Positions 1 to 64,000 of a stretch of 64,000 nucleotides of DNA are shown one piece after another. This DNA comes from a phage. The stretch lies in sequence record PZ179880.1, one strand, 5' to 3'. Each line of letters starts with the position of its first letter. Positions within the stretch are counted from its first letter, which is position 1. A model generated the notes under the pieces. The model was not told the origin of the DNA, searched no databases, and saw only the letters and a program-made list of their open reading frames with translations. The translations under genes and the position numbers were made by a program.

Positions 1-619
1 TCTGTTTGGTGTTCTAGATCGCTTGTTCAAAGATAATGCTACCGGGAAAGTTCTTGCTTCCCGGGTAGCTGTCGTAATTCTTTTGTTTATAATGGCGATT
101 GTTTGGTATAGGGGAGATAGTTTCTTTGAGTACTATAAGCAATCAAAGTATGAAACATACAGTGAAATTATTGAAAAGGAAAGAAATGCACGCTTTGAAT
201 CTGTCGCCCTGGAACAACTCCAGATAGTTCATATATCATCTGAGGCAGACTTTAGTGCGGTGTATTCTTTCCGCCCTAAAAACTTAAACTATTTTGTTGA
301 TATTATAGCATATGAAGGAAAATTACCTTCAACAATAAGCGAAAAATCACTTGGAGGATATCCTGTTGATAAAACTATGGATGAATATACAGTTCATTTA
401 AATGGACGTCATTATTATTCCGACTCAAAATTTGCTTTTTTACCAACTAAAAAGCCTACTCCCGAAATAAATTACATGTACAGTTGTCCATATTTCAATT
501 TGGATAATATCTATGCTGGAACAATAACCATGTACTGGTATAGAAATGATCATATAAGTAATGACCGCCTTGAATCAATATGTTCTCAGGCGGCCAGAAT
601 ATTAGGAAGGGCTAAATAA
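1..619 (+). CDS. t: Holin t (lysis-inhibition holin), 5' end cut by window start
   Basis: Frame from nt 2 reads LFGVLDRLFKDNATGKVLASR..., matching T4 holin from about residue 13 to the C-terminus (memory); track start at 23 is a TTG. Confidence 0.9.
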   Translation, partial: LFGVLDRLFKDNATGKVLASRVAVVILLFIMAIVWYRGDSFFEYYKQSKYETYSEIIEKERNARFESVALEQLQIVHISSEADFSAVYSFRPKNLNYFVDIIAYEGKLPSTISEKSLGGYPVDKTMDEYTVHLNGRHYYSDSKFAFLPTKKPTPEINYMYSCPYFNLDNIYAGTITMYWYRNDHISNDRLESICSQAARILGRAK

Positions 620-892
620 TTATTTGTTTGTATACATCTCTAGATATCGATATACACCCTCAAAACCCTCGTTGAATTCGTCGATGAGGGTTTTCTTATC
701 TTCTTGAGTTAATTCAGAAACAATTTTACGGAATGAATTCTGATTTAACTTTCTACCTTCATGCGTTACTCCAATCTCATTCAGAAATGCGATAAAATTA
801 GCACGATTCTCAACAATATCTTCTCTGGAAAATTTAATCAAAATAGACGCAACAGTAATAATTTCACGAACTGTATCAATGTTTTTATTCAT
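620..892 (-). CDS. asiA: Anti-sigma70 factor AsiA
   Basis: 90 aa MNKNIDTVREIITVASILIKFSRED... matches T4 AsiA over full length (memory). Confidence 0.95.
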   Translation of the reverse strand: MNKNIDTVREIITVASILIKFSREDIVENRANFIAFLNEIGVTHEGRKLNQNSFRKIVSELTQEDKKTLIDEFNEGFEGVYRYLEMYTNK

Positions 893-904
893 TAACTATA
901 CCAC

Positions 905-1057
905 TCAATTAGTTGACTTTATTATAATATCATCAGACACTTGATTTGTAAACTGGTCTGTGTTATTTTCTTCAAAAATTTTTTCTACGAATTCCTTGAA
1001 CGACTCACGTTCCTGAGCTACATTATGCTCGATTACCTTTTCAAGATTATGACTCAT
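905..1057 (-). CDS. Hypothetical small protein (50 aa), ATGA-coupled to arn stop
   Basis: Hand-translated MSHNLEKVIEHNVAQERESF...; below track cutoff; contains the asiA early promoter. Confidence 0.3.
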   Translation of the reverse strand: MSHNLEKVIEHNVAQERESFKEFVEKIFEENNTDQFTNQVSDDIIIKSTN

Positions 1058-1332
1058 TCAAAATAATCTTCAATTTCGTAATCATGGACATAAATCATTA
1101 TAGTTTTTAATACATCATCAATACTTTTTCCTGGAGCTGGAATTACGTAAAAATATCCTGCTTTTGAGAGGTCTTTATAAGTTCCAACCAAGAAATCATT
1201 ATTCTCGAGATGTAGTTCTTCAACTAATTCATTAACAATTGAGTGGTATAAATTTGGTAGAAGCTTATATAGCTTTTCTAGAATATCAATTTTGATTGTA
1301 TATTGAACCACAGATTGAGAATCAATAATCAT
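1054..1332 (-). CDS. arn: Anti-restriction nuclease Arn (McrBC inhibitor)
   Basis: 92 aa; sequence, length and position between asiA and motA match T4 Arn (memory). Confidence 0.85.
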   Translation of the reverse strand: MIIDSQSVVQYTIKIDILEKLYKLLPNLYHSIVNELVEELHLENNDFLVGTYKDLSKAGYFYVIPAPGKSIDDVLKTIMIYVHDYEIEDYFE

Positions 1333-1415
1333 AGACCTTCCCCTTATGTTTCTGTTTGCGATTAGATTCTTTAAACGCTTTCTTCTTATCCTTATGGACA
1401 GAAGCTTTATTAAAA

Positions 1416-1634
1416 TTATGTTTTGCGACTAAATTGTTCATAGTGCTGAATTACCTCTCTTAAACATTTGCATGTGAATGAAAACTTTTTAGCTACACCA
1501 CATTCAAATATATGTTCTCTTAAATCACGCGTGTCAGTATATCCCATCTCAACAATAAAATGCCGTATTAGATTTTTATCTTTATCGTTGAGGGAATTAA
1601 AATAATCGGATTTTGAATTAATTTCCCTGGCCAA
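1416..1634 (-). CDS. Hypothetical protein (72 aa)
   Basis: Minus-strand ORF in arn-motA interval; co-oriented, compact. Confidence 0.45.
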   Translation of the reverse strand: MAREINSKSDYFNSLNDKDKNLIRHFIVEMGYTDTRDLREHIFECGVAKKFSFTCKCLREVIQHYEQFSRKT

Positions 1635-1914
1635 ATTGAATCACCTTCAGTTGACGTTTTAGTTCTTTTATCATTTCTTCGTTCATCGCAATATAAAGAT
1701 CACGTAAAGCAGGTTTTAGCATTCCATTTATTGGGGAACTAAATGGACATACATAATCTTTTCCTACGAGCTTTTTAGTTAATTCCATATCGCAAAACTG
1801 AAATGCAGGTTCATTAGCATAAATTCCCCAATTAGTTGACATCATTTTATTGGCATATTCCAACGCCTGGATTTGATTAGTAATTCCATCAATTTGAAAC
1901 TTTTTAATATTCAT
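1618..1914 (-). CDS. Hypothetical protein (98 aa)
   Basis: Minus-strand ORF, tightly packed with neighbours. Confidence 0.5.
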   Translation of the reverse strand: MNIKKFQIDGITNQIQALEYANKMMSTNWGIYANEPAFQFCDMELTKKLVGKDYVCPFSSPINGMLKPALRDLYIAMNEEMIKELKRQLKVIQFGQGN

Positions 1915-2375
1915 TAGTAAAGGTCCTCAGAGTAAAGTTCTTTTTCACTACCACCACGTTCAATACGTACTTGTCCAGCGTAAGTTGCAATAATCATTGC
2001 TTCTTCACGTGTCCAATAATTACTATATTGGTCAATAAACCCTTGATCATCATCACAAACTTGCTGAGTAACTAATTGAGGTTTAACTACATCTAAAACT
2101 TCTGCCATATCTTTAGAATAATGACGAGCACCCGGAATAATAAGAGTTCGTCCATCTTTTAATTTAAAACGGTTGGCTGCGCAAACAATTCGTCGTTGAT
2201 ACTTTTGGTTTTCGTCCCAATATGCGGTCTGCCAACAGATTTCAGGAACTTCTTTTAGAATATCTTCTTCTGTGCATTTATAACCATGTGCTTTAAATTT
2301 TTCAACAAGACTTTCTGGAGTTTCACGAGATAAAGGAACATTCAACATTTTTAAACGATTAATAAATGGATTCAT
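1914..2375 (-). CDS. Hypothetical protein (153 aa)
   Basis: Minus-strand ORF, start overlaps upstream stop. Confidence 0.55.
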
Positions 2376-2701
2376 TTAAACCATCCTTTAATACGCTGCC
2401 ACAAAGTTTTCTGCTGAGCTTTGTTAACACCAATTGAGCGAATAACTGGTTGAGATTCCTGGAATTCTTTATAATCAGCAAGGTAAATTTCGTAAGCTGA
2501 ATCTGTAAAGGAACTTATAGCTGCCATGAAATTATTGCGAATACCTACTGGAGCATCTTTACTTTCACGAATAATCATGTATTTACCAGTCTTAATCTTT
2601 ACAATAGTTCCAAGATAAGCTCCGTGGTACCAGATGTCCCATCCCTCTTGAGTGGGTTCTGCACAACGACGAAGTTCATTGATAATTTCTAACTTGTTCA
2701 T
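2372..2701 (-). CDS. Hypothetical protein (109 aa)
   Basis: Minus-strand ORF immediately downstream of motA. Confidence 0.55.
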
Positions 2702-2711
2702 TATTTATTCC

Positions 2712-3347
2712 TCATAGTTCAGATGCTACGGTGATTACAGCTTCAATGTTTTCTGCTGAGCGTTTAATGTCAAGATACACATTACCGTTTTTAGCGATTT
2801 TACATGACATTCCGATATCAATAAATTTCTGAATATGATGTTCCATCATTTTGTATCCAAAAATTCGCATATTTCCATTGTTGTTAATTTCAAAATTACG
2901 AATTCCGTGAGTGCGTTTTTCTAAAATAGCGAGATAGTTACTACGATAAGTTTCAACCTTTTTAAGAACAAATCCATTTTCATCTAAAAGTTTTAACATA
3001 AAGTCTTTATCTTCTTCCATATCAGAAGTAATCTCGCGAGCTTTACGAGTTGCTCGTTTTTTCAGCAGTTCAGGAGCGTTTTCCTGTGCGTATAAAGTTG
3101 CTGCATTTGAAATAATATCCTGAGCTTCACCAGTAATGATTAATCCATCACCAGATTTCTCTACTAGGCCTTTTTTAATCAATACCCCAATATTACTATT
3201 AACTACTGCATTACCTAAATCTGGATGCACCTCACGAACTTCTGCAGCTGCAATGAAATCTTTCTTAGCAATGGTAATTAAAATCGCAGCAGTTTTTTCA
3301 TTCAGAACATCGTTAGAAGCTTTGATGATGTAAGTTACTTTAGACAT
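2712..3347 (-). CDS. motA: Middle-transcription activator MotA
   Basis: 211 aa MSKVTYIIKASNDVLNEKTAAILITIAKKDF... matches T4 MotA (memory). Confidence 0.95.
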   Translation of the reverse strand: MSKVTYIIKASNDVLNEKTAAILITIAKKDFIAAAEVREVHPDLGNAVVNSNIGVLIKKGLVEKSGDGLIITGEAQDIISNAATLYAQENAPELLKKRATRKAREITSDMEEDKDFMLKLLDENGFVLKKVETYRSNYLAILEKRTHGIRNFEINNNGNMRIFGYKMMEHHIQKFIDIGMSCKIAKNGNVYLDIKRSAENIEAVITVASEL

Positions 3348-3388
3348 TTTCTAATCTCCGTAATTCTGTATCAGTAGTTGATAGTTGT

Positions 3389-3417
3389 ATAGTACCACAG
3401 TATGCTTTGGTTGTAAA
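3389..3417 (-). promoter_or_regulatory. T4-type early promoter upstream of motA (-35 TTTACA, 17-bp spacer, -10 TACTAT, TGn, A-rich UP element)
   Basis: Minus-strand reading GTTTACA..N17..TGGTACTAT; UP element revcomp of gttttgtgaaaaaaatttt at 3421-3438. Confidence 0.7.
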
Positions 3418-3440
3418 CCGTTTTGTGAAAAAAATTTTGA

Positions 3441-3470
3441 AATAAAAAAGGGAGAGCCGAGGCTCTCCCT
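3441..3470 (-). terminator. Rho-independent terminator after gene 52 / small ORF
   Basis: GC stem gggagagcc/ggctctccc followed by U-run on minus transcript (plus aataaaaaa). Confidence 0.7.
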
Positions 3471-3477
3471 AAAATTA

Positions 3478-3624
3478 CTACATGACTGTGATAACTGTCA
3501 TGATAACACGTTGAATTCCGAACGCAAGAAGACCTCCTGCTACGGCAGGAACAACACCTAAACCCGCCAGTAAAATGCTACCGGATACTAATGCAGCGCT
3601 TGTAATACCTATGAATGGACTCAT
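3478..3624 (-). CDS. Small hydrophobic membrane protein (48 aa), ATGA-coupled to gene 52 stop
   Basis: Hand-translated MSPFIGITSAALVSGSILLAGLGVVPAVAGG...; below track cutoff. Confidence 0.45.
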   Translation of the reverse strand: MSPFIGITSAALVSGSILLAGLGVVPAVAGGLLAFGIQRVIMTVITVM

Positions 3625-4949
3625 TTGATTTCCTCTAAATCTTTGGTGTATTCTGTAACTACATCAGTAGTTTTCCAATATTCGTTTTCTTCTTTTTTAG
3701 CTTTAGCTTCTTCAGCAAGTTTCTTTGCTTCGTCGGAAGTCATATGAAAAATGTTCATTCCAACTAGTTTATCAACATAAGAAGAATACATCTCAATTTT
3801 AGAAAGTTCTTCGGTCAGTTCTTTACGAGTTTTACCCTGCACCACAATTTCACCTGAAATTACTTTCTTAATGAAATGTGCCTTGGCAAAGGCTAGACGA
3901 AATGCTGATTCAGTTTCTTTGATTTTGTTATCAATTCGTTTTTGGACATAAGTTTTACGAACTTCAACGAAGTCTTTGATTAAATCAACTACGTTGTCGT
4001 AAACTTGCAGCTTTCCTTTCTCATTAATAACGGTAATATTCTGGGAACGACGCTCAATCAACCCGAAGTCTTTCATAATTTTCGCGTGACGTTCTTCTTC
4101 GTTATCGCTCAAAGAGTATTCTTTGCGGAATTTAACTTTAAAGCCAAAGCCATGCTCACCACAAGCATCATCCCATGTAATGAAGCCTTTATCTTCAAGC
4201 GGGTCTAAGATTTTACTCACATAAGTTTCACGATCATACTTATATGGAATCTCAGTGATATGCATTTGGGTTCGTGAAGTAAACTTGTACGTTCCACGAA
4301 TTTCATATTGGCCATCAATTTCAACGACTTCACCACGAAATTCTGGGAATTCTACCTTCGGTTTAGTTACTTTCTTTCCTTGAAGAGCTTGTAGTACAGC
4401 TTTCTTGACAGAAGAAACACTATGAGGAAGAATGTAAGTTGCATAACCAGTTGCAATACCGGAAACACCATTAAGAAGAACAGTAGGAATAATAGGCAAA
4501 TAGAAAGCAGGAGGAATGTGTTCTTTATCTTGATGTACCGGAGCATATTCAGTATCTTTATATACGTTATAGAAATTTTTACTTACACGAGCAAAAATAT
4601 AACGACTTGCCGCTGCTTTTTGAACAGTACGAGAACCAAAGTTTCCTTGACCATCTAACAAAGGAAAGTTATTATTCCAAGTGTTAGCCATCAAAGCCCC
4701 CGCATCTTGTGCGGAGTTTTCGCCATGATGATATCCAAGGTCAGCTACACCACCTGCAATAGAAGCGAGTTTGTGAAACTTATCTTTATTTCCCCGTGCC
4801 AAATCAAGAGCTCGAGCGATAACAAATCGTTGAACTGGCTTAAATCCATCAATCATATTTGGAATAGCACGATTTTCAACCGTGTACATAGCATAAGCCA
4901 ATGCTTCATTATCAATGATACTTTTTAAATCACGATTATTCAGTTGCAT
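3621..4949 (-). CDS. 52: DNA topoisomerase II medium subunit gp52 (GyrA-like)
   Basis: 442 aa; MQLNNRDLKSIIDNEALAYAMYTVENRAIP... matches T4 gp52 (memory). Confidence 0.95.
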   Translation of the reverse strand: MQLNNRDLKSIIDNEALAYAMYTVENRAIPNMIDGFKPVQRFVIARALDLARGNKDKFHKLASIAGGVADLGYHHGENSAQDAGALMANTWNNNFPLLDGQGNFGSRTVQKAAASRYIFARVSKNFYNVYKDTEYAPVHQDKEHIPPAFYLPIIPTVLLNGVSGIATGYATYILPHSVSSVKKAVLQALQGKKVTKPKVEFPEFRGEVVEIDGQYEIRGTYKFTSRTQMHITEIPYKYDRETYVSKILDPLEDKGFITWDDACGEHGFGFKVKFRKEYSLSDNEEERHAKIMKDFGLIERRSQNITVINEKGKLQVYDNVVDLIKDFVEVRKTYVQKRIDNKIKETESAFRLAFAKAHFIKKVISGEIVVQGKTRKELTEELSKIEMYSSYVDKLVGMNIFHMTSDEAKKLAEEAKAKKEENEYWKTTDVVTEYTKDLEEIK

Positions 4950-4953
4950 AAAT

Positions 4954-5094
4954 TTACCATACTAGTGAATGTAGTGCCATAATAACATCAGAAATGAAAA
5001 GCACGACTTGAATTAATCCGAACATTACTCCATAATATAGCGCTATCAATAAAATAGCAAGGGCTACCGAGTAGCCCAAGATTTTCTTAATCAT
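4954..5094 (-). CDS. Small hydrophobic membrane protein (46 aa)
   Basis: Hand-translated MIKKILGYSVALAILLIALYYGVMFGL...; lies between 52 and stp. Confidence 0.4.
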   Translation of the reverse strand: MIKKILGYSVALAILLIALYYGVMFGLIQVVLFISDVIMALHSLVW

Positions 5095-5245
5095 TAGTAG
5101 ATAACAACACAAATGTTAAATATGCACACATACCCTGGGCTAAAGCTTGTGAAAACACACTGCTAGCATCGATACAGATAGTTAAAACACATGCTACTAT
5201 CCAACAAATAAATGAAATAACTCCTAATAATTTTGCAATATTCAT
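5087..5245 (-). CDS. Small hydrophobic membrane protein (52 aa); size and position fit T4 ac but not sequence-verified
   Basis: Hand-translated MNIAKLLGVISFICWIVACVLTICID...; GAGG SD 5 nt upstream. Confidence 0.4.
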   Translation of the reverse strand: MNIAKLLGVISFICWIVACVLTICIDASSVFSQALAQGMCAYLTFVLLSTND

Positions 5246-5252
5246 ATTTTCC

Positions 5253-5333
5253 TCACTGGCGTCCGAAGACGCCTTTAGTTTTAAGATTGTTACGATAGAA
5301 CTGCATCACGTGTTCGTTATGGAAATTACTCAT
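5253..5333 (-). CDS. stp: Stp peptide (26 aa; Stp is known in T4 as a restriction inhibitor and activator of the PrrC anticodon nuclease)
   Basis: Hand-translated [26 protein letters not shown], matching T4 Stp (memory); TAATG overlap with ndd stop. Confidence 0.85.
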
Positions 5334-5788
5334 TAATATGCCTGCAAAACAAATTTAAAGTTATCAGCCAACATACGGTTCATTTCTTCAAGTGTTTGAT
5401 ACTCAGAATGATGATTACGAGTAAACGCTAAAGCTAACTGACCTTTTCCAAATCCCGTCGTCAGAGGTTTCATCTTAGAAGCAGGTAGATAAAATACTGT
5501 GTATGGAACATTGTTATTTGCAATAGTACGCGCGAGCTGGGACCGACGCTGACGAATATGACTTAGAACTGCACTGAATCCTTGCTTAGAACGCTGATTA
5601 CCTACATAAAATCGCGCAGATACACACGGACTATCAAATGGACCACCAAATTTACTCACTAAAAAGTAAAATCCAGGGTTAGATAAAATATCTTTATGCG
5701 GAGTTCCCAAAAACCACTCACCACCCTTGATTGTACCAATAACAGTAGCGCCTGCATTATTCAGATCAGTAACAGTCATGTATTTCAT
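5333..5788 (-). CDS. ndd: Nucleoid disruption protein Ndd
   Basis: 151 aa from [26 protein letters not shown]...; GAGGAAA SD; track ORF extended 16 codons upstream. Confidence 0.9.
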
Positions 5789-5848
5789 ATTAATTTCCTC
5801 TAAATTATTTTCTACTCCAAGGCCACATGAATACACGCGGCCATTAAA

Positions 5849-6064
5849 TTAATCGTCGCAGTCGACGCTCAATTCCCAAAACTCTTCTACGGTATAAGTT
5901 TCAGTATCATTTTCAATACAGAAACGTTCATTACTGTTATTTGCTAAAGTAGCATTAACTGTCATTTTTTCGCTAGTGCTCTTAAGAGGTGAAATACGAA
6001 TTAACTGATCACCATTATCTAAACAGAAAATTTCACCAACTTTTACATCTTTAAAAATTTTCAT
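5849..6064 (-). CDS. Hypothetical protein (71 aa)
   Basis: Minus-strand ORF downstream of ndd. Confidence 0.5.
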   Translation of the reverse strand: MKIFKDVKVGEIFCLDNGDQLIRISPLKSTSEKMTVNATLANNSNERFCIENDTETYTVEEFWELSVDCDD

Positions 6065-6072
6065 AATTCACC

Positions 6073-6180
6073 TCAGGGAGTATAAAATCCAAATGCAGTT
6101 GTTGACCATCCCATCCAATATGGGATATTTGCGCCAATGTAAAATACAAGAATATAAAACCAAATGCTTAGTAAATTCAT
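6073..6180 (-). CDS. Small hydrophobic peptide (35 aa)
   Basis: Hand-translated MNLLSIWFYILVFYIGANIPYWMGW...; start overlaps upstream stop. Confidence 0.3.
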   Translation of the reverse strand: MNLLSIWFYILVFYIGANIPYWMGWSTTAFGFYTP

Positions 6181-6377
6181 TATTTTACACCATTCCAAAT
6201 TGTTTCAACCACAGATTTCAAACCATTTTGGTGAATATCCATTCCGACAACTGCCATCAAATAGATTCCAACCACAACTGAAACCAAGGCGAAAATCAGC
6301 ATGAAAATGAATAAAGCTGGAAAAATATTATCGAAAAACCATTCCATAAATGTAAAAGCACTGCGTTTACGCTTCAT
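6180..6377 (-). CDS. Small membrane protein (65 aa from MKRKRSAF...)
   Basis: Track ORF trimmed to ATG with GAGGAAAA SD; long hydrophobic segment. Confidence 0.45.
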   Translation of the reverse strand: MKRKRSAFTFMEWFFDNIFPALFIFMLIFALVSVVVGIYLMAVVGMDIHQNGLKSVVETIWNGVK

Positions 6378-6384
6378 ATTTTCC

Positions 6385-6498
6385 TCACATAAATCCAAAG
6401 TAAGCGTTTAATACATCAATCATTAAAACAATTGGGAATATACTCAAAACTACTAGTATTATAACTACATTCCATATAGCTTTAACAATCTTTTTCAT
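6385..6498 (-). CDS. Small membrane protein (37 aa, MKKIVKAIWNVVIILVVLSIF...)
   Basis: ATG at 6498 with GGAGG SD, just downstream of the early promoter at 6527-6555; track ORF upstream part lies before the TSS. Confidence 0.4.
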   Translation of the reverse strand: MKKIVKAIWNVVIILVVLSIFPIVLMIDVLNAYFGFM

Positions 6499-6526
6499 TT
6501 TCTGTTCCTCCGTAGTTGATAGGGTA

Positions 6527-6555
6527 ATAATACCACAGAGGAACAGTCTTGTAAA
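6527..6555 (-). promoter_or_regulatory. T4-type early promoter (-35 TTTACA, -10 TATTAT, TGn)
   Basis: Minus-strand GTTTACA..N17..TGGTATTAT; part of 63-bp exact repeat also at 59245-59307. Confidence 0.65.
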
Positions 6556-6563
6556 CAACTTTT

Positions 6564-6662
6564 TTAAAAATATTCGTAATAAATGTGAATGCCAATCACT
6601 ACTGCCGAAACTTGCGCAACCCACCATGCACAAGCAATAAGTACAGAATTCAAAATTTTCAT
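6564..6662 (-). CDS. Small hydrophobic peptide (32 aa)
   Basis: Hand-translated MKILNSVLIACAWWVAQVSAVVIG...; GAGG SD. Confidence 0.3.
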   Translation of the reverse strand: MKILNSVLIACAWWVAQVSAVVIGIHIYYEYF

Positions 6663-6745
6663 AATAACCTCATCACAAAAGTAAATGTTAAACAAATTAA
6701 TGGAATACTAATTAACCAAATAAAACACCACCATAATGAACTCAT
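6659..6745 (-). CDS. Small hydrophobic peptide (28 aa)
   Basis: Hand-translated MSSLWWCFIWLISIPLICLTF...; ATGA overlaps at both ends. Confidence 0.3.
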   Translation of the reverse strand: MSSLWWCFIWLISIPLICLTFTFVMRLL

Positions 6746-7014
6746 AGTTCAATCTCAGCGATTTTCATTTCATTACTATTAATAGCCGCTTTAAGACTAT
6801 CTGAAAGAATTACATTCCAGTGGTCATTCATATGACCATTAACCAAGCGTGTAATTTCTTCGGGAGTTGAAAAATAAGGCGTATCAGACTCCCAATGCGA
6901 TAGTCCCAAGCGAGTATAAATCATACCTTCATCATCGCTAGAATATTCAACTGACACAAACTCATCAGTTATTTTATGTTTAGCGTAATAAAATTTAAAT
7001 TTCATTTTACTCAA
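6742..7014 (-). CDS. Hypothetical protein (90 aa)
   Basis: Minus-strand ORF, start overlaps upstream stop. Confidence 0.5.
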   Translation of the reverse strand: MSKMKFKFYYAKHKITDEFVSVEYSSDDEGMIYTRLGLSHWESDTPYFSTPEEITRLVNGHMNDHWNVILSDSLKAAINSNEMKIAEIEL

Positions 7015-7217
7015 TAATCCGCTAAAAGATCGACGATTGCATCACGAAGACACTTATTCGCAATACGCTTAAGAGCAATTTCAGTTTCTGGAGCATTTTG
7101 AATAATCATTGAATTCAATTCAGCCTCAGCAAACTGAAGTTCTTTAACTAATTCAGCTTTATATTTTCCTTGCCCTTTCTTAGCTTTTGCTCGTTTTAAT
7201 TCAGCTGTAGTAAACAT
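7011..7217 (-). CDS. Hypothetical protein (68 aa from MFTTAELKRAKAKKGQ...)
   Basis: Track ORF trimmed to ATG at 7217 (GGAGA SD), which lies downstream of the promoter at 7252-7280. Confidence 0.45.
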   Translation of the reverse strand: MFTTAELKRAKAKKGQGKYKAELVKELQFAEAELNSMIIQNAPETEIALKRIANKCLRDAIVDLLADY

Positions 7218-7251
7218 TTTATTCTCCAAATCCGTATCAGTTGATAGTTGT

Positions 7252-7280
7252 ATAGTACCACAGTCCTTGTGGTATGTAAA
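7252..7280 (-). promoter_or_regulatory. T4-type early promoter (-35 TTTACA, -10 TACTAT, TGn, UP element)
   Basis: Minus-strand GTTTACA..N17..TGGTACTAT downstream of denB stop. Confidence 0.65.
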
Positions 7281-7297
7281 CTGTTTTGTGAAAATTT

Positions 7298-7855
7298 TTA
7301 AATGGAAAGATACCATCCGTTGTAGTTGCTTTTTCTTACAACCTTACGAAGGTCTTCTCTATCACCGATGAACTTCGGAGTGTACTGGATGACACCTGGA
7401 TGAATTTCTTTAGTGTTGAATATAATTATACAGTCAGCGACTTGATGATTTAGAATGGGCCCTAGATTTATTCCAGAACCGTATGGATACTCTCCGCTGC
7501 ATCCGGTTGTTACCGAAATCCAACGTGAGTCAGTTTGATGTGTTTTGACTTCTACACGAAGCCCGCAGTATTTTGGATGCGCCAGTACATCCCACGCATA
7601 TGTATACGGGTCATTAACATCCTCTTGGCCTTTGTTAACGTACCCGCTTAGCCAATCTGCTACAAAAAATTCTGCGTACACAGCGATACGACATCTTTCA
7701 ATAACTTCTGCTTTATCCTGATTAGGATTTTGTTTTAAAGAGTATCTTGCTGTATCAGCAATTTTGACCTTCATTTCACTAGTCAAATCATTGTTCGATA
7801 GGGTAAATGTCGGAATCTGAAATAGTCTCTGTAAACCCGGATTCGTTTTCTGCAT
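7298..7855 (-). CDS. denB: Endonuclease IV DenB (dC-specific ssDNA endonuclease)
   Basis: 185 aa MQKTNPGLQRLFQIPTFTLSNNDL... matches T4 DenB in sequence and length (memory). Confidence 0.9.
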   Translation of the reverse strand: MQKTNPGLQRLFQIPTFTLSNNDLTSEMKVKIADTARYSLKQNPNQDKAEVIERCRIAVYAEFFVADWLSGYVNKGQEDVNDPYTYAWDVLAHPKYCGLRVEVKTHQTDSRWISVTTGCSGEYPYGSGINLGPILNHQVADCIIIFNTKEIHPGVIQYTPKFIGDREDLRKVVRKSNYNGWYLSI

Positions 7856-8117
7856 TTAGACTTTCCTTTTTACCGCTGAGATAAGCGTTATATACTTTAA
7901 GAGTACCATAATAAATTCTGTCATTTTCATCTAAAGACTCACGGTCGAGTTCATCGAGTTCCTTTTTATCCATGACTATAACATCATTACAGTAAAGAAA
8001 CCCAAGTTTTTCGTGACCAAACTCAAATTTATTGCAGTACACAATATTAGCGTGATGATTTCCGTGTAGATTAATCTCTTTTATGTCGGAATCACCGATA
8101 TTCATACAATAAATCAT
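7788..8117 (-). CDS. Hypothetical protein (109 aa), 3' end overlaps denB start
   Basis: Minus-strand ORF between rIIB and denB. Confidence 0.5.
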   Translation of the reverse strand: MIYCMNIGDSDIKEINLHGNHHANIVYCNKFEFGHEKLGFLYCNDVIVMDKKELDELDRESLDENDRIYYGTLKVYNAYLSGKKESLNAENESGFTETISDSDIYPIEQ

Positions 8118-8136
8118 AATTTCCCTTAAAACAAAA

Positions 8137-8148
8137 GGGCCGAAGCCC
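8137..8148 (-). terminator. Intercistronic GC stem-loop with UUCG tetraloop (terminator / RNA-stability element)
   Basis: plus gggccgaagccc = minus RNA GGGC-UUCG-GCCC, followed by U-rich run. Confidence 0.55.
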
Positions 8149-8153
8149 TTATT

Positions 8154-8348
8154 TTATTTGAATTGTGCAATTCTTTTCTCTAAACAATCTGCGTAAGATT
8201 TCATTGAGATAAATTGTGAAAGCAACAGTTCTTGTTCAACTTCATTAATCGTTAGAAACTTTGTGCTTTCTAAAAATTTGCTCAGTGCATTAATTTTGAG
8301 CATTAATTGATCGTATTCTTCTTTTACTCGTGCTTGATAACCTAACAT
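8154..8348 (-). CDS. Hypothetical protein (64 aa)
   Basis: Minus-strand ORF flanked by two UUCG hairpins. Confidence 0.45.
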   Translation of the reverse strand: MLGYQARVKEEYDQLMLKINALSKFLESTKFLTINEVEQELLLSQFISMKSYADCLEKRIAQFK

Positions 8349-8364
8349 AATTTTCCTTAGTTAA

Positions 8365-8376
8365 GGGCCGAAGCCC
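8365..8376 (-). terminator. Intercistronic UUCG-tetraloop stem-loop just after rIIB stop
   Basis: plus gggccgaagccc. Confidence 0.5.
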
Positions 8377-9315
8377 TTATTTAAATTGTTCAGTAACGTC
8401 TTCAACTACTTCGTATTGACAGGTACGCATTTTAGCATCGTTATAATCAATCGGAATTGATACTACATCACGCGGATGTACTTTAACTTTTACAACTCGA
8501 CTGGTTGAACTGCCAAAGTGACGAATATAAGATTTAGAACACACATGCAGACCACGAGAACAAGTTTGTGTATCATCGTCATTCACACGAGTACGTGGCA
8601 TTTTAACTACTTTACCAGGACTGTTATCAAAGGTATTTGAGTGACAGTCAAAGTAATTGCTGCGAACTACTTTCCAAGCATAGAAGTAACCGTCTTCTGT
8701 AATTTCAATATCGTTTGCTACCAAGAAATCAAAGAGTCGAGATACCGCTTTTTGGCTCGGGTTTTCCAGCAGATTTTCCAAGAACGGAAAATAAAATTCA
8801 AAGTTTTCACCTTTTTCCATCGAATCGAGAATACGATCAACTAAACCAGACCGCAATTCAATATTTTGATAGAACAGGCTTCCACCTTCAATTCGAACAT
8901 CACCGGAAATATATTTTTCAACTGCGCGACGAACATTAATTTTTTGTGCCGCTTCTTCCAATTTATCTGCAACAAGCAGATTAAGAATTTCCTGGAAGTT
9001 TGAATGAGTATTAGGAGTTGCGTTGTAAGTTACGCCATCAACAGTAATTGAAATGAATTTTTTAGATGCATTCCAAATAATGTCAGATTTAGCAACTGAA
9101 GCAATAGCTACATCACTCTTAACTTCAACTGTAATGTCACCGCTAATGGTAACTTTGGAACGCTCAGCTTCTTCAGCATTTTTCAAAACACGACGGATTG
9201 TGTCAACCGATACACCTTGCCAATCAGCCAATTCCTGTTGGGTATAATTACCACTTGAATACAGTTTAACAATTTCAGCTTGTTCGTTTTTGGTCAGGCA
9301 TTTAATATTGTACAT
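8377..9315 (-). CDS. rIIB: rIIB protein
   Basis: 312 aa, same length as T4 rIIB; directly downstream of rIIA as in T4. Confidence 0.95.
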   Translation of the reverse strand: MYNIKCLTKNEQAEIVKLYSSGNYTQQELADWQGVSVDTIRRVLKNAEEAERSKVTISGDITVEVKSDVAIASVAKSDIIWNASKKFISITVDGVTYNATPNTHSNFQEILNLLVADKLEEAAQKINVRRAVEKYISGDVRIEGGSLFYQNIELRSGLVDRILDSMEKGENFEFYFPFLENLLENPSQKAVSRLFDFLVANDIEITEDGYFYAWKVVRSNYFDCHSNTFDNSPGKVVKMPRTRVNDDDTQTCSRGLHVCSKSYIRHFGSSTSRVVKVKVHPRDVVSIPIDYNDAKMRTCQYEVVEDVTEQFK

Positions 9316-9326
9316 AATTTTCCTTA

Positions 9327-11504
9327 TTAGGCCGCAAGGGCCTTCATAGTTTTAGCGATTTGGGAAACTTCATCATCACTTAAAGAGTTGCGATAACCGA
9401 TGAAGTCGGAAACAATACGGAATTTCTTGGTAAACTCAGCAACCATTTTATCACTGTTTTTTGAAGCATTATTTGATAATACATCAAAAAGATTAGTTAC
9501 TGTCCAGATGTCATGACCGATGGTATCTTTTCCACCGTTGAAATATACACCCTGTAATGAACTAACCATATTAGCGAGTCGTGTATATTCTTCAGAAACT
9601 TCATCTACACTGAAGTACTTCATCATAAAATCTAGTTCAGGATACTTGATAATTTTATCAATATATCGTTTAGCTGAACTTGAATAACCTACATACTTAT
9701 CATAATCTACATCATCAAAAGCATCTACATATAAATCACGCAAAGTTTCAAAAATACATTGGCACTGACCGAGTTCTTTTACCTTTTTCTGCAAAAGCGG
9801 ACGAATAACATAAAACTCATTAATGCCAATAAGATTAGCCATACGAATCAAAATATTCATAGATGGATGACAAAGAGATGTAGTACCATCCATAGAGAAA
9901 ATATCAGAACGATGCATATACGCTACATACCCAGTAATTTCATCTGCTTCTGATGTGAGCGTAAATAATTCCTCTTTTTCCCAGCGCCCGTCTTTAATTT
10001 CAAACTTAAATGCTGTAGCAGCTTTAGGACGAGGAGCTTTACTTTTAACTACCTTTGGAATATAGCTTTTAACTAAAGCTTCAATTTCTGACAAATAATG
10101 AATGTTAACTTCATCACTTTCAAACATCGCCATAATATCAGGAAGCAAATCAATCTGCGATTCTACTTCTGGATTAATAAACAGAAGGCGTTCGTTGTGA
10201 TGAATATTCAAAGTGTTATTAAATTCACTATCATCTAACGCATGTGCTAATCCACGGACAATATTAACACGATTTTTAATATTATCAATAACGATATTAA
10301 TTTTTGTTGCATTAATACCAAACAGACGATAACTTGATGCAACGGCTGAAGTTTCATGACTTTGCTTAATGCGCTTCAGTCGAGGGTCAAGATTTACTTC
10401 ATACACAACTCCTGCATTGCATAACTTACTATCAGGTTCAAACATGCTTTGCATCTTCTTATATGACAGATTTTTAGTCGTAAATTTGACTGAATTACTA
10501 ATCATATAATCTCGAGCAGAATACCCCATCTTCATCAATTCACGATATGTATGACGGGGAGATGTGGATTCTTTAAATCGTTTTACATCTTCATTAAATG
10601 CTTTCTCACTGAGTTCTTTAACTCGTTCAATAATATTTTTACGAGTACGATCATCCAGTGAAAGAGCCTCGCGAGATGGAGCAATATCAAGTGAACCCAT
10701 TGGAAACTTAATGTAATTCACTTCATTGCGGATGCTTAACCAGTTACGGTCTCTAATGACACCATCAATAGGATAAACAATACCACCATAGATAGCATAC
10801 AATCCACCACGATCTGGCCAGTATCTTTCTGGATTTACGCCGTAATAATCATCAAAATCCGGAAAATAATCAATTTCGCGGTCAAGACCATTAATGATAG
10901 CCAAATCTTTGAATGGTCGCATGATATAGGAAACTTCATAAGCAAAGTTTCTAAAGTCTTTTTCTTCAACTGGAACTACGATTTCAATACCAGTTTTATC
11001 GTCTGGACCCATTTCTTTTACGAATGTAGGTTTAATCTGCGGACCGTCACCATCCATATAAGCTACATAACCGCGAATTTCACCTTTATGGTACGAAGTA
11101 ATACTAAACGTATCAGTATAACTAAACGGAGATTTAGAACCTAAACCAAATCCACCAATGAAATCGTTAGATTCAGCCTTAGATGAACTGAAGTATGAAT
11201 TATACAACCCAGGAGAATTATCATCACCCTGAATATCAAAATCGCTCATACCCGGACCAAAATCTCGGCAAACAAATCGCGGATCTAATCGTCCTGGAAC
11301 TTGAATGATAAATTTTTCAGGATTTCCATTGAGAGCATGGGCATCAATCATGTTGGTAATCAATTCACGTACTACTGCGCGAATCTTGTTTGTGTACAAA
11401 TCAGATGATAGAATTTTAAATACTTTAGGAGATGCTGTGATGCTAAATGCTTTTGATTTAGAACCATTACCAAGAATTGTTTCTTTTTCAGTGGTGATAA
11501 TCAT
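9327..11504 (-). CDS. rIIA: rIIA protein (GHKL/Bergerat-fold ATPase-like N-terminal domain)
   Basis: 725 aa, same length as T4 rIIA; N-terminal motif [10 protein letters not shown]...GxGxG. Confidence 0.95.
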
Positions 11505-11514
11505 AATTTCCTCA

Positions 11515-11718
11515 TTAATTCATATTGCGTTTAATAACTTCAGCAACTTCTAGTAGTTCATCTTTAGTTGCGGTGTCGGATTGAATTTTATCTCTAATAT
11601 CCTTAAAGCGGTTTTTAAACTCTTCGGCTTCTCCCATATCGAAAAAGCGTTGAATGATTCTATATTCTCGATGAACTGCTTTATCAAAAAGTTCTAAATT
11701 TACTTTATATGATTTCAT
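11515..11718 (-). CDS. Hypothetical protein (67 aa), rIIA.1 position
   Basis: Minus-strand ORF between gene 39 and rIIA, downstream of early promoter. Confidence 0.6.
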
Positions 11719-11743
11719 TTCAATATCCTCATTTACCCAATTA

Positions 11744-11772
11744 ATTATACCACATCCTTGTGGTAAAGTAAA
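11744..11772 (-). promoter_or_regulatory. T4-type early promoter for the rIIA.1-rIIA-rIIB unit (-35 TTTACT, -10 TATAAT, TGn)
   Basis: Minus-strand GTTTACT..N17..TGGTATAAT; spacer holds palindrome CCACA-N4-TGTGG. Confidence 0.7.
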
Positions 11773-13590
11773 CTATTGGCTCATCCATTCTTTACGAAGG
11801 TCAGCGTTATCTCCCATGAGCATTTCAAAAAGCTCTTTCCAGTTCTCAGGAAGTTTAACAACATCATATACTGGGTTTTGAATCATCTCACGATATTCAG
11901 ATTTTTCCAAAGAGCCAAGTCCCTTAATATAACGGATGCTATGTTTAGGTAGAGCATCTTTGGCACTCTCATATTCAGCGACTGTATAAAACCATTCTTG
12001 TTTTTTACCGACCTGAGCGATGATTACAGGAGTTTTGACGAAGCGAATTCTTCCTTGTTCAAACAGTTCTGGCCAATTACTAAAAAATCCGAGCAGAGAA
12101 GGATAAATGCTTCCTAGACCATCATGGTCAGCATCGGTCATAATAGCAATATTATGATAATTCAAGTTTTCGGCTTTTTCACCAAGAACTAATCCAGTGA
12201 TTGCGCAAATATCAAACAGTTCTTTGTTTTTAAGCATATCAGCATATGACATACCCCAACTGTTGAGAACTTTACCACGTAATGGATAACCACCATGAAG
12301 TTCTTTATCACGAACATCAATAAGATATCCGATAGCAGAATCGCCCTCAGTCAAGAAAAGAGTAGTATCAGCATCTTTACCACAAAGATTCGCTTTAATA
12401 TGTTTATGAACCTTAGCTTTAGAAGCCTTTTTAGCTGCTTTAGTTTCTGCTGCTTTTTCTGCCGCCAATTTACGAGCCAAAGCAGCTTCAATAATTGGCA
12501 TTAAAATTGCTTCATTATTTAAAATAGCGCGTGAAATCTTTTTAGCATCAAGCTGAATATGACTACGAATTTCACCAAATGGAGAAGTCAAACGCTCTTT
12601 AGTTTGAGAATCAAATCGCATGTTTTTCATATCACGAACAAACATGACGATAGTCAAACATTCTTTAACACGTGCTTTAGTTACATCAATTTTGAACTTA
12701 CGTTTGATTTGTGGAATAAGGTCTTCACAAATATCATCCATAACACAGTCAATATGATGGCCACCATTCTTAGTATGAATGTTATTGACGTATGTTAATT
12801 GACGAAAACCATCCGGTGAACGACCAACCGCAATAGAACAATTTTCTTGTTCTTGAACGATAGCATGCTCATCATATTGGCGTGCATATTTCTTAAAATT
12901 ACCCTGAACCTTTTTACCATTAAAGGTAAATTGAATATCAGGATAAACTACTGCAAGTGTCTGGAGACGATCCAGTGTAATGTCAAGATAAACCTGAGAC
13001 AGCTCATTAGTTTCAAATGACATAAAATCAGGAATGAAAGTAACACGAGTTCCTTTCCATTTTCCAGGAATATCTTCCCATGATTTATTTTCCATGCCAT
13101 TTGAACAACGAACTACAATATTATTTTGACCGTCGCCAGTTTCACCGACAAACATCACAGAAAAAATGTTAGTTAAACTAGAACCAACACCGTTCATACC
13201 ACCAGTGACGCGTTCTTTGTCATCACCAAAGTTACCACCTGCTTTTGGAATAGTCCAGGCAGCAACAGGACCAGGAATTTCTTCACCAGTAGGTGTTTTA
13301 ACCATTGCCTGTGGAATACCACGACCGTTATCTTCAACTGTTACTTGGTTGTTTTTGATAGTAACATTAATTTTATTTGCGAATTTAAACTTAGTACGAA
13401 TACCTTCATCTACTGAGTTATCGATAATTTCATCAATAAGCTTAACAAGACCAGGTACATACTGAACACTTTCCCATTTACCAAACAGAAAGCGCTCATG
13501 CATTTCATTAGCAGAAGAGCCAATATACATGCCGCTACGCTTTTTGATATGTTCAATATCGCTCAGAATTTTAATTTCATTCTTAATCAT
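11773..13590 (-). CDS. 39: DNA topoisomerase II large subunit gp39 (GyrB-like ATPase), single fused ORF
   Basis: 605 aa from MIKNEIKILSDIEHIKKRSGMYIG...; continuous through the region that T4 splits into genes 39 and 60. Confidence 0.95.
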   Translation of the reverse strand: MIKNEIKILSDIEHIKKRSGMYIGSSANEMHERFLFGKWESVQYVPGLVKLIDEIIDNSVDEGIRTKFKFANKINVTIKNNQVTVEDNGRGIPQAMVKTPTGEEIPGPVAAWTIPKAGGNFGDDKERVTGGMNGVGSSLTNIFSVMFVGETGDGQNNIVVRCSNGMENKSWEDIPGKWKGTRVTFIPDFMSFETNELSQVYLDITLDRLQTLAVVYPDIQFTFNGKKVQGNFKKYARQYDEHAIVQEQENCSIAVGRSPDGFRQLTYVNNIHTKNGGHHIDCVMDDICEDLIPQIKRKFKIDVTKARVKECLTIVMFVRDMKNMRFDSQTKERLTSPFGEIRSHIQLDAKKISRAILNNEAILMPIIEAALARKLAAEKAAETKAAKKASKAKVHKHIKANLCGKDADTTLFLTEGDSAIGYLIDVRDKELHGGYPLRGKVLNSWGMSYADMLKNKELFDICAITGLVLGEKAENLNYHNIAIMTDADHDGLGSIYPSLLGFFSNWPELFEQGRIRFVKTPVIIAQVGKKQEWFYTVAEYESAKDALPKHSIRYIKGLGSLEKSEYREMIQNPVYDVVKLPENWKELFEMLMGDNADLRKEWMSQ

Positions 13591-13643
13591 CACTTATCCT
13601 CGTTTGGTTTCGGGAATATTATACTCCGGTAATCATAAAGCTA

Positions 13644-13659
13644 AAGGCCCGAAGGCCTT
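13644..13659 (-). terminator. Intercistronic UUCG-tetraloop stem-loop upstream of gene 39
   Basis: plus aaggcc-cgaa-ggcctt. Confidence 0.5.
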
Positions 13660-13920
13660 TTATTTAAAACGGATAGTCGAATCCTTGAAGAATAGACCAG
13701 AACATACGGTTCCTTCTACTTTCTGCCCAGTAGGTCCAATAGCACGAAATCCAGTATGTTGGAAATCATTTTCAGAGCAACCGAACCAATTGTATCCAGT
13801 GATTTCAATATTAGTAAAACCGCTTGAAGACAAAACTTTGGTTGCGTTATCAGCATCAGTACATCCTACTAAAGATACTGCTAATACTAATGCCGCGATA
13901 GAACGATTAACATATTTCAT
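13660..13920 (-). CDS. Putative lipoprotein (86 aa)
   Basis: MKYVNRSIAALVLAVSLVGC... signal peptide with lipobox; track start was GTG, first ATG used. Confidence 0.6.
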   Translation of the reverse strand: MKYVNRSIAALVLAVSLVGCTDADNATKVLSSSGFTNIEITGYNWFGCSENDFQHTGFRAIGPTGQKVEGTVCSGLFFKDSTIRFK

Positions 13921-13925
13921 AATTT

Positions 13926-14081
13926 TCACTTAAATTTAATGGCTTGAAGAAGACTAATAACTCTCAAACGACTTCTTTCATCTTTAACCGTAAAAGAAAG
14001 AGGGTCACCAGATTTCATAGTGATAGTGCATTCAAAATCAAAATCTTCGCGAATGCGATATTTCTTACTGATTTTAAACAT
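13926..14081 (-). CDS. Hypothetical small protein (51 aa)
   Basis: Hand-translated MFKISKKYRIREDFDFECTITMK... Confidence 0.3.
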   Translation of the reverse strand: MFKISKKYRIREDFDFECTITMKSGDPLSFTVKDERSRLRVISLLQAIKFK

Positions 14082-14083
14082 AA

Positions 14084-14260
14084 TTACCCTTTAAGTAAGT
14101 CGTAAAATCCACCATTCACATGCTTAGGAGCGGAAACTAACCGAATAGCAATCCGATGACAATCAGGACATACATCAGTATCCCTTTCAGAAATTTTCTT
14201 GATTTTTTCGTATTCTTTTGCGCAGTCTTTGGATTGGCATTTATAATCATAAAGCGGCAT
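14084..14260 (-). CDS. Small zinc-ribbon protein (58 aa)
   Basis: Hand-translated MPLYDYKCQSKDCAKEYEKIKKISERDTDVCPDCHR... with two CxxC pairs. Confidence 0.4.
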   Translation of the reverse strand: MPLYDYKCQSKDCAKEYEKIKKISERDTDVCPDCHRIAIRLVSAPKHVNGGFYDLLKG

Positions 14261-14262
14261 AA

Positions 14263-14676
14263 TTATTCCTTAAAGTGAGCTTTCAACATCTGATACAAAG
14301 ACCATGCCTGTTCATTATTTTCAATAGTAACTTTCATTACAGGGAATTCTGTAAAATCTTCTATTTGTTCTTGCTCTTCCTGCTCTTGCTCTTCGGCTGC
14401 CTGGTATGGATTTTCCACTTCATCAAAGAACTTTGCATCGTCCGCTAAAAGACAAATATAATTTTCATCGCAAATATCTTTATATAAAAATAATGTTCTG
14501 CTAGATGTCATAATTTTAATTGGAGTTTGAAGAGAATCAACATCCAAGATTTTAAAAGGTTGCATATCTAAACGTTGTGCATAAATTTTATTCTCAGTAT
14601 GGTCTTCAATAAAAGCTTCTTGAGCTTGTTTATTTTTAAATTGATACCATTTATTAACTTCAAATTTAATAGCCAT
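14263..14676 (-). CDS. Hypothetical acidic protein (137 aa); position and size fit T4 goF, not sequence-verified
   Basis: Minus-strand ORF with [10 protein letters not shown] acidic tract. Confidence 0.5.
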
Positions 14677-14891
14677 TAATAAATTTCCTTCCAGTAAGTT
14701 GTACCGCCTTCAGTGATTTCACGGAATACACCGTAAATTGGTTGTTTATCACCGACTTTCTCATACACATAAACCGAAGTTAAGTGAGTAAACTTGCTAG
14801 TATGTTCCTTTTGAACTACTACCAAATCTGGATCGAATAATACATCTTCAAATTCGTTATTAGTGCAGTTCTGAACAATTTTACGTTTCAT
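14676..14891 (-). CDS. Hypothetical protein (71 aa); position and size fit T4 cef, not sequence-verified
   Basis: Minus-strand ORF with GAGGAAA SD, downstream of promoter at 15010-15038. Confidence 0.5.
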
Positions 14892-15009
14892 TACAATTTC
14901 CTCATTAATTGAACATTGGAGTGATGCGTTTCAGAAGAGTAGTAGCACCTTTGGCAAATTTTCCATTTTATTCTCCAAGTTGTTTTCTGTATCAGTAGTT
15001 GATATTGAT

Positions 15010-15038
15010 ATAGTACCATAATCAACTACTGATGTATA
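15010..15038 (-). promoter_or_regulatory. Putative T4-type early promoter (weak -35 TATACA, -10 TACTAT, TGn, UP element)
   Basis: Shares the gatattgatatagtacca and ttttatgaaaaaatttt blocks with other early promoters. Confidence 0.45.
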
Positions 15039-15063
15039 TAGTTTTATGAAAAAATTTTAAACT

Positions 15064-15552
15064 TTATGCATAGAGAGCTTTGCTATAGTGTTTAATCCAG
15101 CTTTCAGGAATGACTTTGTATGTTCCTAAAAATACCACATTATACAGCTTAACACCGTCTTCTACCCACTGATCGGTAATGTATGCGCACATAGCACGAG
15201 TATAAACAGCCGCACCATCATCTTTGATAAATTTAAATTCACAAGGAGCAATGAACTTAATAGCCTGACCGAGTTTCCACTTAAAGTCTACACCTACGTG
15301 CGAAGTATCAATCGTTTCAATTCCTTTAGCAGGAACAGCTTTCAAAAACGCAGACTCAAGAAATTTCGCGCGAACATAGCCAAACTGGGGTTTAGACTTT
15401 CCATCTTTAGGAATGATACGCACTTTTACTTCAGAATCTTCATCTTTAACACCATGTTTAAGCTGAATGCTTACAATTTCAACCAATTTTCCTGCTGCTT
15501 TAGAACGGGATTTATCAGATACACGAGCAATTTCACCAATATTAATAATCAT
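15064..15552 (-). CDS. motB: MotB (DNA-binding early protein)
   Basis: 162 aa MIINIGEIARVSDKSRSKAAGKLVEIV...; sequence and length match T4 MotB (memory). Confidence 0.9.
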   Translation of the reverse strand: MIINIGEIARVSDKSRSKAAGKLVEIVSIQLKHGVKDEDSEVKVRIIPKDGKSKPQFGYVRAKFLESAFLKAVPAKGIETIDTSHVGVDFKWKLGQAIKFIAPCEFKFIKDDGAAVYTRAMCAYITDQWVEDGVKLYNVVFLGTYKVIPESWIKHYSKALYA

Positions 15553-15596
15553 AGTTATCTCTCACTTGTTAAAAAGATTTTATACTCCACGGGACC

Positions 15597-15625
15597 ATTA
15601 TACTCTGGTCCCAAGAGTTTGTAAA
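15597..15625 (-). promoter_or_regulatory. T4-type early promoter upstream of motB (-35 TTTACA, -10 TATAAT)
   Basis: Minus-strand GTTTACA..N17..TATAAT; -10 sits in loop of hairpin gggacc..ggtccc. Confidence 0.6.
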
Positions 15626-15628
15626 CTA

Positions 15629-16168
15629 TTAATTCAAAATAGCTACCACTGCACTACGAGGTACTACGCTAAAATCACCTGCATGAACAACGTTCAGAAG
15701 TTCAACACCATCTTCAATCCACTGGTCTGTTACCCAACCACAGACCGAAATAAATGGGGTCTTAATAGCTACTGCACGAGTCAAAAGGTCAGTAGGATCG
15801 CATTCTTGGAAGAGGATAAGCTCTGCTTCAAAAACTATAGTTTTAATTACTTCATCATTATCTAAACGGTGCACTCGAATCACGTAAGCTTTATTCTTAT
15901 CATGCCAATTACTTTTTGAAAAACTTTTAACCACGAACTCGCCTTCACCAAAAACGCTAGTCAATGCTTTATAACCCAAATCTAGTTCAGTAGTTTTAAT
16001 TTCAGTTTCAACCAGTTTGTAGGTTTTGCCGATTTCAATAGCGGTAGTCATAGTAGGTTCCTTAATTTCCAGTGGTTTAACAGGGCATACATAAGTGCTT
16101 ACAACATCAAAATCAATCAGTTTAGCTACCGGATTTGGTGTGTATTCAGGATTATAATTAAATTTCAT
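15629..16168 (-). CDS. MotB paralog (179 aa) sharing MotB C-terminal domain
   Basis: CGWVTDQWIEDGVELLNVVHAGDFSVVPRS aligns with MotB CAYITDQWVEDGVKLYNVVFLGTYKVIPES. Confidence 0.6.
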   Translation of the reverse strand: MKFNYNPEYTPNPVAKLIDFDVVSTYVCPVKPLEIKEPTMTTAIEIGKTYKLVETEIKTTELDLGYKALTSVFGEGEFVVKSFSKSNWHDKNKAYVIRVHRLDNDEVIKTIVFEAELILFQECDPTDLLTRAVAIKTPFISVCGWVTDQWIEDGVELLNVVHAGDFSVVPRSAVVAILN

Positions 16169-16169
16169 A

Positions 16170-16670
16170 TTATCTCATTTCAATAAAATCTACGAGTTCA
16201 GCATGTGATTTGCGGAACATTACTTGGTGCCCGCCAATGATAACTTCATCTTCAGGAACTTCATATACAGCGAGATAAAATCCTTTAGAAGATAATTCTT
16301 CGCGTTCTTCTCGCGTGAACCATCTCATCATATCATATTCGCTAGCGAAAGCAAAATGATAAAGAGCTATAAACCATCCTGGAATATGATATTCTACTCC
16401 AACATAATCTTTCTTGAACTTAGTATTAATTACTATATTAGCGTTTTTAACTAATAGTTTATCTTCGTGTGGTAAAGGAATTCTTTTATTATTATCGCTA
16501 TGATGCATAAAATTAGGTCTATCATAACCTACGTGTAATAACCACTCTTCGCTCCATGAATCTATTATACTCCTGTATGGTGTTATTTGAACACAAAGAT
16601 TTCGACGCATTGTTATAGCATCTTCATAATCAAGAATGCTAAACGATGATTCAACACGATAAATTTTCAT
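16170..16670 (-). CDS. Hypothetical protein (166 aa from MKIYRVESSF...)
   Basis: Track ORF trimmed to ATG at 16670, downstream of promoter at 16698-16726. Confidence 0.5.
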   Translation of the reverse strand: MKIYRVESSFSILDYEDAITMRRNLCVQITPYRSIIDSWSEEWLLHVGYDRPNFMHHSDNNKRIPLPHEDKLLVKNANIVINTKFKKDYVGVEYHIPGWFIALYHFAFASEYDMMRWFTREEREELSSKGFYLAVYEVPEDEVIIGGHQVMFRKSHAELVDFIEMR

Positions 16671-16697
16671 TTTATTATCCTCAGTAGCTATGATGTT

Positions 16698-16726
16698 ATA
16701 ATACCACAACTAACCGAGGAAGTAAA
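16698..16726 (-). promoter_or_regulatory. T4-type early promoter (-35 TTTACT, -10 TATTAT, TGn)
   Basis: Minus-strand GTTTACT..N17..TGGTATTAT just after dexA stop. Confidence 0.6.
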
Positions 16727-16733
16727 CAACTTT

Positions 16734-17417
16734 TTATCGTTTTGTTGGAAGAGATAGAGGATCGCACTCTTCCTCTGACGGAGCATCTTCAAGACCCATA
16801 GCATATCGCAAAGCATACTTCATCATCAGGATGTCTTTCGCACAGTCATGAATAGAATCATGTGCAACGAATCCATCCAAAGTTCCCTTTGGAAGAGGAC
16901 ACGTGGTCATATCACGAACAAGCAGAAGTGCTTCAATTCTGGTACGAATATCACGCTGATTCCAGAATTTACAAGGTTCTAACTTAAATGTGTCAAGCTC
17001 ATTCTCGGAAACGCCGTTAAGACGTTGAATATCGCGAATGAGATCAACTAAAATTGGAAAATCAAACGACATTCCACGGCACCAGCCCTGAGATTTCCAA
17101 GGATCGATATTATGCGCATTGATGTAATCATTAAATTTTGCAATACCATCGATAGTGCTTACATCTTCATTTGATGGTGCAATATTTTTTCGAGCTTCAG
17201 GAGACTGATTTTTCCACCATTCGATAGTGCTTTTAGTAAAAAGACGATGTCCTTTTTGGCTTTTTAAATCAAATTTGATTTTAATGCCGCGTGAAACTAA
17301 TTCATCAAATGTTTCAACTACTTCTGGATTAGGGTCAAAGGCAATAACAGCCAAATCAATAACAGCTGCCTTTTCACCGCTTCCCATTGTTTCAAAATCT
17401 ATAATAAAATCAAACAT
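16734..17417 (-). CDS. dexA: Exonuclease A DexA (DEDDh 3'-5' exonuclease)
   Basis: 227 aa from MFDFIIDFETMG... (exo motif I), matching T4 DexA (memory). Confidence 0.9.
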   Translation of the reverse strand: MFDFIIDFETMGSGEKAAVIDLAVIAFDPNPEVVETFDELVSRGIKIKFDLKSQKGHRLFTKSTIEWWKNQSPEARKNIAPSNEDVSTIDGIAKFNDYINAHNIDPWKSQGWCRGMSFDFPILVDLIRDIQRLNGVSENELDTFKLEPCKFWNQRDIRTRIEALLLVRDMTTCPLPKGTLDGFVAHDSIHDCAKDILMMKYALRYAMGLEDAPSEEECDPLSLPTKR

Positions 17418-17670
17418 TAATAATCGCCTTATAAAGATGGCTAATTTCACCTAAAATATAATCACTGATTGTGACAGTTTTCACTCTACCACAAAAGAAT
17501 TCTAACGCAGTCAAATCTCGTTCAATTTCTTCCAATTGAAGCATTAACTTACTAGACTCAATTTTTACAGTTTCATAATTTTTACTATAAGATATTTCAT
17601 AAATTTCGCTTACTTTATCTTGAAGAAGATAAAACTGATCTTTAGTTATTTCCACGAATAGCTTCCTCAA
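17410..17670 (-). CDS. Hypothetical protein (86 aa)
   Basis: Minus-strand ORF between dda and dexA. Confidence 0.45.
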   Translation of the reverse strand: MRKLFVEITKDQFYLLQDKVSEIYEISYSKNYETVKIESSKLMLQLEEIERDLTALEFFCGRVKTVTISDYILGEISHLYKAIINV

Positions 17671-17902
17671 ATTTAATCAGCAGCTTACAGACACTTTCAT
17701 CTAGCGTAATTACCGTGTCTGTATTACTATGATATGATTGTTTTTCAATTCGTTTAATTGCTAGTATAGTATCACTTATAAGATTAAGCTTATAAAGGAG
17801 CTCAGCTCCTGTTATCATAACACTGAGGTTATCTTGCTTGTCAGTATGCTTCTTTATACCATCTATTAGACGATTTAAATATTTTGAATTGATGTTAATC
17901 AT
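17642..17902 (-). CDS. Hypothetical protein (86 aa)
   Basis: Minus-strand ORF between dda and dexA. Confidence 0.45.
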   Translation of the reverse strand: MININSKYLNRLIDGIKKHTDKQDNLSVMITGAELLYKLNLISDTILAIKRIEKQSYHSNTDTVITLDESVCKLLIKFEEAIRGNN

Positions 17903-17908
17903 ATATCC

Positions 17909-19228
17909 TCACACATAAAACACATCATAACGACCACGAGTGACACCAACATAAAGAAGCTGCTGAGCCAATTCAGCGTCTGCATAATGAATACAAGGCG
18001 TATAGATGAAAGCACGATCTACAGACATGCCCTGAGCTTTGTGGAATGTTGATGCAGGAAGTGCTTTCACTTTACTAAACTGTGATTTAGCATCCCAAAA
18101 ATCACTCCATGGAGCTTTTCCACCTTTATTCCAATTTTTATAAGTTTCTGCCGTTTTACCTAAAAATAAGTTAAACTTATACAGCTCTTCATCAGATGAA
18201 ATTATTTTAATCTTTTCACGATAATATTCATCATCGCCGTAAGTTTCTACTGTTAAATCCCAATGACGAATTAAATATTCTCCAGGAATACCACGAGCTT
18301 TAACAAATGTTGATGTATACTCTGCTTCTATAATACGAACTAATTGTCCGTTATTAAAAATAATTTCTGACACAGGCTTTCCATCAATTTTATATGTTTT
18401 AATTAATGGTTCCTGCATTACAATAATTTCACCGACAATAAAATCTTTATCAGTTTCAAAAATCTTTTTACGAATAATGCTATTTAACTTGTCAACAGAT
18501 TTATTTGTAAATGCCATTACACGATTTTCAAACAAATCATCTAGTGATTTAACGATTGAAAAATAATTTACCATAAAATCGCGTAAAGCGGTATCACCAG
18601 TAAATCCACGTACTCCATGCCCGTCAATAATTTTATCATAAATCCACTTACCGTTACGAACATCAGTAGCTACATCAATAATAGGAGCATTACTGCGTTT
18701 AACTTCGGTGAGTTCACACTGATAAAAATCTTTGTGCGTAAAGAATGGACTGATATAAGCAGTGTTTTCTCCCGGGTCAACAGGTCTAATTTGCTTATTA
18801 TCACCTATTCCAATTATAGTACACCACGGTGGAATAGTTGAAAGCAGAATTTTAAATAGCTTTCTATCATACATTGACACTTCGTCACAGATTAATACTC
18901 TACATTTAGCCAAATCTGGCACTTCTTTTTGCTCAAAAAGAACGTTTTCTTCGTATGTTACTGGGTTAATTTTAAGAATACTGTGAATAGTACTCGCTTC
19001 TTTCCCTGATAGTTTTGAAAGAATCTTTTTAGCTGCATGAGTAGGAGCTGCTAAAATAATGCCAGTTTCGCCTGTAGATATTAAAGCTTCAATGATGAAC
19101 TTAGTAAGAGTAGTCTTACCAGTACCAGCAGGTCCATTAATAGTTACATGATGTTTCTTTTCTTTAATAGCCCTCATAACGATGTTAAAGGCATTTTTCT
19201 GGCCTTCGGTCAAATCATCAAATGTCAT
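17909..19228 (-). CDS. dda: Dda DNA helicase (SF1B)
   Basis: 439 aa; MTFDDLTEGQKNAFNIV... with Walker A GPAGTGKT; matches T4 Dda (memory). Confidence 0.95.
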   Translation of the reverse strand: MTFDDLTEGQKNAFNIVMRAIKEKKHHVTINGPAGTGKTTLTKFIIEALISTGETGIILAAPTHAAKKILSKLSGKEASTIHSILKINPVTYEENVLFEQKEVPDLAKCRVLICDEVSMYDRKLFKILLSTIPPWCTIIGIGDNKQIRPVDPGENTAYISPFFTHKDFYQCELTEVKRSNAPIIDVATDVRNGKWIYDKIIDGHGVRGFTGDTALRDFMVNYFSIVKSLDDLFENRVMAFTNKSVDKLNSIIRKKIFETDKDFIVGEIIVMQEPLIKTYKIDGKPVSEIIFNNGQLVRIIEAEYTSTFVKARGIPGEYLIRHWDLTVETYGDDEYYREKIKIISSDEELYKFNLFLGKTAETYKNWNKGGKAPWSDFWDAKSQFSKVKALPASTFHKAQGMSVDRAFIYTPCIHYADAELAQQLLYVGVTRGRYDVFYV

Positions 19229-19536
19229 CGTAAATTCCCTGCAATTGGTATACTAACAATACGCCCAGTATCTAAAATTCGCCGATATAATCTTTGCGTG
19301 TCTACATCAGGCTTAACATGTTTAACTTCTATTTTATTAAACCAAAACTTACGTGGAGTCTCAACTAATCTCGGAATTCCCATACCTAAAGCTAGTCGAT
19401 ACTGATCTTTAAGAGTGGTAAATACTTTATCAGCAATCTCCCTTTCAAAAAATACAGCAGGGTGGTGTTCATCAAGAGGAACAGGCACTGCAAATCCATC
19501 TTTGTCTCTATACACTATCGCATATACATAAAACAT
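19225..19536 (-). CDS. Hypothetical protein (103 aa)
   Basis: Minus-strand ORF, stop overlaps dda start. Confidence 0.5.
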   Translation of the reverse strand: MFYVYAIVYRDKDGFAVPVPLDEHHPAVFFEREIADKVFTTLKDQYRLALGMGIPRLVETPRKFWFNKIEVKHVKPDVDTQRLYRRILDTGRIVSIPIAGNLR

Positions 19537-19537
19537 A

Positions 19538-20284
19538 TTATCCTCGGATAAGTTTAAAAATTGAACAATTTAGCGGGTATCCTCTTTTTAGTTTAAGTTT
19601 ATCAATAAAAGACAAGTTTTGATACCGCTCTACACCTTGAATAATTTTATCACACATATCATATTGCATTTCTGCTTCTGACAACTTTTTCACAGTTTTC
19701 CAATCAGAGCCTTTAAGAAGAACGTTCAATTTAACAACTTCAGTTCCTTCTGCTATACGAGAACCATCAATACGAGCTTTGAGTGCTACAATCGTTAGCT
19801 TAATATCAGAGGTTTGTTTTGATTTAGAAAGCTGAGAAATGTGCTCAATTCGGTTTTCACGTTTTTTCTGTATAGCTTTAATTTGATTATAAGTCTTTTT
19901 GATTTTAGCCCATTTCTTTTCATCTAAATTTAGTTTATGAACTTTTTTCGCAGATGAACGACCAATTCGCAAAGCAAATAAATCACGCTTTTCAATCAAC
20001 TCTTCTAAAGTATAATCAGAACGAAATGTATTGTACTTTTTCTTTACTGCAATAACATTCCCTTTAATGTATCCAACGTTATTATCAAAACGTTCTAATG
20101 ATAATTTCTCTCCTTCAATACGATTATCAAAAGGTTCTCCCGAGTAAGCGCAAACTTTCTGATCTAAAATGTTCTTAATGTAATTGAAGTCTAAGTTAAA
20201 ATCTTTAGAACGTCTTTTAGCGGATGCCTGAGTGTGCTCTAGACGACGTGTAATTTTACGAATTTGATTTTTAGACAGTTTCAT
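19538..20284 (-). CDS. srd: Srd-like protein (248 aa)
   Basis: Assigned by position between dda and modA and by size; sequence not recalled independently. Confidence 0.55.
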   Translation of the reverse strand: MKLSKNQIRKITRRLEHTQASAKRRSKDFNLDFNYIKNILDQKVCAYSGEPFDNRIEGEKLSLERFDNNVGYIKGNVIAVKKKYNTFRSDYTLEELIEKRDLFALRIGRSSAKKVHKLNLDEKKWAKIKKTYNQIKAIQKKRENRIEHISQLSKSKQTSDIKLTIVALKARIDGSRIAEGTEVVKLNVLLKGSDWKTVKKLSEAEMQYDMCDKIIQGVERYQNLSFIDKLKLKRGYPLNCSIFKLIRG

Positions 20285-20314
20285 ATTTTTCTCACGGACG
20301 GGTTAACTACTTAT

Positions 20315-20343
20315 ACTATAACATTTTTACTTCAGCTTGTAAA
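20315..20343 (-). promoter_or_regulatory. T4-type early promoter upstream of srd (-35 TTTACA, -10 TATAGT, TGn)
   Basis: Minus-strand GTTTACA..N17..TGTTATAGT. Confidence 0.6.
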
Positions 20344-20400
20344 CAACTTTATGAAAAATGCTTTAAAACTTTCATGGTATAATGAATCTAAGTCCTTCCA

Positions 20401-21003
20401 TTATAGATTAAATCCTTCAAAGTCAAGAGTATAGATAGTGTATGTTGAATACTTTTTATATTCATATCTATCAGCAATTCTAAATACACTTCCAGCTGGT
20501 ATCATTACTTCTTGTTCATCTGAAACTAATTCCATATTACGATAGCGATGGCTATCTGGAAACTTAAAACTCGGACTATATTCTTTACAACGTAGAGCTT
20601 TTATAGCATACTCCTGGAAATTGAATACCATAGGAGCTTTGAATTCAAAAATAACTTGTGTGTTATATTCTAAACCGGAAGCAAAGTGTAGAGCTATATT
20701 TTTATCATATGAAGCTGATACGACTTTATCAAATGTAATAATATCAATTCCTTGATTTAATACTTGTTTAGTCTCAGCTGGAACACCTCTCCAAAGAGGT
20801 TTATCGTTTGGAACCAAACGAGATTTGATTATTTCATTTAACCAAGAGTGGTCATCTGGCTTATTAGTAATACAATGAATTAAAAGTTCAATTTCAGATA
20901 AATTAAATCCTTCAGAAAGTAATTCTTCACGAATAGAAGCACGCACCGATGCATCCATTGATTTTATTTTAAAATCTTTTAATTGCATTGCCGAATATTT
21001 CAT
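20401..21003 (-). CDS. modA: ADP-ribosyltransferase ModA
   Basis: 200 aa MKYSAMQLKDFKIKSMDASVRASIREELL... matches T4 ModA (memory). Confidence 0.9.
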   Translation of the reverse strand: MKYSAMQLKDFKIKSMDASVRASIREELLSEGFNLSEIELLIHCITNKPDDHSWLNEIIKSRLVPNDKPLWRGVPAETKQVLNQGIDIITFDKVVSASYDKNIALHFASGLEYNTQVIFEFKAPMVFNFQEYAIKALRCKEYSPSFKFPDSHRYRNMELVSDEQEVMIPAGSVFRIADRYEYKKYSTYTIYTLDFEGFNL

Positions 21004-21623
21004 TCAACTACCTCAATATCATACACTTTAAATGTTCCAAATGAATCGTGTAATTTTTCTTTTGAAATAAAAGTTATTTTATACTTTCCAATTGGAATCA
21101 TCCATTCTTGTTCACGTACAATCATCATTAAGTTATCAGTACGTTCTGAATCTAGCCCATCAGTATCTTCATATGTGTACTTGAACTCAGTATTAGGAGA
21201 AGAAAGTATAATATCGCTGATATGGTCAGAATAATTAAAAGCTTTATCAGTTTTTAAGCGAAGTATTATTTTAGTAAAATATTCAGCATAAGAAAAAGAA
21301 CATGCTGTGAGTAAACTAGTAGTAAATGAATCTACCCTGTTCGTTGAAAACACTTCTCCAACTTGTAAATCTTTAATAAGTTCTTTTGTCGATTTTGATA
21401 TACCACGATATAACTGATAAGGCGATTTAGTTAAATGCTTTTTAATGATTTTATTCAATTGCCGATGAAGAGCTTCATTCTTTTTGGCTTCCATACATTG
21501 CCAAAGAATTGACTGTTCAAAGTCAGTAAATTTTTCACAGACCTTTTTATACATATCATATTGAAAATCAACGCTTTCAGCTTTTATAGATAACTGTTCA
21601 ACATCTGCAAGATTAATAATCAT
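21000..21623 (-). CDS. modB: ADP-ribosyltransferase ModB
   Basis: 207 aa from MIINLADVE... with GGAGG SD; track ORF was 4 codons longer. Confidence 0.85.
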   Translation of the reverse strand: MIINLADVEQLSIKAESVDFQYDMYKKVCEKFTDFEQSILWQCMEAKKNEALHRQLNKIIKKHLTKSPYQLYRGISKSTKELIKDLQVGEVFSTNRVDSFTTSLLTACSFSYAEYFTKIILRLKTDKAFNYSDHISDIILSSPNTEFKYTYEDTDGLDSERTDNLMMIVREQEWMIPIGKYKITFISKEKLHDSFGTFKVYDIEVVE

Positions 21624-21649
21624 GATAGCCTCCATATACTTCAGAAGCT

Positions 21650-21678
21650 ATCATATCATTGTTAGGAAGGAAAGTAAA
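21650..21678 (-). promoter_or_regulatory. T4-type early promoter upstream of modB (-35 TTTACT, -10 TATGAT, TGn)
   Basis: Minus-strand GTTTACT..N17..TGATATGAT. Confidence 0.55.
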
Positions 21679-21690
21679 CAACTTTTTGAA

Positions 21691-21873
21691 TTATTTTGCC
21701 CAGGGAGCCCAGGGCGGAGGGTCAAGATGGTATGAAGCTAGTTCTTCTAGAAGAGCATCTGGGGCTTCAATTCCATAATTCTGTAATACTATACGGTACT
21801 CTTTCTTATAATCACTAGAATCATTCTGGATATTCGTAGAATGATTATCTTCTAACATCTCAAATAAATCCAT
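21691..21873 (-). CDS. Hypothetical protein (60 aa)
   Basis: Minus-strand ORF. Confidence 0.4.
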   Translation of the reverse strand: MDLFEMLEDNHSTNIQNDSSDYKKEYRIVLQNYGIEAPDALLEELASYHLDPPPWAPWAK

Positions 21874-21881
21874 ATTAATTC

Positions 21882-22352
21882 CTAGCGATAAAAACCAAAA
21901 TAACGATTAGTTTCAATAATCTTTCTTTCTTCTTCGGACATTCTCCAGCGTAGTCCAACATCAAAATGAGCCCAGACCATCTTAACAAATGCATTTATAT
22001 CTTTAATATCTTCAATAATGAATGTTTTACTTTTAGAAGGTTGACTCGCTAATTTAACTTTATCGTCTTCAAATAGGTCAAAAAGACCATATTCATGAGC
22101 TCTTTTATAGCCTTTGATAGTTAAAGCCTCAGAAGAAGAAAATGGTGAATCAGTATGCTGCAAAATATCTTCAGTATGCTTTATAATTAGAATAACATCT
22201 TCTGGATATTTTCTTTCTTTTATATCTTTAATTAAAATATCCGGATTTTCTGCTAAAGGAATAATTAATGAACACTTTTTATCAAGTGTATTTACTGATT
22301 TACCTTCTTTAGACATAAATTCTATTGAATAATGTTTTGCTACTTCAATCAT
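21882..22352 (-). CDS. Hypothetical protein (156 aa)
   Basis: Minus-strand ORF. Confidence 0.5.
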
Positions 22353-22509
22353 TCGATTTCCTCTTGCCTACTAATGGACCGTCAGGAATTTTGTTTTCCT
22401 GGATATATTTCTCATTTTCTTCCATCATTTTACTGCCAATTTTAAGAAGCAAATCCAATGCTTCATTTGCTTTAGCCTTGGCCTCTTCTAACGTTATATC
22501 TCTGTTCAT
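22345..22509 (-). CDS. Hypothetical small protein (54 aa)
   Basis: Hand-translated [23 protein letters not shown]...; ATGA-coupled to upstream stop. Confidence 0.3.
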
Positions 22510-22709
22510 GATTTATCCCCATAGATGTCTCTCATCAATTTAAGCGCTGAGCGTTCTAATTTCTTTTCTTTCTCAACGCTAATCATTGATTTCATCCATT
22601 CTTCTGATTCGTTCTGCATTTCTTTATTTGCTTGTTCAACCCAACCATCGTCAAGGTACATTGAGTTTGGTCTATTGAACCATTCAAGTATTTTCTTCAG
22701 AACTTTCAT
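22506..22709 (-). CDS. Hypothetical protein (67 aa)
   Basis: Minus-strand ORF. Confidence 0.4.
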
Positions 22710-23181
22710 TTGTTTTACCTAAAACAACAGTAGGAGCATCGTCAAATTCATGAATTTTTAGCAAATTTGGATGTAAACTATTCCATACAGAAGAAATAAA
22801 ATATGATAAAGCATCTTCACTCGCAATTATAAATTTGTTTCCTTTATCTATTTTCCAGTTATATAATGAATCGTACGAATAGAAAGATAAAGGTTTATCA
22901 TTATATTGTTCTGCGCTAACATTAATGTATTCGGATTTAGTAAATGCTTCAATTGCTCTAAATGGAATATTTGGTACAGTTTCAATAATTCCGATCTTTT
23001 TAAGTTTTATTTCAGCATCTTCTGGAACTGGCATTGAAACGAAATTTTCTACGAGATACATTGGGTCACAATAACCCTTATCAATCATTACTGCTACGGT
23101 AATTGGAACATCTTTAGCAAATGACATGCTATTACTGCTAATATACATTTCAAACAAAATCGCTTCCATAATTTTCCTCAA
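22684..23181 (-). CDS. Hypothetical protein (165 aa)
   Basis: Minus-strand ORF. Confidence 0.5.
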
Positions 23182-23561
23182 TCACAAGATGTAGATGAAC
23201 AACTAGAATCACAAGAACTTCCACATGAATCGCCCGTCCACACATGAACAGGAACATTAGTATCATATGAATCAGAACTAGACTGTGTATTCTGCGTATT
23301 AGATGATGTAGGTGTTGACCAACGCCAAGGATTTTTATAATATTCCTGGGCTTCTTCATAAGTCATAGTAACTGCTTCTACTGTTCCATCTCCCATATAA
23401 ACATATTCAACTACAGTTAAAGGAAGGTAGTCATTTGAAATAGGAACTACACCTTCTCCGGGAGTTGTAGAGAAAAAATCCGTAAAGAAACTTTTAAACC
23501 AATTAAAGATAAACATTACAAAAAGCCTCTTTGAAATTCGACTCTTTGAAATCCACCCCAA
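23178..23561 (-). CDS. Membrane-anchored protein with Cys/Ser-rich C-terminal tail (127 aa)
   Basis: N-terminal hydrophobic segment; C-terminus [18 protein letters not shown]. Confidence 0.5.
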
Positions 23562-23728
23562 TCAGTGTATCGCATTTCAGCATTGAACTCGACTGAACCA
23601 TCTGCATGCATCATGAATGAATGCGTGACGATATCACAATCCCAGCTTTTCATACCCCATTTATCAGAGATAGCTTTATCAAGAACCTTCTGGAGGTCTT
23701 CATTTGGTTTAATCCAGCGATTTAACAT
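23516..23728 (-). CDS. Hypothetical protein (70 aa)
   Basis: GGAGAG SD; downstream of promoter at 23755-23783. Confidence 0.45.
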   Translation of the reverse strand: MLNRWIKPNEDLQKVLDKAISDKWGMKSWDCDIVTHSFMMHADGSVEFNAEMRYTDWGGFQRVEFQRGFL

Positions 23729-23754
23729 AGTGCTCTCCTCTATAAGATAATTTT

Positions 23755-23783
23755 ATTATACCATACTCATTTTGGAAAGTAAA
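23755..23783 (-). promoter_or_regulatory. T4-type early promoter (-35 TTTACT, -10 TATAAT, TGn)
   Basis: Minus-strand GTTTACT..N17..TGGTATAAT. Confidence 0.65.
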
Positions 23784-23793
23784 CCGGTAAAAT

Positions 23794-23819
23794 GAAAAAA
23801 GGACTCCCGAAGGAGTCCT
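23794..23819 (-). terminator. Rho-independent terminator after soc
   Basis: Stem aggactcc/ggagtcct, loop cgaa, then U-run on minus transcript. Confidence 0.7.
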
Positions 23820-23824
23820 TGAAT

Positions 23825-24070
23825 TTATTCACCAGTTACTTTCCACAAATCTTCGTTTGCAGTAATCCATTCAGTACGTTGATTTTCTTCATATACTGTA
23901 GAATATGCTGCTTTTTCTGAAGGGAATATCTGATAATGAGCGCCAGAAATTTTGTGAACGTCAGAATAAAGAGGGAAAGCTACAGAAATTTCCTTTCCTT
24001 CAATTTTCTTATTTCCATCTAATTTTTGCTCAAATGTTTTAATATTAACATAACCGCGAGTACTAGCCAT
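23825..24070 (-). CDS. soc: Small outer capsid protein Soc
   Basis: 81 aa MASTRGYVNIKTFEQKLDGNKKIEGKEISVAFPLY... matches T4 Soc (memory). Confidence 0.95.
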   Translation of the reverse strand: MASTRGYVNIKTFEQKLDGNKKIEGKEISVAFPLYSDVHKISGAHYQIFPSEKAAYSTVYEENQRTEWITANEDLWKVTGE

Positions 24071-24099
24071 GTAATTCTCCTTTATTTAAATTACATGAC

Positions 24100-24107
24100 T
24101 ATTTATA
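24100..24107 (-). promoter_or_regulatory. T4 late promoter (TATAAATA) for soc
   Basis: Minus-strand TATAAATA about 30 nt upstream of soc ATG; GGAG SD. Confidence 0.6.
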
Positions 24108-24291
24108 ATAAATTCTTGTGGAACGTTAAAATACCCAATTTTAGTTAATATAACAACATCACCGTTAATAATTACCGGAGAATAATCGGCTGGAGCATTA
24201 AACTTCCAATGAGCTCTAATATTATATCCATCAGAACCAAATGCTCAACTAGCCGGTCTCCCGGCTTTTTGCCATGCATAAAAATCAAATT

Positions 24292-24492
24292 TCATTTTGA
24301 ATGCTCTATAATTAATTTTAAGGCTTCTTCATGCACCTTACCTAATTGTATATGTCCAGTTTTAATTGTGTAAGCTTTGTGGAGCTGATTAGATAGGAGC
24401 TCGTATGTGAGCTCCTTGTCATAATTTTTAAATAGCTGGTCAATACGTTTCTTGTGGGCTTTCTTAAGTTGACGTTTATTTAAACGAGCCAT
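24292..24492 (-). CDS. Hypothetical basic protein (66 aa)
   Basis: TAATG-coupled to gene 56 stop. Confidence 0.45.
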   Translation of the reverse strand: MARLNKRQLKKAHKKRIDQLFKNYDKELTYELLSNQLHKAYTIKTGHIQLGKVHEEALKLIIEHSK

Positions 24493-25007
24493 TAATAACC
24501 TCGGTCTTGACGAGCGAAGTTTTCAGCATTTTTCAGATAATAAAGTTTAAAGATTTCTTCAGCCGTAAGACCGAGACCTTGGAACATGTTCAGAACGAAA
24601 TGAAGAATATCAATCATTTCGAATTTAATTTCCAACTGGTCTTGTGGAGACAAATCAGTAATCAGAGTTTCACGTCGTTCACCATGTTGAGCTTTCCAAG
24701 GCTTCCATACAGCAGATGCATCTTTTTCACCATTGCTCATACCACCAAGAGAAGTCAATAGTTCGCGGAATTCATCATCAATATAATCTTTCTGATTACG
24801 CAGCCAATCAACAACTTCACCCGCAGTAGCCAAATCATCAGGATGACGGTTATATTCAGGTTTATCTTTAGCTAAACGAACCTGTAGAGATTTCTGCATA
24901 TCAAGCATAACCTGCAGCGGGTCTTTTTCATCACCGAGAATATCCCAGTATTCATTTTGAGCTTTATCAGCGCCTTCGATCAGTTGACTACATTCGTTAA
25001 AGTAAGC
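24492..25007 (-). CDS. 56: dCTP pyrophosphatase gp56 (MazG-like)
   Basis: 171 aa from MAYFNECSQLIEGADKAQNEYWD...; matches T4 gp56 (memory). Confidence 0.9.
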   Translation of the reverse strand, partial: AYFNECSQLIEGADKAQNEYWDILGDEKDPLQVMLDMQKSLQVRLAKDKPEYNRHPDDLATAGEVVDWLRNQKDYIDDEFRELLTSLGGMSNGEKDASAVWKPWKAQHGERRETLITDLSPQDQLEIKFEMIDILHFVLNMFQGLGLTAEEIFKLYYLKNAENFARQDRGY

Positions 25008-25070
25008 CATTATTTTTCCTTTCAATTCATTAATAAGTTAAATAATTATATCATTTGAGTATGTAAGCAA

Positions 25071-26410
<1,340 letters not shown>

Positions 26411-26435
26411 TATATCATCCTCAGCAATTTATTTT

Positions 26436-26464
26436 ATAATACCATAACAAGCTGAGAAAGTAAA
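26436..26464 (-). promoter_or_regulatory. T4-type early promoter upstream of the 186-aa ORF (-35 TTTACT, -10 TATTAT, TGn)
   Basis: Minus-strand GTTTACT..N17..TGGTATTAT. Confidence 0.6.
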
Positions 26465-26509
26465 CAAATTTATGAAATTTGTGATAAATATTAATTTAAA
26501 GGAGGACAT

Positions 26510-26710
26510 ATGGCACAAAAATTAATGGCACTTGTTAATGCCATCAAAGGTAATAAGAAACGTATAGCTTTTACTATTTCTGCTATGGTAGGAATTTTAC
26601 TCTGGAACTTTATTTTATCACCAATTGCAATTGCGCATGGTGTTAATATTCCAGTAGTTACTCTTGATACATTCGTAGATCTAGCATTTGCTTTAGTTGG
26701 GTTAATTTAA
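26510..26710 (+). CDS. Small membrane protein (66 aa) on the plus strand, convergent with gene 61
   Basis: Strong SD AAAGGAGG 6 nt before ATG; two hydrophobic segments; 3' end overlaps gene 61 stop by 4 nt. Confidence 0.4.
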   Translation: MAQKLMALVNAIKGNKKRIAFTISAMVGILLWNFILSPIAIAHGVNIPVVTLDTFVDLAFALVGLI

Positions 26711-27735
26711 ATCTTGGCATATTTAGATAACCGCATTTTAGCCATTAACCCCTGGGCAATATTATTTTTCATATATTCCATAATTTGTTCAGGGGTTGCA
26801 CCTTCCTTTCTAATCATATCATTAACATCTTTTGATTTCCAGGGAGATTTATCCCAAAACATAACCCTTTCTCCTGCATCAACTAATTTAGTCATTCGCT
26901 TGATAGTGTCAGGGTGACGAGGTTCATTATCTAAAACCCACACTCGTCTATCTTTAAATGGAACAACTTCTAGGTCTAATTGACCACCCGTAATAGCTAT
27001 ACCATTTTCAATAAAAAGCGAATCTATAGGTCCTTCTAGAACATATACATCACCATCTTTGACTCGTTCGACTCCATAGATTTTTGTTGCCTCAGGATAA
27101 GCTTTGATGGTGATATATTTTTGAGGAGCATCTTTCTTTAATGCACGTCCTTGAAAAGACTCAGCTTTTCCGTTAGCATTATAAATTGGAATAACAAGAC
27201 GAGGCTCAGGTGTTTCCTTTTTATATGTTCCTGGAGCTATACTATTAACTAATTTAGGCCATTCAGTTGTAAACCAAAGATATTTCCATTTATCCTTTGG
27301 AATACAACGAGCTTTTACATATTTTATAATTGGATGGTCTTCCGCCAATTTATCTAATCTGATGCATGACGGAAGAGATTTAATTATTTTCTTCTCAGGT
27401 TGTTTAGGAAGTTCTTTAGGTTTTTCTACTGGACGACTTTTACCTTTTTCTTTTCTTATTTCAAAGATATACTCACGATATAAATCAGGTTCAAACTCCT
27501 TTAAATATATTCCGATTGGTGCATGATAGTTACAGTTATAACAATGAATATTTCCTTCATTATTATCACCGTAATACCATCCACGGGCTTTATTTTGGTC
27601 GGTTTTTGAATCTCCACAAACAGGGCATCTAAACCTTAATTTAAAAGTTGAACTATTATTTACTTGTGTGAATTTAGGTAAATGAGCTAATGCACGATAT
27701 GCAAACTCATTATCAATCCAAGGTATTGATGACAT
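26707..27735 (-). CDS. 61: DNA primase gp61
   Basis: 342 aa; zinc-binding CPVCGDSKTDQNKARGWYYG...CYNCNYH; matches T4 gp61 (memory). Confidence 0.95.
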   Translation of the reverse strand: MSSIPWIDNEFAYRALAHLPKFTQVNNSSTFKLRFRCPVCGDSKTDQNKARGWYYGDNNEGNIHCYNCNYHAPIGIYLKEFEPDLYREYIFEIRKEKGKSRPVEKPKELPKQPEKKIIKSLPSCIRLDKLAEDHPIIKYVKARCIPKDKWKYLWFTTEWPKLVNSIAPGTYKKETPEPRLVIPIYNANGKAESFQGRALKKDAPQKYITIKAYPEATKIYGVERVKDGDVYVLEGPIDSLFIENGIAITGGQLDLEVVPFKDRRVWVLDNEPRHPDTIKRMTKLVDAGERVMFWDKSPWKSKDVNDMIRKEGATPEQIMEYMKNNIAQGLMAKMRLSKYAKI

Positions 27736-27737
27736 TT

Positions 27738-27902
27738 TTACTCTTCTTTTTCTTTAGATTCCTCTTTTTTCTTTTTAGGAATCTGTTCAGGGCCTTTATT
27801 TACTACAGCACCTGACGTTGTTCCAGTAGAGATATTTTCAGGATTACCACCTGAATCTCCAGCTACCATATCTTCTTTAATAAATTCTTTATATGTTTTC
27901 AT
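27738..27902 (-). CDS. Hypothetical small hydrophilic protein (54 aa)
   Basis: Hand-translated MKTYKEFIKEDMVAGDSGGNPEN...; lysine/glutamate-rich tail. Confidence 0.35.
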   Translation of the reverse strand: MKTYKEFIKEDMVAGDSGGNPENISTGTTSGAVVNKGPEQIPKKKKEESKEKEE

Positions 27903-27903
27903 A

Positions 27904-28260
27904 TTAACCTCTATTCATAAAAGCATTAAAAATTTGGTCATCAATCGATGGAATAGCAATCTTTTCTGCGTCATTTAGCAAATCATTAATTTCATCAGAT
28001 AGCATAACACATGTACCTTTATTTCCTGTAATTGTTACTGCACAATTACGAACGTTTTCTTTATCAAATTTTAGGTTAATATTTTCGTAATGAAAATCCT
28101 TTAATGCCGAATATATTTTTAAAATGAAATTGTCTTTTACTACAATAAAACCGACTTCACTGTTAAAACGCGGCTCATGAAAACTGTAATAAACCTTTTC
28201 ATCTATAAAATCGTATGAAATTTTTTCCATTTTTAAATAAGAAAATTCAGAACTATACAT
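27904..28260 (-). CDS. Hypothetical protein (118 aa), 61.1 position
   Basis: Minus-strand ORF between sp and 61. Confidence 0.5.
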   Translation of the reverse strand: MYSSEFSYLKMEKISYDFIDEKVYYSFHEPRFNSEVGFIVVKDNFILKIYSALKDFHYENINLKFDKENVRNCAVTITGNKGTCVMLSDEINDLLNDAEKIAIPSIDDQIFNAFMNRG

Positions 28261-28272
28261 ATTAACCTCTAA

Positions 28273-28566
28273 TTACTCACCTACCACTTCAGCGATGATA
28301 TTTTTATTATTGAAGTTTTTATCGCAATACAGAACATAATTATACTGCATTACACCACCAGACTTAAGTTGTTTTTGCACTTCAGCTTTCATTTCAGGAC
28401 GATCACGCTCAACGATATTCATAATATCTGCTTCAATCTGAGTTTCAACCTCAGTCTGATCTGCAGTCATAGACCATTCGCACAAATCTTTATCATAACC
28501 TGCCATAGCAGGCTGAGCAGCACAAGAAGCTAAAGCAAAAATTGCAGCAAAAACAAATTTTTTCAT
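28273..28566 (-). CDS. sp: Spackle periplasmic protein Sp
   Basis: 97 aa MKKFVFAAIFALASCAAQPAMA... signal peptide; matches T4 Sp (memory). Confidence 0.9.
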   Translation of the reverse strand: MKKFVFAAIFALASCAAQPAMAGYDKDLCEWSMTADQTEVETQIEADIMNIVERDRPEMKAEVQKQLKSGGVMQYNYVLYCDKNFNNKNIIAEVVGE

Positions 28567-28626
28567 GATAATCTCCTCAGTAGTTTATGTTTATATAATA
28601 TCTCAATTTTCAATAAAAGTAAACAC

Positions 28627-28884
28627 TTATTTTAAAACTTTTGCATAATCACATGTTACAAACTGTTTCTCTAACTTGACGATTTTACGAAAGTATCTTT
28701 TGCATTGACGAATCTGTCGCTTCGTAGGACGCACAGCAAACTTAATAGATTCCACTCGACCAAATGGAGGACTTTCTTCTGCTGAAATATCTAACACCAA
28801 TTCCCACGTATCCGCAATAAGTGCTTTGAATTGTGTATTTTTCCTGATGTTATACGGAGTAGGTTTAAATAAAACCGTATGCAT
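28627..28884 (-). CDS. Hypothetical protein (85 aa) at the 61.4 position next to dmd; possibly the TifA-like ToxIN inhibitor, not sequence-verified
   Basis: Track ORF trimmed to MHTVLFKPTPYNIRK...; assignment by synteny and size only. Confidence 0.45.
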   Translation of the reverse strand: MHTVLFKPTPYNIRKNTQFKALIADTWELVLDISAEESPPFGRVESIKFAVRPTKRQIRQCKRYFRKIVKLEKQFVTCDYAKVLK

Positions 28885-28885
28885 A

Positions 28886-29068
28886 TTACCCTCGCCAATC
28901 AGATTCAAAAACTTTTTTATCATTAACAAATGCTTTAACTAGTGCTTTATTAACTTCAGCATATTGAGTAGTAGCCCATTGAACGTCATCTTTCATCATT
29001 GTGGTCTCTTTAGTAAACATGCTTTCATTCTTAAACCACCCCATAAAAACTACCTTTACCAATTCCAT
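28886..29068 (-). CDS. dmd: Dmd (antitoxin against host RnlA/LsoA RNases)
   Basis: 60 aa MELVKVVFMGWFKNESMFTKE...; matches T4 Dmd in sequence (memory), size and position upstream of 61.4. Confidence 0.85.
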   Translation of the reverse strand: MELVKVVFMGWFKNESMFTKETTMMKDDVQWATTQYAEVNKALVKAFVNDKKVFESDWRG

Positions 29069-29097
29069 AACAATCTCCTCATTTAACCAACAAGACT

Positions 29098-29126
29098 ACT
29101 ATACCATAGTCTTGTCAGCTTGTAAA
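29098..29126 (-). promoter_or_regulatory. T4-type early promoter upstream of dmd (-35 TTTACA, -10 TATAGT, TGn)
   Basis: Minus-strand GTTTACA..N17..TGGTATAGT. Confidence 0.6.
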
Positions 29127-30554
29127 CTAAAATTTTAATTCATTCGCCAAAGCATCTAACTGAGCTCGAGTGGATTCATTTCTTTGATAGCGATTCTGCT
29201 CAGCTTGTATCTGTTGTGAACCTGCTACCTCACTCACTTCAGTTGGAGTAGAATCTTGTTCAATTTCTACCCATTTCTGATTTCCTTTTTGAACACCCAT
29301 CAAAAACTTATTCCATTTATTCTTATCACCATATCGTGATTTGATTTGCTTAATAAGTTGTTGTTCAGCAGCTGCTAACTCCTCGGTTTCAATGACCGCA
29401 AGCATAAAATCAGCTGTTGCTGGAAGACCGGCAGATTCTGCAATATCGCTCATGTTAACATCAGAAGAATCCCAAGCTTGCTTACCAACCTGTGCTGCGG
29501 TCCAAAGAACAGTTTCGGTTTCAACAGCCAGAGCACGCAATTCCTCTGCGATAGCTTTAACAGTTGTGTAACTATTTTCTGAATACACTCTGATGCGGCA
29601 AGATTTACAAATACCTAGATAGTCGACAATAATGATTGTTGGAACAAAATTCTTCTTGAGTTTCAATTCATTTAAAAGAGATCGAAATGTATTAGCGTCT
29701 GCTCCACCAGTAGGATACTGTTTAACGATTAAACGACCGAGAGTAGATTTCTCACGCCATTTTTCCATTTTTCCTTTATACTCAGCGTAAGAAATATGCC
29801 CATCATCAATGTCATCAAGAGAAACATCAAGCATATTAGCGTCAATACGTTTAGCACAGACTTCTTCTGCCATTTCCATGGAAATGTAAAGAACATTATG
29901 TCCGAGCTGCAAATAATCTGCTGCCAATGAACACAATCCTAATGACTTACCAACGTTAACACCAGCCATTAAAACATTCAGTGTTCCAGTTTCAGCTCCA
30001 CCTTTAGTAATTTTATTTAGAATTTTGAGTTTAAATGGAACCTTACGCGCTTTATTCATATAAGATAGCCAACGTGCTTCATAGTCATCCATCCAATCAT
30101 GACCAACGTAACTATCAAATGAAATTGATAATGCTTGACGCATGATGTCAGGAATAGCACCTACATCTGGCATTTTCTTATTTCGTTTTTCCGGAGGAAG
30201 CTCAGCATTAGTTTGAATTTCAATTATTTTAGATGTGGCATTAAACATCGCCCTTTGCTGAACATATTTTTCTGTTTCTTTTACTAACCAGCTGTGGTCT
30301 TCTGGAGAATCGGCTAGTTTTGAAATAAGTGTTTTTACACCAGAATATTCTGTTTCAGTAAATGAACTATTTTCTAATGCAACATTTAACGCATTAATAG
30401 ATGGAACGCTATGGTACTCATTAACATGAGACTTAATTAATTTGAATGTATTTTTAGCTGGACCACTTTCAAAATATTCTGAATCCATATATGGCCAAAC
30501 TTTTGAAAAATAAGCTTGATCAAATATGAGATGAGAAAGAATAATTTCTACCAC
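29127..30554 (-). CDS. 41: Replicative DNA helicase gp41 (DnaB-like)
   Basis: 475 aa, same length as T4 gp41; Walker A GVNVGKS. Confidence 0.95.
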   Translation of the reverse strand: MVEIILSHLIFDQAYFSKVWPYMDSEYFESGPAKNTFKLIKSHVNEYHSVPSINALNVALENSSFTETEYSGVKTLISKLADSPEDHSWLVKETEKYVQQRAMFNATSKIIEIQTNAELPPEKRNKKMPDVGAIPDIMRQALSISFDSYVGHDWMDDYEARWLSYMNKARKVPFKLKILNKITKGGAETGTLNVLMAGVNVGKSLGLCSLAADYLQLGHNVLYISMEMAEEVCAKRIDANMLDVSLDDIDDGHISYAEYKGKMEKWREKSTLGRLIVKQYPTGGADANTFRSLLNELKLKKNFVPTIIIVDYLGICKSCRIRVYSENSYTTVKAIAEELRALAVETETVLWTAAQVGKQAWDSSDVNMSDIAESAGLPATADFMLAVIETEELAAAEQQLIKQIKSRYGDKNKWNKFLMGVQKGNQKWVEIEQDSTPTEVSEVAGSQQIQAEQNRYQRNESTRAQLDALANELKF

Positions 30555-30563
30555 ACTTACTCC

Positions 30564-30908
30564 TTAAAAGAATTTAAATTTTTTCTTTGACCTTTTATTA
30601 AATGCATCTTGCAGTTGCATTGTAATACATTTTTCTACATGAGGAGCTAACTCAGCTTTTCTTTCTTGGTCAAGAACAGCAAAGTCCATTACGACTTTTC
30701 CATCAACCCAATCTAATTTTGTCACATACACAATGTGTGTAGAACCATCTTCTAGTTTAATGACAATCTCCTGGATAACATTTTCCATAGCAGATTTAAT
30801 TATCTTAAGAGATTCATTAAAAAGACGTTCTTTTCTTTCTTCTTCCCCCTCCGAAGAGGGGGATTCGTCGATAATTTCTAGATCTAAATCTAAATCATCT
30901 TTATTCAT
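30564..30908 (-). CDS. 40: gp40 head-assembly protein
   Basis: Position between 41 and uvsX; acidic N-terminus; start set at first ATG (track used GTG at 30926). Confidence 0.6.
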   Translation of the reverse strand: MNKDDLDLDLEIIDESPSSEGEEERKERLFNESLKIIKSAMENVIQEIVIKLEDGSTHIVYVTKLDWVDGKVVMDFAVLDQERKAELAPHVEKCITMQLQDAFNKRSKKKFKFF

Positions 30909-32082
30909 TAAATTCTTCCATATCACTTAACTGATCTAGGTCAGTTTCTAAATCAGCTGCTGATTTGTTTTTACTTTCTGGAGATTTAAATTTTTCAACC
31001 TTTGAGTTAATCAATTCATCAACTTCAGCTTCAACAATTTCATTACTATCAATAGCACCTAACTGATAAGCACGTTTAATAGCATCTCGGAATGGTTGAT
31101 GCTTAAATAAAGGACCCCAGAATGTAGTGCAATTGGTATCTTTTGCACGCCAAGATTTTTCTTCGCGAATCATCTCACCGGTTTCTTCATCAAGAAATTC
31201 ACGGGCATACCAGCCATTTTTAGGTTTTACTACAAATCCTAATTCTAGAGCCATATCTAACAATCCAGAATAAGGATCGATACCACCGTCAAATTTAACA
31301 TCAATAAAGAATTTACTTTTTTCTTTGACGGTACGAGATTTTTCTACATTTAGAACAAATTGATACCCCTGAAGATCAGAACCATCTTTAATTTGACGTT
31401 TACCGATAATGAATACAGTATCAGCCGAATACATTACGCCTGTACCACCTGTCATCACGGTTTTACTAAACATTTCAATTGTTTCAATTGTATGGTTAAC
31501 CGCAACACATGGAATATTTTTAATGCTAAAATAAGGAGTAACAATACGGAATAATGACTTCAGTGATTTAGCACGAGTCATATCTGCCACAGATTTTTCA
31601 TTCAAGGCATCTTCCGTTTCTTTCTTAGAAGCCATATTACCGATTGAGTCGATGAATACAATAACTTTTTCACCGCGCTCAATAGCTTCAAGCTGATTCA
31701 CCATATCAATTTTCAGTTGTTCAACTGACTGAATTGGCGTATGAATTACTCGTTCCGGGTCAACTCCCATGGATCGCAAATAAGCTGGAGTAATACCAAA
31801 TTCGCTATCATAGAATAGACAAACCGCGTCAGGATATTTGTTCAAATATGCCGCAACCATAGTCAAAGACATATTTGATTTAAAGTGTTTAGAAGGCCCT
31901 GCAAAAATAGTTAAACCAGACTGCATACCGCCATCAATCGCACCAGAAATAGCAATATTCAGCATTGGAATTTTTGTACGGATTACATCCTTTTCATTAA
32001 AGAATTTAGATGTAGTCAGTTCAGCAGTCATTTTAGAAGTGGAAGCTTTAATCAAACGGGATTTTAAATCTGCAATAGACAT
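30901..32082 (-). CDS. uvsX: UvsX recombinase (RecA-like)
   Basis: 393 aa MSIADLKSRLIKASTSK... near-identical to T4 UvsX (memory); Walker A GPSKHFKS. Confidence 0.95.
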   Translation of the reverse strand: MSIADLKSRLIKASTSKMTAELTTSKFFNEKDVIRTKIPMLNIAISGAIDGGMQSGLTIFAGPSKHFKSNMSLTMVAAYLNKYPDAVCLFYDSEFGITPAYLRSMGVDPERVIHTPIQSVEQLKIDMVNQLEAIERGEKVIVFIDSIGNMASKKETEDALNEKSVADMTRAKSLKSLFRIVTPYFSIKNIPCVAVNHTIETIEMFSKTVMTGGTGVMYSADTVFIIGKRQIKDGSDLQGYQFVLNVEKSRTVKEKSKFFIDVKFDGGIDPYSGLLDMALELGFVVKPKNGWYAREFLDEETGEMIREEKSWRAKDTNCTTFWGPLFKHQPFRDAIKRAYQLGAIDSNEIVEAEVDELINSKVEKFKSPESKNKSAADLETDLDQLSDMEEFNE

Positions 32083-32159
32083 TCATTTTTTCCATAGGCA
32101 TCATTATATTTTCCTCACTGGTTAAAGATAGAGTAATTATAACACAATAAATTTAGGCA

Positions 32160-33002
32160 TTAATCAACTGCTATCGGATGAATAGCATTAAACTTATGAA
32201 ATGCTTCTGATTTTTCTTTGCGCGAAACACACATGCGAAGAACCTTTAATGGCTCGTCTTCTTCACCCAACGATTTTCGTTTTTCGATATTAGAAGTTTT
32301 CCAACGAGCTTGCTCTGGAAACTCTCTATTGATTTGCTCAAGCGCTCTATTATGTTTAGAATTACTACGAATTGAACTGCACCCGCCAGGAGCTTGTGCT
32401 TTTCCAGATACAACCAGATATTTGAACAAGGCCAAATGCGGATAACCTTGATTAATTAAATTGAGAAATGCATACATATCTTCGCATAAATCAATTTTTC
32501 CATACCCAATTTGTTCTGTTGTAAGTTTTCCAAGGTCATACCATGTATTCGTGAATCCATATGAATTTTCACGATAATTACCCCAAGATGAAGTAATTTT
32601 AAAAATAGGTAGACGAGCATGGCCATGATAATACCCGCAATCCATGGCATCTTCAACGTATTGAATTAATTCATAGAACTGTTCACGGGTTAATTGATTA
32701 ATTTTATCTACGCAGCGACGATCATCTTTCTTTCGCATTGAACTCATACGAATAGTAGTATCATCATCGATCATCCAAATTCGCTGACCTGCATACATAT
32801 CAGTAATTGCTTTACGAGTTCCAGCAATTCCATTAACATCATCAGGAATAGTTATAATTTTAGCTCTAGACCCATAAGCGTCATAATAAGCTTTTTCTTC
32901 GTGTTTACGTACTACAATATGAGGTTCATAATCAGATGGAAACATATCAAGGGCAGAAACTGCCCCTACGCGTTGATAGCTTGGAATTACGAATTGAATC
33001 AT
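32160..33002 (-). CDS. GT-A fold glycosyltransferase at the beta-gt locus; likely the T2/T6-type beta-glucosyl-HMC alpha-glucosyltransferase
   Basis: 280 aa from first ATG (track start GTG); DxD motif WMIDDDTTI; ATGA-coupled to gene 42 stop. Confidence 0.6.
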   Translation of the reverse strand: MIQFVIPSYQRVGAVSALDMFPSDYEPHIVVRKHEEKAYYDAYGSRAKIITIPDDVNGIAGTRKAITDMYAGQRIWMIDDDTTIRMSSMRKKDDRRCVDKINQLTREQFYELIQYVEDAMDCGYYHGHARLPIFKITSSWGNYRENSYGFTNTWYDLGKLTTEQIGYGKIDLCEDMYAFLNLINQGYPHLALFKYLVVSGKAQAPGGCSSIRSNSKHNRALEQINREFPEQARWKTSNIEKRKSLGEEDEPLKVLRMCVSRKEKSEAFHKFNAIHPIAVD

Positions 33003-33739
33003 TTCCACTCACCGTTATAATCTTTTTTCGCAATATGAGTTTCGCCAGTTTTCCACCAATGGTCAACCAAGTAAAAATGACGGGAATACACATGAAGACT
33101 TCCGACATTCCATATAATGGAACCCGCTTTATACTGGCGAGTTGAATCACCTGCATTCAAATCAGATACTAATTTATCTAGTACGTATTTTTGCCACGCA
33201 TAATCATTGCGGAATCCGAAGACCACGTCATTTGAGCGCATGTTAACTACTGCATTGACTTTCTTATCACGAATCAGATACTGTACTGTATTCGTACACA
33301 TGAAATCTGACATACCATCTTTATTGTAGTCAAACTGCATGGATGGACGAGTATAAATCATGATACCACGCCGAGAATCAGGATTTTGACCAAGTTCAGC
33401 TAAACACATATCATACTGGGCATAGTTATCTTCTGACCAAATAGCCCAACCATAATTCGAGTTAATTTCGCCTTTAGAAGATGCTACCTGCTGCCAAATC
33501 TTTGGTGTTTCACCTGGAATATCTTTAACAAACAAGCTCTTAGATTTATACCATTCAAGTTCGCGCTGAATGTATTCATCATTAAGAGCACCAAAAATAA
33601 ACGGTTCATCTGCTACAAATGATGCGCCAATAATTTCAATAGTTTTAACACCAGTTTTATCAACTACGAAATCTTTTTCTTTTAATGCAAGCCCCAAATG
33701 AAGACGGATTTCTTCAACTGTCATAGAGTCATTAATCAT
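32999..33739 (-). CDS. 42: dCMP hydroxymethylase gp42
   Basis: 246 aa MINDSMTVEEIRLHLGLALKEKDFVVDKTG... matches T4 gp42 (memory). Confidence 0.95.
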   Translation of the reverse strand: MINDSMTVEEIRLHLGLALKEKDFVVDKTGVKTIEIIGASFVADEPFIFGALNDEYIQRELEWYKSKSLFVKDIPGETPKIWQQVASSKGEINSNYGWAIWSEDNYAQYDMCLAELGQNPDSRRGIMIYTRPSMQFDYNKDGMSDFMCTNTVQYLIRDKKVNAVVNMRSNDVVFGFRNDYAWQKYVLDKLVSDLNAGDSTRQYKAGSIIWNVGSLHVYSRHFYLVDHWWKTGETHIAKKDYNGEWK

Positions 33740-33746
33740 TTAAACC

Positions 33747-33896
33747 TCAATTGATACATTCATATTTAACTTGTAACAGTAATAAACTCCACCCTATAAT
33801 AAGCGTTGGAATCATAAGAGGAACCGTTACACTATAGTATATACTTATTATAATCATCAAGATTAAAAGCAACACTGCTATAATTTTGCTTTTCAT
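33747..33896 (-). CDS. Small hydrophobic membrane protein (49 aa), ATGA-coupled to imm stop
   Basis: Hand-translated MKSKIIAVLLLILMIIISIYYSVTVPLMIP... Confidence 0.35.
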   Translation of the reverse strand: MKSKIIAVLLLILMIIISIYYSVTVPLMIPTLIIGWSLLLLQVKYECIN

Positions 33897-34144
33897 TCCT
33901 TCTCTCTGATGATAATTACTTGGTTTTGCTGTGCAGATTTTTTAGTTTCACCCGCAATTGACCAAATAAATGTAATAAACCAACCAATAATTGACCAGTT
34001 AAACAGTAAAGATGTGAAAAAGATTCCTACTGTCGATTTTGACCCACGCATCAAGGCGATGAACCATGGAAGCATGTATATAATAATAGCCAACACGCCT
34101 GAAACTAAAACCATAAAAATTGAACCTGCTACTAAAGTTTCCAT
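33893..34144 (-). CDS. imm: Superinfection immunity protein Imm
   Basis: 83 aa METLVAGSIFMVLVSGVLAIIIYMLPWF... matches T4 Imm (memory). Confidence 0.9.
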   Translation of the reverse strand: METLVAGSIFMVLVSGVLAIIIYMLPWFIALMRGSKSTVGIFFTSLLFNWSIIGWFITFIWSIAGETKKSAQQNQVIIIREKE

Positions 34145-34151
34145 GTTTTCC

Positions 34152-34544
34152 TCACTTAGTCAAATTTTTTACACATGAATTATAAGAATTCACTACATAC
34201 TCCATCGGAGCATTTTTACCAGTACGCCATTGGTAATTATTAGCCCAATTAGCCCAAAGTTCAGCGCAGTAATTTTCAATTTTTTCTTCGCGTGTAATTA
34301 CATCCGAATTACGATATGCTTGAGCAGATTCATCTGGACGAATAGCTTCGTCAAAATTCGCCTGCATTTGTTCTACTGTCTGTTTTGGAGCTTCTTTATA
34401 ACACTTGACATTAGGATTATAAAATTTGCTTGAACAGTTTACAATTTTTCCTACATCAGACTGATTTACTACCGGTCCTTGAGCTACACAACCAGTAAGA
34501 CCTAATGCAATAACCAAAATAGCGATTTTCATTTCATTCTCCAA
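34152..34544 (-). CDS. Putative secreted/lipoprotein (130 aa), imm.1 position
   Basis: Signal peptide with LTGC lipobox; downstream of promoter at 34570-34598. Confidence 0.6.
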   Translation of the reverse strand: MENEMKIAILVIALGLTGCVAQGPVVNQSDVGKIVNCSSKFYNPNVKCYKEAPKQTVEQMQANFDEAIRPDESAQAYRNSDVITREEKIENYCAELWANWANNYQWRTGKNAPMEYVVNSYNSCVKNLTK

Positions 34545-34569
34545 ATCCGTATCAGTAGTTGATAGTTGT

Positions 34570-34598
34570 ATAGTACCATGGAAGAACAGGGATGTAAA
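34570..34598 (-). promoter_or_regulatory. T4-type early promoter upstream of the imm.1-imm-42 unit (-35 TTTACA, -10 TACTAT, TGn)
   Basis: Minus-strand GTTTACA..N17..TGGTACTAT; near-identical to promoters at 3389 and 7252. Confidence 0.7.
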
Positions 34599-34679
34599 CA
34601 GTTTTGTGAAAAAAATTTTAGGGAATCCAAAGGGTCCAGAATCATCTCTTTTTCATAAGTATAGATTTATATTACTTGT

Positions 34680-34703
34680 ATGAAAAAGGGACCTGGAGGT
34701 CCC
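34680..34703 (-). terminator. Rho-independent terminator after gene 43
   Basis: Perfect stem gggacc/ggtccc, loop tgga, then U-run on minus transcript; 14 nt past gp43 stop. Confidence 0.7.
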
Positions 34704-34716
34704 TAGATTTATTCTA

Positions 34717-37413
34717 TCAGCCAAACAGGAAGTCTAACGAAGCTTTTTCTTCATAGTCCATACCTGCCGATTCACACATACCCGCAAGCGGTTTAACAAA
34801 CGATTTTTGGAACAAAGTTGAGTAGTCAATCCAAGCCAGTACATCAGAACGAATTTCTTTTGGAAGTTCCGTACCCGATGGCCAAGCAATGCACTTGTCA
34901 CCAAATGGATTTCCCTCACGTAATGGAAGAACCATTACCTTATTTCCATCCAAAATTGGAGCTACACCTAAACCACTAACAGCTCGACGATAAGTTAGCA
35001 CACCGCGAATGTGGAACGGGCATTTAAATCCTGGCCAACCTTTATCATCATATTTCGCTATATCATTCGCAGTTTTTACTTCAGCAATAACTTTATAGTC
35101 AAGTTGACGATATTCTTTCTCAAAGTTCTTGTAGTATTCTTGGACAGACTCTTCGCCTTCCTGAAGAATACGACGAATACTTTCTTCGAGAGCTTCTTGT
35201 ACTGCTTTTGGTGTTGAACTCTGCTGAGTTTCCATACCCATGATTTTTAGATGTGGTTCAGCAAATCGCTTATCTTCCATATCATAAACGTTTAGAGCAT
35301 AACGTTTTTTCGCTTTCCAAAATCCACCAACACCCTTTGAACCAAGCGGAGGACAAGAAATAGCTTCACGGTCCATATGCATCAGATGCTCGCGGTTATT
35401 CATATAATCACATAACTCACGATATGCAACATCAATCATAGGTTCCATCTTTTTCTTACCGAACTGATTCATGAATTCAACTAAATCATTTTGTTCTTTA
35501 AAGCGGTCAAGACCTACTTTTTCAATTACTTTATCTACACAAACATATACCGAATCAGTATCACCTGCTGCGATGAAATCTTCACCATCAGTTCCACATA
35601 CTTTATTCAGATATTCATTAATTTTACGAGCAATCCACTGAATACCAACTTGACCAAAAATTGTGATAGCAGTAGCATTTCGCAAATCATAATAGCGGAA
35701 ATGAATGTTACCAAGAGCACCATAAAGACTGTTAATAAGAATTTTACGGTTCAGCTGATTTGTGTTAGCAAGTGTAGCTGCTTTTTCACATTCTTCGATC
35801 AGACTATTAAGAACAGATTCGGTGTAATTCGATAATTCATTTAAGAAATCATCATTGAACTTAACATATCGTTCAACTTCTGGTTTAGTTGAGCAAGACC
35901 CTGCGCCTTTCATAATAATCTTTTTAATAGCTTCGGCATTCATTTCTTCAGCGAACATTTTCTTTTTCCAATCTTTACGCTGGAAAAATACTTTAGCGAT
36001 TTCCTTTGGAATGATACCTTCTTGATGCTTATCGTACATCCATCCATTCGGGGAACAAGAGTACTCATCACTTGGCTTAGGAGCGGTTCCTGCGATATAT
36101 TCATGAATTGGATGAACTTTAAACTGTCCACGAATAGTTTCAGGACTAATGTTAACCTGACGAATAATGCTAGGATACAGAGACGTCAAGTCAAAACTCA
36201 TAATGTATCGACGAGCAATCGGTTTAGGTTCAAATACAAACGCACCTGGAAAACTCTGTTTAACGTGCGAACCTTGTTGAGGAATAACCTTATGTTCACC
36301 TTTCAATGAGTTAAAAATAATAGCATCCCAAGTTTTAATAGGACTCATTACACCAGAAAAAGGCATTTTAGCGTAATAAGACATACTTAAAACTAGATCG
36401 ATAAACCCACGAATTTTATCAATTGCTTGAACTGATTCTACGTCAATGATGTTATAGCTAATGTATCGTTGATGATTAGTCTCACGAAGTTTATTAATAG
36501 GACCATCATACGGTAATTTACCTTTTTTGGTTTCATGTTGAGCAACTGATTCCAAAGAGAATGATGGCAAATTAGTAAATGCGAATTTCTTGTACAAATC
36601 TAAATAATCAAGAATAGATACGCCATCAATAGAATAAATTTCTTTGCTACCGTACATATTTTGAATTAGTTTAGATTTTACTCGACCGATTGGAGAGAAG
36701 CGTTTCATACTACGTTCACCGAGAACCATTTTAACACGATTCATGATATACGGAACGTCAAATCCCTCAATATTCCAACCGGTAAAAATAGCAGGTCGTT
36801 TCTGTTCCCAGAGATTAATATATTCCATGAGCATATCACGCTCATTATCAAATGGCATATAAATTACTCGGTCAAGAATTTCTTGAGGAACTTCATCACC
36901 ACCTTCACAGTCAAGCTTAGCAGCTAACTTTGCATCCCATTTTGATACTGAACCGTACATTGAATTCAACAAATCAAAGACGTAAAAACGGTCGTCAATT
37001 GAATCATAATGAGTGATAGCATCAATTTCATATTCTGCTTTCATTGGGTCAGGAAATTTATCGCCAGTAACCTCAATGTCACAGTTAGCTACACGAACAA
37101 ATTTTCGGTCATAAACAATTTCTGAACCATATGTATCACTGATATAAGCGAGTTTAAAATCGTTCATACCGAGAGCTTCGAGACCGATGTCTTCCATTCG
37201 TTTCATCCAATCTCGGGCATCTTTCATTGATGGAAATTTTTGAGGAGCGCAGTTTTTACCGTAAATGTCTTTGTATTTTGATTCTTCCTTACAATGTCTA
37301 AACATAGTCGGAAGATATTCTACTTCACGAGTACGTTCCTTTCCATTTTCATCAATATAACGTTCAACAATATTATTTCCGACTGTTTCGATAGAGATAT
37401 AAAATTCTTTCAT
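34717..37413 (-). CDS. 43: DNA polymerase gp43 (family B, 3'-5' exonuclease proofreading)
   Basis: 898 aa, same length as T4 gp43; exo motif FDIE, pol motifs SLYGALG and DTDS. Confidence 0.97.
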   Translation of the reverse strand: MKEFYISIETVGNNIVERYIDENGKERTREVEYLPTMFRHCKEESKYKDIYGKNCAPQKFPSMKDARDWMKRMEDIGLEALGMNDFKLAYISDTYGSEIVYDRKFVRVANCDIEVTGDKFPDPMKAEYEIDAITHYDSIDDRFYVFDLLNSMYGSVSKWDAKLAAKLDCEGGDEVPQEILDRVIYMPFDNERDMLMEYINLWEQKRPAIFTGWNIEGFDVPYIMNRVKMVLGERSMKRFSPIGRVKSKLIQNMYGSKEIYSIDGVSILDYLDLYKKFAFTNLPSFSLESVAQHETKKGKLPYDGPINKLRETNHQRYISYNIIDVESVQAIDKIRGFIDLVLSMSYYAKMPFSGVMSPIKTWDAIIFNSLKGEHKVIPQQGSHVKQSFPGAFVFEPKPIARRYIMSFDLTSLYPSIIRQVNISPETIRGQFKVHPIHEYIAGTAPKPSDEYSCSPNGWMYDKHQEGIIPKEIAKVFFQRKDWKKKMFAEEMNAEAIKKIIMKGAGSCSTKPEVERYVKFNDDFLNELSNYTESVLNSLIEECEKAATLANTNQLNRKILINSLYGALGNIHFRYYDLRNATAITIFGQVGIQWIARKINEYLNKVCGTDGEDFIAAGDTDSVYVCVDKVIEKVGLDRFKEQNDLVEFMNQFGKKKMEPMIDVAYRELCDYMNNREHLMHMDREAISCPPLGSKGVGGFWKAKKRYALNVYDMEDKRFAEPHLKIMGMETQQSSTPKAVQEALEESIRRILQEGEESVQEYYKNFEKEYRQLDYKVIAEVKTANDIAKYDDKGWPGFKCPFHIRGVLTYRRAVSGLGVAPILDGNKVMVLPLREGNPFGDKCIAWPSGTELPKEIRSDVLAWIDYSTLFQKSFVKPLAGMCESAGMDYEEKASLDFLFG

Positions 37414-37473
37414 AGATATTCCTTAGTTTATAGCCCGAGTTATTAGGCTCTTGATATATTATACTCCAAATAA

Positions 37474-37488
37474 GGGGCCGAAGCCCCC
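37474..37488 (-). terminator. Intercistronic GC stem-loop between regA and 43
   Basis: plus ggggc-cgaag-ccccc. Confidence 0.5.
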
Positions 37489-37492
37489 TTGC

Positions 37493-37861
37493 TTAATTAC
37501 CAATCGTATATTTGGGAACGAGTTTCCATTCATGTTTTTGCTTAAAAGAAATAACTCGGAAGTTATTAGTTAAATCTTTCATAAAAGTTCTTTGACCGGG
37601 AGCGATTTCAATCAGTCCCCAATCTTCTAACAGCCATGCAATCGAATCACGACGAACTTCATCTTCTTCTGTCATTTCAACCTGGCGACCATCCATACGA
37701 AGCATTTCTTTAAAATGAACGATATAGTATAGTCCTTTTTTCTGGAGAATATGACAGGATTGATACAGAACTTTATCTTTATTATTAGCAATTCCCATAC
37801 GAGTCAAAGTTTCTTTTACTTTCAGAAAATCTTCAGGTTTTTTAAGAGTAATTTCAATCAT
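37493..37861 (-). CDS. regA: Translational repressor RegA
   Basis: 122 aa MIEITLKKPEDFLKVKETLTRMGIANNKDKVLYQSCHIL... matches T4 RegA (memory). Confidence 0.9.
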   Translation of the reverse strand: MIEITLKKPEDFLKVKETLTRMGIANNKDKVLYQSCHILQKKGLYYIVHFKEMLRMDGRQVEMTEEDEVRRDSIAWLLEDWGLIEIAPGQRTFMKDLTNNFRVISFKQKHEWKLVPKYTIGN

Positions 37862-37862
37862 T

Positions 37863-38426
37863 TTACCATTCCAATGCTAGTTTTTTGAGTTGTTTCTGTT
37901 CTTTTACGTTCTTAGTCACTTCTTTCAAAAAATCATCCGTGACTAAACCTTTTAGTTCTTTTAATACTAAAGGAAGTTTTCCATTTTTAGTAAGAATTGA
38001 TTTATAGTTAATTGCATCATTTGTATTAACTTGATACCGCTTAGCAAGTAACTTAATAATCAATACTTCGGTAGAATCTTCAACCAGTTTTGCCCATTTA
38101 CCATATCTTTTACCCCGAGGAACAGCAGCCATCAGATAATTAAAATGGGCTTCATCACTTAAACCTGATCCAATTAAATTCATAGCATATACAGCTGGCA
38201 TGCATTCAGGAAATTGTGATAATGCATTCTCAACCATGTATTTTGAATAATCTTTTTGAGCAATAGAGCATTTAGTTTTATTATTAATAGCTCCAATTAT
38301 TTCAAAAAATTCATTTTCAGCTTTTTCTTTAAAAGAATCAGCAGCGGATTGGACAGCTGTCCAATCTTTTGAATACCAAGCAACTTGATGCTCGTTTAAT
38401 TGAATATCATCTTCAAATAAGCTCAT
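37863..38426 (-). CDS. 62: Clamp-loader subunit gp62
   Basis: 187 aa from [22 protein letters not shown]...; track ORF was 7 codons longer. Confidence 0.9.
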
Positions 38427-38427
38427 A

Positions 38428-39387
38428 TCACTTCCACTGCATTTCACATGCCAATTGAATGAAAAGATATGCTAAATGTAATTCAGTATTAGCCGCAATT
38501 CCATGATACTGGTTATTTTCACCAACAATTTCATACATACGAATAATACTTTGCGGAGTTACGCGTGTATAGATTTCTTCGGCAAGTTTACCTACGAACC
38601 ACGAATAATCAGCTGCATATTTTGGTGCTAAAGCTCTGAGCTGTTTAACATCTTTATTTTTGAGAGACTCAAGAACATCATCAATAGCACCACGATCGTT
38701 AGTAACCAGTGATAAAATACCAGCATCCAAAACACCTTTAGATGAATAACTATCGAGCTCACCAATAGTTTTACGAAAATCAGGAAAATTCTTTTTAACC
38801 AAAGCTGCTACAACTTTCATATCAGCTATAGCAATTCCTTCATGCTTACAGATTTCAGTCAATCGACGAATCATCTGCTTCATCATTTCAATTTTATCTT
38901 CATCGGTCGGTTGACCGAACGTAATAACTCGGCAGCGTGACTGAAGTGGTTTAATAATACCATCAATATTATTAGCAGTAATAATAATACTACAGTTTGA
39001 ACTATAAGCTTCCATAAAGGAACGAAGATGTCGCTGAGACTCTGCTAATCCTGAGCGGTCAAATTCATCAATAACGATTACTTTTTGACGACCATCAAAT
39101 GAAGCGGCGCTGGCAAAATTAGTCAAAGGACCGCGAACGAAATCAATTTTACAATCTGATCCATTCACAAACATCATATCAGCATTTACATCATGACACA
39201 ATGCTTTTGCTACAGTTGTTTTACCTGTTCCTGGAGAAGGAGAATGAAGAATAATATGTGGAATCTTACCTTTACTTGTAATAGATTTAAAGGTTTCTTT
39301 ATCAAAGGCGGGAAGAATACATTCATCGATAGTAGATGGACGATATTTCTGTTCAAGAATGTGTTCTTTTTCATTTACGGTAATCAT
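38428..39387 (-). CDS. 44: Clamp-loader subunit gp44 (AAA+)
   Basis: 319 aa from [17 protein letters not shown]...; Walker A GTGKTT. Confidence 0.9.
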
Positions 39388-39422
39388 AATTTCCTCATTC
39401 AAGTTTTAGTGTAAATTATAAA

Positions 39423-39434
39423 GGGCCGAAGCCC
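39423..39434 (-). terminator. Intercistronic UUCG-tetraloop stem-loop between 45 and 44
   Basis: plus gggccgaagccc. Confidence 0.5.
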
Positions 39435-39438
39435 TTTA

Positions 39439-40125
39439 TTAAAAATCGTGGGTAGAATCAGCTTCAAGAGCTACCACATAATTCGCGTGTTCACCTTCAA
39501 ATTTAGCAGCACCTTGTTTACCTTTTGCCCAGAGCAGAAGTTTATAATTTCCTGGTTGCATTTTCATATTTGCCATATTGATAATGAAATTAAATGTATT
39601 TTCACCATCATAATCACCAAGAGTCAAAGAATATTTAACACGGGTCAAAGCAGAATCTTCTACTTTATTAAAACCGTTAATTACGATTTTACCTTCTTTT
39701 ACTGTGATAGCAATTGTATCAATCTGCAGACCGCGAGATACACGCAACAGCTGTTGAAGGTCTTCAGCTTTAATTTCAGTAACAACAGATGCTACCGGGA
39801 ATGGAATTGGTTTATTAGGAGCAACTACTGTACTCGGATCGGCTGCTGGCCAAAAAATTGTTGAGCGGGCATCAGCAATTTTAATATTTCCATCTTCTGA
39901 CTGGGAAATTTCTGCATCATCATTAACTAGAGACAGAATACCGAGAAAACCGTTCAAATCGTAAATCGCTACATCAAAATCAATAGTGTCAGAAATATTT
40001 GCTTCTGCATAAGTTGTACCATTAACTGCGCGAGTCATAATAAATTGACCAGATTTAAGCATAATACCGGAGTTAATAGTAGCGAAATTTTTAAGCAGAG
40101 CAGTAGTATCTTTAGACAGTTTCAT
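39439..40125 (-). CDS. 45: Sliding clamp gp45
   Basis: 228 aa MKLSKDTTALLKNFATINSGIMLKSGQFIM... matches T4 gp45 (memory). Confidence 0.95.
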   Translation of the reverse strand: MKLSKDTTALLKNFATINSGIMLKSGQFIMTRAVNGTTYAEANISDTIDFDVAIYDLNGFLGILSLVNDDAEISQSEDGNIKIADARSTIFWPAADPSTVVAPNKPIPFPVASVVTEIKAEDLQQLLRVSRGLQIDTIAITVKEGKIVINGFNKVEDSALTRVKYSLTLGDYDGENTFNFIINMANMKMQPGNYKLLLWAKGKQGAAKFEGEHANYVVALEADSTHDF

Positions 40126-40180
40126 GTAATTTCCTTCAATTCAAATGAGATTTAATTTTATAACTAATTTAATAAAGCAA

Positions 40181-40570
40181 TTAACGATTAAAATCAGCAG
40201 CAATTGTTTCCGCAACAATTTGAGCAGCAACAATTAGACGTTCATCTGCATTGCCGCAATATTCATCTTCAAGGCGTTCACCACATGAAGTCATAATAAA
40301 TTTAGCACCGGCGTTTAGAGATTCTGTAGTATGTTTGCGCATTAGTTCAATCCATTTATTACTTACTTCACGATCGATAGCTTCATAATACGCATGACGA
40401 GCAGGTGCAGATTTAATTTTGCTCTGAATAACTTCCATTGCGTTATTAGAAAGAGACAAAACCCATGCTCGACGAATTTTATTTTGGTTTTGTGGATTTG
40501 ATTCAGAACGCACGTGTTTTGGCTGAATATCTTTTACATCAACAGTATAATTCACAGTAATTTTAGTCAT
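40181..40570 (-). CDS. rpbA: RNA polymerase-binding protein RpbA
   Basis: 129 aa; assigned by position upstream of 45 and length. Confidence 0.65.
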
Positions 40571-40579
40571 AATACACCT

Positions 40580-40768
40580 TTAGTCATAATAATCAGTAAC
40601 AGTCCAAGCTTCATTTCTGTTGGACATTATTTTCGTATATTCTGATTTAAATGCATTCTTAAGCATAGATTCAGTAACTATATGCTCTTCATTAGAAAAA
40701 TTATTTCTCAGAATATATCGTTTTATTTCAGGAATAGTTAATAGATGCTGTCCAGTTGAATATTCCAT
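40580..40768 (-). CDS. Hypothetical protein (62 aa)
   Basis: Minus-strand ORF between 46 and rpbA. Confidence 0.45.
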   Translation of the reverse strand: MEYSTGQHLLTIPEIKRYILRNNFSNEEHIVTESMLKNAFKSEYTKIMSNRNEAWTVTDYYD

Positions 40769-40823
40769 GTTTTTCCTCCATAGAGATTATACTCTAATAA
40801 ATTAAAGCATAATCTCTTATAAA

Positions 40824-42506
40824 TTAAACCATTACAGTAAATCGACCAACTTTCTTCATTTGAAGATGCTGACCATATTCTTGCGGGTCATGGTCTTTAT
40901 GCGAAATTATAAAAACATTAGTGTTTTTCATTGAATTTATAATATTAGCTACACCTTTAATACCTTCGGCATCAAATGACCCATCAAACACTTCATCAAG
41001 AATTAATGTACTAATACTAACACCAGATACGATAGAAGCAATATCACGCCAAGTAAATAAAAGAGCAATATCAATTCGTGCCTTTTCACCTTCACTAAAT
41101 GAAGCATAACTAAAATCTTCACGACCACGGGATTTAATTGTCTCATTAAATTCTTCATCTAATGTAAACACATAATCCGCTTCCATTATTTTAAGATAAT
41201 GGTTAATCTGCTTATTAAATAATGGAATGTACTTTTTAATAATAGCACCTTTAATACCAGAATCTTTGAGCATATCAGTCAAAATTCCTCGGTGGTATTT
41301 TTCCATTACTAAATTAGTTTTTGTCTTAACAATTTTATCAAGTTCTTCTTGAAGCAATGCTATTTCATCAGCATGGTCAATAAACTCGGATGATGCTTTT
41401 TCTATAGCTGCTTTAACTTTTTTAGCTTTATCTACCGTCGTGATTAAGGATTGCTTTTTATTGCGAATATCATTTGCCAACGACTGCTGGGTTTTAATAT
41501 TATCTCGGTATTCATCAACAAGAACTTTTAAATTATCACGGTGTGTTGAAAGCTGTTCAAACGAATGCGTACATTCAGAAACTTTATCTTTAATTTTAGA
41601 AACAACTTTATCACCGGAACTTAATTGTGACAAACAGGTTGGACATAATCCACCTTCGTGATACATATTAATGACTTTATTATACGAGTCAATTTTTGAT
41701 TTAATTAAAACTGCTTCTTGACCGATTTTATTAAATGCATCAGTCGGGTCTTCATCTAAAACAATATTAACTAATCTTTCATTAGCTTCTTCTATTTCCG
41801 ATTTTAGCGTTCTAGCTTCTTTTGCCAAATCATCATACATATTTTGAAGACGAGTAAGGTTGTCACCCGTTAATTTTTTCTGGCGTTCAACGTTATCATT
41901 ATATATTTTAATTTGTTGGATAATACTATCTTTTTTAACGTCAAGCACTTGGTTTTGTGAATTTAATTCACGTATTAGTGCTTTATTAAGCTTATCCATT
42001 TCAGCTAATGTTCCTACCTCAAGCAGGTCTTCCACAAGCTTTCTTCGCGCAGGGGTCGACAAACCCATGAAAGGGGTATACCCTGCTGTACCAAGGACAA
42101 CAATCTGCTTGAAACTGGCATATGACATTCCGATAAGCTGTTCAAATTCTGCTTGGAAATCTTTACTGCTGGCAGATTCATTAAGACGTGTACCGTTAAC
42201 GGTGATTTCGAAAACGTTTGGTTTTTGTCCTCTTTTGATATAGTACTTTTTCTCATCATATTCCATCCACAGTTCAACTAAAAGTTCTTTCTTATTTGTG
42301 CTGTTTATTAATTGGCCTTTCTTTACATCACGAAATGGCTTGCCAAAAAGCCCAAATGTGATGGCTTCTAACATAGTAGACTTACCACCGCCATTTCGTC
42401 CAGTAATAAGAGTTTTTTGAACCTTATCTAATTGAATGTCAATAGGATTTCCACCTACTGACATTATATTTTGATATCTAACTCGGTTTAGTTTAAAATT
42501 CTTCAC
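40824..42506 (-). CDS. 46: Recombination nuclease subunit gp46 (Rad50/SbcC-like ATPase)
   Basis: 560 aa; Walker A GRNGGGKST, coiled-coil middle, signature SFSEGE; same length as T4 gp46. Confidence 0.95.
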   Translation of the reverse strand: MKNFKLNRVRYQNIMSVGGNPIDIQLDKVQKTLITGRNGGGKSTMLEAITFGLFGKPFRDVKKGQLINSTNKKELLVELWMEYDEKKYYIKRGQKPNVFEITVNGTRLNESASSKDFQAEFEQLIGMSYASFKQIVVLGTAGYTPFMGLSTPARRKLVEDLLEVGTLAEMDKLNKALIRELNSQNQVLDVKKDSIIQQIKIYNDNVERQKKLTGDNLTRLQNMYDDLAKEARTLKSEIEEANERLVNIVLDEDPTDAFNKIGQEAVLIKSKIDSYNKVINMYHEGGLCPTCLSQLSSGDKVVSKIKDKVSECTHSFEQLSTHRDNLKVLVDEYRDNIKTQQSLANDIRNKKQSLITTVDKAKKVKAAIEKASSEFIDHADEIALLQEELDKIVKTKTNLVMEKYHRGILTDMLKDSGIKGAIIKKYIPLFNKQINHYLKIMEADYVFTLDEEFNETIKSRGREDFSYASFSEGEKARIDIALLFTWRDIASIVSGVSISTLILDEVFDGSFDAEGIKGVANIINSMKNTNVFIISHKDHDPQEYGQHLQMKKVGRFTVMV

Positions 42507-42718
42507 AAAAGATTCCTTTTAATGTATCTTTTAGACCATTCTATCATATCATCATAATCTAAAAAGTATTCATCAAATTCAGCCATGCAAACAACGCCTT
42601 GTGCTGTTTTTGATGTAATATAAATTATTCCAACATATCTAGAATCTTCTTCGGTATAATCAATGTTTGCTATGAATTCATCATTAATGTCAAATGTCGA
42701 AAACTTCACAGTATGCAT
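42503..42718 (-). CDS. Hypothetical protein (71 aa)
   Basis: Track ORF trimmed to internal ATG; between 47 and 46. Confidence 0.4.
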   Translation of the reverse strand: MHTVKFSTFDINDEFIANIDYTEEDSRYVGIIYITSKTAQGVVCMAEFDEYFLDYDDMIEWSKRYIKRNLL

Positions 42719-42953
42719 CCTTAATACAAGATACGGCCATATCTCGCAATGATTTAGGTGTGTCATTATCTAAAATGTTGAAGTTAAAAGATACAGCCCA
42801 GTCAGTGCAGACCGTGACCTTTTTAATACAATTATCTTCAACCTCTAGCGGTTCAAACCAATATTCAATAATTTCTTTATGCCCAATATCATCTTTTACT
42901 TCGCATTCAAAATGCTGACTCATCATAACATTTTTAAATTCATCAAAAGTCAT
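42690..42953 (-). CDS. Hypothetical protein (87 aa)
   Basis: Minus-strand ORF, start overlaps gene 47 stop. Confidence 0.45.
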   Translation of the reverse strand: MTFDEFKNVMMSQHFECEVKDDIGHKEIIEYWFEPLEVEDNCIKKVTVCTDWAVSFNFNILDNDTPKSLRDMAVSCIKDAYCEVFDI

Positions 42954-43969
42954 TGTGTTGCCTCTACATATAACTGATTTGCATATTGAATAAGTGCTTC
43001 ACGGTCAGAATCAGTGATGTCTGGAATTGCATTAATGTATTCTTCCATCAACGTCTGAAGAGATTGAACTTCAACTTCTTCACTGTCATCTGACTCGACA
43101 GAGTTATCAATCTTTGACACAACTCGTAATGAATGCACAACTTTTTCTAGTTCAGATTCGAACTTCGTTAGATTTTTGTCTACTTCAGTTACTATAACAC
43201 GTACTGATAGATTTGTAAAATCTTTATAGTCAATTTTTCCTTTAAATGGATAATGAATTCTACGATGCCAGGTAGTGTTGTTTGGAATAAATTCCATTCG
43301 TTCTGTTTCTGTATCAAACATCCAGAACCCACGAGGGTCATTCTCGTCACCTGCAGTTAGTGTCCATGGTGTCCCAATATATCTGACGTTAGCAGCCTCA
43401 GAGATAGTATGGAAGTGACCAGACCACACCTCTTTATAAGTCTTAAGGAAATCAGGTTCAAGACCGTGAGATTTCATTCCTTTATAAAAATAAAATCCAT
43501 TCAGTTCCCAGTGACCGACGCAAAAAGAAGCAGATGAAGTTTTGATGTGCTCAAGAATTTCACCAGTATTTTCTTCACACATCCAAGGAATTAAATCAAT
43601 TAAACATCCGTCAAAATCTACTGTAGTAGGCTTATCATATACTTTAACATTAGGATATTTAGCCAAAAGCTCAGTAGAGGCATTTGGAGTTAAAGTATTT
43701 TTAAAGTGCATATCATGGTTTCCTACAACAGTATGTAGGGTAATACCAGCATCATCAAGCATTTGAACTATTTCACGAGCGAACTCCATAGTTTTATGCG
43801 TGATTGCTTTTCGCACATCAAAAATATCGCCGTATTGAATCCATGTAGTAATTCCATTTTTCTTAGAATATTCTATTGCTTGTTTAATTCCATCCAACTG
43901 AATGGATTGAACCCACTCATCATCGGCTTTAACGCCTAAATGCCAATCACCTAAATTTAAAATTTTCAT
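42950..43969 (-). CDS. 47: Recombination nuclease subunit gp47 (Mre11/SbcD-like phosphoesterase)
   Basis: 339 aa; metallophosphatase motifs DWHLG, GDIFD, GNHD; same length as T4 gp47. Confidence 0.95.
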   Translation of the reverse strand: MKILNLGDWHLGVKADDEWVQSIQLDGIKQAIEYSKKNGITTWIQYGDIFDVRKAITHKTMEFAREIVQMLDDAGITLHTVVGNHDMHFKNTLTPNASTELLAKYPNVKVYDKPTTVDFDGCLIDLIPWMCEENTGEILEHIKTSSASFCVGHWELNGFYFYKGMKSHGLEPDFLKTYKEVWSGHFHTISEAANVRYIGTPWTLTAGDENDPRGFWMFDTETERMEFIPNNTTWHRRIHYPFKGKIDYKDFTNLSVRVIVTEVDKNLTKFESELEKVVHSLRVVSKIDNSVESDDSEEVEVQSLQTLMEEYINAIPDITDSDREALIQYANQLYVEATQ

Positions 43970-44106
43970 ATATCAAGAACCGTCATTGAAATGCAAAATA
44001 AAATTATTGAAATAAACCCATCTGGCGTGCTAAAGAAACCAATCCAGCATGCTCTAGTGAATAGATAAAATGCAAGAAAAAGTATCACATATCCAAGAAA
44101 TATCAT
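43966..44106 (-). CDS. Small hydrophobic membrane protein (46 aa), ATGA-coupled to gene 47 start
   Basis: Hand-translated MIFLGYVILFLAFYLFTRACWIGFF...; GGAG SD. Confidence 0.35.
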   Translation of the reverse strand: MIFLGYVILFLAFYLFTRACWIGFFSTPDGFISIILFCISMTVLDI

Positions 44107-44132
44107 TATATCAAACTCCGTATAAAGCTAAA

Positions 44133-44144
44133 GGGCCGAAGCCC
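44133..44144 (-). terminator. Intercistronic UUCG-tetraloop stem-loop after alpha-gt
   Basis: plus gggccgaagccc, 2 nt past alpha-gt stop. Confidence 0.5.
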
Positions 44145-44145
44145 T

Positions 44146-45348
44146 TTATTTTGTAATAATGTCAAACTGTTCTTTAAAGCAGAAGCTTGAATCTTGATGC
44201 TGATACAAAAATTCATATGCTTTTTCTCGCTCACGGTCATAAAGAGCTCGGTCAGATGACAGTTCTTTAATACGTTCAAACGTTGATTCCATATCATTTT
44301 CATCAAACCAAATGATACCGCTATCATGCGAGGTCAAAGGAGTATTATCAACACGGAATTTTAAATTTTCGCCAGTAGATTTCCAAAATACCGGAATTGT
44401 TCCACATGCACCAAGCTCGAGATGAGTATATTCTAAAGAACGTTGTAGATATTTTTTGTCCAACTTACTCAGCTGATAACCAAATCCGGATTTACTCATG
44501 CGTTCAAGCATTTCGCTATTTACATAACGGTCAAGAATTTGCGTTGGCAAATTAGGAGCAATTTTAATTTGGTCTACTTGATGAAGACGATAATACTCGT
44601 ATGGAATTCCTTTTTCTTTAATAGGAATGAACGCTGGAGAACGTTCCAGACCTTCCATAATAGTACTTAGTCCTGCAGGTTTAAGATGTTTTTCATGAAA
44701 ATCAAACATCTGATAAAAACCTTTCCATGTAGTCGTACGACCAATCCAACGGTTGATATTCATGTTAATTTCAGAAACATCTTTCCAGTAGGTTGATCTA
44801 ACCTTCGCAATATCCATAGGAGGCTGAAAGTTATATACTGTCGGCGCTTCTTCAATATCATCAAACAAAGAAACTGTTTCAGGATACCATTCTTTCATCA
44901 GAACTTTATTAAAATCGCCATTATCAGAATGACTAAAAATAACATCAGCTCGACGAACAGTTTCTTCTAATCCCAAATTTCGGCGCAAAGAAAGAGAAGA
45001 ATGGTCATGTTGATAAACTACAACACGAACCGAAGGTTTAATGTTATCAATAATTTTTTTATAGTTATTAATAGTGTCTTCTTCAACTGAAGTAGCAGGA
45101 ACTGAATTGATAATTAGAATATCACAATCATTTACCAGCTTAAGTGTTTTATCGTATTCTTTTGCCAATAAAACCGGAATTGAAAATGATTTATAATCAT
45201 GCGCACAATTACGAGTAAATGATTTATCTTTAGCATAAACCAAAGTTACTTCATGACCATTTTTAATAAACCAATCACGCTGCTCAAGAGAAAATTTAGT
45301 TACACCGCAACCTTCAAGACCTCGAGCCATAAAAATACATACTTTCAT
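44146..45348 (-). CDS. a-gt: DNA alpha-glucosyltransferase
   Basis: 400 aa; MKVCIFMARGLEGCGVTKFSLEQRDWFIKNGHEV... near-identical to T4 alpha-gt (memory). Confidence 0.95.
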   Translation of the reverse strand: MKVCIFMARGLEGCGVTKFSLEQRDWFIKNGHEVTLVYAKDKSFTRNCAHDYKSFSIPVLLAKEYDKTLKLVNDCDILIINSVPATSVEEDTINNYKKIIDNIKPSVRVVVYQHDHSSLSLRRNLGLEETVRRADVIFSHSDNGDFNKVLMKEWYPETVSLFDDIEEAPTVYNFQPPMDIAKVRSTYWKDVSEINMNINRWIGRTTTWKGFYQMFDFHEKHLKPAGLSTIMEGLERSPAFIPIKEKGIPYEYYRLHQVDQIKIAPNLPTQILDRYVNSEMLERMSKSGFGYQLSKLDKKYLQRSLEYTHLELGACGTIPVFWKSTGENLKFRVDNTPLTSHDSGIIWFDENDMESTFERIKELSSDRALYDREREKAYEFLYQHQDSSFCFKEQFDIITK

Positions 45349-45401
45349 TTAATATCCTCTTTGTTTTGGTTTATTTTACCAAAAATTTATAAAGCAATAT
45401 A

Positions 45402-45415
45402 GGAGCCGAAGCTCC
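45402..45415 (-). terminator. Intercistronic stem-loop upstream of alpha-gt
   Basis: plus ggagc-cgaa-gctcc. Confidence 0.45.
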
Positions 45416-45588
45416 TATCCACATAATACGCCATACAGAGGCTCGTTAGAACTTTTAAATTTTATGCGCTTATATTTTATAGTTCCTTCTGCTTTAGCTT
45501 TATCATGAGACTCTTTAAAGCGTCTCATCATTTCCTCTTTAGAGGAACGAATTTTATTATAATCTATTTCAGAAGTCTGGGTGTTCAT
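45415..45588 (-). CDS. Hypothetical small protein (57 aa)
   Basis: Hand-translated MNTQTSEIDYNKIRSSKEEMMRRFKESHDK... Confidence 0.3.
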   Translation of the reverse strand: MNTQTSEIDYNKIRSSKEEMMRRFKESHDKAKAEGTIKYKRIKFKSSNEPLYGVLCG

Positions 45589-45591
45589 CTT

Positions 45592-45798
45592 TCATAGTTT
45601 CCACCATTTTTTGACTTGATAGGAATCAACCCACACTTTCATATTAGGGTCTGCTCTTACAATAGGAGGATTAACTTCTTTAATTGAACTATCATGGTAT
45701 TCTTTTTCAGAAATTTTCACACAAAGATGACCATTTAAAGATTCAGTAAATCCTGCATTAATTTTAAGACGCTTGAATTTTACGTGTGTAAGCATCAA
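45592..45798 (-). CDS. Hypothetical protein (68 aa)
   Basis: Minus-strand ORF downstream of gene 55. Confidence 0.4.
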   Translation of the reverse strand: MMLTHVKFKRLKINAGFTESLNGHLCVKISEKEYHDSSIKEVNPPIVRADPNMKVWVDSYQVKKWWKL

Positions 45799-46081
45799 TC
45801 ATATCCTCAATCTGCGATCTAGTAGTCTTCCAAAGAATACTGATGAGTTCATCGTTATATGGCTGTTTCAGAATATCCCGACTTTTCTTGATAGCATATT
45901 CGTATTGAGCAAAATTATTGTTTTCAGCTGCGATCTGAGCGTGCTTATAAAGACGATTCAGTTCGCGTTTGTTTTTAGACAATAACTTATTTGCTTTTCT
46001 TTCTGCTTCAAGACGGTTCTTTTCTTCAATAGAAGAAATAAGCTTTTCCACTTCATCATTAATTTCGGGTTTATCAGTCAT
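45764..46081 (-). CDS. Hypothetical protein (105 aa)
   Basis: Minus-strand ORF downstream of gene 55. Confidence 0.5.
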   Translation of the reverse strand: MTDKPEINDEVEKLISSIEEKNRLEAERKANKLLSKNKRELNRLYKHAQIAAENNNFAQYEYAIKKSRDILKQPYNDELISILWKTTRSQIEDMIDAYTRKIQAS

Positions 46082-46082
46082 A

Positions 46083-46301
46083 TTATTTCTCTAATATAAA
46101 ATAAAAATCATCATCTGTTAAATGATACCGATAGTTTAATTCTACACCATTAGATTTAAAAGCGGTATCATACGGATTTTCTGGATCAATATCAATGTCA
46201 AGAGCTAAAACTTCCCTGAGATACATTTTAAGTAAATAGGGAATAGCTTCAACTTCAGGTATTTCTTCTAAGAATCCGGAGAGGTTAATCGTTAGCCTCA
46301 T
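46083..46301 (-). CDS. Hypothetical protein (72 aa)
   Basis: Minus-strand ORF, overlaps gene 55 3' end. Confidence 0.45.
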
Positions 46302-46842
46302 ATAAAAAATCCAAACTAGGAGAATCGTCTACAACACTTTTCTTTTCAGCCCCCGGTGTTCTATAGGTTGATTCTTCGTAATGCGTCATTTTATCGTAGA
46401 TGTCTTGAATAAAAGTTTCATCTACTAACGCAACCATATCGTCGTCACGACTGTCATAGACATTGTGAACGAAGTAACTGTATTTCTTTGCAACTTCCTT
46501 ACGTTCTTTTTTAATACGTTGGACGAATGCATTAAAACAAGCTTGAGTTATATATGCATGTGGGTTTTTATATTTCGTTTCATCAAAATTATGAAGCCCC
46601 TTAATAGAAGCTTCTATACCATCTGCAATCATTTCTTGTTTCCAGGATTGGGTGTATCCTGAAAAGTTGAAACGTTTAGATAAGCCTTCTGCAATAAGCA
46701 TAATGGCTAATCCGATGGTATCATTCTGACGAACTACTTTATTTGGGTCTTTATTATTTGCTAATTCTGTTTTCCAATCAATAATAGCTTGTAAAAGCTC
46801 TTTATTGTTTACGTAATTATATTTAGGCTTAGTTTCTGACAT
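46285..46842 (-). CDS. 55: Late sigma factor gp55
   Basis: 185 aa from [32 protein letters not shown]...; matches T4 gp55 (memory). Confidence 0.9.
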
Positions 46843-46920
46843 TTTCACCTCTTAGCTCAATTCATAGATCTATTATATCATAATATTTGAAGATCTATCT
46901 TAAAGCATAGAGGATATCAG

Positions 46921-47190
46921 TTATCTAAGTAAACAGTATGCTTGGAACACTTTCTCCATCATCTTTTTAAATTCATGAATATCTATGTAATGACTAGTTA
47001 AATCAGCATGATATAAAAAGTCTAAAAACTTTTCATGTGTGCTAACATATTCGCTTTCATTTAATTCAGAAACATGGCTTTCCCAATATCCAACACCAGT
47101 CTTATTTGGGAAAAATGAAATTTTCATGTATTGGTCAACATAGAAAATTCCATAATTTTCAATAGTAATAGAAATATTAATAAATTTCAT
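46921..47190 (-). CDS. Hypothetical protein (89 aa)
   Basis: Minus-strand ORF. Confidence 0.45.
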   Translation of the reverse strand: MKFINISITIENYGIFYVDQYMKISFFPNKTGVGYWESHVSELNESEYVSTHEKFLDFLYHADLTSHYIDIHEFKKMMEKVFQAYCLLR

Positions 47191-47402
47191 ACATTCATCA
47201 ACTTAGCCGCTTCGAGAGCTGCATCTAATGAATCAAATTGATCGACATATTCAATTAATTCGCCATAATTAGCATATAACCACCATTGGCTAAATTCATA
47301 CTCAAGGATGAATCCGTTTCCTTCAATTTGAGTTAAACCAATGCCATTTGTATTTACTTCATATCCGGCAAGACGTAAATCGTTAATAAGAGCTTCGTTC
47401 AT
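47187..47402 (-). CDS. Hypothetical protein (71 aa)
   Basis: Minus-strand ORF. Confidence 0.45.
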   Translation of the reverse strand: MNEALINDLRLAGYEVNTNGIGLTQIEGNGFILEYEFSQWWLYANYGELIEYVDQFDSLDAALEAAKLMNV

Positions 47403-47404
47403 AA

Positions 47405-47731
47405 TTATACCTTAGTAATTTTCAGGTCTGCAAATTTTTTCTTACGTTGATTTTTCATGCGACGAATAGTTTTATCGGAAATTTCATGCTTTTGATAAGC
47501 TTTAGATTCTACACCAAAAGCTTTAACATCAAATTCTGACAAGATATATTGAACCAACAATTCACGGACAGTATTGCGTCCAATCTTCTGATCATTCTGT
47601 TTCATCGTCTGATGAAGCTCTTTTTCCCATTTATCCAAAATTTGAGGAGTTACAATATCGCCTTTTTCTAGCAAAGAAACTACTTTATCATATGCGTAAG
47701 AATTGATGGCGTTTTTAATTTGAATAGTCAT
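47405..47731 (-). CDS. Hypothetical protein (108 aa), basic C-terminus
   Basis: Minus-strand ORF; C-terminal RRMKNQRKKKFADLK. Confidence 0.5.
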   Translation of the reverse strand: MTIQIKNAINSYAYDKVVSLLEKGDIVTPQILDKWEKELHQTMKQNDQKIGRNTVRELLVQYILSEFDVKAFGVESKAYQKHEISDKTIRRMKNQRKKKFADLKITKV

Positions 47732-47771
47732 ACATTATCCTCAATTACGTTAAAATTTTATTATCCAAAAA

Positions 47772-47783
47772 GGGCCGAAGCCC
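47772..47783 (-). terminator. Intercistronic UUCG-tetraloop stem-loop followed by U-run
   Basis: plus gggccgaagccc preceded by ccaaaaa. Confidence 0.55.
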
Positions 47784-47984
47784 TTAGCTAAACTTTTTGG
47801 CACCCTTCCAGCCTTCGTACATCATTGCGACTGACAATGACAAAGCTCCTTCACATGCTGCATACTTATTATTCCAGAACCAATTTAGAAAAACTTCATC
47901 CTCAATACCATTGTGTTTCATGTTCTGGAAAAATTTGGCGCGTTCTTCAGCAATTCGCTGCGATAATTTAGATTCAGGATTCAT
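47784..47984 (-). CDS. Hypothetical protein (66 aa)
   Basis: Minus-strand ORF. Confidence 0.4.
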   Translation of the reverse strand: MNPESKLSQRIAEERAKFFQNMKHNGIEDEVFLNWFWNNKYAACEGALSLSVAMMYEGWKGAKKFS

Positions 47985-48125
47985 TTAAATTTCCCAATTA
48001 CCATTTTCATCAATAAATTTAATCCAGTCATTTACTGACCATTTAGTTGTATCGCCTTTTGGAGTAGCATTTAAAGTATATAGCCCCCTTGCTTAAAAAG
48101 CATTCGTTTGATATTCATATTTTCC

Positions 48126-48464
48126 TCAGCTGTAACGATAGCACTCGTTTGATTTACGTTTAGCAACTCGTTGAGAAATATTATAATCAAAATCATCGTC
48201 AATGTAAACTGATTTTTTCAACTTTCTTACTTCACCACGTAATTGACGATTCAATTCATTCTTAACCTCTGAATCAACACCTCGCATACGTCGCCATTTA
48301 TCTGAGCGAAAAATGTTTTCAACCATATCTTTATGACTTACACCATCAGGAGCTTTACGCTTTCCGAAATAGTCATAATCACGTACTTTTAAATCTTTAC
48401 GACGATACGTTTTACCCATGGAGTTTAATTTCCTTAGCAACTGAACTAAATACAGCACGGTCAC
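48126..48464 (-). CDS. Hypothetical basic protein (112 aa)
   Basis: Minus-strand ORF, Arg/Lys-rich. Confidence 0.45.
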   Translation of the reverse strand: MTVLYLVQLLRKLNSMGKTYRRKDLKVRDYDYFGKRKAPDGVSHKDMVENIFRSDKWRRMRGVDSEVKNELNRQLRGEVRKLKKSVYIDDDFDYNISQRVAKRKSNECYRYS

Positions 48465-48594
48465 AAATCATCTGTTTATGTAACTTAAGTATAAGATAAT
48501 AAACTTCAAAACCGTTTACGTAAGTAACACGAACAACATTACCATTAATAAAATAATATTGTCCCTTTTTAATTTCTTTATCAACCACAACCAT
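48412..48594 (-). CDS. Hypothetical protein (60 aa)
   Basis: Downstream of promoter at 48625-48653. Confidence 0.4.
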   Translation of the reverse strand: MVVVDKEIKKGQYYFINGNVVRVTYVNGFEVYYLILKLHKQMICDRAVFSSVAKEIKLHG

Positions 48595-48624
48595 ATCAAA
48601 TCCTCAAAGGCAATTCATATGTTA

Positions 48625-48653
48625 ATAATACCATAGTTTGAACTTCTTGTAAA
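48625..48653 (-). promoter_or_regulatory. T4-type early promoter (-35 TTTACA, -10 TATTAT, TGn, UP element)
   Basis: Minus-strand GTTTACA..N17..TGGTATTAT. Confidence 0.65.
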
Positions 48654-48735
48654 CAACTTTGTGAAAATTATTTTAGGGAATGATAAGAAGGGAACGATAG
48701 CTTAGAATGGTAATATACAGAATGTGAGAAAGAAA

Positions 48736-48749
48736 GGCCCAGAGGGCCC
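48736..48749 (-). terminator. Intercistronic GC stem-loop after nrdH (weaker)
   Basis: plus ggccc-aga-gggcc. Confidence 0.35.
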
Positions 48750-48752
48750 GTC

Positions 48753-49061
48753 TTAGTCTTCTATGATATCTCTATCATATCCAAGTGAAATGAGAGTTTC
48801 TTTGAAGTGTTTAATGTTCTTTTGTCTAGAATCATTAATGAAAATGACTGGATAACGAATGTTAAGAGATGTGAATCCAGCGCGTTTAGCAAGAGATACA
48901 ATCAGTGGACGATCATACTCAATCTTACCGTTATTTGTAAGAACTTTATAGAAAGTAAAAGGAGCATTGAGCTCCTTTAGAAGTTTTGTAACTGATTGAC
49001 ATCCAGGACAACGACCTACTTCATCTGGAATTCCATAGACTTCAATCTTGTTCTGTTTCAC
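48753..49061 (-). CDS. nrdH: Glutaredoxin-like protein NrdH
   Basis: 102 aa with CPGC active-site motif; position next to nrdG as in T4. Confidence 0.8.
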   Translation of the reverse strand: MKQNKIEVYGIPDEVGRCPGCQSVTKLLKELNAPFTFYKVLTNNGKIEYDRPLIVSLAKRAGFTSLNIRYPVIFINDSRQKNIKHFKETLISLGYDRDIIED

Positions 49062-49063
49062 AA

Positions 49064-49300
49064 CTATTCCTTACTAAGAGCAGCATTCAGCGTGTTAGTA
49101 ATTTTATCCAGACGCTCATTGAACTCGCTAGAAGATAGTCCTTTTTCTGGAGAAATTAAGCTAATCACGAAAAATATAGCAATAAAAGGAATAAGAAAAA
49201 TAGCACCAACTGCCATAAACAAAAAGAACGTTACAGTTGTAAGAAAATCAGCTAAACCTTTACGAAATTTATACATATTTACCCTTAATTGATTAACCAA
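49064..49300 (-). CDS. Small membrane protein (78 aa)
   Basis: Long hydrophobic segment FFLFMAVGAIFLIPFIAIFFVISLI. Confidence 0.45.
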   Translation of the reverse strand: MVNQLRVNMYKFRKGLADFLTTVTFFLFMAVGAIFLIPFIAIFFVISLISPEKGLSSSEFNERLDKITNTLNAALSKE

Positions 49301-49390
49301 GCATTGATAAGTACTAAACTATACTGCGAATAAAATTCTGGACCAAAATGAAAAATCATATCATTTATAGTATCAATAATATAATTCAGT

Positions 49391-49861
49391 TTAATCATGT
49401 TTCCACACCCCATCGGTATTTGACCAAAGTCGCTGATTATCTGAACCTCGCCACAGCTTTTTGGTCGGAAGATTTTTCTCATACTTCCCATCAATAATAA
49501 CATCAACATATTTAAGCATTTCTAGTTGTTTAATATCTTCAAACTTGTACCCTGTCCACAACCAAATGCTTTTATTTGGATAAAGATTTTTTACTGTTTG
49601 AACAATGCAATGAACAACATCTCGGTTATCAGGATAAAGAGGGTCTCCTCCAGTTATAGTTAATCCTTCTATATAATCATTATTCAAACATTCAATTAAT
49701 TGTTCTAGTGTTTCACCAGTGAATGGAACGCCATTTCTAGCATTCCATGTTGATTTATTATAACACCCTTCACATTTATGCAAACACCCCGTAACGAAAA
49801 GAACGACCCTGCATCCAGGGCCATTCACAAAATCACAGGGATAAAATCTATCGTAATTCAT
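49391..49861 (-). CDS. nrdG: Anaerobic ribonucleotide reductase activase NrdG (radical SAM)
   Basis: 156 aa; CxxxCxxC motif CLHKCEGCYN; same length as T4 NrdG. Confidence 0.95.
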   Translation of the reverse strand: MNYDRFYPCDFVNGPGCRVVLFVTGCLHKCEGCYNKSTWNARNGVPFTGETLEQLIECLNNDYIEGLTITGGDPLYPDNRDVVHCIVQTVKNLYPNKSIWLWTGYKFEDIKQLEMLKYVDVIIDGKYEKNLPTKKLWRGSDNQRLWSNTDGVWKHD

Positions 49862-51675
49862 TGGTGTTTAACCCTATGCATGATTTCTTTATTTTTGCCA
49901 AGATTAAATCCGCGCTCGTTCGGATTTCCCAAATAACCGCAAGTTCTTCTTATTGTGTTCATCTTTTTAGGATCAGTTTCTCCACAAATAGAACAAACAA
50001 ACCCGTTTTCAGTAGGAGTCATTTCATGGGTACTTCCACACGTAAAACATTTATCTACTGGCATGTTAACACCAAAATAATCTAAATGTTGTGCAGCATA
50101 ATCCCAGACAGCCTCAAGACCTTTTAGGTTATTTTTCATATCAGGAAGTTCAACATAAGAAATGTGACCACCTGTCGCAATGAAATGATATGGGGCTTCG
50201 CGAGAAATCTTTTCAAACGGAGTAATATTTTCTTCTACTGAAACATGGAAACTGTTAGTGTACCATCCTTTATCGGTAACATCTTTTACACTTCCATATT
50301 TTTTTGTATCAAGTTTACAGAAGCGATAACAAAGGTTTTCAGCAGGAGTCGAATACAAACTAAAAGCAAACCCAGTTCTTTCAGCCCACTGTTTAAGACG
50401 AGCATTCATTTTAGTTAAAATTTCTTGTCCAATATCACGACCGACAAGAATATTCAATTCATGAATACCAATGTATCCTAAAGACACTGAACTTCTACCG
50501 TTTTTAAATAACTCAATTATGTCGTCATCAGGTTTAAGACGAACCCCGAATGCACCTTCTTGGTAAAGAATAGGAGCAACAGTCGCTTTAACTCCTTTTA
50601 AGGAACTAATTCTACACATCAAAGCTTCAAAACATAAATCCATTCGCTCATTGAACAATTCAGTAAATTTCTGTTCATTGAACTGTGTTCCAATATAAGA
50701 ATCCAACGCAATACGAGGAAGATTCAGTGTTACAACACCAAGATTATTACGTCCATCAAGAATTTCATTACCGGTTGAATCTTTCCACGCGCTCAAGAAA
50801 CTGCGGCAACCCATTGGAGAAACAGGAATAGATGAGCCGGTGATAGCTTTATTGTTCTTAGCTGAAATAATATCAGGATACATCCTTTTGCTTGCACACT
50901 CTAGAGCAAGCTGCTTAATATCATAGTTCGGATCGTCTTTATAAAGATTAACACCTTCTTCAACGAACATAACAAGCTTAGGGAAAATAGGAGTTATCCC
51001 ATCACGACCGAGACCTTTAATACGATTTTTCAGAATTGCTTTCTGAATCATTCGTTCAGTCCAGTCAGTTCCCGTACCAAATGTAATTGTTACAAAAGGA
51101 GTCTGTCCGTTTGAACTAAAGAGAGTATTTACTTCATATTCATAAGCTTGGAATGCATCGTATACATCTTTTTCTGTTTTAGATTGAGCATAATTTAACG
51201 CATCAGCGATTTGCCATTTTTCTGCATCCTCAATATGTTTTGCATAGGTGCGTTTAACATAAGGAGAAAGTACTTTATCTACATTAGCAAAAGTCGTTCC
51301 GCCATATTGATGGGAAGCAACTTGCGCAGTAATTTGTGCCATAATTGCAGTAGCAACGCCAATTGATTTAGGAGTTTCAATCTGCGCATTACCAAGCTTA
51401 AATCCGTTCTCAAGCATTCCTTTTAAATCTACTAAACAGCAATTAGTAAATGGAAGAGCAGGGGAATAATCAATATCATGAAAATGAATAATTCCGCTTT
51501 CATGCGCTTTCATAATAAAAGACGGGACCATATTTTTGGCAATGTGTTTAGACACAATACCAGCCATAAGGTCCCGTTGAGTTGGAAAAACACGAGAATC
51601 TTTATTAGCATTCTCGTTCAAAAGGTCTTTATTAGTTTTATGAATCAATCCTTCAATTTCTTTTTCAATTGTCAT
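49858..51675 (-). CDS. nrdD: Anaerobic ribonucleoside-triphosphate reductase NrdD, intronless
   Basis: 605 aa continuous ORF; C-terminal Zn site CFTCGS...CSICGE and glycyl-radical region; same length as T4 NrdD. Confidence 0.95.
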   Translation of the reverse strand: MTIEKEIEGLIHKTNKDLLNENANKDSRVFPTQRDLMAGIVSKHIAKNMVPSFIMKAHESGIIHFHDIDYSPALPFTNCCLVDLKGMLENGFKLGNAQIETPKSIGVATAIMAQITAQVASHQYGGTTFANVDKVLSPYVKRTYAKHIEDAEKWQIADALNYAQSKTEKDVYDAFQAYEYEVNTLFSSNGQTPFVTITFGTGTDWTERMIQKAILKNRIKGLGRDGITPIFPKLVMFVEEGVNLYKDDPNYDIKQLALECASKRMYPDIISAKNNKAITGSSIPVSPMGCRSFLSAWKDSTGNEILDGRNNLGVVTLNLPRIALDSYIGTQFNEQKFTELFNERMDLCFEALMCRISSLKGVKATVAPILYQEGAFGVRLKPDDDIIELFKNGRSSVSLGYIGIHELNILVGRDIGQEILTKMNARLKQWAERTGFAFSLYSTPAENLCYRFCKLDTKKYGSVKDVTDKGWYTNSFHVSVEENITPFEKISREAPYHFIATGGHISYVELPDMKNNLKGLEAVWDYAAQHLDYFGVNMPVDKCFTCGSTHEMTPTENGFVCSICGETDPKKMNTIRRTCGYLGNPNERGFNLGKNKEIMHRVKHQ

Positions 51676-52145
51676 TTTAAACTCTTTCTAAGCTGCTTCT
51701 TAAATGAAGCTATTAATTGTGTTTTAGTGTCAGATTCATTATATTCAAATCCTCTTTGAAGCATCTCGGCCATCATTTCCTCTTTTCCTAAACGAGAAAA
51801 TTCCTTTGATTTATCTCCAACAAAGTTAGGGTGAATATTATTTTGGGTGTAATCGGATTTTAAATAAGTAAGTAAATTTTCTAACCATTCAAGATAATCA
51901 ACACCTTGTCCCTTTAAGCCAGAACGATTAAATTTATGCTTCATTTGACCTTCTGCGGCATTGCATAGATTACAAAGCAATCCACGTACCTTTCCTGCTT
52001 TTGGTCCATTTAATTCATGGTCATGATCAAGATGATTAGCTTGAACATCAGGATTTAGTTCTCGTTGGCAAATTAAGCATTTACCGTTTTGCGCATCATA
52101 AAATTTCTGTTTTTCTTCTTTATATAATTTGCCAGTCAATAACAT
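51672..52145 (-). CDS. 49: Endonuclease VII gp49 (Holliday junction resolvase)
   Basis: 157 aa MLLTGKLYKEEKQKFYDAQNGKCLICQREL... matches T4 endo VII over full length (memory). Confidence 0.95.
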   Translation of the reverse strand: MLLTGKLYKEEKQKFYDAQNGKCLICQRELNPDVQANHLDHDHELNGPKAGKVRGLLCNLCNAAEGQMKHKFNRSGLKGQGVDYLEWLENLLTYLKSDYTQNNIHPNFVGDKSKEFSRLGKEEMMAEMLQRGFEYNESDTKTQLIASFKKQLRKSLK

Positions 52146-52187
52146 AATAAAACCCTTACCTTAAATAGATAAGGGTATTTATTATTT

Positions 52188-52364
52188 TTAAGTATTGTAA
52201 AACATTCGATGCAATCGTTTATACTGTCGAATCATCTTTTTAGTAGGACGAGAATAGGTTCCTACGCAAGTGGTCATATGAGGGTCCGTAGAATGTCCTT
52301 TAATAAAAAGTTTCCAAACCTTACCGCCATTTAACTTTTCAGTATAAACCAATTCGGTTTTCAT
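52188..52364 (-). CDS. Small ORF (58 aa) whose C-terminus is a paralog of the Pin C-terminus
   Basis: Ends KKMIRQYKRLHRMFYNT vs Pin QKIRQYKRLHQMFYNT; lies within a 45-50 bp direct repeat. Confidence 0.4.
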   Translation of the reverse strand: MKTELVYTEKLNGGKVWKLFIKGHSTDPHMTTCVGTYSRPTKKMIRQYKRLHRMFYNT

Positions 52365-52400
52365 TAAAATGTCCTGTCAGAAAAAGAATTTTGAGTTTTT

Positions 52401-52886
52401 TCAAGTATTGTAAAACATTTGATGCAATCGCTTATATTGCCGAATCTTTTGGTCAGAAAAAGAAATTTGAGTTTCAAGCCATTCAATGTACTCTGCGGCA
52501 GCTTGCATCAGGTTACCTTCATAGCCATCGTTATTTTCTTGCGCAGCTAATTTAGCTAATGCGTATGAAATACGTTCACCTTGAAAAGCGGCTTTAGGCT
52601 TCTGAACATCTTGGCTAGTTCTCTCTACAACTTCTTCAATTTCGCCATTTTCAACGGATTCAGTATTCCACAAACACCAGTATGTAATTGGCTTATCATA
52701 GATGTTAATAATCTTTCCGTCGGAAAGTTCAATTTCAATAATTCCAGTATCAGGTTCTATATCATCTTCGCATTCTTTTGCAAGTTCACGAACTTTAAAG
52801 ACAATACCTGCACTAAGTTCAGGCCAGTAATTACACAGCCCTTTATCAGCACGATTAATTCTAAACCACTTATCTACTGTAATCAT
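52401..52886 (-). CDS. pin: Pin (inhibitor of host Lon protease)
   Basis: 161 aa from MITVDKWFRINRADKGLCNYWPEL...; matches T4 Pin (memory); GGAG SD. Confidence 0.8.
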   Translation of the reverse strand: MITVDKWFRINRADKGLCNYWPELSAGIVFKVRELAKECEDDIEPDTGIIEIELSDGKIINIYDKPITYWCLWNTESVENGEIEEVVERTSQDVQKPKAAFQGERISYALAKLAAQENNDGYEGNLMQAAAEYIEWLETQISFSDQKIRQYKRLHQMFYNT

Positions 52887-52926
52887 GTCCCATCTCCATA
52901 TCAATTATGTCATTTATTGTAGGTTC

Positions 52927-52955
52927 ATTATATACTGTTTCTTCATCAGTGTAAA
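52927..52955 (-). promoter_or_regulatory. T4-type early promoter upstream of pin (-35 TTTACA, -10 TATAAT)
   Basis: Minus-strand GTTTACA..N17..TATAAT. Confidence 0.55.
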
Positions 52956-53008
52956 CCGGTTCTTCCGGCTCTGGCTCCACAGTTTCCCATCTAACCGCCC
53001 ACCAAGGT

Positions 53009-53218
53009 TTAACCCCGAAGCTTATTAAGTTCTTCATAATCAATCCAGGATTCTAGTCCTGATGGCAAATCAGATTCAATTTCCCAAAGAAGTTCTTCAA
53101 TTTTATGAAGACGATCTAATTCTTCAGCTGGAATAGTAACCATTGATGGAGTTCTTGCTACATTAATATCGTAAATCATATTTACCCCAGTTTGACCATA
53201 CAATCGCCGTATTTCCAC
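53009..53218 (-). CDS. Hypothetical protein (69 aa)
   Basis: Minus-strand ORF. Confidence 0.4.
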   Translation of the reverse strand: MEIRRLYGQTGVNMIYDINVARTPSMVTIPAEELDRLHKIEELLWEIESDLPSGLESWIDYEELNKLRG

Positions 53219-53397
53219 TTAGAAATAGACTTTTCACCATTAGAATAATAAACTTCAAGTTTAGCACGATTATTTTTAATTTGAATAACCTTGGCTGTCA
53301 TCAAAGTTCCATACCCATAATAAACTGCAACTTCATCACCTACATATACCGCGCTTCCGCGGTAATCATGAATATAGTCAGTTCCTTCGAGCATCAT
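53182..53397 (-). CDS. Hypothetical protein (71 aa)
   Basis: Minus-strand ORF downstream of nrdC. Confidence 0.4.
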   Translation of the reverse strand: MMLEGTDYIHDYRGSAVYVGDEVAVYYGYGTLMTAKVIQIKNNRAKLEVYYSNGEKSISKWKYGDCMVKLG

Positions 53398-53657
53398 TTA
53401 AAATATTCTCGCAGTTGGTCAAATCCACCAATATGACTTCCATCAGGAGCAAATACCTGGGGCATTGTCAAGCCGATTTGAGTATCACGACCTAGTTTAG
53501 TCAGAAGCTCAGCAATTTTCTCATCATCAAAAACACCTTTTTCCGGCATAATGTTGATAAATTCAAACGGCTGTTTCTTCACGGTCAAAAGACGTTTTGC
53601 ATTATCGCAATACACACATTTATGAATGTTGCTATCATAACCATATACTTTAAACAT
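53394..53657 (-). CDS. nrdC: Thioredoxin NrdC
   Basis: 87 aa with CVYC active site; sequence and length match T4 NrdC (memory). Confidence 0.9.
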   Translation of the reverse strand: MFKVYGYDSNIHKCVYCDNAKRLLTVKKQPFEFINIMPEKGVFDDEKIAELLTKLGRDTQIGLTMPQVFAPDGSHIGGFDQLREYFK

Positions 53658-53658
53658 A

Positions 53659-53901
53659 TTATTCCTTAATTCCTAGTACTTGTTTAAAAGTCTCGTCGTA
53701 ATCAAGACTTTGGCCCGTTTGTTCTTTATGTTTGTATATAATATCACTTACTTCTGATAGCATATTTTTATATGAACGAGTTAAAGCAGATTTAAGCACG
53801 CTGTATCTATCAGGAAATTTACCATGTTCATTATAATAAGCTATTGCTAATTCACGGACTGCCTTTTCAGCAGCCTCCATATATTCTTTACGCTTGGTCA
53901 T
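53659..53901 (-). CDS. Hypothetical protein (80 aa)
   Basis: Minus-strand ORF. Confidence 0.5.
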
Positions 53902-53903
53902 TT

Positions 53904-54293
53904 TTAATCCAAAATATTATTAGGCATTGGTTGAACACTCACAAGTTCTTTAAAGAACTCAGTAGAGTCAGGCAATTTAACCATTTCCGGAGCATGCTTA
54001 CTGAATTTATGTTTACATTGACGGCATTTATATTCAAGCTCTGGTTTACGCCAGTTAATCAATTGAACTTGTTCAGTACCGCATTCAGGGCAATTAGGAA
54101 CGTTTTTAGAAGCTCTTTCACGTCGTTCAACCATAGCCATAATAGCATCCCATGCTGGAGGTTTAAAATCTAAATCGTCGCAGCCGTGAATCTTTCCACG
54201 CATTTCCATATCATCTTCCTCACCAGCCATAATAATTTTAATTAAACTGGAATTACTTGAAGCTGCAATGTCTTCTAATAAACGCTTTTTCAT
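53904..54293 (-). CDS. Zinc-ribbon protein (129 aa)
   Basis: CPECG...CRQCKHK pair of CxxC motifs. Confidence 0.5.
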
Positions 54294-55216
54294 TTCAATA
54301 CCTCAATAGCATTACGTAAACCATTTGCTTTGGCGGTTAAAGCCTTAAGAACTTTAGTATGCTCTTCAATCTGTTTTTCAACTTCAATCAAACGGGCACT
54401 GAGATATTCGCGTTCTTCTTTCATAGTATCATTTCCATGATTGGATTTTGGTGTAGGTTTAAATTCACTAGGGTCCTTTAATTTAATAACAAATTTAGTT
54501 TCAAACAGCGAAAGACCATAATTCGTATTATCATCAAAGGATTTGACTACATCCATATCAGATAATAACACGCGTAAATTATAAGCCAAAGAACTAATAG
54601 TTTCATTGTGTTTATTAGCTTCGCGTGGTTTCATATACGGAAGATTTTTATATATCTCGTGCGGAGCACAAATGATAATTGACAATTCAAATTGCCCATT
54701 CTGGGACGATGGAGTGAATTTAGCCGTAACCCAGTCTTTTACATTCACATTAATAGTACGGTTATCACCATGACAAAACAGTCTACGAGAATGCTTAAAA
54801 AGCATATTCACGTTATTATTGAATTCGTGTGAAAATTCACTAGCAAATTTTTCTTTACTATCTTTAGAAAACCATTCTTCTAAATAAGTTCTTTTCACGT
54901 CGTTAATAATATTAAATGTAACAACACTAGCATTTGATACATTAGTCTCAATGTAGCTTGGATACATAAATTTTTTAACATTATTAACAGCTATCACAGA
55001 AGATAGTAATCGGGAACGTTTGAACCACTCGAGCAAAGAACCAAGAGAATGTGAATACGCATTTTGTGTATCTTTACAAATATGGTTTTCCCATCCAATA
55101 TAGTCTAAAAAATCACGAAGAATATTATTGATTACTGCTCTGTGTCCTATCTGATAATTACGATGTTTAGTAATAAGACTGTCAAAATAATCAATATAAT
55201 GTTTACGAGTTTTCAT
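54290..55216 (-). CDS. Hypothetical protein (308 aa), coiled-coil C-terminus; paralog family member A
   Basis: N-terminus MKTRKHYIDYFDSLI and ...SRLLS motif shared with the next gene; C-terminal heptad-like region. Confidence 0.6.
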   Translation of the reverse strand: MKTRKHYIDYFDSLITKHRNYQIGHRAVINNILRDFLDYIGWENHICKDTQNAYSHSLGSLLEWFKRSRLLSSVIAVNNVKKFMYPSYIETNVSNASVVTFNIINDVKRTYLEEWFSKDSKEKFASEFSHEFNNNVNMLFKHSRRLFCHGDNRTINVNVKDWVTAKFTPSSQNGQFELSIIICAPHEIYKNLPYMKPREANKHNETISSLAYNLRVLLSDMDVVKSFDDNTNYGLSLFETKFVIKLKDPSEFKPTPKSNHGNDTMKEEREYLSARLIEVEKQIEEHTKVLKALTAKANGLRNAIEVLK

Positions 55217-55268
55217 GTTCTTCTCACTTGGTTAATGATTTATACTCCGAGCCATCCTTGGCTTTAAA

Positions 55269-56270
55269 TTACTTAATTAACTGTAAAGCTTGTTCCAGAC
55301 GATCAAGACGATTAACAGATTCTTCCCAAATCCTTTTAGCCTGCTCATATTCTTTCTGCGCTTTATTAGAAATTTCTAGAACTTCTTTATAAGCTTTTTC
55401 TAGTGCAATAACTTCTGGACGAATTTCTATCGGTTCAGGTGAATCATCAAGACATTCCATTAGTTCCTCAAGGGTAGTTTCTTCTTTAGGAGTATTCACA
55501 ATTTCATCACATTTTTGTTGGTAAATTTCTTTATCAGTAGGTGAATAAGCACATTTCACTTCACGAAGGCTAATTACGAGTTTATATCCTTCCCAACCGC
55601 ATATATTCTTAAAAGGATATGTATGAATATTTTCTACTGTTTCCATACAAAGTAATGCGGTCACTAATTGACGAGTTATAGTGCTAGCAATTGAGAAAAA
55701 TTTATTAATATTCTTTTGGTTAGTTTCTGGTGTAAAAAATCCATAATTCACAAAAATAGATACTTTATTTTTATCAAGTTCATATTCTTTTATGATAATC
55801 ATATCAGAAGCCAAAGGATGAATTTGACGATAATCGCCATAACATAATTTAGAAGCTGATTTTAGAATCTGTCCTTTGAAAAGTCTGAAATTACTAATCC
55901 AACGACGAGTAAAAATATTCTCAGGGTCTTCTTTATTATTAAGATGATAAGAATTAACATCACCGAACCAATTATATCCTACTACATCTTTGGTTCGTTT
56001 AATTTCTTTCCCAAAATTACCAAGAATATCCCGATTAACCAAATATGAAAGAAGACGAGACTCTTTAAAGGTTTTCTTGATAACATCTTTATCTACACGG
56101 CTAGAAATTTTACGAATTTCATGAATAAATTTAGTAGAAGAAACAATACTTGCATCAACACTATTGAGCCATTGATTGATAATAGAAAGAACGCTATTTT
56201 GGCCAAACATCGGTATAGCTTTATCATCAATAACGCTATTGAATGATTTGATATATTCGTTACGAGTCAA
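55269..56270 (-). CDS. Hypothetical protein (333 aa), coiled-coil C-terminus; paralog family member B
   Basis: N-terminus MTRNEYIKSFNSVI, ...ESRLLS motif; own early promoter. Confidence 0.6.
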   Translation of the reverse strand: MTRNEYIKSFNSVIDDKAIPMFGQNSVLSIINQWLNSVDASIVSSTKFIHEIRKISSRVDKDVIKKTFKESRLLSYLVNRDILGNFGKEIKRTKDVVGYNWFGDVNSYHLNNKEDPENIFTRRWISNFRLFKGQILKSASKLCYGDYRQIHPLASDMIIIKEYELDKNKVSIFVNYGFFTPETNQKNINKFFSIASTITRQLVTALLCMETVENIHTYPFKNICGWEGYKLVISLREVKCAYSPTDKEIYQQKCDEIVNTPKEETTLEELMECLDDSPEPIEIRPEVIALEKAYKEVLEISNKAQKEYEQAKRIWEESVNRLDRLEQALQLIK

Positions 56271-56296
56271 TAATCTCCTCAGTAGAAAGTAAGAAC

Positions 56297-56325
56297 ATTA
56301 TACCACATCCTTGTGGCAAAGTAAA
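56297..56325 (-). promoter_or_regulatory. T4-type early promoter (-35 TTTACT, -10 TATAAT, TGn)
   Basis: Minus-strand GTTTACT..N17..TGGTATAAT; spacer CCACA-N4-TGTGG identical to the promoter at 11744. Confidence 0.65.
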
Positions 56326-57354
56326 CTAGTTCAGTGCATTTAGTGCATTGTTCAGTTTAGAACGTTGCTTTGTCAGATTTTGAACCCTTGACTGAGCTTG
56401 TTCTAACGCCTTTTCAGCTTCTAGCATTTCATTGGTCGCTTTAACGAGTTCATCATCTACTGCCTTAAGAGACTTTTCAATCGCATCAGCGTGCCATTTT
56501 TCTACAGGTTTAAAATTTGAATTTTCAGTAGGAAGAAAACTCACTTTATTAAGTTTACATGCATCTATGTTACTTGAACTGTACATCCAACATTTAGGAT
56601 CGTTTGATAAGTAATTGGATAAATTTAAATTTAAGGTATCTTGCACTTCCTGCTTTTTCTCTTGAACAATTTCATCCTTTCTCAAAAATTCATATTTAAA
56701 TGAAACGATCATATCAAGTTCATATGTTGTTGTATGTTCCCAATTTCGCTCAAAACGAGGTAAAATCTTAGATTGAACAGCAGCAACAACATCCATATAC
56801 TTAAATGCTTCTGTCAGCTGTGATTTAAGACATTCACAAATTGAAAGAGAATTTTTAGTATTAGGCTTAAAGCTAATTCGTGCAGTTCTATTATTTTCTT
56901 TTAACGGTCTTACTTCCATCTGAAGAGTATAACCATCAAATTTCAGGTTCTTTAAGTTAATATCAGAGCCTTTTAATCGACTAGCAGTAGACAAAATTTG
57001 CTTTAATTGTTTACGGAATAGAGCAATAAATCTCCATTCAATACGATAATGATTTGGATTGAAAAATCCAGATGATAAATCGACCTTACTTTGACCAACG
57101 CCTTGAACAATCAAAGGATTTTTATAATCAATAGTTTTACAGAAATCGGTGAGCTGTTCACGAGCAGTCATTTGTGTAATATACCCTGCTTTACTAAAAT
57201 TACGCACCCATTCACTGCTATTCGTATACTTAAAGTGATGAATAACACGATTAACTTTATCAGGGTCTAAATTATTTTCACACAAAAATGTCATAACATC
57301 ACGAGTATAGCTGGCATTACGAACCATATCTTCAATTTGAGAACGAGTTTTCAT
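56326..57354 (-). CDS. Hypothetical protein (342 aa), coiled-coil C-terminus; family member C
   Basis: N-terminus MKTRSQIEDMV; C-terminal LEAEKALEQAQSRVQNLTKQRSKL. Confidence 0.6.
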   Translation of the reverse strand: MKTRSQIEDMVRNASYTRDVMTFLCENNLDPDKVNRVIHHFKYTNSSEWVRNFSKAGYITQMTAREQLTDFCKTIDYKNPLIVQGVGQSKVDLSSGFFNPNHYRIEWRFIALFRKQLKQILSTASRLKGSDINLKNLKFDGYTLQMEVRPLKENNRTARISFKPNTKNSLSICECLKSQLTEAFKYMDVVAAVQSKILPRFERNWEHTTTYELDMIVSFKYEFLRKDEIVQEKKQEVQDTLNLNLSNYLSNDPKCWMYSSSNIDACKLNKVSFLPTENSNFKPVEKWHADAIEKSLKAVDDELVKATNEMLEAEKALEQAQSRVQNLTKQRSKLNNALNALN

Positions 57355-57362
57355 GGTGTTCC

Positions 57363-58265
57363 TTAAGATTTAAGTAAATCAACGATTTTAATTAATTTTT
57401 CACGCTCAGATTTAGCTTTACTACTCAATCCAGATAGTCTGAAAATTTCATCATCATATTGCTGAATAGAAATATTTAGCTCTTCAATCTGCTTATTAAA
57501 ATAAGCAATTTGTTCAGAATGTTTTTCATTACTGCGAACTGGTACAGGTTTTGTAGGTAATTTAGTTGAACTGGATTCATCTGGGCGATAAATTAAAATG
57601 CAATTTGAACCAATCGGACATTTAGCACCAGACACATATTCTAATGTTCCGGCTTCTTTTAAAACTTCAAAAGCTAAACAGAGATGATGCCCCATATTAA
57701 CATAATCTGTAGAGCGAGCTCTGATGTAATAATCATCTCCACGAGTACTAAATTTAAAGCATTTAAGGTCTTCTGTATTATTGGTCTTAAAAATCATTTG
57801 TTTATCTAGACCTTTAGCTAATCGAGCGCCTAATGCTAATAATCGTCGTTGATTTTCCCACAAATCCGCAATCATTTGGTCAAATGATAATTTCGGCATT
57901 AGTCGACCATAAAGGTCATATCCTTTATTATAATTGCGAAGGATTTCACTCGCATTAATACGAGACAACGCTCCAATTTTATTAAGGGCTTTCATGATGC
58001 GATTAGATAAACCCATTCCAGATCCGTTTGTTCGTTGCAAATGTTTATCTAATCCAAACCCAATATCAACTTTAAATTTATCTAAAATTTCAGCATGAAC
58101 ATCTCTGTCAATAACATTCAAATCCAAAGTTGGGTTAAATCTATGAAAAAATTTATCTGGCTCTCCACGACGAAGTACAGTCCATTCATTTAATTTTTTA
58201 TTAACTAAAGATTTAATTACTGCATTGACATTATTAATTACTACTGACATATTTTCCTCACTCAA
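57363..58265 (-). CDS. Hypothetical protein (300 aa), coiled-coil C-terminus; family member D
   Basis: C-terminal NKQIEELNISIQQYDDEIFRLSGLSSKAKSEREKL. Confidence 0.6.
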   Translation of the reverse strand: MSEENMSVVINNVNAVIKSLVNKKLNEWTVLRRGEPDKFFHRFNPTLDLNVIDRDVHAEILDKFKVDIGFGLDKHLQRTNGSGMGLSNRIMKALNKIGALSRINASEILRNYNKGYDLYGRLMPKLSFDQMIADLWENQRRLLALGARLAKGLDKQMIFKTNNTEDLKCFKFSTRGDDYYIRARSTDYVNMGHHLCLAFEVLKEAGTLEYVSGAKCPIGSNCILIYRPDESSSTKLPTKPVPVRSNEKHSEQIAYFNKQIEELNISIQQYDDEIFRLSGLSSKAKSEREKLIKIVDLLKS

Positions 58266-58666
58266 TTTTCAATTTTACTAAATATACAGAATAAGATGGA
58301 ACAGACTATATAAGCACCACACACAGATTGAACTAATACCATTCCAAAGAACCAAACAATATTATCAAACAATGTCTGTTTTACGTCGAAAGGACGTAAA
58401 CTTACAGTAATATTATCACCTTTTTCTATTGAAGAATACATCTCTGGGGAAATATATTCACTAAATCTATAACCGTCTTTGAGTTCATATACAGCAATAA
58501 ACGATAAACTAGACCCCTTTCCTTGAGTTCCTGTAAAGGTATTAACTACAGTAACATCATAATCTTTATAATGCATATAATCATTAATAGCATAATAACC
58601 ATATGCAATTATTATACATAAACAACATATCAATAAATTCAATCTTTTAATTATCAACTGTTTCAT
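58262..58666 (-). CDS. Membrane protein (134 aa) with N- and C-terminal hydrophobic segments
   Basis: LLICCLCIIIAYGYYAI and IVWFFGMVLVQSVCGAYIVCSILFCIF. Confidence 0.5.
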   Translation of the reverse strand: MKQLIIKRLNLLICCLCIIIAYGYYAINDYMHYKDYDVTVVNTFTGTQGKGSSLSFIAVYELKDGYRFSEYISPEMYSSIEKGDNITVSLRPFDVKQTLFDNIVWFFGMVLVQSVCGAYIVCSILFCIFSKIEN

Positions 58667-58721
58667 AATAATCTCAATTAAAAGGGCTTAGAACCATTAT
58701 ACCATCCTTGGTATAAAGCGG

Positions 58722-59249
58722 TTATGCGAGTACCGTCTTTAACCGTTCTTCAAACTTCCGAAGAGTATTTTGGCGTTCAGCTCTTTGCTTTTTGTAAGTT
58801 TCAATACGCTCTGAAATGAGAGTGTATCGTTCATTTACTGATTCTTTCATAAAATCAGGAATTTCACGAGAAGCTTTAATCTCATCAAATTTATCAATAA
58901 CAGCTTGCTCTTCAGCAATTAAGTTATCATACATCAAAATATCTTTCTTGATGAACTCAATATCTTCTTGAGTTACACGAGATAATTTAGATGCTTTATC
59001 CTTTTTGTACTGTTCATTAGTATCACGAGACCAGTGTAATGTACGATTTTTATTCGTATTCTTGTAAATTTCTACAATACCAATCTCATCGATAATAACG
59101 ATCCAATTCCAACGGGATTTGTAAATTTGTCCTCCATCAACCGTGATTTCACCTCCGATTGAGATGTCATTAAAGAACTTGCTTTGTGCTTCAGATTTAA
59201 ATTTACCATCGTTATAATTTACTAAGTTGAAAATATCTTTAGCGTTCAT
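58722..59249 (-). CDS. Hypothetical protein (175 aa)
   Basis: ATG and GGAGG SD lie inside the 63-bp promoter repeat. Confidence 0.55.
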   Translation of the reverse strand: MNAKDIFNLVNYNDGKFKSEAQSKFFNDISIGGEITVDGGQIYKSRWNWIVIIDEIGIVEIYKNTNKNRTLHWSRDTNEQYKKDKASKLSRVTQEDIEFIKKDILMYDNLIAEEQAVIDKFDEIKASREIPDFMKESVNERYTLISERIETYKKQRAERQNTLRKFEERLKTVLA

Positions 59250-59277
59250 TTTCTGTTCCTCCGTAGTTGATAGGGTA

Positions 59278-59306
59278 ATAATACCACAGAGGAACAGTCT
59301 TGTAAA
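59278..59306 (-). promoter_or_regulatory. T4-type early promoter (-35 TTTACA, -10 TATTAT, TGn); exact copy of the one at 6527-6555
   Basis: 63-bp perfect repeat 59245-59307 = 6494-6556. Confidence 0.65.
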
Positions 59307-59309
59307 CCA

Positions 59310-59624
59310 CTAAAAGAAACTTCTTTCACAATTTTTTCCACTGAACCATGCACTTACCGCTTTCTTGGTCTCAGGAGCAGTGTTATCCATAAACCATTCA
59401 AAGGCAGCCTTTTTGTGATTCTGGAGGGCTTCTCGGGCTTTAATCTGCTCACGGTCTATTAACACTAACATATGAGCCTTTCTTGTCACCATGGGCTTCT
59501 TATGATTTTTTGAATACTCCCAGTCATTTGTCCATCGCATTGTCGTTGCGAACTTAAATACTGCTTCTTTAATTTTAGTTTCGTAAATTTCACGAGCCTT
59601 TGAGTATAACATCATTACCTCCAT
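59310..59624 (-). CDS. Hypothetical protein (104 aa)
   Basis: Minus-strand ORF. Confidence 0.5.
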   Translation of the reverse strand: MEVMMLYSKAREIYETKIKEAVFKFATTMRWTNDWEYSKNHKKPMVTRKAHMLVLIDREQIKAREALQNHKKAAFEWFMDNTAPETKKAVSAWFSGKNCERSFF

Positions 59625-59713
59625 TCACCAGTTTAATTCTAGTTATCTTTTTAATGGCAGTCCATATAATCTATTTCTGAACTGCCTTTTTGTCATAGAA
59701 GTCCTCTTATGAA

Positions 59714-60682
59714 TTATTTCAGAAGAGTAACCTCAGCAATTTCTTCCCAACCGTTTTTGTCGGTCATAATAAAGTCAGCAAGATAAAGAGCAGTACGCAG
59801 TGAAACATTGCGTAAACGATTAACATTAACTTTCATCCATGATAATGCTTTATAAGTTTCTTCATCAGAAAGACCGCGCTTTTGCATCATGTCAGTTGAA
59901 AGAATAACATCTTCAACCCTGACCATAATTTCTTCATTAGTGTGAACACCCAAATCCAAATAAACCGAGCGGGACACTAATGCTTGTAAATGTGGAGCAA
60001 GTTTAGTACCACGGTCTAATTCGCGGTCAATGTCAACGTTTGTGATAAAAACAATCGTTCCTTTAAATTCAAACTCACGCTCAATGCCTTTTTCTTCTAA
60101 GTAAGAAGATGCGGTGCTCCAGCAGACTTTACGGGTCTCTCCAGTGTCCAGAGCAGCTTTCAGAAGATTAAGAATGTCCATATCAGAGAAAACATCCACA
60201 TCATCAATCAAAAGGACAGAATTCTCTTCACGATTATTCCAAAGCTGCTCATAAAGACCAATACCAGAGATTTTACCATTAATGCTTTTATATTCAATGT
60301 ATCCAATATCATTTGCTTTATTTAAAGCTTTATCTAAAGAATACGTTTTACCAATACCTGCTGCGCCAGAGATAATTAATGAACGAATATTTCCATTAAT
60401 AATACCATTCGTCATCATTCCCATAACATTAAATCTTTTATTAATGCGGGTTTTCATATCTTCATACGATTCTTTAATTTCTTCAACTTTTACACCATCA
60501 TATGAAATATCTGATTTGTAAACCCAAACACCGCGACGTTTACCGTCAATTTCAACAAAAACTTTACCATCTCCTTGTGCATCTACCGGAGCATTATCTG
60601 GGAACCATTCGCCTAAGAGCTCAAAAGTTCCAGAGATTTCTTTACCGAAGTAGATACCCTTATTGATAGTTACAGTTTTCAT
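59714..60682 (-). CDS. P-loop NTPase (AAA-like ATPase), 322 aa
   Basis: Walker A GAAGIGKT, Walker B VLLIDDVD; start set at MKTVTINK with GGAGA SD. Confidence 0.65.
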   Translation of the reverse strand: MKTVTINKGIYFGKEISGTFELLGEWFPDNAPVDAQGDGKVFVEIDGKRRGVWVYKSDISYDGVKVEEIKESYEDMKTRINKRFNVMGMMTNGIINGNIRSLIISGAAGIGKTYSLDKALNKANDIGYIEYKSINGKISGIGLYEQLWNNREENSVLLIDDVDVFSDMDILNLLKAALDTGETRKVCWSTASSYLEEKGIEREFEFKGTIVFITNVDIDRELDRGTKLAPHLQALVSRSVYLDLGVHTNEEIMVRVEDVILSTDMMQKRGLSDEETYKALSWMKVNVNRLRNVSLRTALYLADFIMTDKNGWEEIAEVTLLK

Positions 60683-60718
60683 TTTATTCTCCAATTTTAC
60701 ATTTGTTTTGATAGGGTA

Positions 60719-60747
60719 ATAGTATCACACTACTACCCTGCTGTAAA
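60719..60747 (-). promoter_or_regulatory. T4-type early promoter upstream of the ATPase gene (-35 TTTACA, -10 TACTAT, TGn)
   Basis: Minus-strand GTTTACA..N17..TGATACTAT. Confidence 0.6.
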
Positions 60748-60751
60748 CAAT

Positions 60752-61015
60752 TTATTTTAATGTTTGCCAAATTTTTACTGCTTCGCGACGAGATACTTCT
60801 ACGGCGCCAAGTTCTATAGCTTTTTGGCGTCGCCGAGCGTGTAAGTCATAATGTTTAATGCGTTTATCTTGAAACCAAGAACGTTTCATTCCTATTGCTT
60901 CTGCCATTTCATGAAGCTCTTCAATATCTCCATCAGTGAACATATGACAATTTTTAGTTGGATGACCGCGAAGTTTCCATCCATGATTCATTAAAACATC
61001 TACGTAAACTGTCAT
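60752..61015 (-). CDS. Hypothetical protein (87 aa), possibly DUF4031-like
   Basis: MTVYVDVLMNHGWKLRGHP...HYDL pattern; family assignment from memory, low certainty. Confidence 0.45.
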   Translation of the reverse strand: MTVYVDVLMNHGWKLRGHPTKNCHMFTDGDIEELHEMAEAIGMKRSWFQDKRIKHYDLHARRRQKAIELGAVEVSRREAVKIWQTLK

Positions 61016-61161
61016 TGATTCTGCTCCAAATATGTTTCTATAATTTTCTGAGCGAGATAAACTGCATTATCTTCAGTTGCATCTTCTAAGAAACTTTCAA
61101 AACACTCTGAAATTTCTTCTGTGTCAATCAACTTTTTTACTTCAATTGGTGTAATTTTCAT
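61012..61161 (-). CDS. Hypothetical small acidic protein (49 aa)
   Basis: Track ORF trimmed to MKITPIEVKK..., the first ATG downstream of the promoter at 61199-61227. Confidence 0.35.
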   Translation of the reverse strand: MKITPIEVKKLIDTEEISECFESFLEDATEDNAVYLAQKIIETYLEQNQ

Positions 61162-61198
61162 TTTGTTTTTCCGTTTAAGTGTTTGTTTTGATAGTTGT

Positions 61199-61227
61199 AT
61201 AGTACCATAAAGCTTTATGCTTGTAAA
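61199..61227 (-). promoter_or_regulatory. T4-type early promoter (-35 TTTACA, -10 TACTAT, TGn, UP element)
   Basis: Minus-strand GTTTACA..N17..TGGTACTAT. Confidence 0.65.
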
Positions 61228-61250
61228 CAATTTTGTGAAAAATTTTTGAA

Positions 61251-61276
61251 ATAAAAAAGGGAGCCCGAAGGCTCCC
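61251..61276 (-). terminator. Rho-independent terminator after the nucleotidyltransferase-like gene
   Basis: Stem gggagcc/ggctccc, loop cgaa, then U-run on minus transcript. Confidence 0.7.
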
Positions 61277-61278
61277 TA

Positions 61279-62292
61279 TCATTTATAATAACTTCGGTGG
61301 TTTTCAAGATAAACCCTCTCAAGGAAGTCATCCCAAAAACCCATGTCTACTTTTTGCTGCATACCGTTCTTAGAAGCTTCAGTAGATGCTGCTTCTACTT
61401 GATCGACCACATCTTCCAAAAACTCTTGAACCGTTTTAAATGGATGTTTACCCAACTTCACGTCGAGAATAAATGGAGCATCTTGGAGTGGATAAACCAA
61501 GTCACCAGTTTTGTAAATTTCCAATAGTTGGAGTCCACCACGGCAAGCATGACTCAGAGCTTTCCAGTCAATACCTTCATTGGCTTCGGCCTTACGAGCA
61601 CGTTCACCGTATTCAGCATCTAATTTGTTCAGTGACTGCTTAAGCTCAATAAGAGAAAGCGTTGTCTGATATTTACGACCCAACACTGTGTAGAACGTCT
61701 GTGGGCCTGTTTTCTCATGATTATGGAACACCCATTCACAGAATTCGTTTTCTGGAAGACGATGCTTAATATCTTCAACTTTAGTACGACGCTGCTTAAT
61801 GGAACCGTCTTCTTGGTAATCAACCCATTGCTCAGGGATTTGATTAACTACTTTCAATACATCACGTAATGCAGCCAAACGAGAACCCTTAACGCCGTAT
61901 TTAGAAGCTTGCTTACGGACATATCCTAAATAGGATTTCATGTTAGTCGTATAAAAACGAGAACGGTTGTCTTGAATAAACTTCCACACATCAGGCAAAT
62001 CAGATTTAACCACTAGTTCAGGTGGAGTGTGAAGCATATCTAACGCTACAGTTTCACCATCTGCTGCTAATTTAAAGAAATACTTAAGACTATACAATTC
62101 GTGGTCAATATCATCTTTAGTGTTTTTAGATGATGTGTTGTTAGTGTTTTTACTCATGTGCTCTTTAACATTTCCGATAAGAATATCACGAGCAGGAGGA
62201 ACAAAGATTTCTTTAAAATCTACATCAGATTCTGGGGTAGAAGTTCCATAAAGATGACTACCAAAATAGCTTTTCATTACTGTTTTCATCAT
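61279..62292 (-). CDS. Predicted nucleotidyltransferase-fold protein (Pol-beta superfamily signature), 337 aa
   Basis: N-terminal GSHLYGTSTPESDVDF = hG[GS]-x(9-13)-DxD pattern, plus downstream acidic DMLH. Confidence 0.55.
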   Translation of the reverse strand: MMKTVMKSYFGSHLYGTSTPESDVDFKEIFVPPARDILIGNVKEHMSKNTNNTSSKNTKDDIDHELYSLKYFFKLAADGETVALDMLHTPPELVVKSDLPDVWKFIQDNRSRFYTTNMKSYLGYVRKQASKYGVKGSRLAALRDVLKVVNQIPEQWVDYQEDGSIKQRRTKVEDIKHRLPENEFCEWVFHNHEKTGPQTFYTVLGRKYQTTLSLIELKQSLNKLDAEYGERARKAEANEGIDWKALSHACRGGLQLLEIYKTGDLVYPLQDAPFILDVKLGKHPFKTVQEFLEDVVDQVEAASTEASKNGMQQKVDMGFWDDFLERVYLENHRSYYK

Positions 62293-62750
62293 TCAGCCTT
62301 ATATTCAATAACAGGACATACTTTAGCTTTACGAGCTTTTAAAAATTCGACGATAATCGATTTCTTGGGTTGAATAGGAGGTAAACCTTTATACGCCCTA
62401 TCAATATTTTCTACGTGTAAAGCATAATCCTTTTTCCATTTATAATCTTTATATTTTTCACGCAAATGCGCAGGAATAACAAATGAACCGATAATAAGTA
62501 AAACAAGCAAAATGGCAAGTATAAATGCTGATGGAATAAGAGTCCATAAACTACCAAAAATAAGCCATTTCTGTATGATTTCTGCACAGATGATAGTTAG
62601 ACCTACGAGTATAGTACATCCGAAAAAAGAAACGAAAAATGTAGGGATAACAATAGACCAAAAGTATGCGCATAGTGTCTTAGGTCGTTTCCATTCGTCG
62701 TTAAACATTTTAAATAATTTATAGTGCCAAGAGCTTTCATTAATAATCAT
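62289..62750 (-). CDS. Polytopic membrane protein (153 aa)
   Basis: At least three hydrophobic segments. Confidence 0.55.
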   Translation of the reverse strand: MIINESSWHYKLFKMFNDEWKRPKTLCAYFWSIVIPTFFVSFFGCTILVGLTIICAEIIQKWLIFGSLWTLIPSAFILAILLVLLIIGSFVIPAHLREKYKDYKWKKDYALHVENIDRAYKGLPPIQPKKSIIVEFLKARKAKVCPVIEYKAE

Positions 62751-62752
62751 AA

Positions 62753-63274
62753 TTATCCTTTCATTGAAGGTGTAACAGTTGTTAAATACTTAATCATAGC
62801 TTCAGCTTCTGATTTTGATAATGAAATTTCTTCATTGTTTTGACGAATAGAAATAAAATCCGGATGACGGTCACCACCAGCTTTTAAAACACACATATAA
62901 GTATCAGTTTCATCTTCAATATCTGAAATGATTGAAGCAGTTCCACACGAATGTGGTTTTTGATAAATCAATACAGCTTTTCTTCCACCATTTGACTGTT
63001 CATAAACTTTTAATACATCAAACAAATCACTTCTTTTATCAATAGCTAAAATGTTATTTTCATCTTCAATGTTAAATCCTTCGGATACTTCATAAAGTGT
63101 CACCCATAAATCACCTATATCGATAGTAGCATTTTCCTTTCCATGACTTTCAAGAGCATGACAAATTTTCTTAATTTCGTCATAACTCATTTTAATAATA
63201 TCATCTCCTTGAATAAGGAAGATGTCATTTTTAAATTCAACACGAATTAAACCGCTTCCACTTGAAATAAACAT
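62753..63274 (-). CDS. Hypothetical protein (173 aa); paralog of the next gene
   Basis: C-terminus SKSEAEAMIKYLTTVTPSM resembles neighbour TKDEAIALKTYLDSVIPTM. Confidence 0.55.
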   Translation of the reverse strand: MFISSGSGLIRVEFKNDIFLIQGDDIIKMSYDEIKKICHALESHGKENATIDIGDLWVTLYEVSEGFNIEDENNILAIDKRSDLFDVLKVYEQSNGGRKAVLIYQKPHSCGTASIISDIEDETDTYMCVLKAGGDRHPDFISIRQNNEEISLSKSEAEAMIKYLTTVTPSMKG

Positions 63275-63280
63275 ATTTCC

Positions 63281-63835
63281 TCACTTTGAAATCATAGTTG
63301 GAATGACAGAATCAAGATAAGTCTTTAACGCAATAGCTTCGTCTTTGGTAAATGTGACAATATGTGATCGAAAATCGTCAATTTGGCGAATAGTTAAGAC
63401 ATCTCCCTCTTCATAACATTTTGATACATTTAAAAGAGTTTCATCATTCTGATTGCAAGCGTTAGTAATAATAGCATTGCAATTTTTGAGCCATTTTAAA
63501 CTATGTTTTCTTTCATTAGAATAATAAAAATATTTAATCTTAGCTATAAAACTATCCCAATGGATAACTGATAAACACATTGACTCACTTTTAATATTAA
63601 ATCCTGGGCATGAAGAATAAAAATGAATTTTGTGCTCATCATTGATGCTTACTATTTTATCAGTATAAGGATATTCAATTTGGGTTAAATGAATGATTTC
63701 ACTAGGCGTAAAATATAGCATATCGTCTTCTTGCGTCAAACGATACATGTTATTTACTTTTTCTATAGCCAATTCACCAAAAAGCGGACTAACTTCTAAT
63801 ACTAATCGTTTCATATTAATCCTTTTTATTGGCAT
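63281..63835 (-). CDS. Hypothetical protein (184 aa); paralog of the previous gene
   Basis: Shared C-terminal motif with the 62753-63274 product. Confidence 0.55.
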   Translation of the reverse strand: MPIKRINMKRLVLEVSPLFGELAIEKVNNMYRLTQEDDMLYFTPSEIIHLTQIEYPYTDKIVSINDEHKIHFYSSCPGFNIKSESMCLSVIHWDSFIAKIKYFYYSNERKHSLKWLKNCNAIITNACNQNDETLLNVSKCYEEGDVLTIRQIDDFRSHIVTFTKDEAIALKTYLDSVIPTMISK

Positions 63836-64000
63836 GAATTTGTTCTAAAATTTTAGAGTATTCCTTTGTATCAGATTTACGTACAATCGATACACTATAA
63901 GGCATACTATCGGTATCTTTTATAAAGCGTTCCAAATGACACTCTAACAAAATTTCTGGGTTATAAATCGTGTACATCAAATTACCTGTTGCTCCACGAT
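63826..64000 (-). CDS. Hypothetical protein, 3' part only (N-terminus beyond window end)
   Basis: Open frame from window edge ending ...ILEQIHANKKD; overlaps next start by 10 nt. Confidence 0.35.

Follow-up and report, generated by a model that had tools for sequence, protein, structure and literature searches.

The interval between ndd and denB of a T4-like phage carries the accessory genes ndd.1–ndd.6, encoding small, mostly hydrophobic peptides, with a promoter-hairpin element before ndd.4

We analyzed a 64,000-nucleotide stretch of phage DNA (sequence record PZ179880.1), hereafter referred to as the window, whose source is a Tequatrovirus that is T4-like, approximately 94% identical to T4, and distinct from T4 itself. 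By sequence, the mini-ORFs located between ndd and denB are the T4-type genes ndd.2–ndd.6, which have long been annotated, with ndd.1 adjoining them (Table 1). T4 annotation places ndd.1–ndd.6 between ndd and denB (NC_000866, T4p269-T4p275, comprising ndd.1, ndd.2, ndd.2a/ndd.3, ndd.4, ndd.5, and ndd.6), and location, strand, order, and predicted membrane status were alike in the window, with products 88–97% identical to their T4 counterparts over their full length. All eight ORFs of the interval (ndd.1–ndd.6, orfH, and orfI) had PHROG matches. The ndd.1–ndd.6 set, which has GenBank annotations and PHROGs entries, is already known and does not represent a new type of element.

Table 1. Features of the ndd–denB interval and of the other mini-gene sites in the window; pN/pS values are from Tequatrovirus loci.
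Feature	Position	Strand	Description	Identity to T4	PHROG	pN/pS
motA.1-type mini-gene	3478-3624	-	48 aa, hydrophobic; T4 motA.1 position; ATGA overlap with gene 52		phrog_3487	
52.1	4954-5094	-	46 aa, hydrophobic		52.1/ac pair: phrog_3595, phrog_2501	
ac	5087-5245	-	52 aa, hydrophobic		52.1/ac pair: phrog_3595, phrog_2501	
ndd	5333-5788	-	Nucleoid disruption protein, 151 aa; downstream flank	96%		
Two stem-loops	5854-5867 and 5821-5842	-	At and after the ndd.1 stop; fold -23.9 kcal/mol, z = -3.3; terminator-like match			
ndd.1	5849-6064	-	71 aa, soluble, acidic; closes its unit, 8 nt past ndd.2	97%	phrog_2183	0.08
ndd.2	6073-6180	-	35 aa, aromatic-rich, zero charged residues; motif G.N.PYW.G	88%	phrog_4135	0.13
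ndd.3	6180-6377	-	65 aa; basic N-terminus, one predicted transmembrane segment, C-terminal motif GLKSVVE.IWNG; Pfam DUF7248		phrog_2401	0.09
ndd.4	6385-6498	-	37 aa, predicted single-pass, basic N-terminus MKKIVKAIWN	91%	phrog_3098	
Spacer element, PeSL-type	6502-6556	-	Early promoter nested in 15-bp hairpin; consensus scan 10/12 plus a TG			
ndd.5	6564-6662	-	32 aa, hydrophobic; ATGA overlap with ndd.6	96%	phrog_5011	0.06
ndd.6	6659-6745	-	28 aa, hydrophobic; motif WC.IW...IP.IC	92%	phrog_8851	0.15
orfH	6742-7005	-	87 aa, soluble, acidic; accessory, not in T4; stop overlaps ndd.6 start (ATGA)		phrog_2390	0.36
orfI	7011-7217	-	68 aa, soluble; accessory, not in T4; RB32ORF266c-like		phrog_4535	0.06
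Upstream early promoter	7252-7280	-	GTTTACA, 17-nt spacer, TACTAT; heads orfI-orfH-ndd.6-ndd.5; consensus scan 9/12 plus a TG			
denB	7298-7855	-	Endonuclease IV, 185 aa; upstream flank	98%		
imm-downstream mini-gene	33747-33896	-	49 aa, hydrophobic; 4-nt overlap with imm; T4 imm.1 position		phrog_3610	
47.1-position mini-gene	43966-44106	-	46 aa, hydrophobic; between the alpha-glucosyltransferase gene and gene 47; 4-nt overlap with gene 47 start		phrog_6693	

In contrast to T4, the window phage had two additional genes, orfH and orfI, between ndd.6 and denB. Its ndd.4 begins at a downstream ATG, the upstream in-frame ATG of T4 being absent, and its ndd.3 is one 65-aa ORF, whereas the T4 reference has an ndd.2a/ndd.3 split. 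This split results from a one-nucleotide difference between the reference and re-sequenced T4 together with three related phages, in which ndd.3 is likewise a single 65-aa ORF.

The genes are arranged head-to-tail on the minus strand in two units, orfI-orfH-ndd.6-ndd.5 and ndd.4-ndd.3-ndd.2-ndd.1, each preceded by a sigma-70-type T4 early promoter. A preliminary description of this DNA had seen a single chain of mini-ORFs linked by stop-start overlaps. The packing is indeed tight, but the chain is broken into the two units by a 65-nt spacer with a promoter and a hairpin at the ndd.5/ndd.4 junction, and overlaps are found at two of the four mini-ORF junctions (ATGA at ndd.6/ndd.5, TAATG at ndd.3/ndd.2). 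A third ATGA overlap joins the upstream 87-aa orfH to ndd.6, while the ndd.4/ndd.3 and ndd.2/ndd.1 junctions are gaps of 7 and 8 nt, respectively, both with the stop codon within a GAGG Shine-Dalgarno sequence. Given that stop and start codons inside the units overlap or lie 5–8 nt apart, with a Shine-Dalgarno sequence formed around the preceding stop, ribosomes would be able to pass from gene to gene, and the packing permits translational coupling. On one strand, 99% of a 673-nt segment is occupied by five ATG ORFs, each 28 aa or longer, a coverage reached in 0 of 5000 Markov simulations (mean 30%).

Phage SA20RB has an annotated T4 early promoter at the homologue of the site upstream of orfI; in the present interval, the plus strand had weak promoter-like matches only. 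The spacer promoter, also annotated as a promoter in SA20RB, has its GTTTACA box at 6556-6550 and its TATTAT box at 6532-6527. The surrounding hairpin (fold −23.2 kcal/mol, z = −4.5) has its 5′ arm (6546-6532) inside the promoter spacer, and its 3′ arm (6516-6502) takes in GGAGG, the Shine-Dalgarno sequence of ndd.4. In the window, the computed pairing probability of this Shine-Dalgarno sequence was 1.00 for read-through RNA and 0.16 for RNA beginning at the predicted start of transcription (near 6520); the corresponding means over 15 loci were 0.91 and 0.34, to be read beside an upstream-shuffled control that already reached 0.69. Other genera had an analogous promoter and hairpin upstream of ndd.4. 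RNAalifold applied to the ndd.4 leaders found no consensus structure and zero shared pairs, because the hairpins of different genera are in different registers, and the comparison across loci was made with per-sequence pairing probabilities. At the other end of the ndd.4-ndd.1 unit, SA20RB has an annotated terminator at the homologue of 5821-5867, and the two stem-loops found there probably mark the 3′ terminus of the transcript or a processing barrier upstream of ndd.

The spacer element resembles promoter-early stem-loops (PeSLs), described from hyperplastic regions of T4-like phages (Arbiol 2010; Comeau 2014, PMC4122927). It shares with them an early-promoter consensus with an overlapping stem-loop in a short intergenic spacer, as well as the gain and loss of neighboring genes among close relatives: orfH was present in 14/20 and orfI in 4/20 Tequatrovirus loci, and an exchange at ndd.4/ndd.5 itself appears in Fig. 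6A of Comeau 2014 (PMC4122927). The difference is that the 3′ arm of the stem here covers the ndd.4 ribosome-binding site. The element may therefore also gate translation, a role that is absent from the excerpted text of Comeau 2014 (PMC4122927). In T4, hairpins occlude the ribosome-binding sites of gene e, soc, 49, and I-TevI on early read-through transcripts. There, too, a promoter lies in or beside the hairpin and the ribosome-binding site is exposed solely on transcripts from that promoter, but these promoters are late or middle, whereas the one before ndd.4 is early and its effect is predicted.

Comparison with related phages indicates that all these ORFs are real genes under purifying selection. 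With the exception of two alleles, one with a nonsense mutation and one with a frameshift, ndd.1–ndd.6 were intact in 20/20 Tequatrovirus loci. The related loci compared here are non-independent samples. For ndd.1, ndd.2, ndd.3, ndd.5, and ndd.6, pN/pS in the annotated frame was 0.06–0.15, compared with values of about 0.4 to 20 when the two alternative frames were read and with 0.11 and 0.04 for the controls ndd and denB, and 11 of the 12 variable sites of ndd.5 fell at codon position 3. The within-genus pN/pS of ndd.4 (0.64) is uninformative, with 8 variable sites only, and support for this gene therefore comes from cross-genus conservation. Among 31 loci outside Tequatrovirus, relatives were found of Ndd.4 in 27, of Ndd.6 in 15, of Ndd.3 in 13, and of Ndd.2 in 10; Ndd.5 was found in none of the 31 and was confined to Tequatrovirus. 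Ndd.4 was thus the most widely conserved member, with 55–61% identity in several genera in which Ndd is 55–63% identical, and Ndd.4, Ndd.3, Ndd.2, and Ndd.6 were retained in other genera where Ndd is merely 45–66% identical. Collinearity was kept across genera everywhere except at one locus (L026), where Ndd.2 precedes Ndd.3, and the overlaps of ndd.3 with its next gene and of orfH with ndd.6 were retained in other genera together with the motifs. The mini-ORFs therefore stand as genuine coding sequences; absence of conserved frames in related phages, which the preliminary description had named as evidence against its reading, is clearly not what the Tequatrovirus and other-genus loci revealed.

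Also borne out were the five mini-ORFs of 28–65 aa on the minus strand, four of them below 60 aa, each with a single hydrophobic stretch. Maximum Kyte-Doolittle scores over 19 residues were 1.64 in ndd.2 and 2.18–3.05 in the other four. Hydrophobicity did not extend to the low end of the described interval (5849-6064), where ndd.1 codes for a soluble protein. Among 195 spurious alternative-frame ATG ORFs of 25–70 aa inside long genes of the window, 20.5% reached a score of at least 1.6 and 9.7% a score of at least 2.0. Given that hydrophobic ORFs are this frequent by chance in the T-rich sequence of the window, membrane insertion itself is predicted from hydropathy alone, while the membrane location of Ndd.2–Ndd.6 is well supported by hydropathy together with charge distribution. 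By the positive-inside rule, Ndd.3 and Ndd.4 are predicted to adopt an N-in/C-out topology, which would place the GLKSVVE.IWNG tail of Ndd.3 and an invariant Asp of Ndd.4 on the periplasmic face. The label of membrane-targeted effectors is reasonable but unproven for these peptides.

The hydrophobic products represent five mutually unrelated families (Ndd.2, Ndd.3/DUF7248, Ndd.4, Ndd.5, and Ndd.6), and pairwise searches of a 13-sequence database detected no paralogy among the mini-proteins or with Imm or Ac. Ndd.3 matched Pfam PF23906 (DUF7248) with 73.6 bits against a gathering cut-off of 27 (E = 1.3e-20), its only match in Pfam or NCBIfam, and Ndd.2, Ndd.4, Ndd.5, and Ndd.6 had none in either. 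Residues G52, L53, K54, and G63 were invariant in the Ndd.3 family alignment, and the family-wide invariant Asp of Ndd.4 lies directly past the hydrophobic stretch. A degenerate DNA pattern for GLKSVVE.IWNG, used to look for bacterial homologues of Ndd.3, gave 0 matches in 185,579 species genomes. An IMG/VR scan for Ndd.4 away from the ndd neighborhood returned the same T4-like contigs only, a search of solved structures gave no relative of Ndd.1, and a literature search on DUF7248 and the PHROG identifiers found nothing.

Similar hydrophobic mini-ORFs had been reported from further sites in the window and regarded as unlisted. Real mini-genes were present at all of those sites, but none was overlooked: together with the mini-ORFs upstream of ndd, they are T4 ndd.2–ndd.6, motA.1, 52.1, ac, and two further mini-genes, all catalogued. 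Of the latter two, the product of the gene downstream of imm had tblastn matches in 369 phage records, and the other occupies the position of T4 47.1, a gene in which transposon insertions are tolerated.

Early-promoter motifs of the T4 type precede the ndd.x genes in the window, and evidence on early RNA itself comes from T4, in which published data class the ndd.2–ndd.6 transcripts as “early”. In a T4 proteome time course, Ndd.1 was detected as an early protein, and mass spectrometry did not register Ndd.2–Ndd.6, as expected for tiny hydrophobic peptides. T4 sa-delta-9, with a deletion from 52.1 through denB, was viable with half the wild-type yield (Kutter et al., 2018). Transposon insertions were tolerated in every T4 ndd.x gene with normal growth on K-12, and carried no cost against RexAB in the same experiment in which rIIA and rIIB fell at least 100-fold.

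The account that we favor, with a probability of roughly 0.6, is that of a T4-type early accessory set, ndd.1–ndd.6 plus two cassette genes, whose peptides act as small envelope modulators and whose ndd.4 is gated by a hairpin. The peptides would be produced in the first minutes of infection and then inserted in the host inner membrane, where each could serve as a small accessory modulator of one host (or phage) envelope component. We propose that such functions are advantageous on some hosts or under some conditions only, which would explain genes that are conserved though dispensable in the laboratory. On RNA reading through from the upstream promoter, the ndd.4 ribosome-binding site would be locked in the hairpin, while RNA from the internal promoter would lack the 5′ arm and leave ndd.4 translatable.

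Bacterial small inner-membrane regulators such as AcrZ, MgtS, MgrB, and KdpF, which are single-pass proteins of 30–65 aa that bind larger membrane proteins, provide a working model for the Ndd peptides; this is an analogy only, with no homology in family searches. In the same genome, the T4 acridine-resistance product Ac (51 aa), 52.1, and the superinfection-immunity protein Imm (83 aa) are also small hydrophobic products of packed early genes, and Ac and Imm show that such peptides can have envelope-level phenotypes, although a sequence relationship to any Ndd peptide was undetectable. The idea that the peptides are membrane anchors for Ndd was set aside: cloned ndd alone disrupts the nucleoid, and two loci (L034 and L035) carry ndd without any relative of Ndd.2–Ndd.6.

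A counter-defence role, in which at least one peptide blocks a membrane-embedded abortive-infection or exclusion system of the host, as rIIA/rIIB act on RexAB and Stp on a restriction enzyme, seems unlikely to us. The genes share their early accessory region with stp, rIIB, and, further along, arn-type genes, and the stp product is annotated in one record as a type IC restriction inhibitor. Conservation with dispensability on K-12 is, moreover, a typical signature of host-specific accessory genes, and cassettes are gained and lost in this hyperplastic region. However, the ndd.x insertions were cost-free against RexAB under conditions that revealed rIIA and rIIB, no homology to known anti-defence proteins was found in Pfam or NCBIfam, and the main text of HIDEN-SEQ does not mention ndd genes or report an ndd.x anti-defence result; ndd genes are also absent from the CRISPRi-ART main text.

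Somewhat more doubtful still is a narrower form of the envelope-modulator account, which we offer as speculation. Ndd.4, in most cases joined by Ndd.3 and/or Ndd.2 and kept in the same order directly upstream of ndd, might constitute a conserved early inner-membrane module in several T4-like genera, aimed at one host envelope machine (e.g., a transporter, phospholipid synthesis, or a defence sensor anchored in the membrane) and made only from its own early promoter by means of the hairpin gate.

The preliminary description had suggested superinfection exclusion or immunity, in which the envelope would be altered alongside Imm and Sp so that later T-even phages fail to deliver their DNA. Predicted early expression and membrane location do resemble the profile of Imm, imm itself is followed, with an overlap, by a further hydrophobic mini-gene, and the C-terminal tail conserved in Ndd.3 is probably exposed on the periplasmic side. 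On the other hand, imm and sp account for the exclusion phenotype of T4, none of the peptides was similar to Imm (all pairwise E above 0.3 in the 13-sequence database), and we found no exclusion phenotype reported for sa-delta-9 in the literature examined. We consider this role quite improbable.

Lipid or envelope remodeling, with one product responsible for the stimulation of phosphatidylglycerol synthesis that the phage induces, or for resealing the membrane early on, is a very unlikely reading. Sa-delta-9, which lacks ndd.1–ndd.6 among the genes from 52.1 through denB, loses the stimulation of phospholipid synthesis after infection, and several genes of the region were noted as putative membrane proteins (Kutter et al., 2018). 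However, stimulation of phosphatidylglycerol synthesis was also missing in mutants whose only losses were dCTPase, endonuclease IV (denB), and Alc (Kutter et al., 2018), a result that points to denB or cytosine-containing DNA rather than to the mini-genes.

Equally improbable, in our view, are toxic peptides, type I toxin- or holin-like, that would depolarize the membrane and aid host shut-off. The Ndd peptides share size, hydrophobicity, and single-helix architecture with toxins of the Hok/Gef, TisB, Ibs, and DinQ type, and a number of small T4 immediate-early genes are lethal to the host (Kutter et al.). In contrast to these toxins, the ndd.x genes are polycistronic, read from strong early promoters, and probably free of antisense control, and their products matched no curated toxin family in Pfam or NCBIfam. 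The conserved polar and aromatic motifs specific to each family suggest specific partners over generic pores. T4 also needs an energized membrane through most of infection. Finally, chance or non-functional frames, or translation that just keeps ribosomes on the mRNA with the peptides irrelevant, can be rejected as extremely improbable: although hydrophobic ORFs arise easily at this composition, making hydrophobicity by itself non-diagnostic, and although the T4 proteins went unseen by mass spectrometry and insertions were neutral on K-12 and RexAB, the amino-acid-level purifying selection is decisive, motifs are kept across genera despite diverged DNA, and the ORF packing was unmatched in simulation.

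The small early genes of T4 without an assigned role still number well above a hundred, and hydrophobic mini-proteins are the hardest class among them, being missed by mass spectrometry and giving knock-outs that are silent on laboratory hosts. For this class, our analysis provides a ranked shortlist, in which Ndd.4, Ndd.3 (DUF7248), Ndd.2, and Ndd.6 are retained in other genera and have sharply defined motifs, and Ndd.5 belongs to one genus. The promoter-hairpin insulates two translation units from each other and may allow ndd.4 to be translated only from its own transcripts. Should any of these peptides prove to have a host target, that would usefully extend the catalogue of phage host takeover.

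The window comes from a T4-like phage, as shown by gene 52, stp, ndd, denB and their neighbours. Nearly all of the 535 phage records matching 5300–7900 (2.6 kb) were Tequatrovirus; T4 was 94.3% identical over only 82% of this query, and the closest matches to 5800–7300 were phages REP4 and SA20RB (~98%). All genes treated here lie on the minus strand, and the ORFs from ndd to denB have ATG starts preceded by Shine-Dalgarno sequences. T4 records list ndd.1, ndd.2, ndd.2a/ndd.3, ndd.4, ndd.5 and ndd.6 at precisely this position, annotated as hypothetical predicted membrane proteins, and the window products share 88–97% identity with their T4 counterparts. All eight ORFs (ndd.1–ndd.6, orfH and orfI) were assigned a PHROG family, and Ndd.3 corresponds to Pfam DUF7248. 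The preliminary finding correctly recovered genes already annotated in the T4 family and is not novel; the identity and reality of the ndd.x set are nearly certain.

The preliminary description of a coupled chain of hydrophobic mini-ORFs at 5849–6745 was right in substance, as ORF, hydropathy and junction checks found the ORFs, hydrophobic products and overlaps, but the chain is broken by a 65-nt ndd.5–ndd.4 spacer and its low end encodes the soluble Ndd.1. Each of the five mini-products (Ndd.2–Ndd.6) has a single strongly hydrophobic stretch, with a best 19-residue Kyte-Doolittle window (KD19) of 1.64 in Ndd.2 and 2.18–3.05 in the other four. ATGA overlaps join orfH to ndd.6 and ndd.6 to ndd.5, and a TAATG overlap joins ndd.3 to ndd.2; gaps of 7 nt (ndd.4 to ndd.3) and 8 nt (ndd.2 to ndd.1) each have a GAGG Shine-Dalgarno that includes the stop codon, and orfI and orfH are 5 nt apart. 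The hydrophobic mini-ORFs reported elsewhere are also catalogued: motA.1 after gene 52, 52.1 and ac between 52 and stp, a mini-gene overlapping the end of imm, and another between the alpha-glucosyltransferase gene and gene 47. Three further small hydrophobic ORFs were absent from that list, one of which may be spurious (see table).

Features of the window, with pN/pS (pooled, annotated frame, Tequatrovirus loci; ndd and denB as controls) and family HMM matches in the denB–ndd interval of 31 loci from other T4-like genera, which are not independent and some of which served to build the HMMs
Feature	Position	Strand	Length (aa)	pN/pS	Loci	Remarks
ndd	5333–5788	-	151	0.11		control
ndd.1	5849–6064	-	71	0.08	9/31	soluble
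ndd.2	6073–6180	-	35	0.13	10/31	G.N.PYW.G; window copy without charged residues
ndd.3	6180–6377	-	65	0.09	13/31	basic N-terminus, one transmembrane segment, C-terminal GLKSVVE.IWNG, invariant G, L, K, G
ndd.4	6385–6498	-	37	0.64 (only 8 variable sites, uninformative)	27/31	basic N-terminus KKLLKAIWN, one transmembrane segment, invariant Asp, aromatic C-terminus
ndd.5	6564–6662	-	32	0.06	0/31	N-terminus MKILNSVLIAC, lipobox-like L-I-A-C, Cys at position 11
ndd.6	6659–6745	-	28	0.15	15/31	WC.IW...IP.IC
orfH	6742–7005	-	87			soluble
orfI	7011–7217	-	68			soluble
denB	7298–7855	-	185	0.04		control
Early promoter 1	7280–7252	-				GTTTACA-17-TACTAT
Early promoter 2	6555–6527	-				GTTTACA-17-TATTAT
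ndd.4 hairpin element	6502–6556	-				15 bp; -23.2 kcal/mol, z = -4.5
stp/ac hairpin	5240–5290	-				GGCGUC-UUCG-GACGCC; -12.3 kcal/mol, z = -2.7
Hydrophobic ORF	14137–14250	-	37			no PHROG match; may be spurious
Hydrophobic ORF	26510–26710	+				phrog_2024; among few plus-strand ORFs
Hydrophobic ORF	49064–49276	-				phrog_1930

In the T4 reference (NC_000866, locus L052, 1233–1429) the DUF7248 gene is split into a 40-aa ndd.2a and an out-of-frame 26-aa ‘ndd.3’ by a 1-nt difference at codons 2–3 (ATGAACG versus ATGAAGCG), while re-sequenced T4 (L001, MT984581, 2381–2578), RB32, T6 and the window have a single 65-aa ORF, intact at 198 nt in the remaining Tequatrovirus loci examined except for a T2 nonsense allele. 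The split probably reflects either an error in the sequence or a frameshift peculiar to that strain. Several GenBank phage records carry propagated mini-ORF product names that are plainly wrong (‘naphthalene 1,2-dioxygenase’, ‘dNMP kinase’, ‘chaperone for long tail fiber formation’, ‘exopolysaccharide biosynthesis protein’). The lipobox-like motif of Ndd.5 may be the source of an old ‘outer membrane protein’ label; a normal lipoprotein signal peptide would seem to need a longer signal region.

Hydrophobicity by itself is weak evidence in this sequence: among 195 spurious alternative-frame ATG ORFs of 25–70 aa inside the window’s long genes, 20.5% reached a KD19 of 1.6 and 9.7% one of 2.0. ORF packing is not due to chance, with ATG-initiated ORFs 28 aa or longer filling 99% of 673 nt (6073–6745) on one strand, compared with a simulated average of 30% and none of 5000 simulations equalling the observed value. 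Across 20 other Tequatrovirus loci (T4 twice, T2, T6, RB32, Yersinia and Citrobacter phages, and IMG/VR contigs), all ndd.x ORFs were present, in frame and intact, with two exceptions: ndd.3 carries a nonsense codon in a record of a T2 laboratory strain (PV958097, L041), and ndd.6 has a 3'-end frameshift in a single IMG/VR contig (L005); these loss-of-function alleles, natural or laboratory, are consistent with dispensability. The two non-annotated frames gave pN/pS of about 0.4 to 20, and selection on the reading frames is the decisive evidence against chance. Purifying pN/pS, packing and conservation effectively exclude chance or non-functional ORFs.

Conservation of the frames in relatives, suggested as a check in the preliminary description, extends beyond Tequatrovirus. 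Of 36 IMG/VR loci anchored on Ndd, 31 came from other T4-like genera (Ndd 45–66% identical), and the order Ndd.6, Ndd.4, Ndd.3, Ndd.2, Ndd.1, ndd was constant apart from one locus (L026) with Ndd.2 before Ndd.3. Other genera repeat the 4-nt overlaps 3' of ndd.3 and 5' of ndd.6. Sequence comparison found no relationship among the five hydrophobic families, nor between any of them and Imm, Ac, 52.1 or the others compared, and NCBIfam models gave no match for them; a degenerate Ndd.3 motif had no match in 185,579 genomes of bacteria and archaea, and the Ndd.4 alignment retrieved from IMG/VR nothing beyond the same T4-like contigs. In the most distant Ndd-containing locus (L039), a 137-aa ORF (2346–2759) with a lipoprotein-type signal (…LIGC) follows ndd.4 in place of ndd.3/ndd.2, putatively another envelope-directed product in that slot.

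Two T4-type early promoters, both marked as such in the SA20RB annotation, lie in the region. The ndd.5–ndd.4 spacer folds into a hairpin whose 5' arm lies within the promoter spacer and whose 3' arm holds the ndd.4 GGAGG, so that read-through RNA from the upstream promoter would bury this ribosome-binding site and leave ndd.4 translationally closed, while RNA begun ~7 nt past the -10 (near 6520) would not include the 5' arm and would leave ndd.4 open. Among 15 ndd.4 leaders, including T4 and the window, 13 had a recognisable early-type promoter and 11 had GGAG paired with a probability of at least 0.94 by hairpins with lineage-specific arms; mean Shine-Dalgarno pairing probability over the 15 was 0.91 when the RNA reads through from upstream, 0.34 when it begins at the predicted start and 0.69 when the upstream sequence is shuffled. 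The promoter-in-hairpin recurs in other genera, preceding ndd.4 in loci L008, L010, L014, L015, L018, L020, L022, L029, L030 and L032. RNAalifold returned no consensus structure for these leaders, whose hairpins lack a common register, and the arrangement is a recurring one rather than a structure of proven homology. Its counterparts are the promoter-early stem-loop (PeSL) elements that Comeau et al. (PMC4122927) tie to the exchange of cassettes in hyperplastic regions of T4-like phages, with an illustrated example at ndd.4/ndd.5. Two more stem-loops lie 3' of ndd.1. At the stp end, directly ahead of the ac ribosome-binding site, is a tetraloop hairpin typical of stable T4 hairpins, flagged as terminator-like solely on the opposite strand.

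Between ndd.6 and denB, 6742–7217 encodes the soluble orfH and orfI products. T4 lacks both genes; orfH occurs in 14 of 20 Tequatrovirus loci and orfI in 4, and orfH-like genes also lie upstream of ndd.6 in other genera. Promoter/stem-loop spacers flank the pair, as expected under PeSL-mediated cassette shuffling.

The ndd.x set comprises real, conserved, early-promoter-driven, tightly packed genes encoding five unrelated single-helix hydrophobic peptides and a single soluble protein, and laboratory hosts do not require them for phage growth. In T4, Ndd and Ndd.1 are early in both RNA and protein, whereas ndd.2–ndd.6, ac and stp have early transcripts with undetected proteins (Wolfram-Schauerte et al., 2022, Table S2), and the ndd.1–ndd.6 products are stated to be unknown (Kutter et al., 2018). 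T4 with sa-delta-9, a deletion running from 52.1 through denB, remains viable at half yield (Kutter et al., 2018). All ndd.x genes tolerate transposon insertions in the HIDEN-SEQ preprint (ndd.4 at 18/18 TA sites), whose main text makes no mention of ndd genes.

We favor, at a probability of about 0.5 and with bacterial small membrane regulators and T4 Ac and Imm as analogues, a role of the peptides as small accessory modulators of envelope components. They would be embedded in the inner membrane, with Ndd.3 and Ndd.4 presumably N-in/C-out by the positive-inside rule, given three or four Lys/Arg ahead of the helix and a neutral or acidic tail after it, and the conserved periplasm-side motifs may be binding surfaces for host or phage envelope proteins. 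The sequence data are also compatible with stimulation of phosphatidylglycerol synthesis, specific counter-defence, superinfection exclusion (raised, with effectors, in the preliminary description) and depolarising toxins, but direct evidence favors none of the four. Post-infection stimulation of phospholipid synthesis is lost in sa-delta-9, and a mutant without dCTPase, endonuclease IV and Alc likewise lacks phosphatidylglycerol stimulation (Kutter et al., 2018). With respect to defence, ndd.x fitness was unchanged in the delta-rnlA comparison and against RexAB, where rIIA and rIIB fell by log2 -8.6 and -6.8 (HIDEN-SEQ preprint). The residual interest of this region lies in the question of the peptides’ roles and in the putative promoter-hairpin insulation of ndd.4.

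Follow-up and report, generated by a model that had tools for sequence, protein, structure and literature searches.

We have found that each copy of the 63-bp perfect repeat in the DNA of phage PZ179880.1 is an ordinary early promoter cassette of the T4 type. The copies lie at two sites which apparently have carried this cassette across the genus Tequatrovirus for long, and they have most probably become identical by the copying of a patch of about 8 bp from one site to the other. In the best explanation that we can offer, paralogous early cassettes exchange short patches by ectopic conversion, leave descendants only through non-crossover events, and may each act as a translational gate; taken as a whole, we consider this explanation quite likely. 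It draws on the sequence anatomy, the positional orthology, the allele distribution, the absence of crossover junctions and the predicted thermodynamics, from which we infer the mechanism and the direction of the conversion. Throughout the text, the window means the whole stretch of 64 kb (64,000 nucleotides) that was analysed, and the copies that head the homologues of ndd.4 and nrdC.8 are called A and B, at sites A and B, respectively.

Two copies of a T4-type early promoter cassette

We have compared the two copies by exact-match search, and they agree at 63 of 63 positions, both as plus-strand matches and with no mismatch; their starts are 52,751 bp apart. No third copy of the 63-mer exists in the window at up to 3 mismatches, and 100 shuffles give an expectation of 0 matches. 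The repeat is also the longest exact direct repeat of the window. The runners-up, of 30, 26 and 22 nt, belong to terminator hairpins or to the core regions of other early promoters, and shuffling yields repeats of 15–20 nt. Exact matches between other pairs of early promoters in the window do not exceed 30 nt. A separate 63-nt direct repeat with 83% identity is found at 52171-52233 and 52384-52446, that is, 213 nt apart.

The genes at both sites are on the minus strand, on which the repeat reads GTTTACAAGACTGTTCCTCTGTGGTATTATTACCCTATCAACTACGGAGGAACAGAAAATGAA and has the layout GTTTAC-AAGACTGTTCCTCT-GTGG-TATTAT-TACCCTATCAACTAC-GGAGG-AACAGAAA-ATG-AA. At both sites the consensus scan has returned TTTACA-17-TATTAT with an upstream TG, and the leader consists of 22 nt, followed by GGAGG and ATG (Table 1). 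The identity between A and B extends to the first two bases of codon 2 at one end and stops just past the -35 GTTTAC at the other, where GTAAAC is followed by AACTTTTTT in copy A and by CACTAAAAG in copy B. Directly upstream of the -35 element and outside the repeat, the sequence is AAAAAAGTT in copy A and CTTTTAGTG in copy B, as read in a check for an A/T-rich UP-like tract. The stop codon of the upstream ORF lies 7 nt (A) or 2 nt (B) beyond GTTTAC. The first-pass annotation of this DNA had described a perfect 63-bp repeat that carries -35, spacer, -10, leader, GGAGG and ATG in front of two unrelated ORFs, and had proposed a search of the full sequence for further copies. The search, as given above, bears out the repeat and adds no copy to it, the consensus scan agrees with the anatomy at both sites, and the two ORFs indeed belong to different families, phrog_3098 and phrog_2274.

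Table 1 Positions of the cassettes, their parts and the genes that they head, in the coordinates of the window
Feature	Copy A	Copy B	Strand	Basis or context
Cassette copy A (early promoter, leader, SD, ATG; heads ndd.4 homologue)	6494-6556		-	Nearly fills the ndd.5/ndd.4 gap 6499-6563; orthologous to T4 166765-166814
Cassette copy B (heads nrdC.8 homologue)		59245-59307	-	Fills the nrdC.9/nrdC.8 gap 59250-59309; orthologous to T4 53886-53945
-35 element GTTTACA	6550-6556	59301-59307	-	Consensus scan, 17-nt spacer
-10 hexamer TATTAT after TGG (extended -10)	6527-6532	59278-59283	-	Consensus scan
Predicted +1	~6520	~59271	-	Placed by spacing only
Allele patch, type 1 TATTATTACCC here vs type 2 TACTATACAAC, 5 positions	6523-6530	59274-59281	-	Sequence comparison
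Predicted hairpin 5' arm CUGUUCCUCUGUGGU, in promoter spacer, read-through RNA only	6532-6546	59283-59297	-	RNA folding
Predicted hairpin 3' arm ACUACGGAGGAACAG with SD GGAGG	6502-6516 (SD 6507-6511)	59253-59267 (SD 59258-59262)	-	RNA folding
ndd.4 homologue, MKKIVKAIW..., 37-aa predicted membrane peptide, phrog_3098	6385-6498 (ATG 6496-6498)		-	
nrdC.8 homologue, MNAKDIFN..., 175 aa, phrog_2274		58722-59249 (ATG 59247-59249)	-	

An extended consensus of T4 early promoters was reportedly given by Liebig and Rüger in 1989. The cassette is an exact match to GTTTAC(N14)gtggTAttaT, which is the T4 early consensus in the GenBank annotation of ASO78A (crediting Miller et al. 2003); that record labels its homologous A site as 'T4 early promoter GTTTAC(N14)gtggTAttaT'. 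In addition to this consensus, the copies have in common with T4 early promoters the 17-nt spacer, the extended -10 and the conserved leader box ATCAACTAC, as well as a minus-strand position in an early gene region that is orthologous to the regions upstream of T4 ndd.4 and nrdC.8. In nothing essential do they differ from this class, and the one unusual trait is the full identity, all the way from -35 to ATG, of two members separated by 52.7 kb. Having the -35, spacer and extended -10 of the class at an orthologous position, the element is assigned to the already known T4 early promoters, and each copy is read as a sigma-70-dependent early promoter, with a transcription start predicted from spacing, that is fused to a leader, SD and start codon.

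The 1.5-kb regions around copies A and B match 509 and 699 phage records, with best identities of 98.3% and 100%, respectively, and the source of the window is, judged by its sequence, a T4-like phage (Tequatrovirus). The window is mosaic in relation to database phages. That is, its nrdC.8 region (58500-60000) is 100% identical to ECO07P4 and ECO07P5, and its ndd.4 region (5800-7300) finds its best identity, 98.3%, in a different phage, REP4. With 126-nt queries that include site-specific flanks, 498 records match site A and 505 match site B. In the annotated T4 reference, homologous cassettes lie in the ndd.5/ndd.4 and nrdC.9/nrdC.8 gaps; the gene orders nrdC.7-8-9 and ndd.2a-4-5 are unchanged, and the A and B cassettes of T4 and its relatives are ~86–90% identical between sites. 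Overall, the two cassettes should be old paralogues that are present at both sites across the genus, i.e., in nearly all T4-like phages. The promoter itself should not have moved, and we regard it as an ordinary conserved regulatory cassette at two orthologous sites.

Proposed allele exchange and the origin of the identity

We have read both sites base by base in 19 genomes and have sorted the remaining ~480 by BLAST identity bands. Scans of IMG/VR with site-specific anchors gave 5 and 6 loci only, and the comparison rests mainly on GenBank phage records. Counted without gaps over the 63 positions, copies A and B differ at 9 positions in T4, at 8 in T2 and KAW1E185, at 7 in RB51, ECO07P4 and one IMG/VR contig, and at 6 in RB3, CT01 and SF2-1, which makes nine genomes with 6–9 differences. 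An ungapped count is not applicable to G29, REP4 and another IMG/VR contig, where one copy carries a 1-nt indel. The differences number 3 in each of ZN18 and DCP2 and 1 in VIPECOOM01, and there are none in the window and sb4, in which both copies are type 1, nor in GRNsp7, in which both are type 2. The Shigella phage sb4 (PQ666542.1, 54250-54950) is the only database phage known to us that shares the A = B state of the window. Its record has a 123-nt CDS annotated where the 528-nt nrdC.8 is expected, and the gene may be disrupted there.

What separates the two types is 5 substitutions clustered within an 8-bp block over the -10/discriminator, which reads TATTATTACCC (or TACTATTACCC) in type 1 and TACTATACAAC in type 2. 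The usual state is type 1 at site A and type 2 at site B. Records with at least 99% identity to the window are common at site A (113 of 498) and rare at site B (9 of 505 over 126 nt), the nine being ZN18 (two records), ECO07P4, ECO07P5, DCP2, VIPECOOM01-03 and sb4. Within the cassette, copy B of the window differs from type-2 B copies only at 59274-59281, plus 59253 in SF2-1, and the B flanks show 16–26 differing sites per 750 nt between the window and type-2 genomes. In the tree of the B flank, type 1 at site B is carried by six genomes; five of them group in a single clade that is nested among type-2 genomes, and the sixth, VIPECOOM01, is placed elsewhere. Type 2 at site A was seen in GRNsp7, ECO07P4 and one IMG/VR contig, which represent at least two flank backgrounds in the tree; in ECO07P4 the alleles are swapped between the sites, with a mosaic at site A. 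The type-2 core is also present in the window at four or more further early promoters, so that several donors come into question for type 2 at site A.

Two further variants have been noted beside these types. The promoter of the nrdC.10 homologue (60708-60760, minus strand) is a third promoter with a type-1 discriminator (TACTATTACCCTATCAA), and it has a 12-bp hairpin formed by the spacer with the -10/discriminator. A third B-site allele occurs in two IMG/VR contigs, L008 (~6500-6580, minus orientation) and L010 (208-276). It consists of an unrelated spacer and discriminator (AGGTCTATGG...TATTATAGACC) and has a hairpin of its own, with 11 bp, that extends across the -10; the neighbouring genes are unchanged.

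A clustered multi-base block that is found at either site, on different backgrounds and with almost no intermediates argues for templated transfer. In the lineage of the window, the nrdC.8 cassette would have received its -10/discriminator patch from the ndd.4 allele through a short heteroduplex or a template switch that involved the two cassettes, that is, by a non-reciprocal ectopic gene conversion from A to B. The event may have been primed by the identical 27 nt and 26 nt that flank the patch and are also the two hairpin arms described below. The reverse replacement would account for GRNsp7 with type 2 at both sites, and only non-crossover events would have left descendants, crossovers being lethal. 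Both the direction and the number of conversion events are suggested by the allele frequency together with a poorly resolved tree of the 340-nt flank. Earlier authors have already proposed that early promoter cassettes of the T4 type recombine with each other, at the ndd.4/.5 locus among others (PMC4122927; PMC2839356). Phage PST was considered as a source on the published ndd.4/.5 exchange and was set aside, as its cassette before ndd.4 is intact and adds nothing on cassette mobility.

Conversion has to be weighed against other origins of the identity. The copies might owe their likeness to shared ancestry and to strong purifying or convergent selection on an optimal promoter-leader, with no ectopic exchange at all and with drift in the other phages. 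The extended consensus is indeed common to T4 early promoters, and the stems and the SD are invariant across sites. However, such selection hardly explains why intermediates are almost lacking for a block that differs by 5 substitutions within 8 bp, nor why both block types occur at both sites on different flank backgrounds, and type 1 at site B is limited to the nine of 505 records and nested among type-2 genomes; we hold this origin to be unlikely. Somewhat less likely still is the recent transplantation that the first-pass annotation had read from the repeat, i.e., the new insertion of a cassette before one of the genes, be it through illegitimate recombination or through a PeSL mini-circle that integrated there. 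A perfect identity over 63 bp that ends exactly at ATG and at -35 would suit it, and PeSL-mediated cassette exchange has been proposed for the ndd.4/.5 locus (PMC4122927). The comparison with related phages nevertheless finds the cassette at the same sites largely throughout the T-even phages. T4 and ~500 Tequatrovirus records carry a homologous cassette in both gaps between the same flanking genes and in unchanged gene order, and copy B of the window departs from the ordinary B allele at just 5 clustered positions. Transplantation is largely refuted by these observations and was an overstatement. Recent is a fitting word for the patch of 5 substitutions within 8 bp at site B, but not for the whole cassette. 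Least probable of all, to the point that we give it almost no weight, is an artefact of assembly or consensus, in which one promoter copy was polished with the reads of the other. Mis-mapped reads can homogenise short repeats, yet the state with type 1 at both sites recurs in the independently sequenced sb4, and the same B allele is present in ZN18, ECO07P4, ECO07P5, DCP2 and VIPECOOM01-03, whose A sites differ.

The identical copies could also matter in another way, as an active substrate where crossing-over regularly gives 52.7-kb deletions, circles and duplications of biological weight. The interval between them encodes RIIA, the topoisomerase II large subunit, Dda, primase, the replicative helicase, UvsX, DNA polymerase, the gp46 nuclease subunit, alpha-glucosyltransferase and NrdD. 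Because polymerase, helicase, primase and other replication genes lie in this interval, its deletion should be lethal and the product unable to replicate alone. Headful packaging in T4 takes up ~102–103% of the genome length, so a 52.7-kb duplication would not be packageable as a complete genome. We have searched for the deletion and the duplication/circle junctions with chimeric queries, and no record spans either of them, as 0 of 506 and 0 of 616 matching records reach 80% coverage. It is true that the copies are direct repeats, that T4 recombination can use homology of less than ~50 bp (PMC2839356), and that PeSL-flanked segments form circles, detected by inverse PCR in about 1 in 10^5 virions (PMC2839356). 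Against the absence of either junction and the essential replication genes between the copies, however, we think it very unlikely that they serve as an active substrate. The earlier description of the repeat as a substrate for deletion or duplication of the intervening 52.7 kb is formally correct for direct repeats, but no viable outcome follows from it. Only non-crossover outcomes are heritable, in line with the data, and the risk of large-scale rearrangement is unrealised. Gene conversion of the patch is the reading that we retain.

A predicted hairpin that pairs the promoter spacer with the SD

In RNA that reads through the cassette, a 15-bp hairpin is predicted, with the promoter spacer and the SD-bearing leader as its complementary arms. 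Its loop holds the -10 and the predicted +1, and all five substitutions of the patch fall in this loop; the conserved stems are the homology that flanks the patch. The predicted MFE is -23.4 kcal/mol for copy A (z -4.35) and -30.2 kcal/mol for copy B (z -6.37), and none of 200 shuffles is as stable. In copy B, an outer helix is predicted to cover the AUG as well. RNA that starts at the predicted +1 is unstructured, with an MFE of 0. By partition function, the probability that the SD is unpaired is 0.00 in the read-through RNA and 0.53–0.83 in the RNA from its own start, and the window, site A of T4 and site A of GRNsp7 behave alike. Read-through RNA is to be expected, since a scan of the window finds no terminator-like site between the cassettes and the next upstream promoters (7280 and 60747).

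We have compared the pairing among 23 distinct cassette sequences, in which 96.5% of the cells pair. Four pairs vary, and they change only from C-G to U-G, which fits selection on the minus-strand RNA. Compensatory double changes are found in 0 of 15 pairs across the 23 sequences, with no excess over column shuffles. As evolutionary evidence, the support that this gives to the helix is weak. The third B-site allele of L008 and L010 shows no SD switch, the probability of an unpaired SD being 0.17 vs 0.23, and the idea that it is an independent solution to SD sequestration is unsupported by the partition function.

The hairpin is not a general trait of early promoters, and we have rejected this idea: of ~20 early promoters in the window, a clear SD switch is predicted only for this cassette and for the promoter at 26465. 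The latter (26410-26465, minus strand) has a probability of unpaired SD of 0.01 in read-through RNA and 0.86 from its own start. For the promoter at 16727 (16670-16727, minus strand), a 17-bp hairpin with z -5.7 is predicted, and the SD is paired in both RNAs. These two, together with 15552-15626 and 21623-21679 on the same strand, are T4-type early promoters in which the spacer or the -10 is complementary to the downstream SD/leader; the genes downstream of the four promoters encode phrog_1106, phrog_8706, a MotB-like protein and a ModA/B-like ADP-ribosyltransferase. In addition, a 13-nt perfect inverted repeat (ATCAGTAGTTGAT / ATCAACTACTGAT) at 14985-15058 flanks a TACTAT hexamer that resembles a -10, with a degenerate -35; this may represent an early promoter cassette that has decayed or is atypical.

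Based on the folding, it is plausible that the cassette acts as a translational gate. In RNA that comes from upstream promoters, the spacer would pair with the SD and hide it. In RNA from the promoter of the cassette itself the 5' arm would be absent, and the SD would be free and then open to RegB cleavage at GGAG. A wider proposal would be that early cassettes co-evolve by ectopic short-patch conversion over tens of kb, with the hairpin arms as anchors and with the hairpin tying translation to the own early promoter, and that at least one or two others share this design (-35 at 26465, possibly 16727). We put this forward tentatively, with our doubts somewhat stronger than our belief.

Relation to known elements and meaning for T4-like phages

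The cassette resembles PeSLs (Arbiol et al. 2010, PMC2839356; Comeau et al. 2014, PMC4122927), which likewise are composites of early promoter, SD and ATG, lie in hyperplastic regions beside small variable ORFs, and are proposed sites of homologous exchange; ndd.4/.5 is a published example. The two cassettes sit in the ndd.1-ndd.6 and nrdC.1-nrdC.11 clusters, whose content varies between phages. Unlike PeSLs, they have no terminator stem-loop just upstream, the nearest terminator-like sites on the minus strand being 7761, 8150 and 61277. The stem-loop predicted here instead extends across the -10 and is formed by the spacer and the SD, and the proposed exchange would be that of a patch over 52.7 kb without crossover, rather than the excision or insertion of ORFs between neighbouring PeSLs. 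We have not filed the cassette as a canonical PeSL, because the defining upstream terminator stem-loop is absent. By analogy, it does appear to act in a PeSL-like manner, as a homology patch for exchange. As for terminators in the window, the hairpin AAGGGCCGAAGCCCTT is present at 8135-8160, 8363-8388, 39421-39446, 44131-44156 and 47770-47795; read on the minus strand, it folds around a UUCG tetraloop and a T-run comes next, and it fits the T4 intrinsic terminator family.

The T4 genes e, soc, 49 and I-TevI have RBS-sequestering hairpins with an internal promoter, from which a proximal RNA without the inhibitory 5' arm is made (PMC3014915). The predicted geometry here is the same, as the SD is in the helix, the 5' arm is upstream of the proximal start site, and the long transcripts are predicted to be untranslatable. 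The difference is in the timing. In those genes the promoter is a late one and the hairpin blocks early translation, whereas here the promoter is of the early sigma-70 type, and the predicted gate would limit translation to the period in which the early promoter is active.

RegB targets consist of GGAG with an A-rich tail, and the leader here carries GGAGGAACAGA. It fits the 11-nt consensus GGAGRAYARAA only partly, however, and the site would be double-stranded in the hairpin form, RegB being inhibited by RNA structure. In T4, the GGAG of nrdC.8 is cleaved moderately by RegB in vivo (Durand et al. 2006, PMC1702504), which is indirect evidence for early expression of the leader and for an SD that is single-stranded at least in part.

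The cassette itself is of an already known kind. What we consider worth following is the pattern of conversion and the anti-SD hairpin embedded in the promoter, and their interest is modest. The conversion pattern gives a base-resolution view of how regulatory modules are exchanged in T4-like phages, where patches of ~8 bp appear to be copied and whole promoters stay in place. Such copying between paralogous cassettes seems to have run in both directions in different lineages, and it can be set beside the PeSL model, in which modules are shuffled, as a complement. The result also calls for caution, as perfect short repeats are not proof of recent transposition or of an impending large rearrangement. 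If the hairpin between spacer and SD is functional, it would offer a simple way to tell those small early ORFs whose translation requires that they be promoter-proximal. It would then, if true, be an early-promoter counterpart of the late-promoter gates of e, soc, 49 and I-TevI.

Follow-up and report, generated by a model that had tools for sequence, protein, structure and literature searches.

The DNA analysed here (the window, 64,000 nucleotides at its full length) belongs to a T4-like phage (Tequatrovirus). A GenBank search with positions 14800-16800 matched 681 phage records. Almost all come from Tequatrovirus or from other T4-like phages that infect Escherichia, Shigella, or Yersinia, and the best phage matches were 97% identical. 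The same region has a G+C content of 31-37%, and its GC skew stays negative along its whole length, in keeping with minus-strand genes. On that strand the genes are ordered dda, two small ORFs, dexA, motB.2, the 179-aa ORF, motB, a small ORF, cef, goF, a 39.2-like gene, and gene 39. This is the gene order of T4, in which motB.1 fills the slot of the 179-aa ORF between motB.2 and motB. The ORF list showed that motB (162 aa) and the 179-aa ORF exist as claimed in a preliminary description of this DNA, both on the minus strand. That description had put the ORF downstream of the motB promoter region, which holds only in plus-strand coordinates; since both genes lie on the minus strand, the ORF is upstream (5') of motB and of its promoter. 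Comparison with the T4 annotation and with related phages placed it directly upstream of motB, with motB.2 and dexA preceding it on the same strand. The coordinates are collected in Table 1.

The intergenic region between the ORF and motB (15553-15628) is 100% identical to that of T4. Through a promoter scan, we found in it the near-consensus early promoter of motB, TTTACA-17-TATAAT (11/12 match, spacer 17), with the -35 element at 15625-15620 and the -10 element at 15602-15597. This -10 element lies within a stable hairpin at 15584-15618 (RNA fold -26.5 kcal/mol, z -3.8). At the other end of the ORF, the motB.2 stop codon lies two bases before the start. We considered motB.2 as a third member of the family described below and rejected it, because the HMM of the C-terminal domain had no match in it and it belongs to a different PHROG. 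Some GenBank records call motB, motB.1, and motB.2 alike 'transcriptional regulator'; on motB.2, for the same two reasons, this name looks like annotation spill-over.

The motB product matched Pfam PF17613 ('Modifier of transcription') over its full length (E 6.7e-109) as well as phrog_1671 (E 3.5e-77), and is 96% identical to MotB of the T4 group. In its AF2 model (mean pLDDT 78.7), a disordered linker (residues 69-86) separates the N-terminal barrel, whose KOW assignment comes from published HHpred analysis (PMC7827196), from a C-terminal domain with strands at 97-109, 115-131, 134-141, 144-149, and 153-156 (pLDDT 84-93). Published work describes MotB as a basic protein made early and in abundance, whose binding to DNA is tight and non-specific; H-NS and StpA co-purify with it, it changes H-NS footprints, its overexpression is toxic, and it doubles the burst size (PMC6070864, PMC7827196).

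Table 1. Features of the motB.2-motB.1-motB locus, with pI and net charge where calculated
Feature	Position in window	Strand	Basis or remark	pI	Net charge
motB, 162 aa + stop codon	15064..15552	-	full-length protein, computed charge	9.3	+7
MotB N-terminal SH3/KOW-like barrel, residues 1-67	15352..15552	-	AF2 strands 8-11, 23-30, 41-46, 56-61	9.75	+5
MotB C-terminal small beta-barrel domain, residues 88-162	15067..15291	-	AF2; phrog_2333		
MotB residues 88-119			largely missing from MotB.1	8.99	+2
Shared core in MotB, residues 120-155: AMCAYITDQWVEDGVKLYNVVFLGTYKVIPESWIKH	15088..15195	-	BLASTP E 1e-11; hhalign E 1.2e-13	5.49	-1
motB.1-motB intergenic region	15553..15628	-	holds the motB early promoter		
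motB.1 orthologue, long form, 179 aa + stop codon	15629..16168	-	phrog_2333, hhalign, gene slot	4.9	-8
N-terminal leader of the ORF, residues 1-42	16043..16168	-	predicted disordered, AF2 pLDDT < 50		
Predicted MotB.1-type N-terminal domain of the ORF, residues 43-123	15800..16042	-	hhalign to T4-type domain; phrog_2333		
MotB-like C-terminal domain of the ORF, residues 124-179	15632..15799	-	phrog_1671 match to 122-177; AF2 strands; charge	4.3	-4
Shared core in the ORF, residues 141-176: SVCGWVTDQWIEDGVELLNVVHAGDFSVVPRSAVVA	15641..15748	-	BLASTP, Pfam, hhalign	4.1	-4
motB.2	16170..16670	-	166 aa from ATG; phrog_1106; ORF list, T4 annotation		
T4 MotB.1 (143 aa)				4.6	-7

The identification of the 179-aa ORF as a long form of motB.1, orthologous to the early gene of that name in T4, is well supported. 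The ORF product matched the phrog_2333 profile over its full length (E 4e-81), and the re-sequenced T4 MotB.1 (143 aa) falls in phrog_2333 too (E 1.8e-68). When the ORF family was compared with an alignment of T4-type MotB.1 by hhalign, the probability was 100% (E 7e-50, 160 columns); this full-length profile alignment and the gene order served as two checks on the identity, and both pointed to motB.1. BLASTP of the ORF against T4 MotB.1 aligned the last 74 residues only, at 66% identity. In DNA alignments of T4 with the window, the 5' two-thirds of motB.1 hardly align, and identity is 95-100% over the 3' end of the gene, the intergenic region, and motB. We found 197 protein clusters homologous to the ORF, all of them from T4-like phages or from assemblies contaminated by phage; among the 120 listed of these 197, identity is 72-97% and almost every homologue has a length of 176-183 aa. 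T4 MotB.1, which falls among the 'Category 2/4' MotB homologues of PMC7827196, is thus like the ORF in its slot, its C-terminal domain, and its full-length profile homology, but it lacks the 42-residue leader and its N-terminal domain is beyond the reach of BLASTP alignment. The two also differ in length, with 179 aa for the ORF and 143 aa (re-sequenced) or 119 aa (reference annotation) for T4 MotB.1.

The ORF product is composed of a leader, an N-terminal domain, and a C-terminal domain. The leader, which is absent from T4 MotB.1, contains the linear motif DFDVVSTYVCP (residues 19-29, 16082-16114). In the N-terminal domain, AF2 placed strands at 49-52, 77-86, 93-101, 106-113, and 120-123 and a helix at 60-73, with low pLDDT (54-65), and homology with the N-terminal domain of T4 MotB.1 was detected at the profile level only. 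For the T4 protein, an LSm-like/SH3-like N-terminal domain has been predicted (Kim et al. 2025, PMC12152347); judged from its sequence profile, the N-terminal domain of the ORF is a putative diverged relative of it. In the C-terminal domain, AF2 strands were found at 132-136, 141-152, 155-162, 165-170, and 174-178. The MotB.1 C-terminal motif DPTDLL...GWVTDQWIEDGVELLNVVHAG..VVPRS occupies residues 124-172 and is invariant or nearly so in 31 homologues, the part shared with MotB being nearly invariant in the same set; the C-terminal core is identical in T4 MotB.1.

The preliminary description had noticed that the end of the ORF product aligns to the MotB C-terminus, with about 20 of 30 positions identical or conservative. 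This was accurate: BLASTP aligned MotB 120-151 with ORF 141-172 without gaps, at 17/32 identical and 25/32 positive positions (E 1e-11), so that the pairwise alignment which it had proposed as a check returned a significant score. The Smith-Waterman score of the two proteins was 109, compared with 29.7 +/- 4.7 and a maximum of 60 in 2000 shuffles (z about 17). Profile-profile comparison by hhalign, using 44 MotB homologues and 31 ORF homologues, aligned MotB 120-155 with ORF 141-176 over 36 columns (98% probability, E 1.2e-13). Pfam PF17613 also matched ORF 141-174 at 34.1 bits (cut-off 25), through profile positions 120-153 of 162 only. The similarity spans just about 36 residues, which could be taken to mean that it is due to chance or low complexity; the E-value of the BLASTP alignment, its distance from the shuffles, and a Pfam match above the curated cut-off all contradict this. 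That the 179-aa ORF might be no real gene is equally hard to reconcile with its being kept at full length, with an invariant C-terminus, in 197 protein clusters. We consider the probability of either reading to be negligible.

We found that the homology extends further than these alignments. The MotB family profile phrog_1671 aligned to ORF 122-177, and the MotB.1 family profile phrog_2333 aligned to MotB 82-152. When MotB residue 120 was set on ORF residue 141, the last four AF2 strands of the two proteins coincided, in the same strand order; the C-terminal domain of the ORF opens with a hairpin about 18 residues shorter than that of MotB. The reach of the profiles and the coinciding strands carry the homology across the whole C-terminal domain. 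Structure prediction, the other check named in the preliminary description, thus gave C-terminal strands in the same order in both proteins, with an ORF model that is poor (mean pLDDT 56.6), so that sequence profiles and secondary structure carry most of the weight for the fold correspondence. Ahead of the C-terminal domain, BLASTP and hhalign produced no alignment between MotB and the ORF, residues 1-119 of MotB remaining unmatched, and the KOW-like motif V-S-x-x-S-R-S-K-A-A-G of MotB is absent from the ORF sequence. The N-terminus, earlier called divergent, proved to be unrelated between the two proteins by BLASTP, hhalign, and PHROG. An HMM search in six frames detected exactly two copies of the C-terminal domain in the window and no third one. 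We found no solved structures for either the MotB or the MotB.1 family; one marginal match to a kinase structure (E 0.003) was judged spurious.

Like T4 MotB, the ORF product possesses a C-terminal barrel with [ST]-D-Q-W-[IV]-E-D-G-V-x-L-x-N-V-V and is encoded by an early gene in the same non-essential cluster of the same T4-like phage group. Unlike T4 MotB, it is without the KOW-like basic N-terminal domain, its first hairpin is shorter to the extent given above, and its pI is 4.9 compared to 9.3. This pI and the net charge of -8 speak against its being, like MotB, a basic non-specific DNA binder that is toxic to E. coli. The domain shared by MotB and MotB.1 is not new. Patterson-West et al. 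(2021, PMC7827196) published the common C-terminal domain together with a duplication hypothesis, and in their work MotB homologues sort into categories by distinct N-terminal domains. Table S4 of that paper lists ECML-134_009 and UFV13 g011 as MotB homologues, and we found that these proteins (180 aa, P0094, and 177 aa, P0047, respectively) are close homologues of the ORF. Since the shared domain and the duplication have been in print since 2021 and close homologues of the ORF stand in that table, the finding as stated in the preliminary description adds little.

The preliminary description had further suggested a tandem duplication. The adjacency of the genes and the homology of their C-terminal domains agree with this, whereas a simple tandem event is too plain a picture, because the duplication is old and lies in a family whose N-terminal modules are shuffled. 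Over the shared 36 codons (108 nt), nucleotide identity is 50%, with 21, 24, and 9 of 36 identical at codon positions 1, 2, and 3, respectively, and the same codon is used at 6/17 identical residues. Synonymous sites are thus saturated, which marks the duplication as old, with similarity kept by selection on the protein and not by gene conversion; from the sequence comparison, we regard an old origin as well supported. Recent gene conversion or recombination would have been conceivable between adjacent genes of the same orientation in T4-like genomes, which recombine heavily, and conservation between phages is indeed far higher at the 3' end of motB.1 than in the 5' part. Such an exchange is very improbable, however, with half of the nucleotides different, third positions at a random level, and so few codons in common, and also because the MotB and MotB.1 cores keep their own signatures (K-L-Y-N and F-L-G in the MotB type, E-L-L-N and H-A-G in the MotB.1 type) across hundreds of phages.

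In the best explanation, MotB and MotB.1 form one small family with a common C-terminal small beta-barrel of about 55-75 residues and the core G-W/Y-[IV]-T-D-Q-W-[IV]-E-D-G-V-x-L-x-N-V-V. This barrel is fused to interchangeable N-terminal SH3-like modules, namely a basic KOW-like barrel in MotB and a predicted LSm-like/SH3-like barrel in MotB.1, which in the window follows the 42-residue leader predicted to be disordered. Most probably the two genes arose by the old duplication with subsequent exchange of the N-terminal module, and the shared core was held by purifying selection. Several architectures were found among the homologues. The window protein has the leader, an N-terminal domain of type A, and the C-terminal domain; T4 MotB.1 (143 aa) has an N-terminal domain of type B and the C-terminal domain; L008 and P0242 have type B, a leader-like motif, and the C-terminal domain; L009 and P0234 (about 250 aa) have the leader, two type A domains, and the C-terminal domain; and P0241 has an extra N-terminal domain. 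In P0235, P0237, P0238, P0243, and P0246, KOW-type MotB N-terminal domains are fused to a short MotB.1-type C-terminal domain. The motif D-x-D-[IVL]-x-x-[MTI]-Y-x-x-P shifts between leader and linker across the family; its single occurrence in the window is at ORF residues 19-29. P0251 is a 43-aa deletion fusion that joins the motB.2 N-terminus to the motB.1 C-terminus.

The MotB/MotB.1 family was found only in T4-like phages. A search of 1.84 billion proteins with the C-terminal-domain profile gave 35 representatives, about 28 of which look genuine; 24 of the 35 were inspected, and among these the domain sits at the C-terminus in every one taken as genuine. We set aside P0247, P0249, P0250, P0252, P0254, and P0255 as spurious, these being repetitive proteins in which about 20-25 profile positions were matched repeatedly (P0250 inspected). 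By tblastn against GenBank phages, the C-terminal domain was located in 781 records at 1687 places; among the matches listed there are two or three copies per genome, and all carriers are T4-like enterobacterial phages. A scan of IMG/VR gave 7 loci.

Relatives of the N-terminal module have been proposed within the same gene cluster. According to Kim et al. 2025 (PMC12152347), T4 GoF and Frd.2, of the LSm-like fold family, would have an N-terminal five-stranded bent beta-sheet in common with MotB.1. The goF gene lies in the same cluster, with its homologue at 14263-14676 of the window, and T4 MotB.1 weakly matched phrog_622 (E 0.0019). GoF and Frd.2 differ from the ORF in being without the MotB-type C-terminal domain, of which the domain HMM found the two copies in the window. 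Two-barrel proteins such as eIF5A, NusG/Spt5 KOW proteins, and tandem Tudor proteins resemble MotB and MotB.1 in fold only; the fold is very common, and no sequence relationship was found (no PDB match).

The preliminary description had called the shared piece a DNA-binding domain, and this is not supported as stated. The ORF product is acidic, the shared core has a net negative charge in MotB as well as in the ORF, and the authors who studied MotB named both its N-terminal KOW-like domain and its C-terminal domain as candidates for DNA binding (PMC7827196), having tied this binding to the basic character of MotB (PMC6070864). Invariant positions of the core are occupied by D, Q/R, W, E, G, L, N, and V, with no conserved basic residue among them. 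As both the shared core and MotB.1 as a whole are acidic, the label is premature. The conserved core may instead be central to the structure of the barrel or to its interactions and not a basic DNA-contact surface. The non-specific DNA binding of MotB would most likely be carried by its basic N-terminal domain together with the basic first hairpin of its C-terminal domain, a hairpin missing from MotB.1. Being acidic and without this hairpin, MotB.1 probably does not coat DNA in the manner of MotB.

On a different reading, which follows the preliminary description, nucleic acids are bound by the C-terminal domain as a genuine OB/SH3-like domain, and MotB.1 is a second MotB-like DNA or RNA binder with another N-terminal specificity module. 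HHpred analysis by the MotB authors assigned the C-terminal domain to the OB-fold of the cold-shock DNA-binding type (PMC7827196), which makes nucleic-acid binding by the shared domain possible, and acidic proteins can bind nucleic acids via local patches. The pI values of the ORF (4.9) and of its C-terminal domain (4.3), the D, E, and D of a conserved core devoid of conserved basic residues, and the missing basic hairpin nevertheless make this reading somewhat unlikely. In addition, MotB.1 had no effect in an RNA reporter assay (PMC12152347), though the mass of 13.8 kDa given there fits a truncated 119-aa form.

If the shared barrel serves protein contacts, MotB.1 may reach the partner or complex of MotB, or MotB itself, through the common C-terminal domain, and its N-terminal domain would supply a different activity. 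This mechanistic part, in which the core does not bind DNA and MotB.1 acts by protein contacts, is based on charge and conservation and is put forward tentatively, as possible and short of probable. Deletion of motB.1 from T4 caused no phenotype under laboratory conditions (PMC12152347). A more specific version, in which the barrel is a docking or oligomerisation module and acidic MotB.1 pairs or competes with basic, toxic MotB, or reaches H-NS/StpA, and so tunes MotB activity, seems quite unlikely. We estimate the probability of the overall explanation, whose identity and evolutionary parts are well supported, at roughly 85%.

The comparison with T4 also revealed a one-base frameshift in the reference sequence of motB.1. 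NC_000866.4/AF158101.6 carries one extra G (ATTGGAAGATGG versus ATTGAAGATGG), which truncates the reference T4 MotB.1 to 119 aa, ending ...WVTDQWIGRWR. This G is the sole difference between NC_000866.4 and MT984581 over 519 nt. Thirteen records, comprising eleven other T4 records as well as RB55 and RB59, match over 518 nt without the extra base, the site having been read in MT984581, whose motB.1 product is 143 aa long with the full core. In the study of Kim et al. 2025, motB.1 was synthesised, and NC_000866.4 is cited for the mutagenesis plasmids while the source sequence of the construct is unstated (PMC12152347). The same authors report a MotB.1 monomer of 13.8 kDa (PMC12152347), which is exactly the computed mass of the 119-aa form. 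Experiments that start from the reference ORF deal with a protein in which most of the conserved domain is missing; this could explain negative results and is easily corrected. If the published construct encodes the 119-aa product, which is without two-thirds of the C-terminal module, the function of the real MotB.1 would never have been assayed.

By comparing related phage loci, we found that motB.1 in the T4 reference NC_000866.4 (2292-2651 of locus L003, at about 15713-15724 of the window) contains one extra G. The insertion cuts the reference MotB.1 to 119 aa, and the break falls inside the conserved core. In 11 other T4 records and in RB55 and RB59, the same stretch is one base shorter; in MT984581, the sole record read at the site, motB.1 lacks the extra G and encodes a product of 143 aa. 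In the report of Kim et al. 2025 (PMC12152347), motB.1 was obtained by synthesis and a mass of 13.8 kDa was given; NC_000866.4 is cited there for the mutagenesis plasmids, not explicitly for the motB.1 construct. The mass that we computed for the 119-aa form is also 13.8 kDa.

The segment of the 179-aa ORF that holds DFDVVSTYVCP is predicted to be disordered. This motif is short and linear, has the consensus D-x-D-[IVL]-x-x-[MTI]-Y-x-x-P and recurs at the related loci L008 and L009 (a VR25-like phage) and in the homologous proteins P0237, P0238, P0242, P0243 and P0246, among them members with a KOW-type N-terminal domain. Some family members have it in a leader at the N-terminus and others in the linker that joins the N- and C-terminal domains; it may be a docking motif. 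In one form of MotB.1, about 250 aa long (L009 1844-2626 and the homologue P0234), the N-terminal module is doubled in tandem and followed by the common C-terminal domain.

Features located in the window
Feature	Position	Strand	Remark
Small ORF between motB and cef	14891-15025	-	44 aa; compared with L002 1606-1875
RNA hairpin CUCUUGGGACC...GGUCCCGUGGAG	15584-15618	-	predicted fold; region -26.5 kcal/mol, z -3.8
Linear motif DFDVVSTYVCP	16082-16114	-	ORF residues 19-29
Counterpart of the P0251 fusion	16170-16670 joined to 15632-15715		

The predicted hairpin is stable and identical in T4. The -10 element (TATAAT) of the early promoter of motB lies within it, so that only transcripts reading through from upstream would be able to fold it. 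We rejected it as a canonical terminator because no T-run directly follows it.

Some GenBank records (e.g. Shigella phage ESh16, 1762-3369 of locus L001) label motB, motB.1 and motB.2 alike as 'transcriptional regulator'. For motB.2 the label looks like annotation spill-over, since no relationship between this gene and the C-terminal domain of MotB was detectable and its family is phrog_1106, of unknown function.

The interval between motB and cef is another variable spot of the cluster, differing among close relatives: its ORF encodes 89 aa (270 nt) in Pu-Krd-SF phages, compared to 44 aa in the window, and the T4 annotation has no ORF there. P0251, a 43-aa protein from a public assembly, is a natural deletion variant in which the first 17 residues of MotB.2 (MKIYRVESSFSILDYED) are fused to the last 26 of MotB.1 (GVELLNVV...AILN). 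The 29-aa RB69 'Category 3' peptide described in Patterson-West 2021 (PMC7827196) may be a similar remnant. The P0251 deletion leaves little of either motB.2 or motB.1, which is compatible with the dispensability of both genes.
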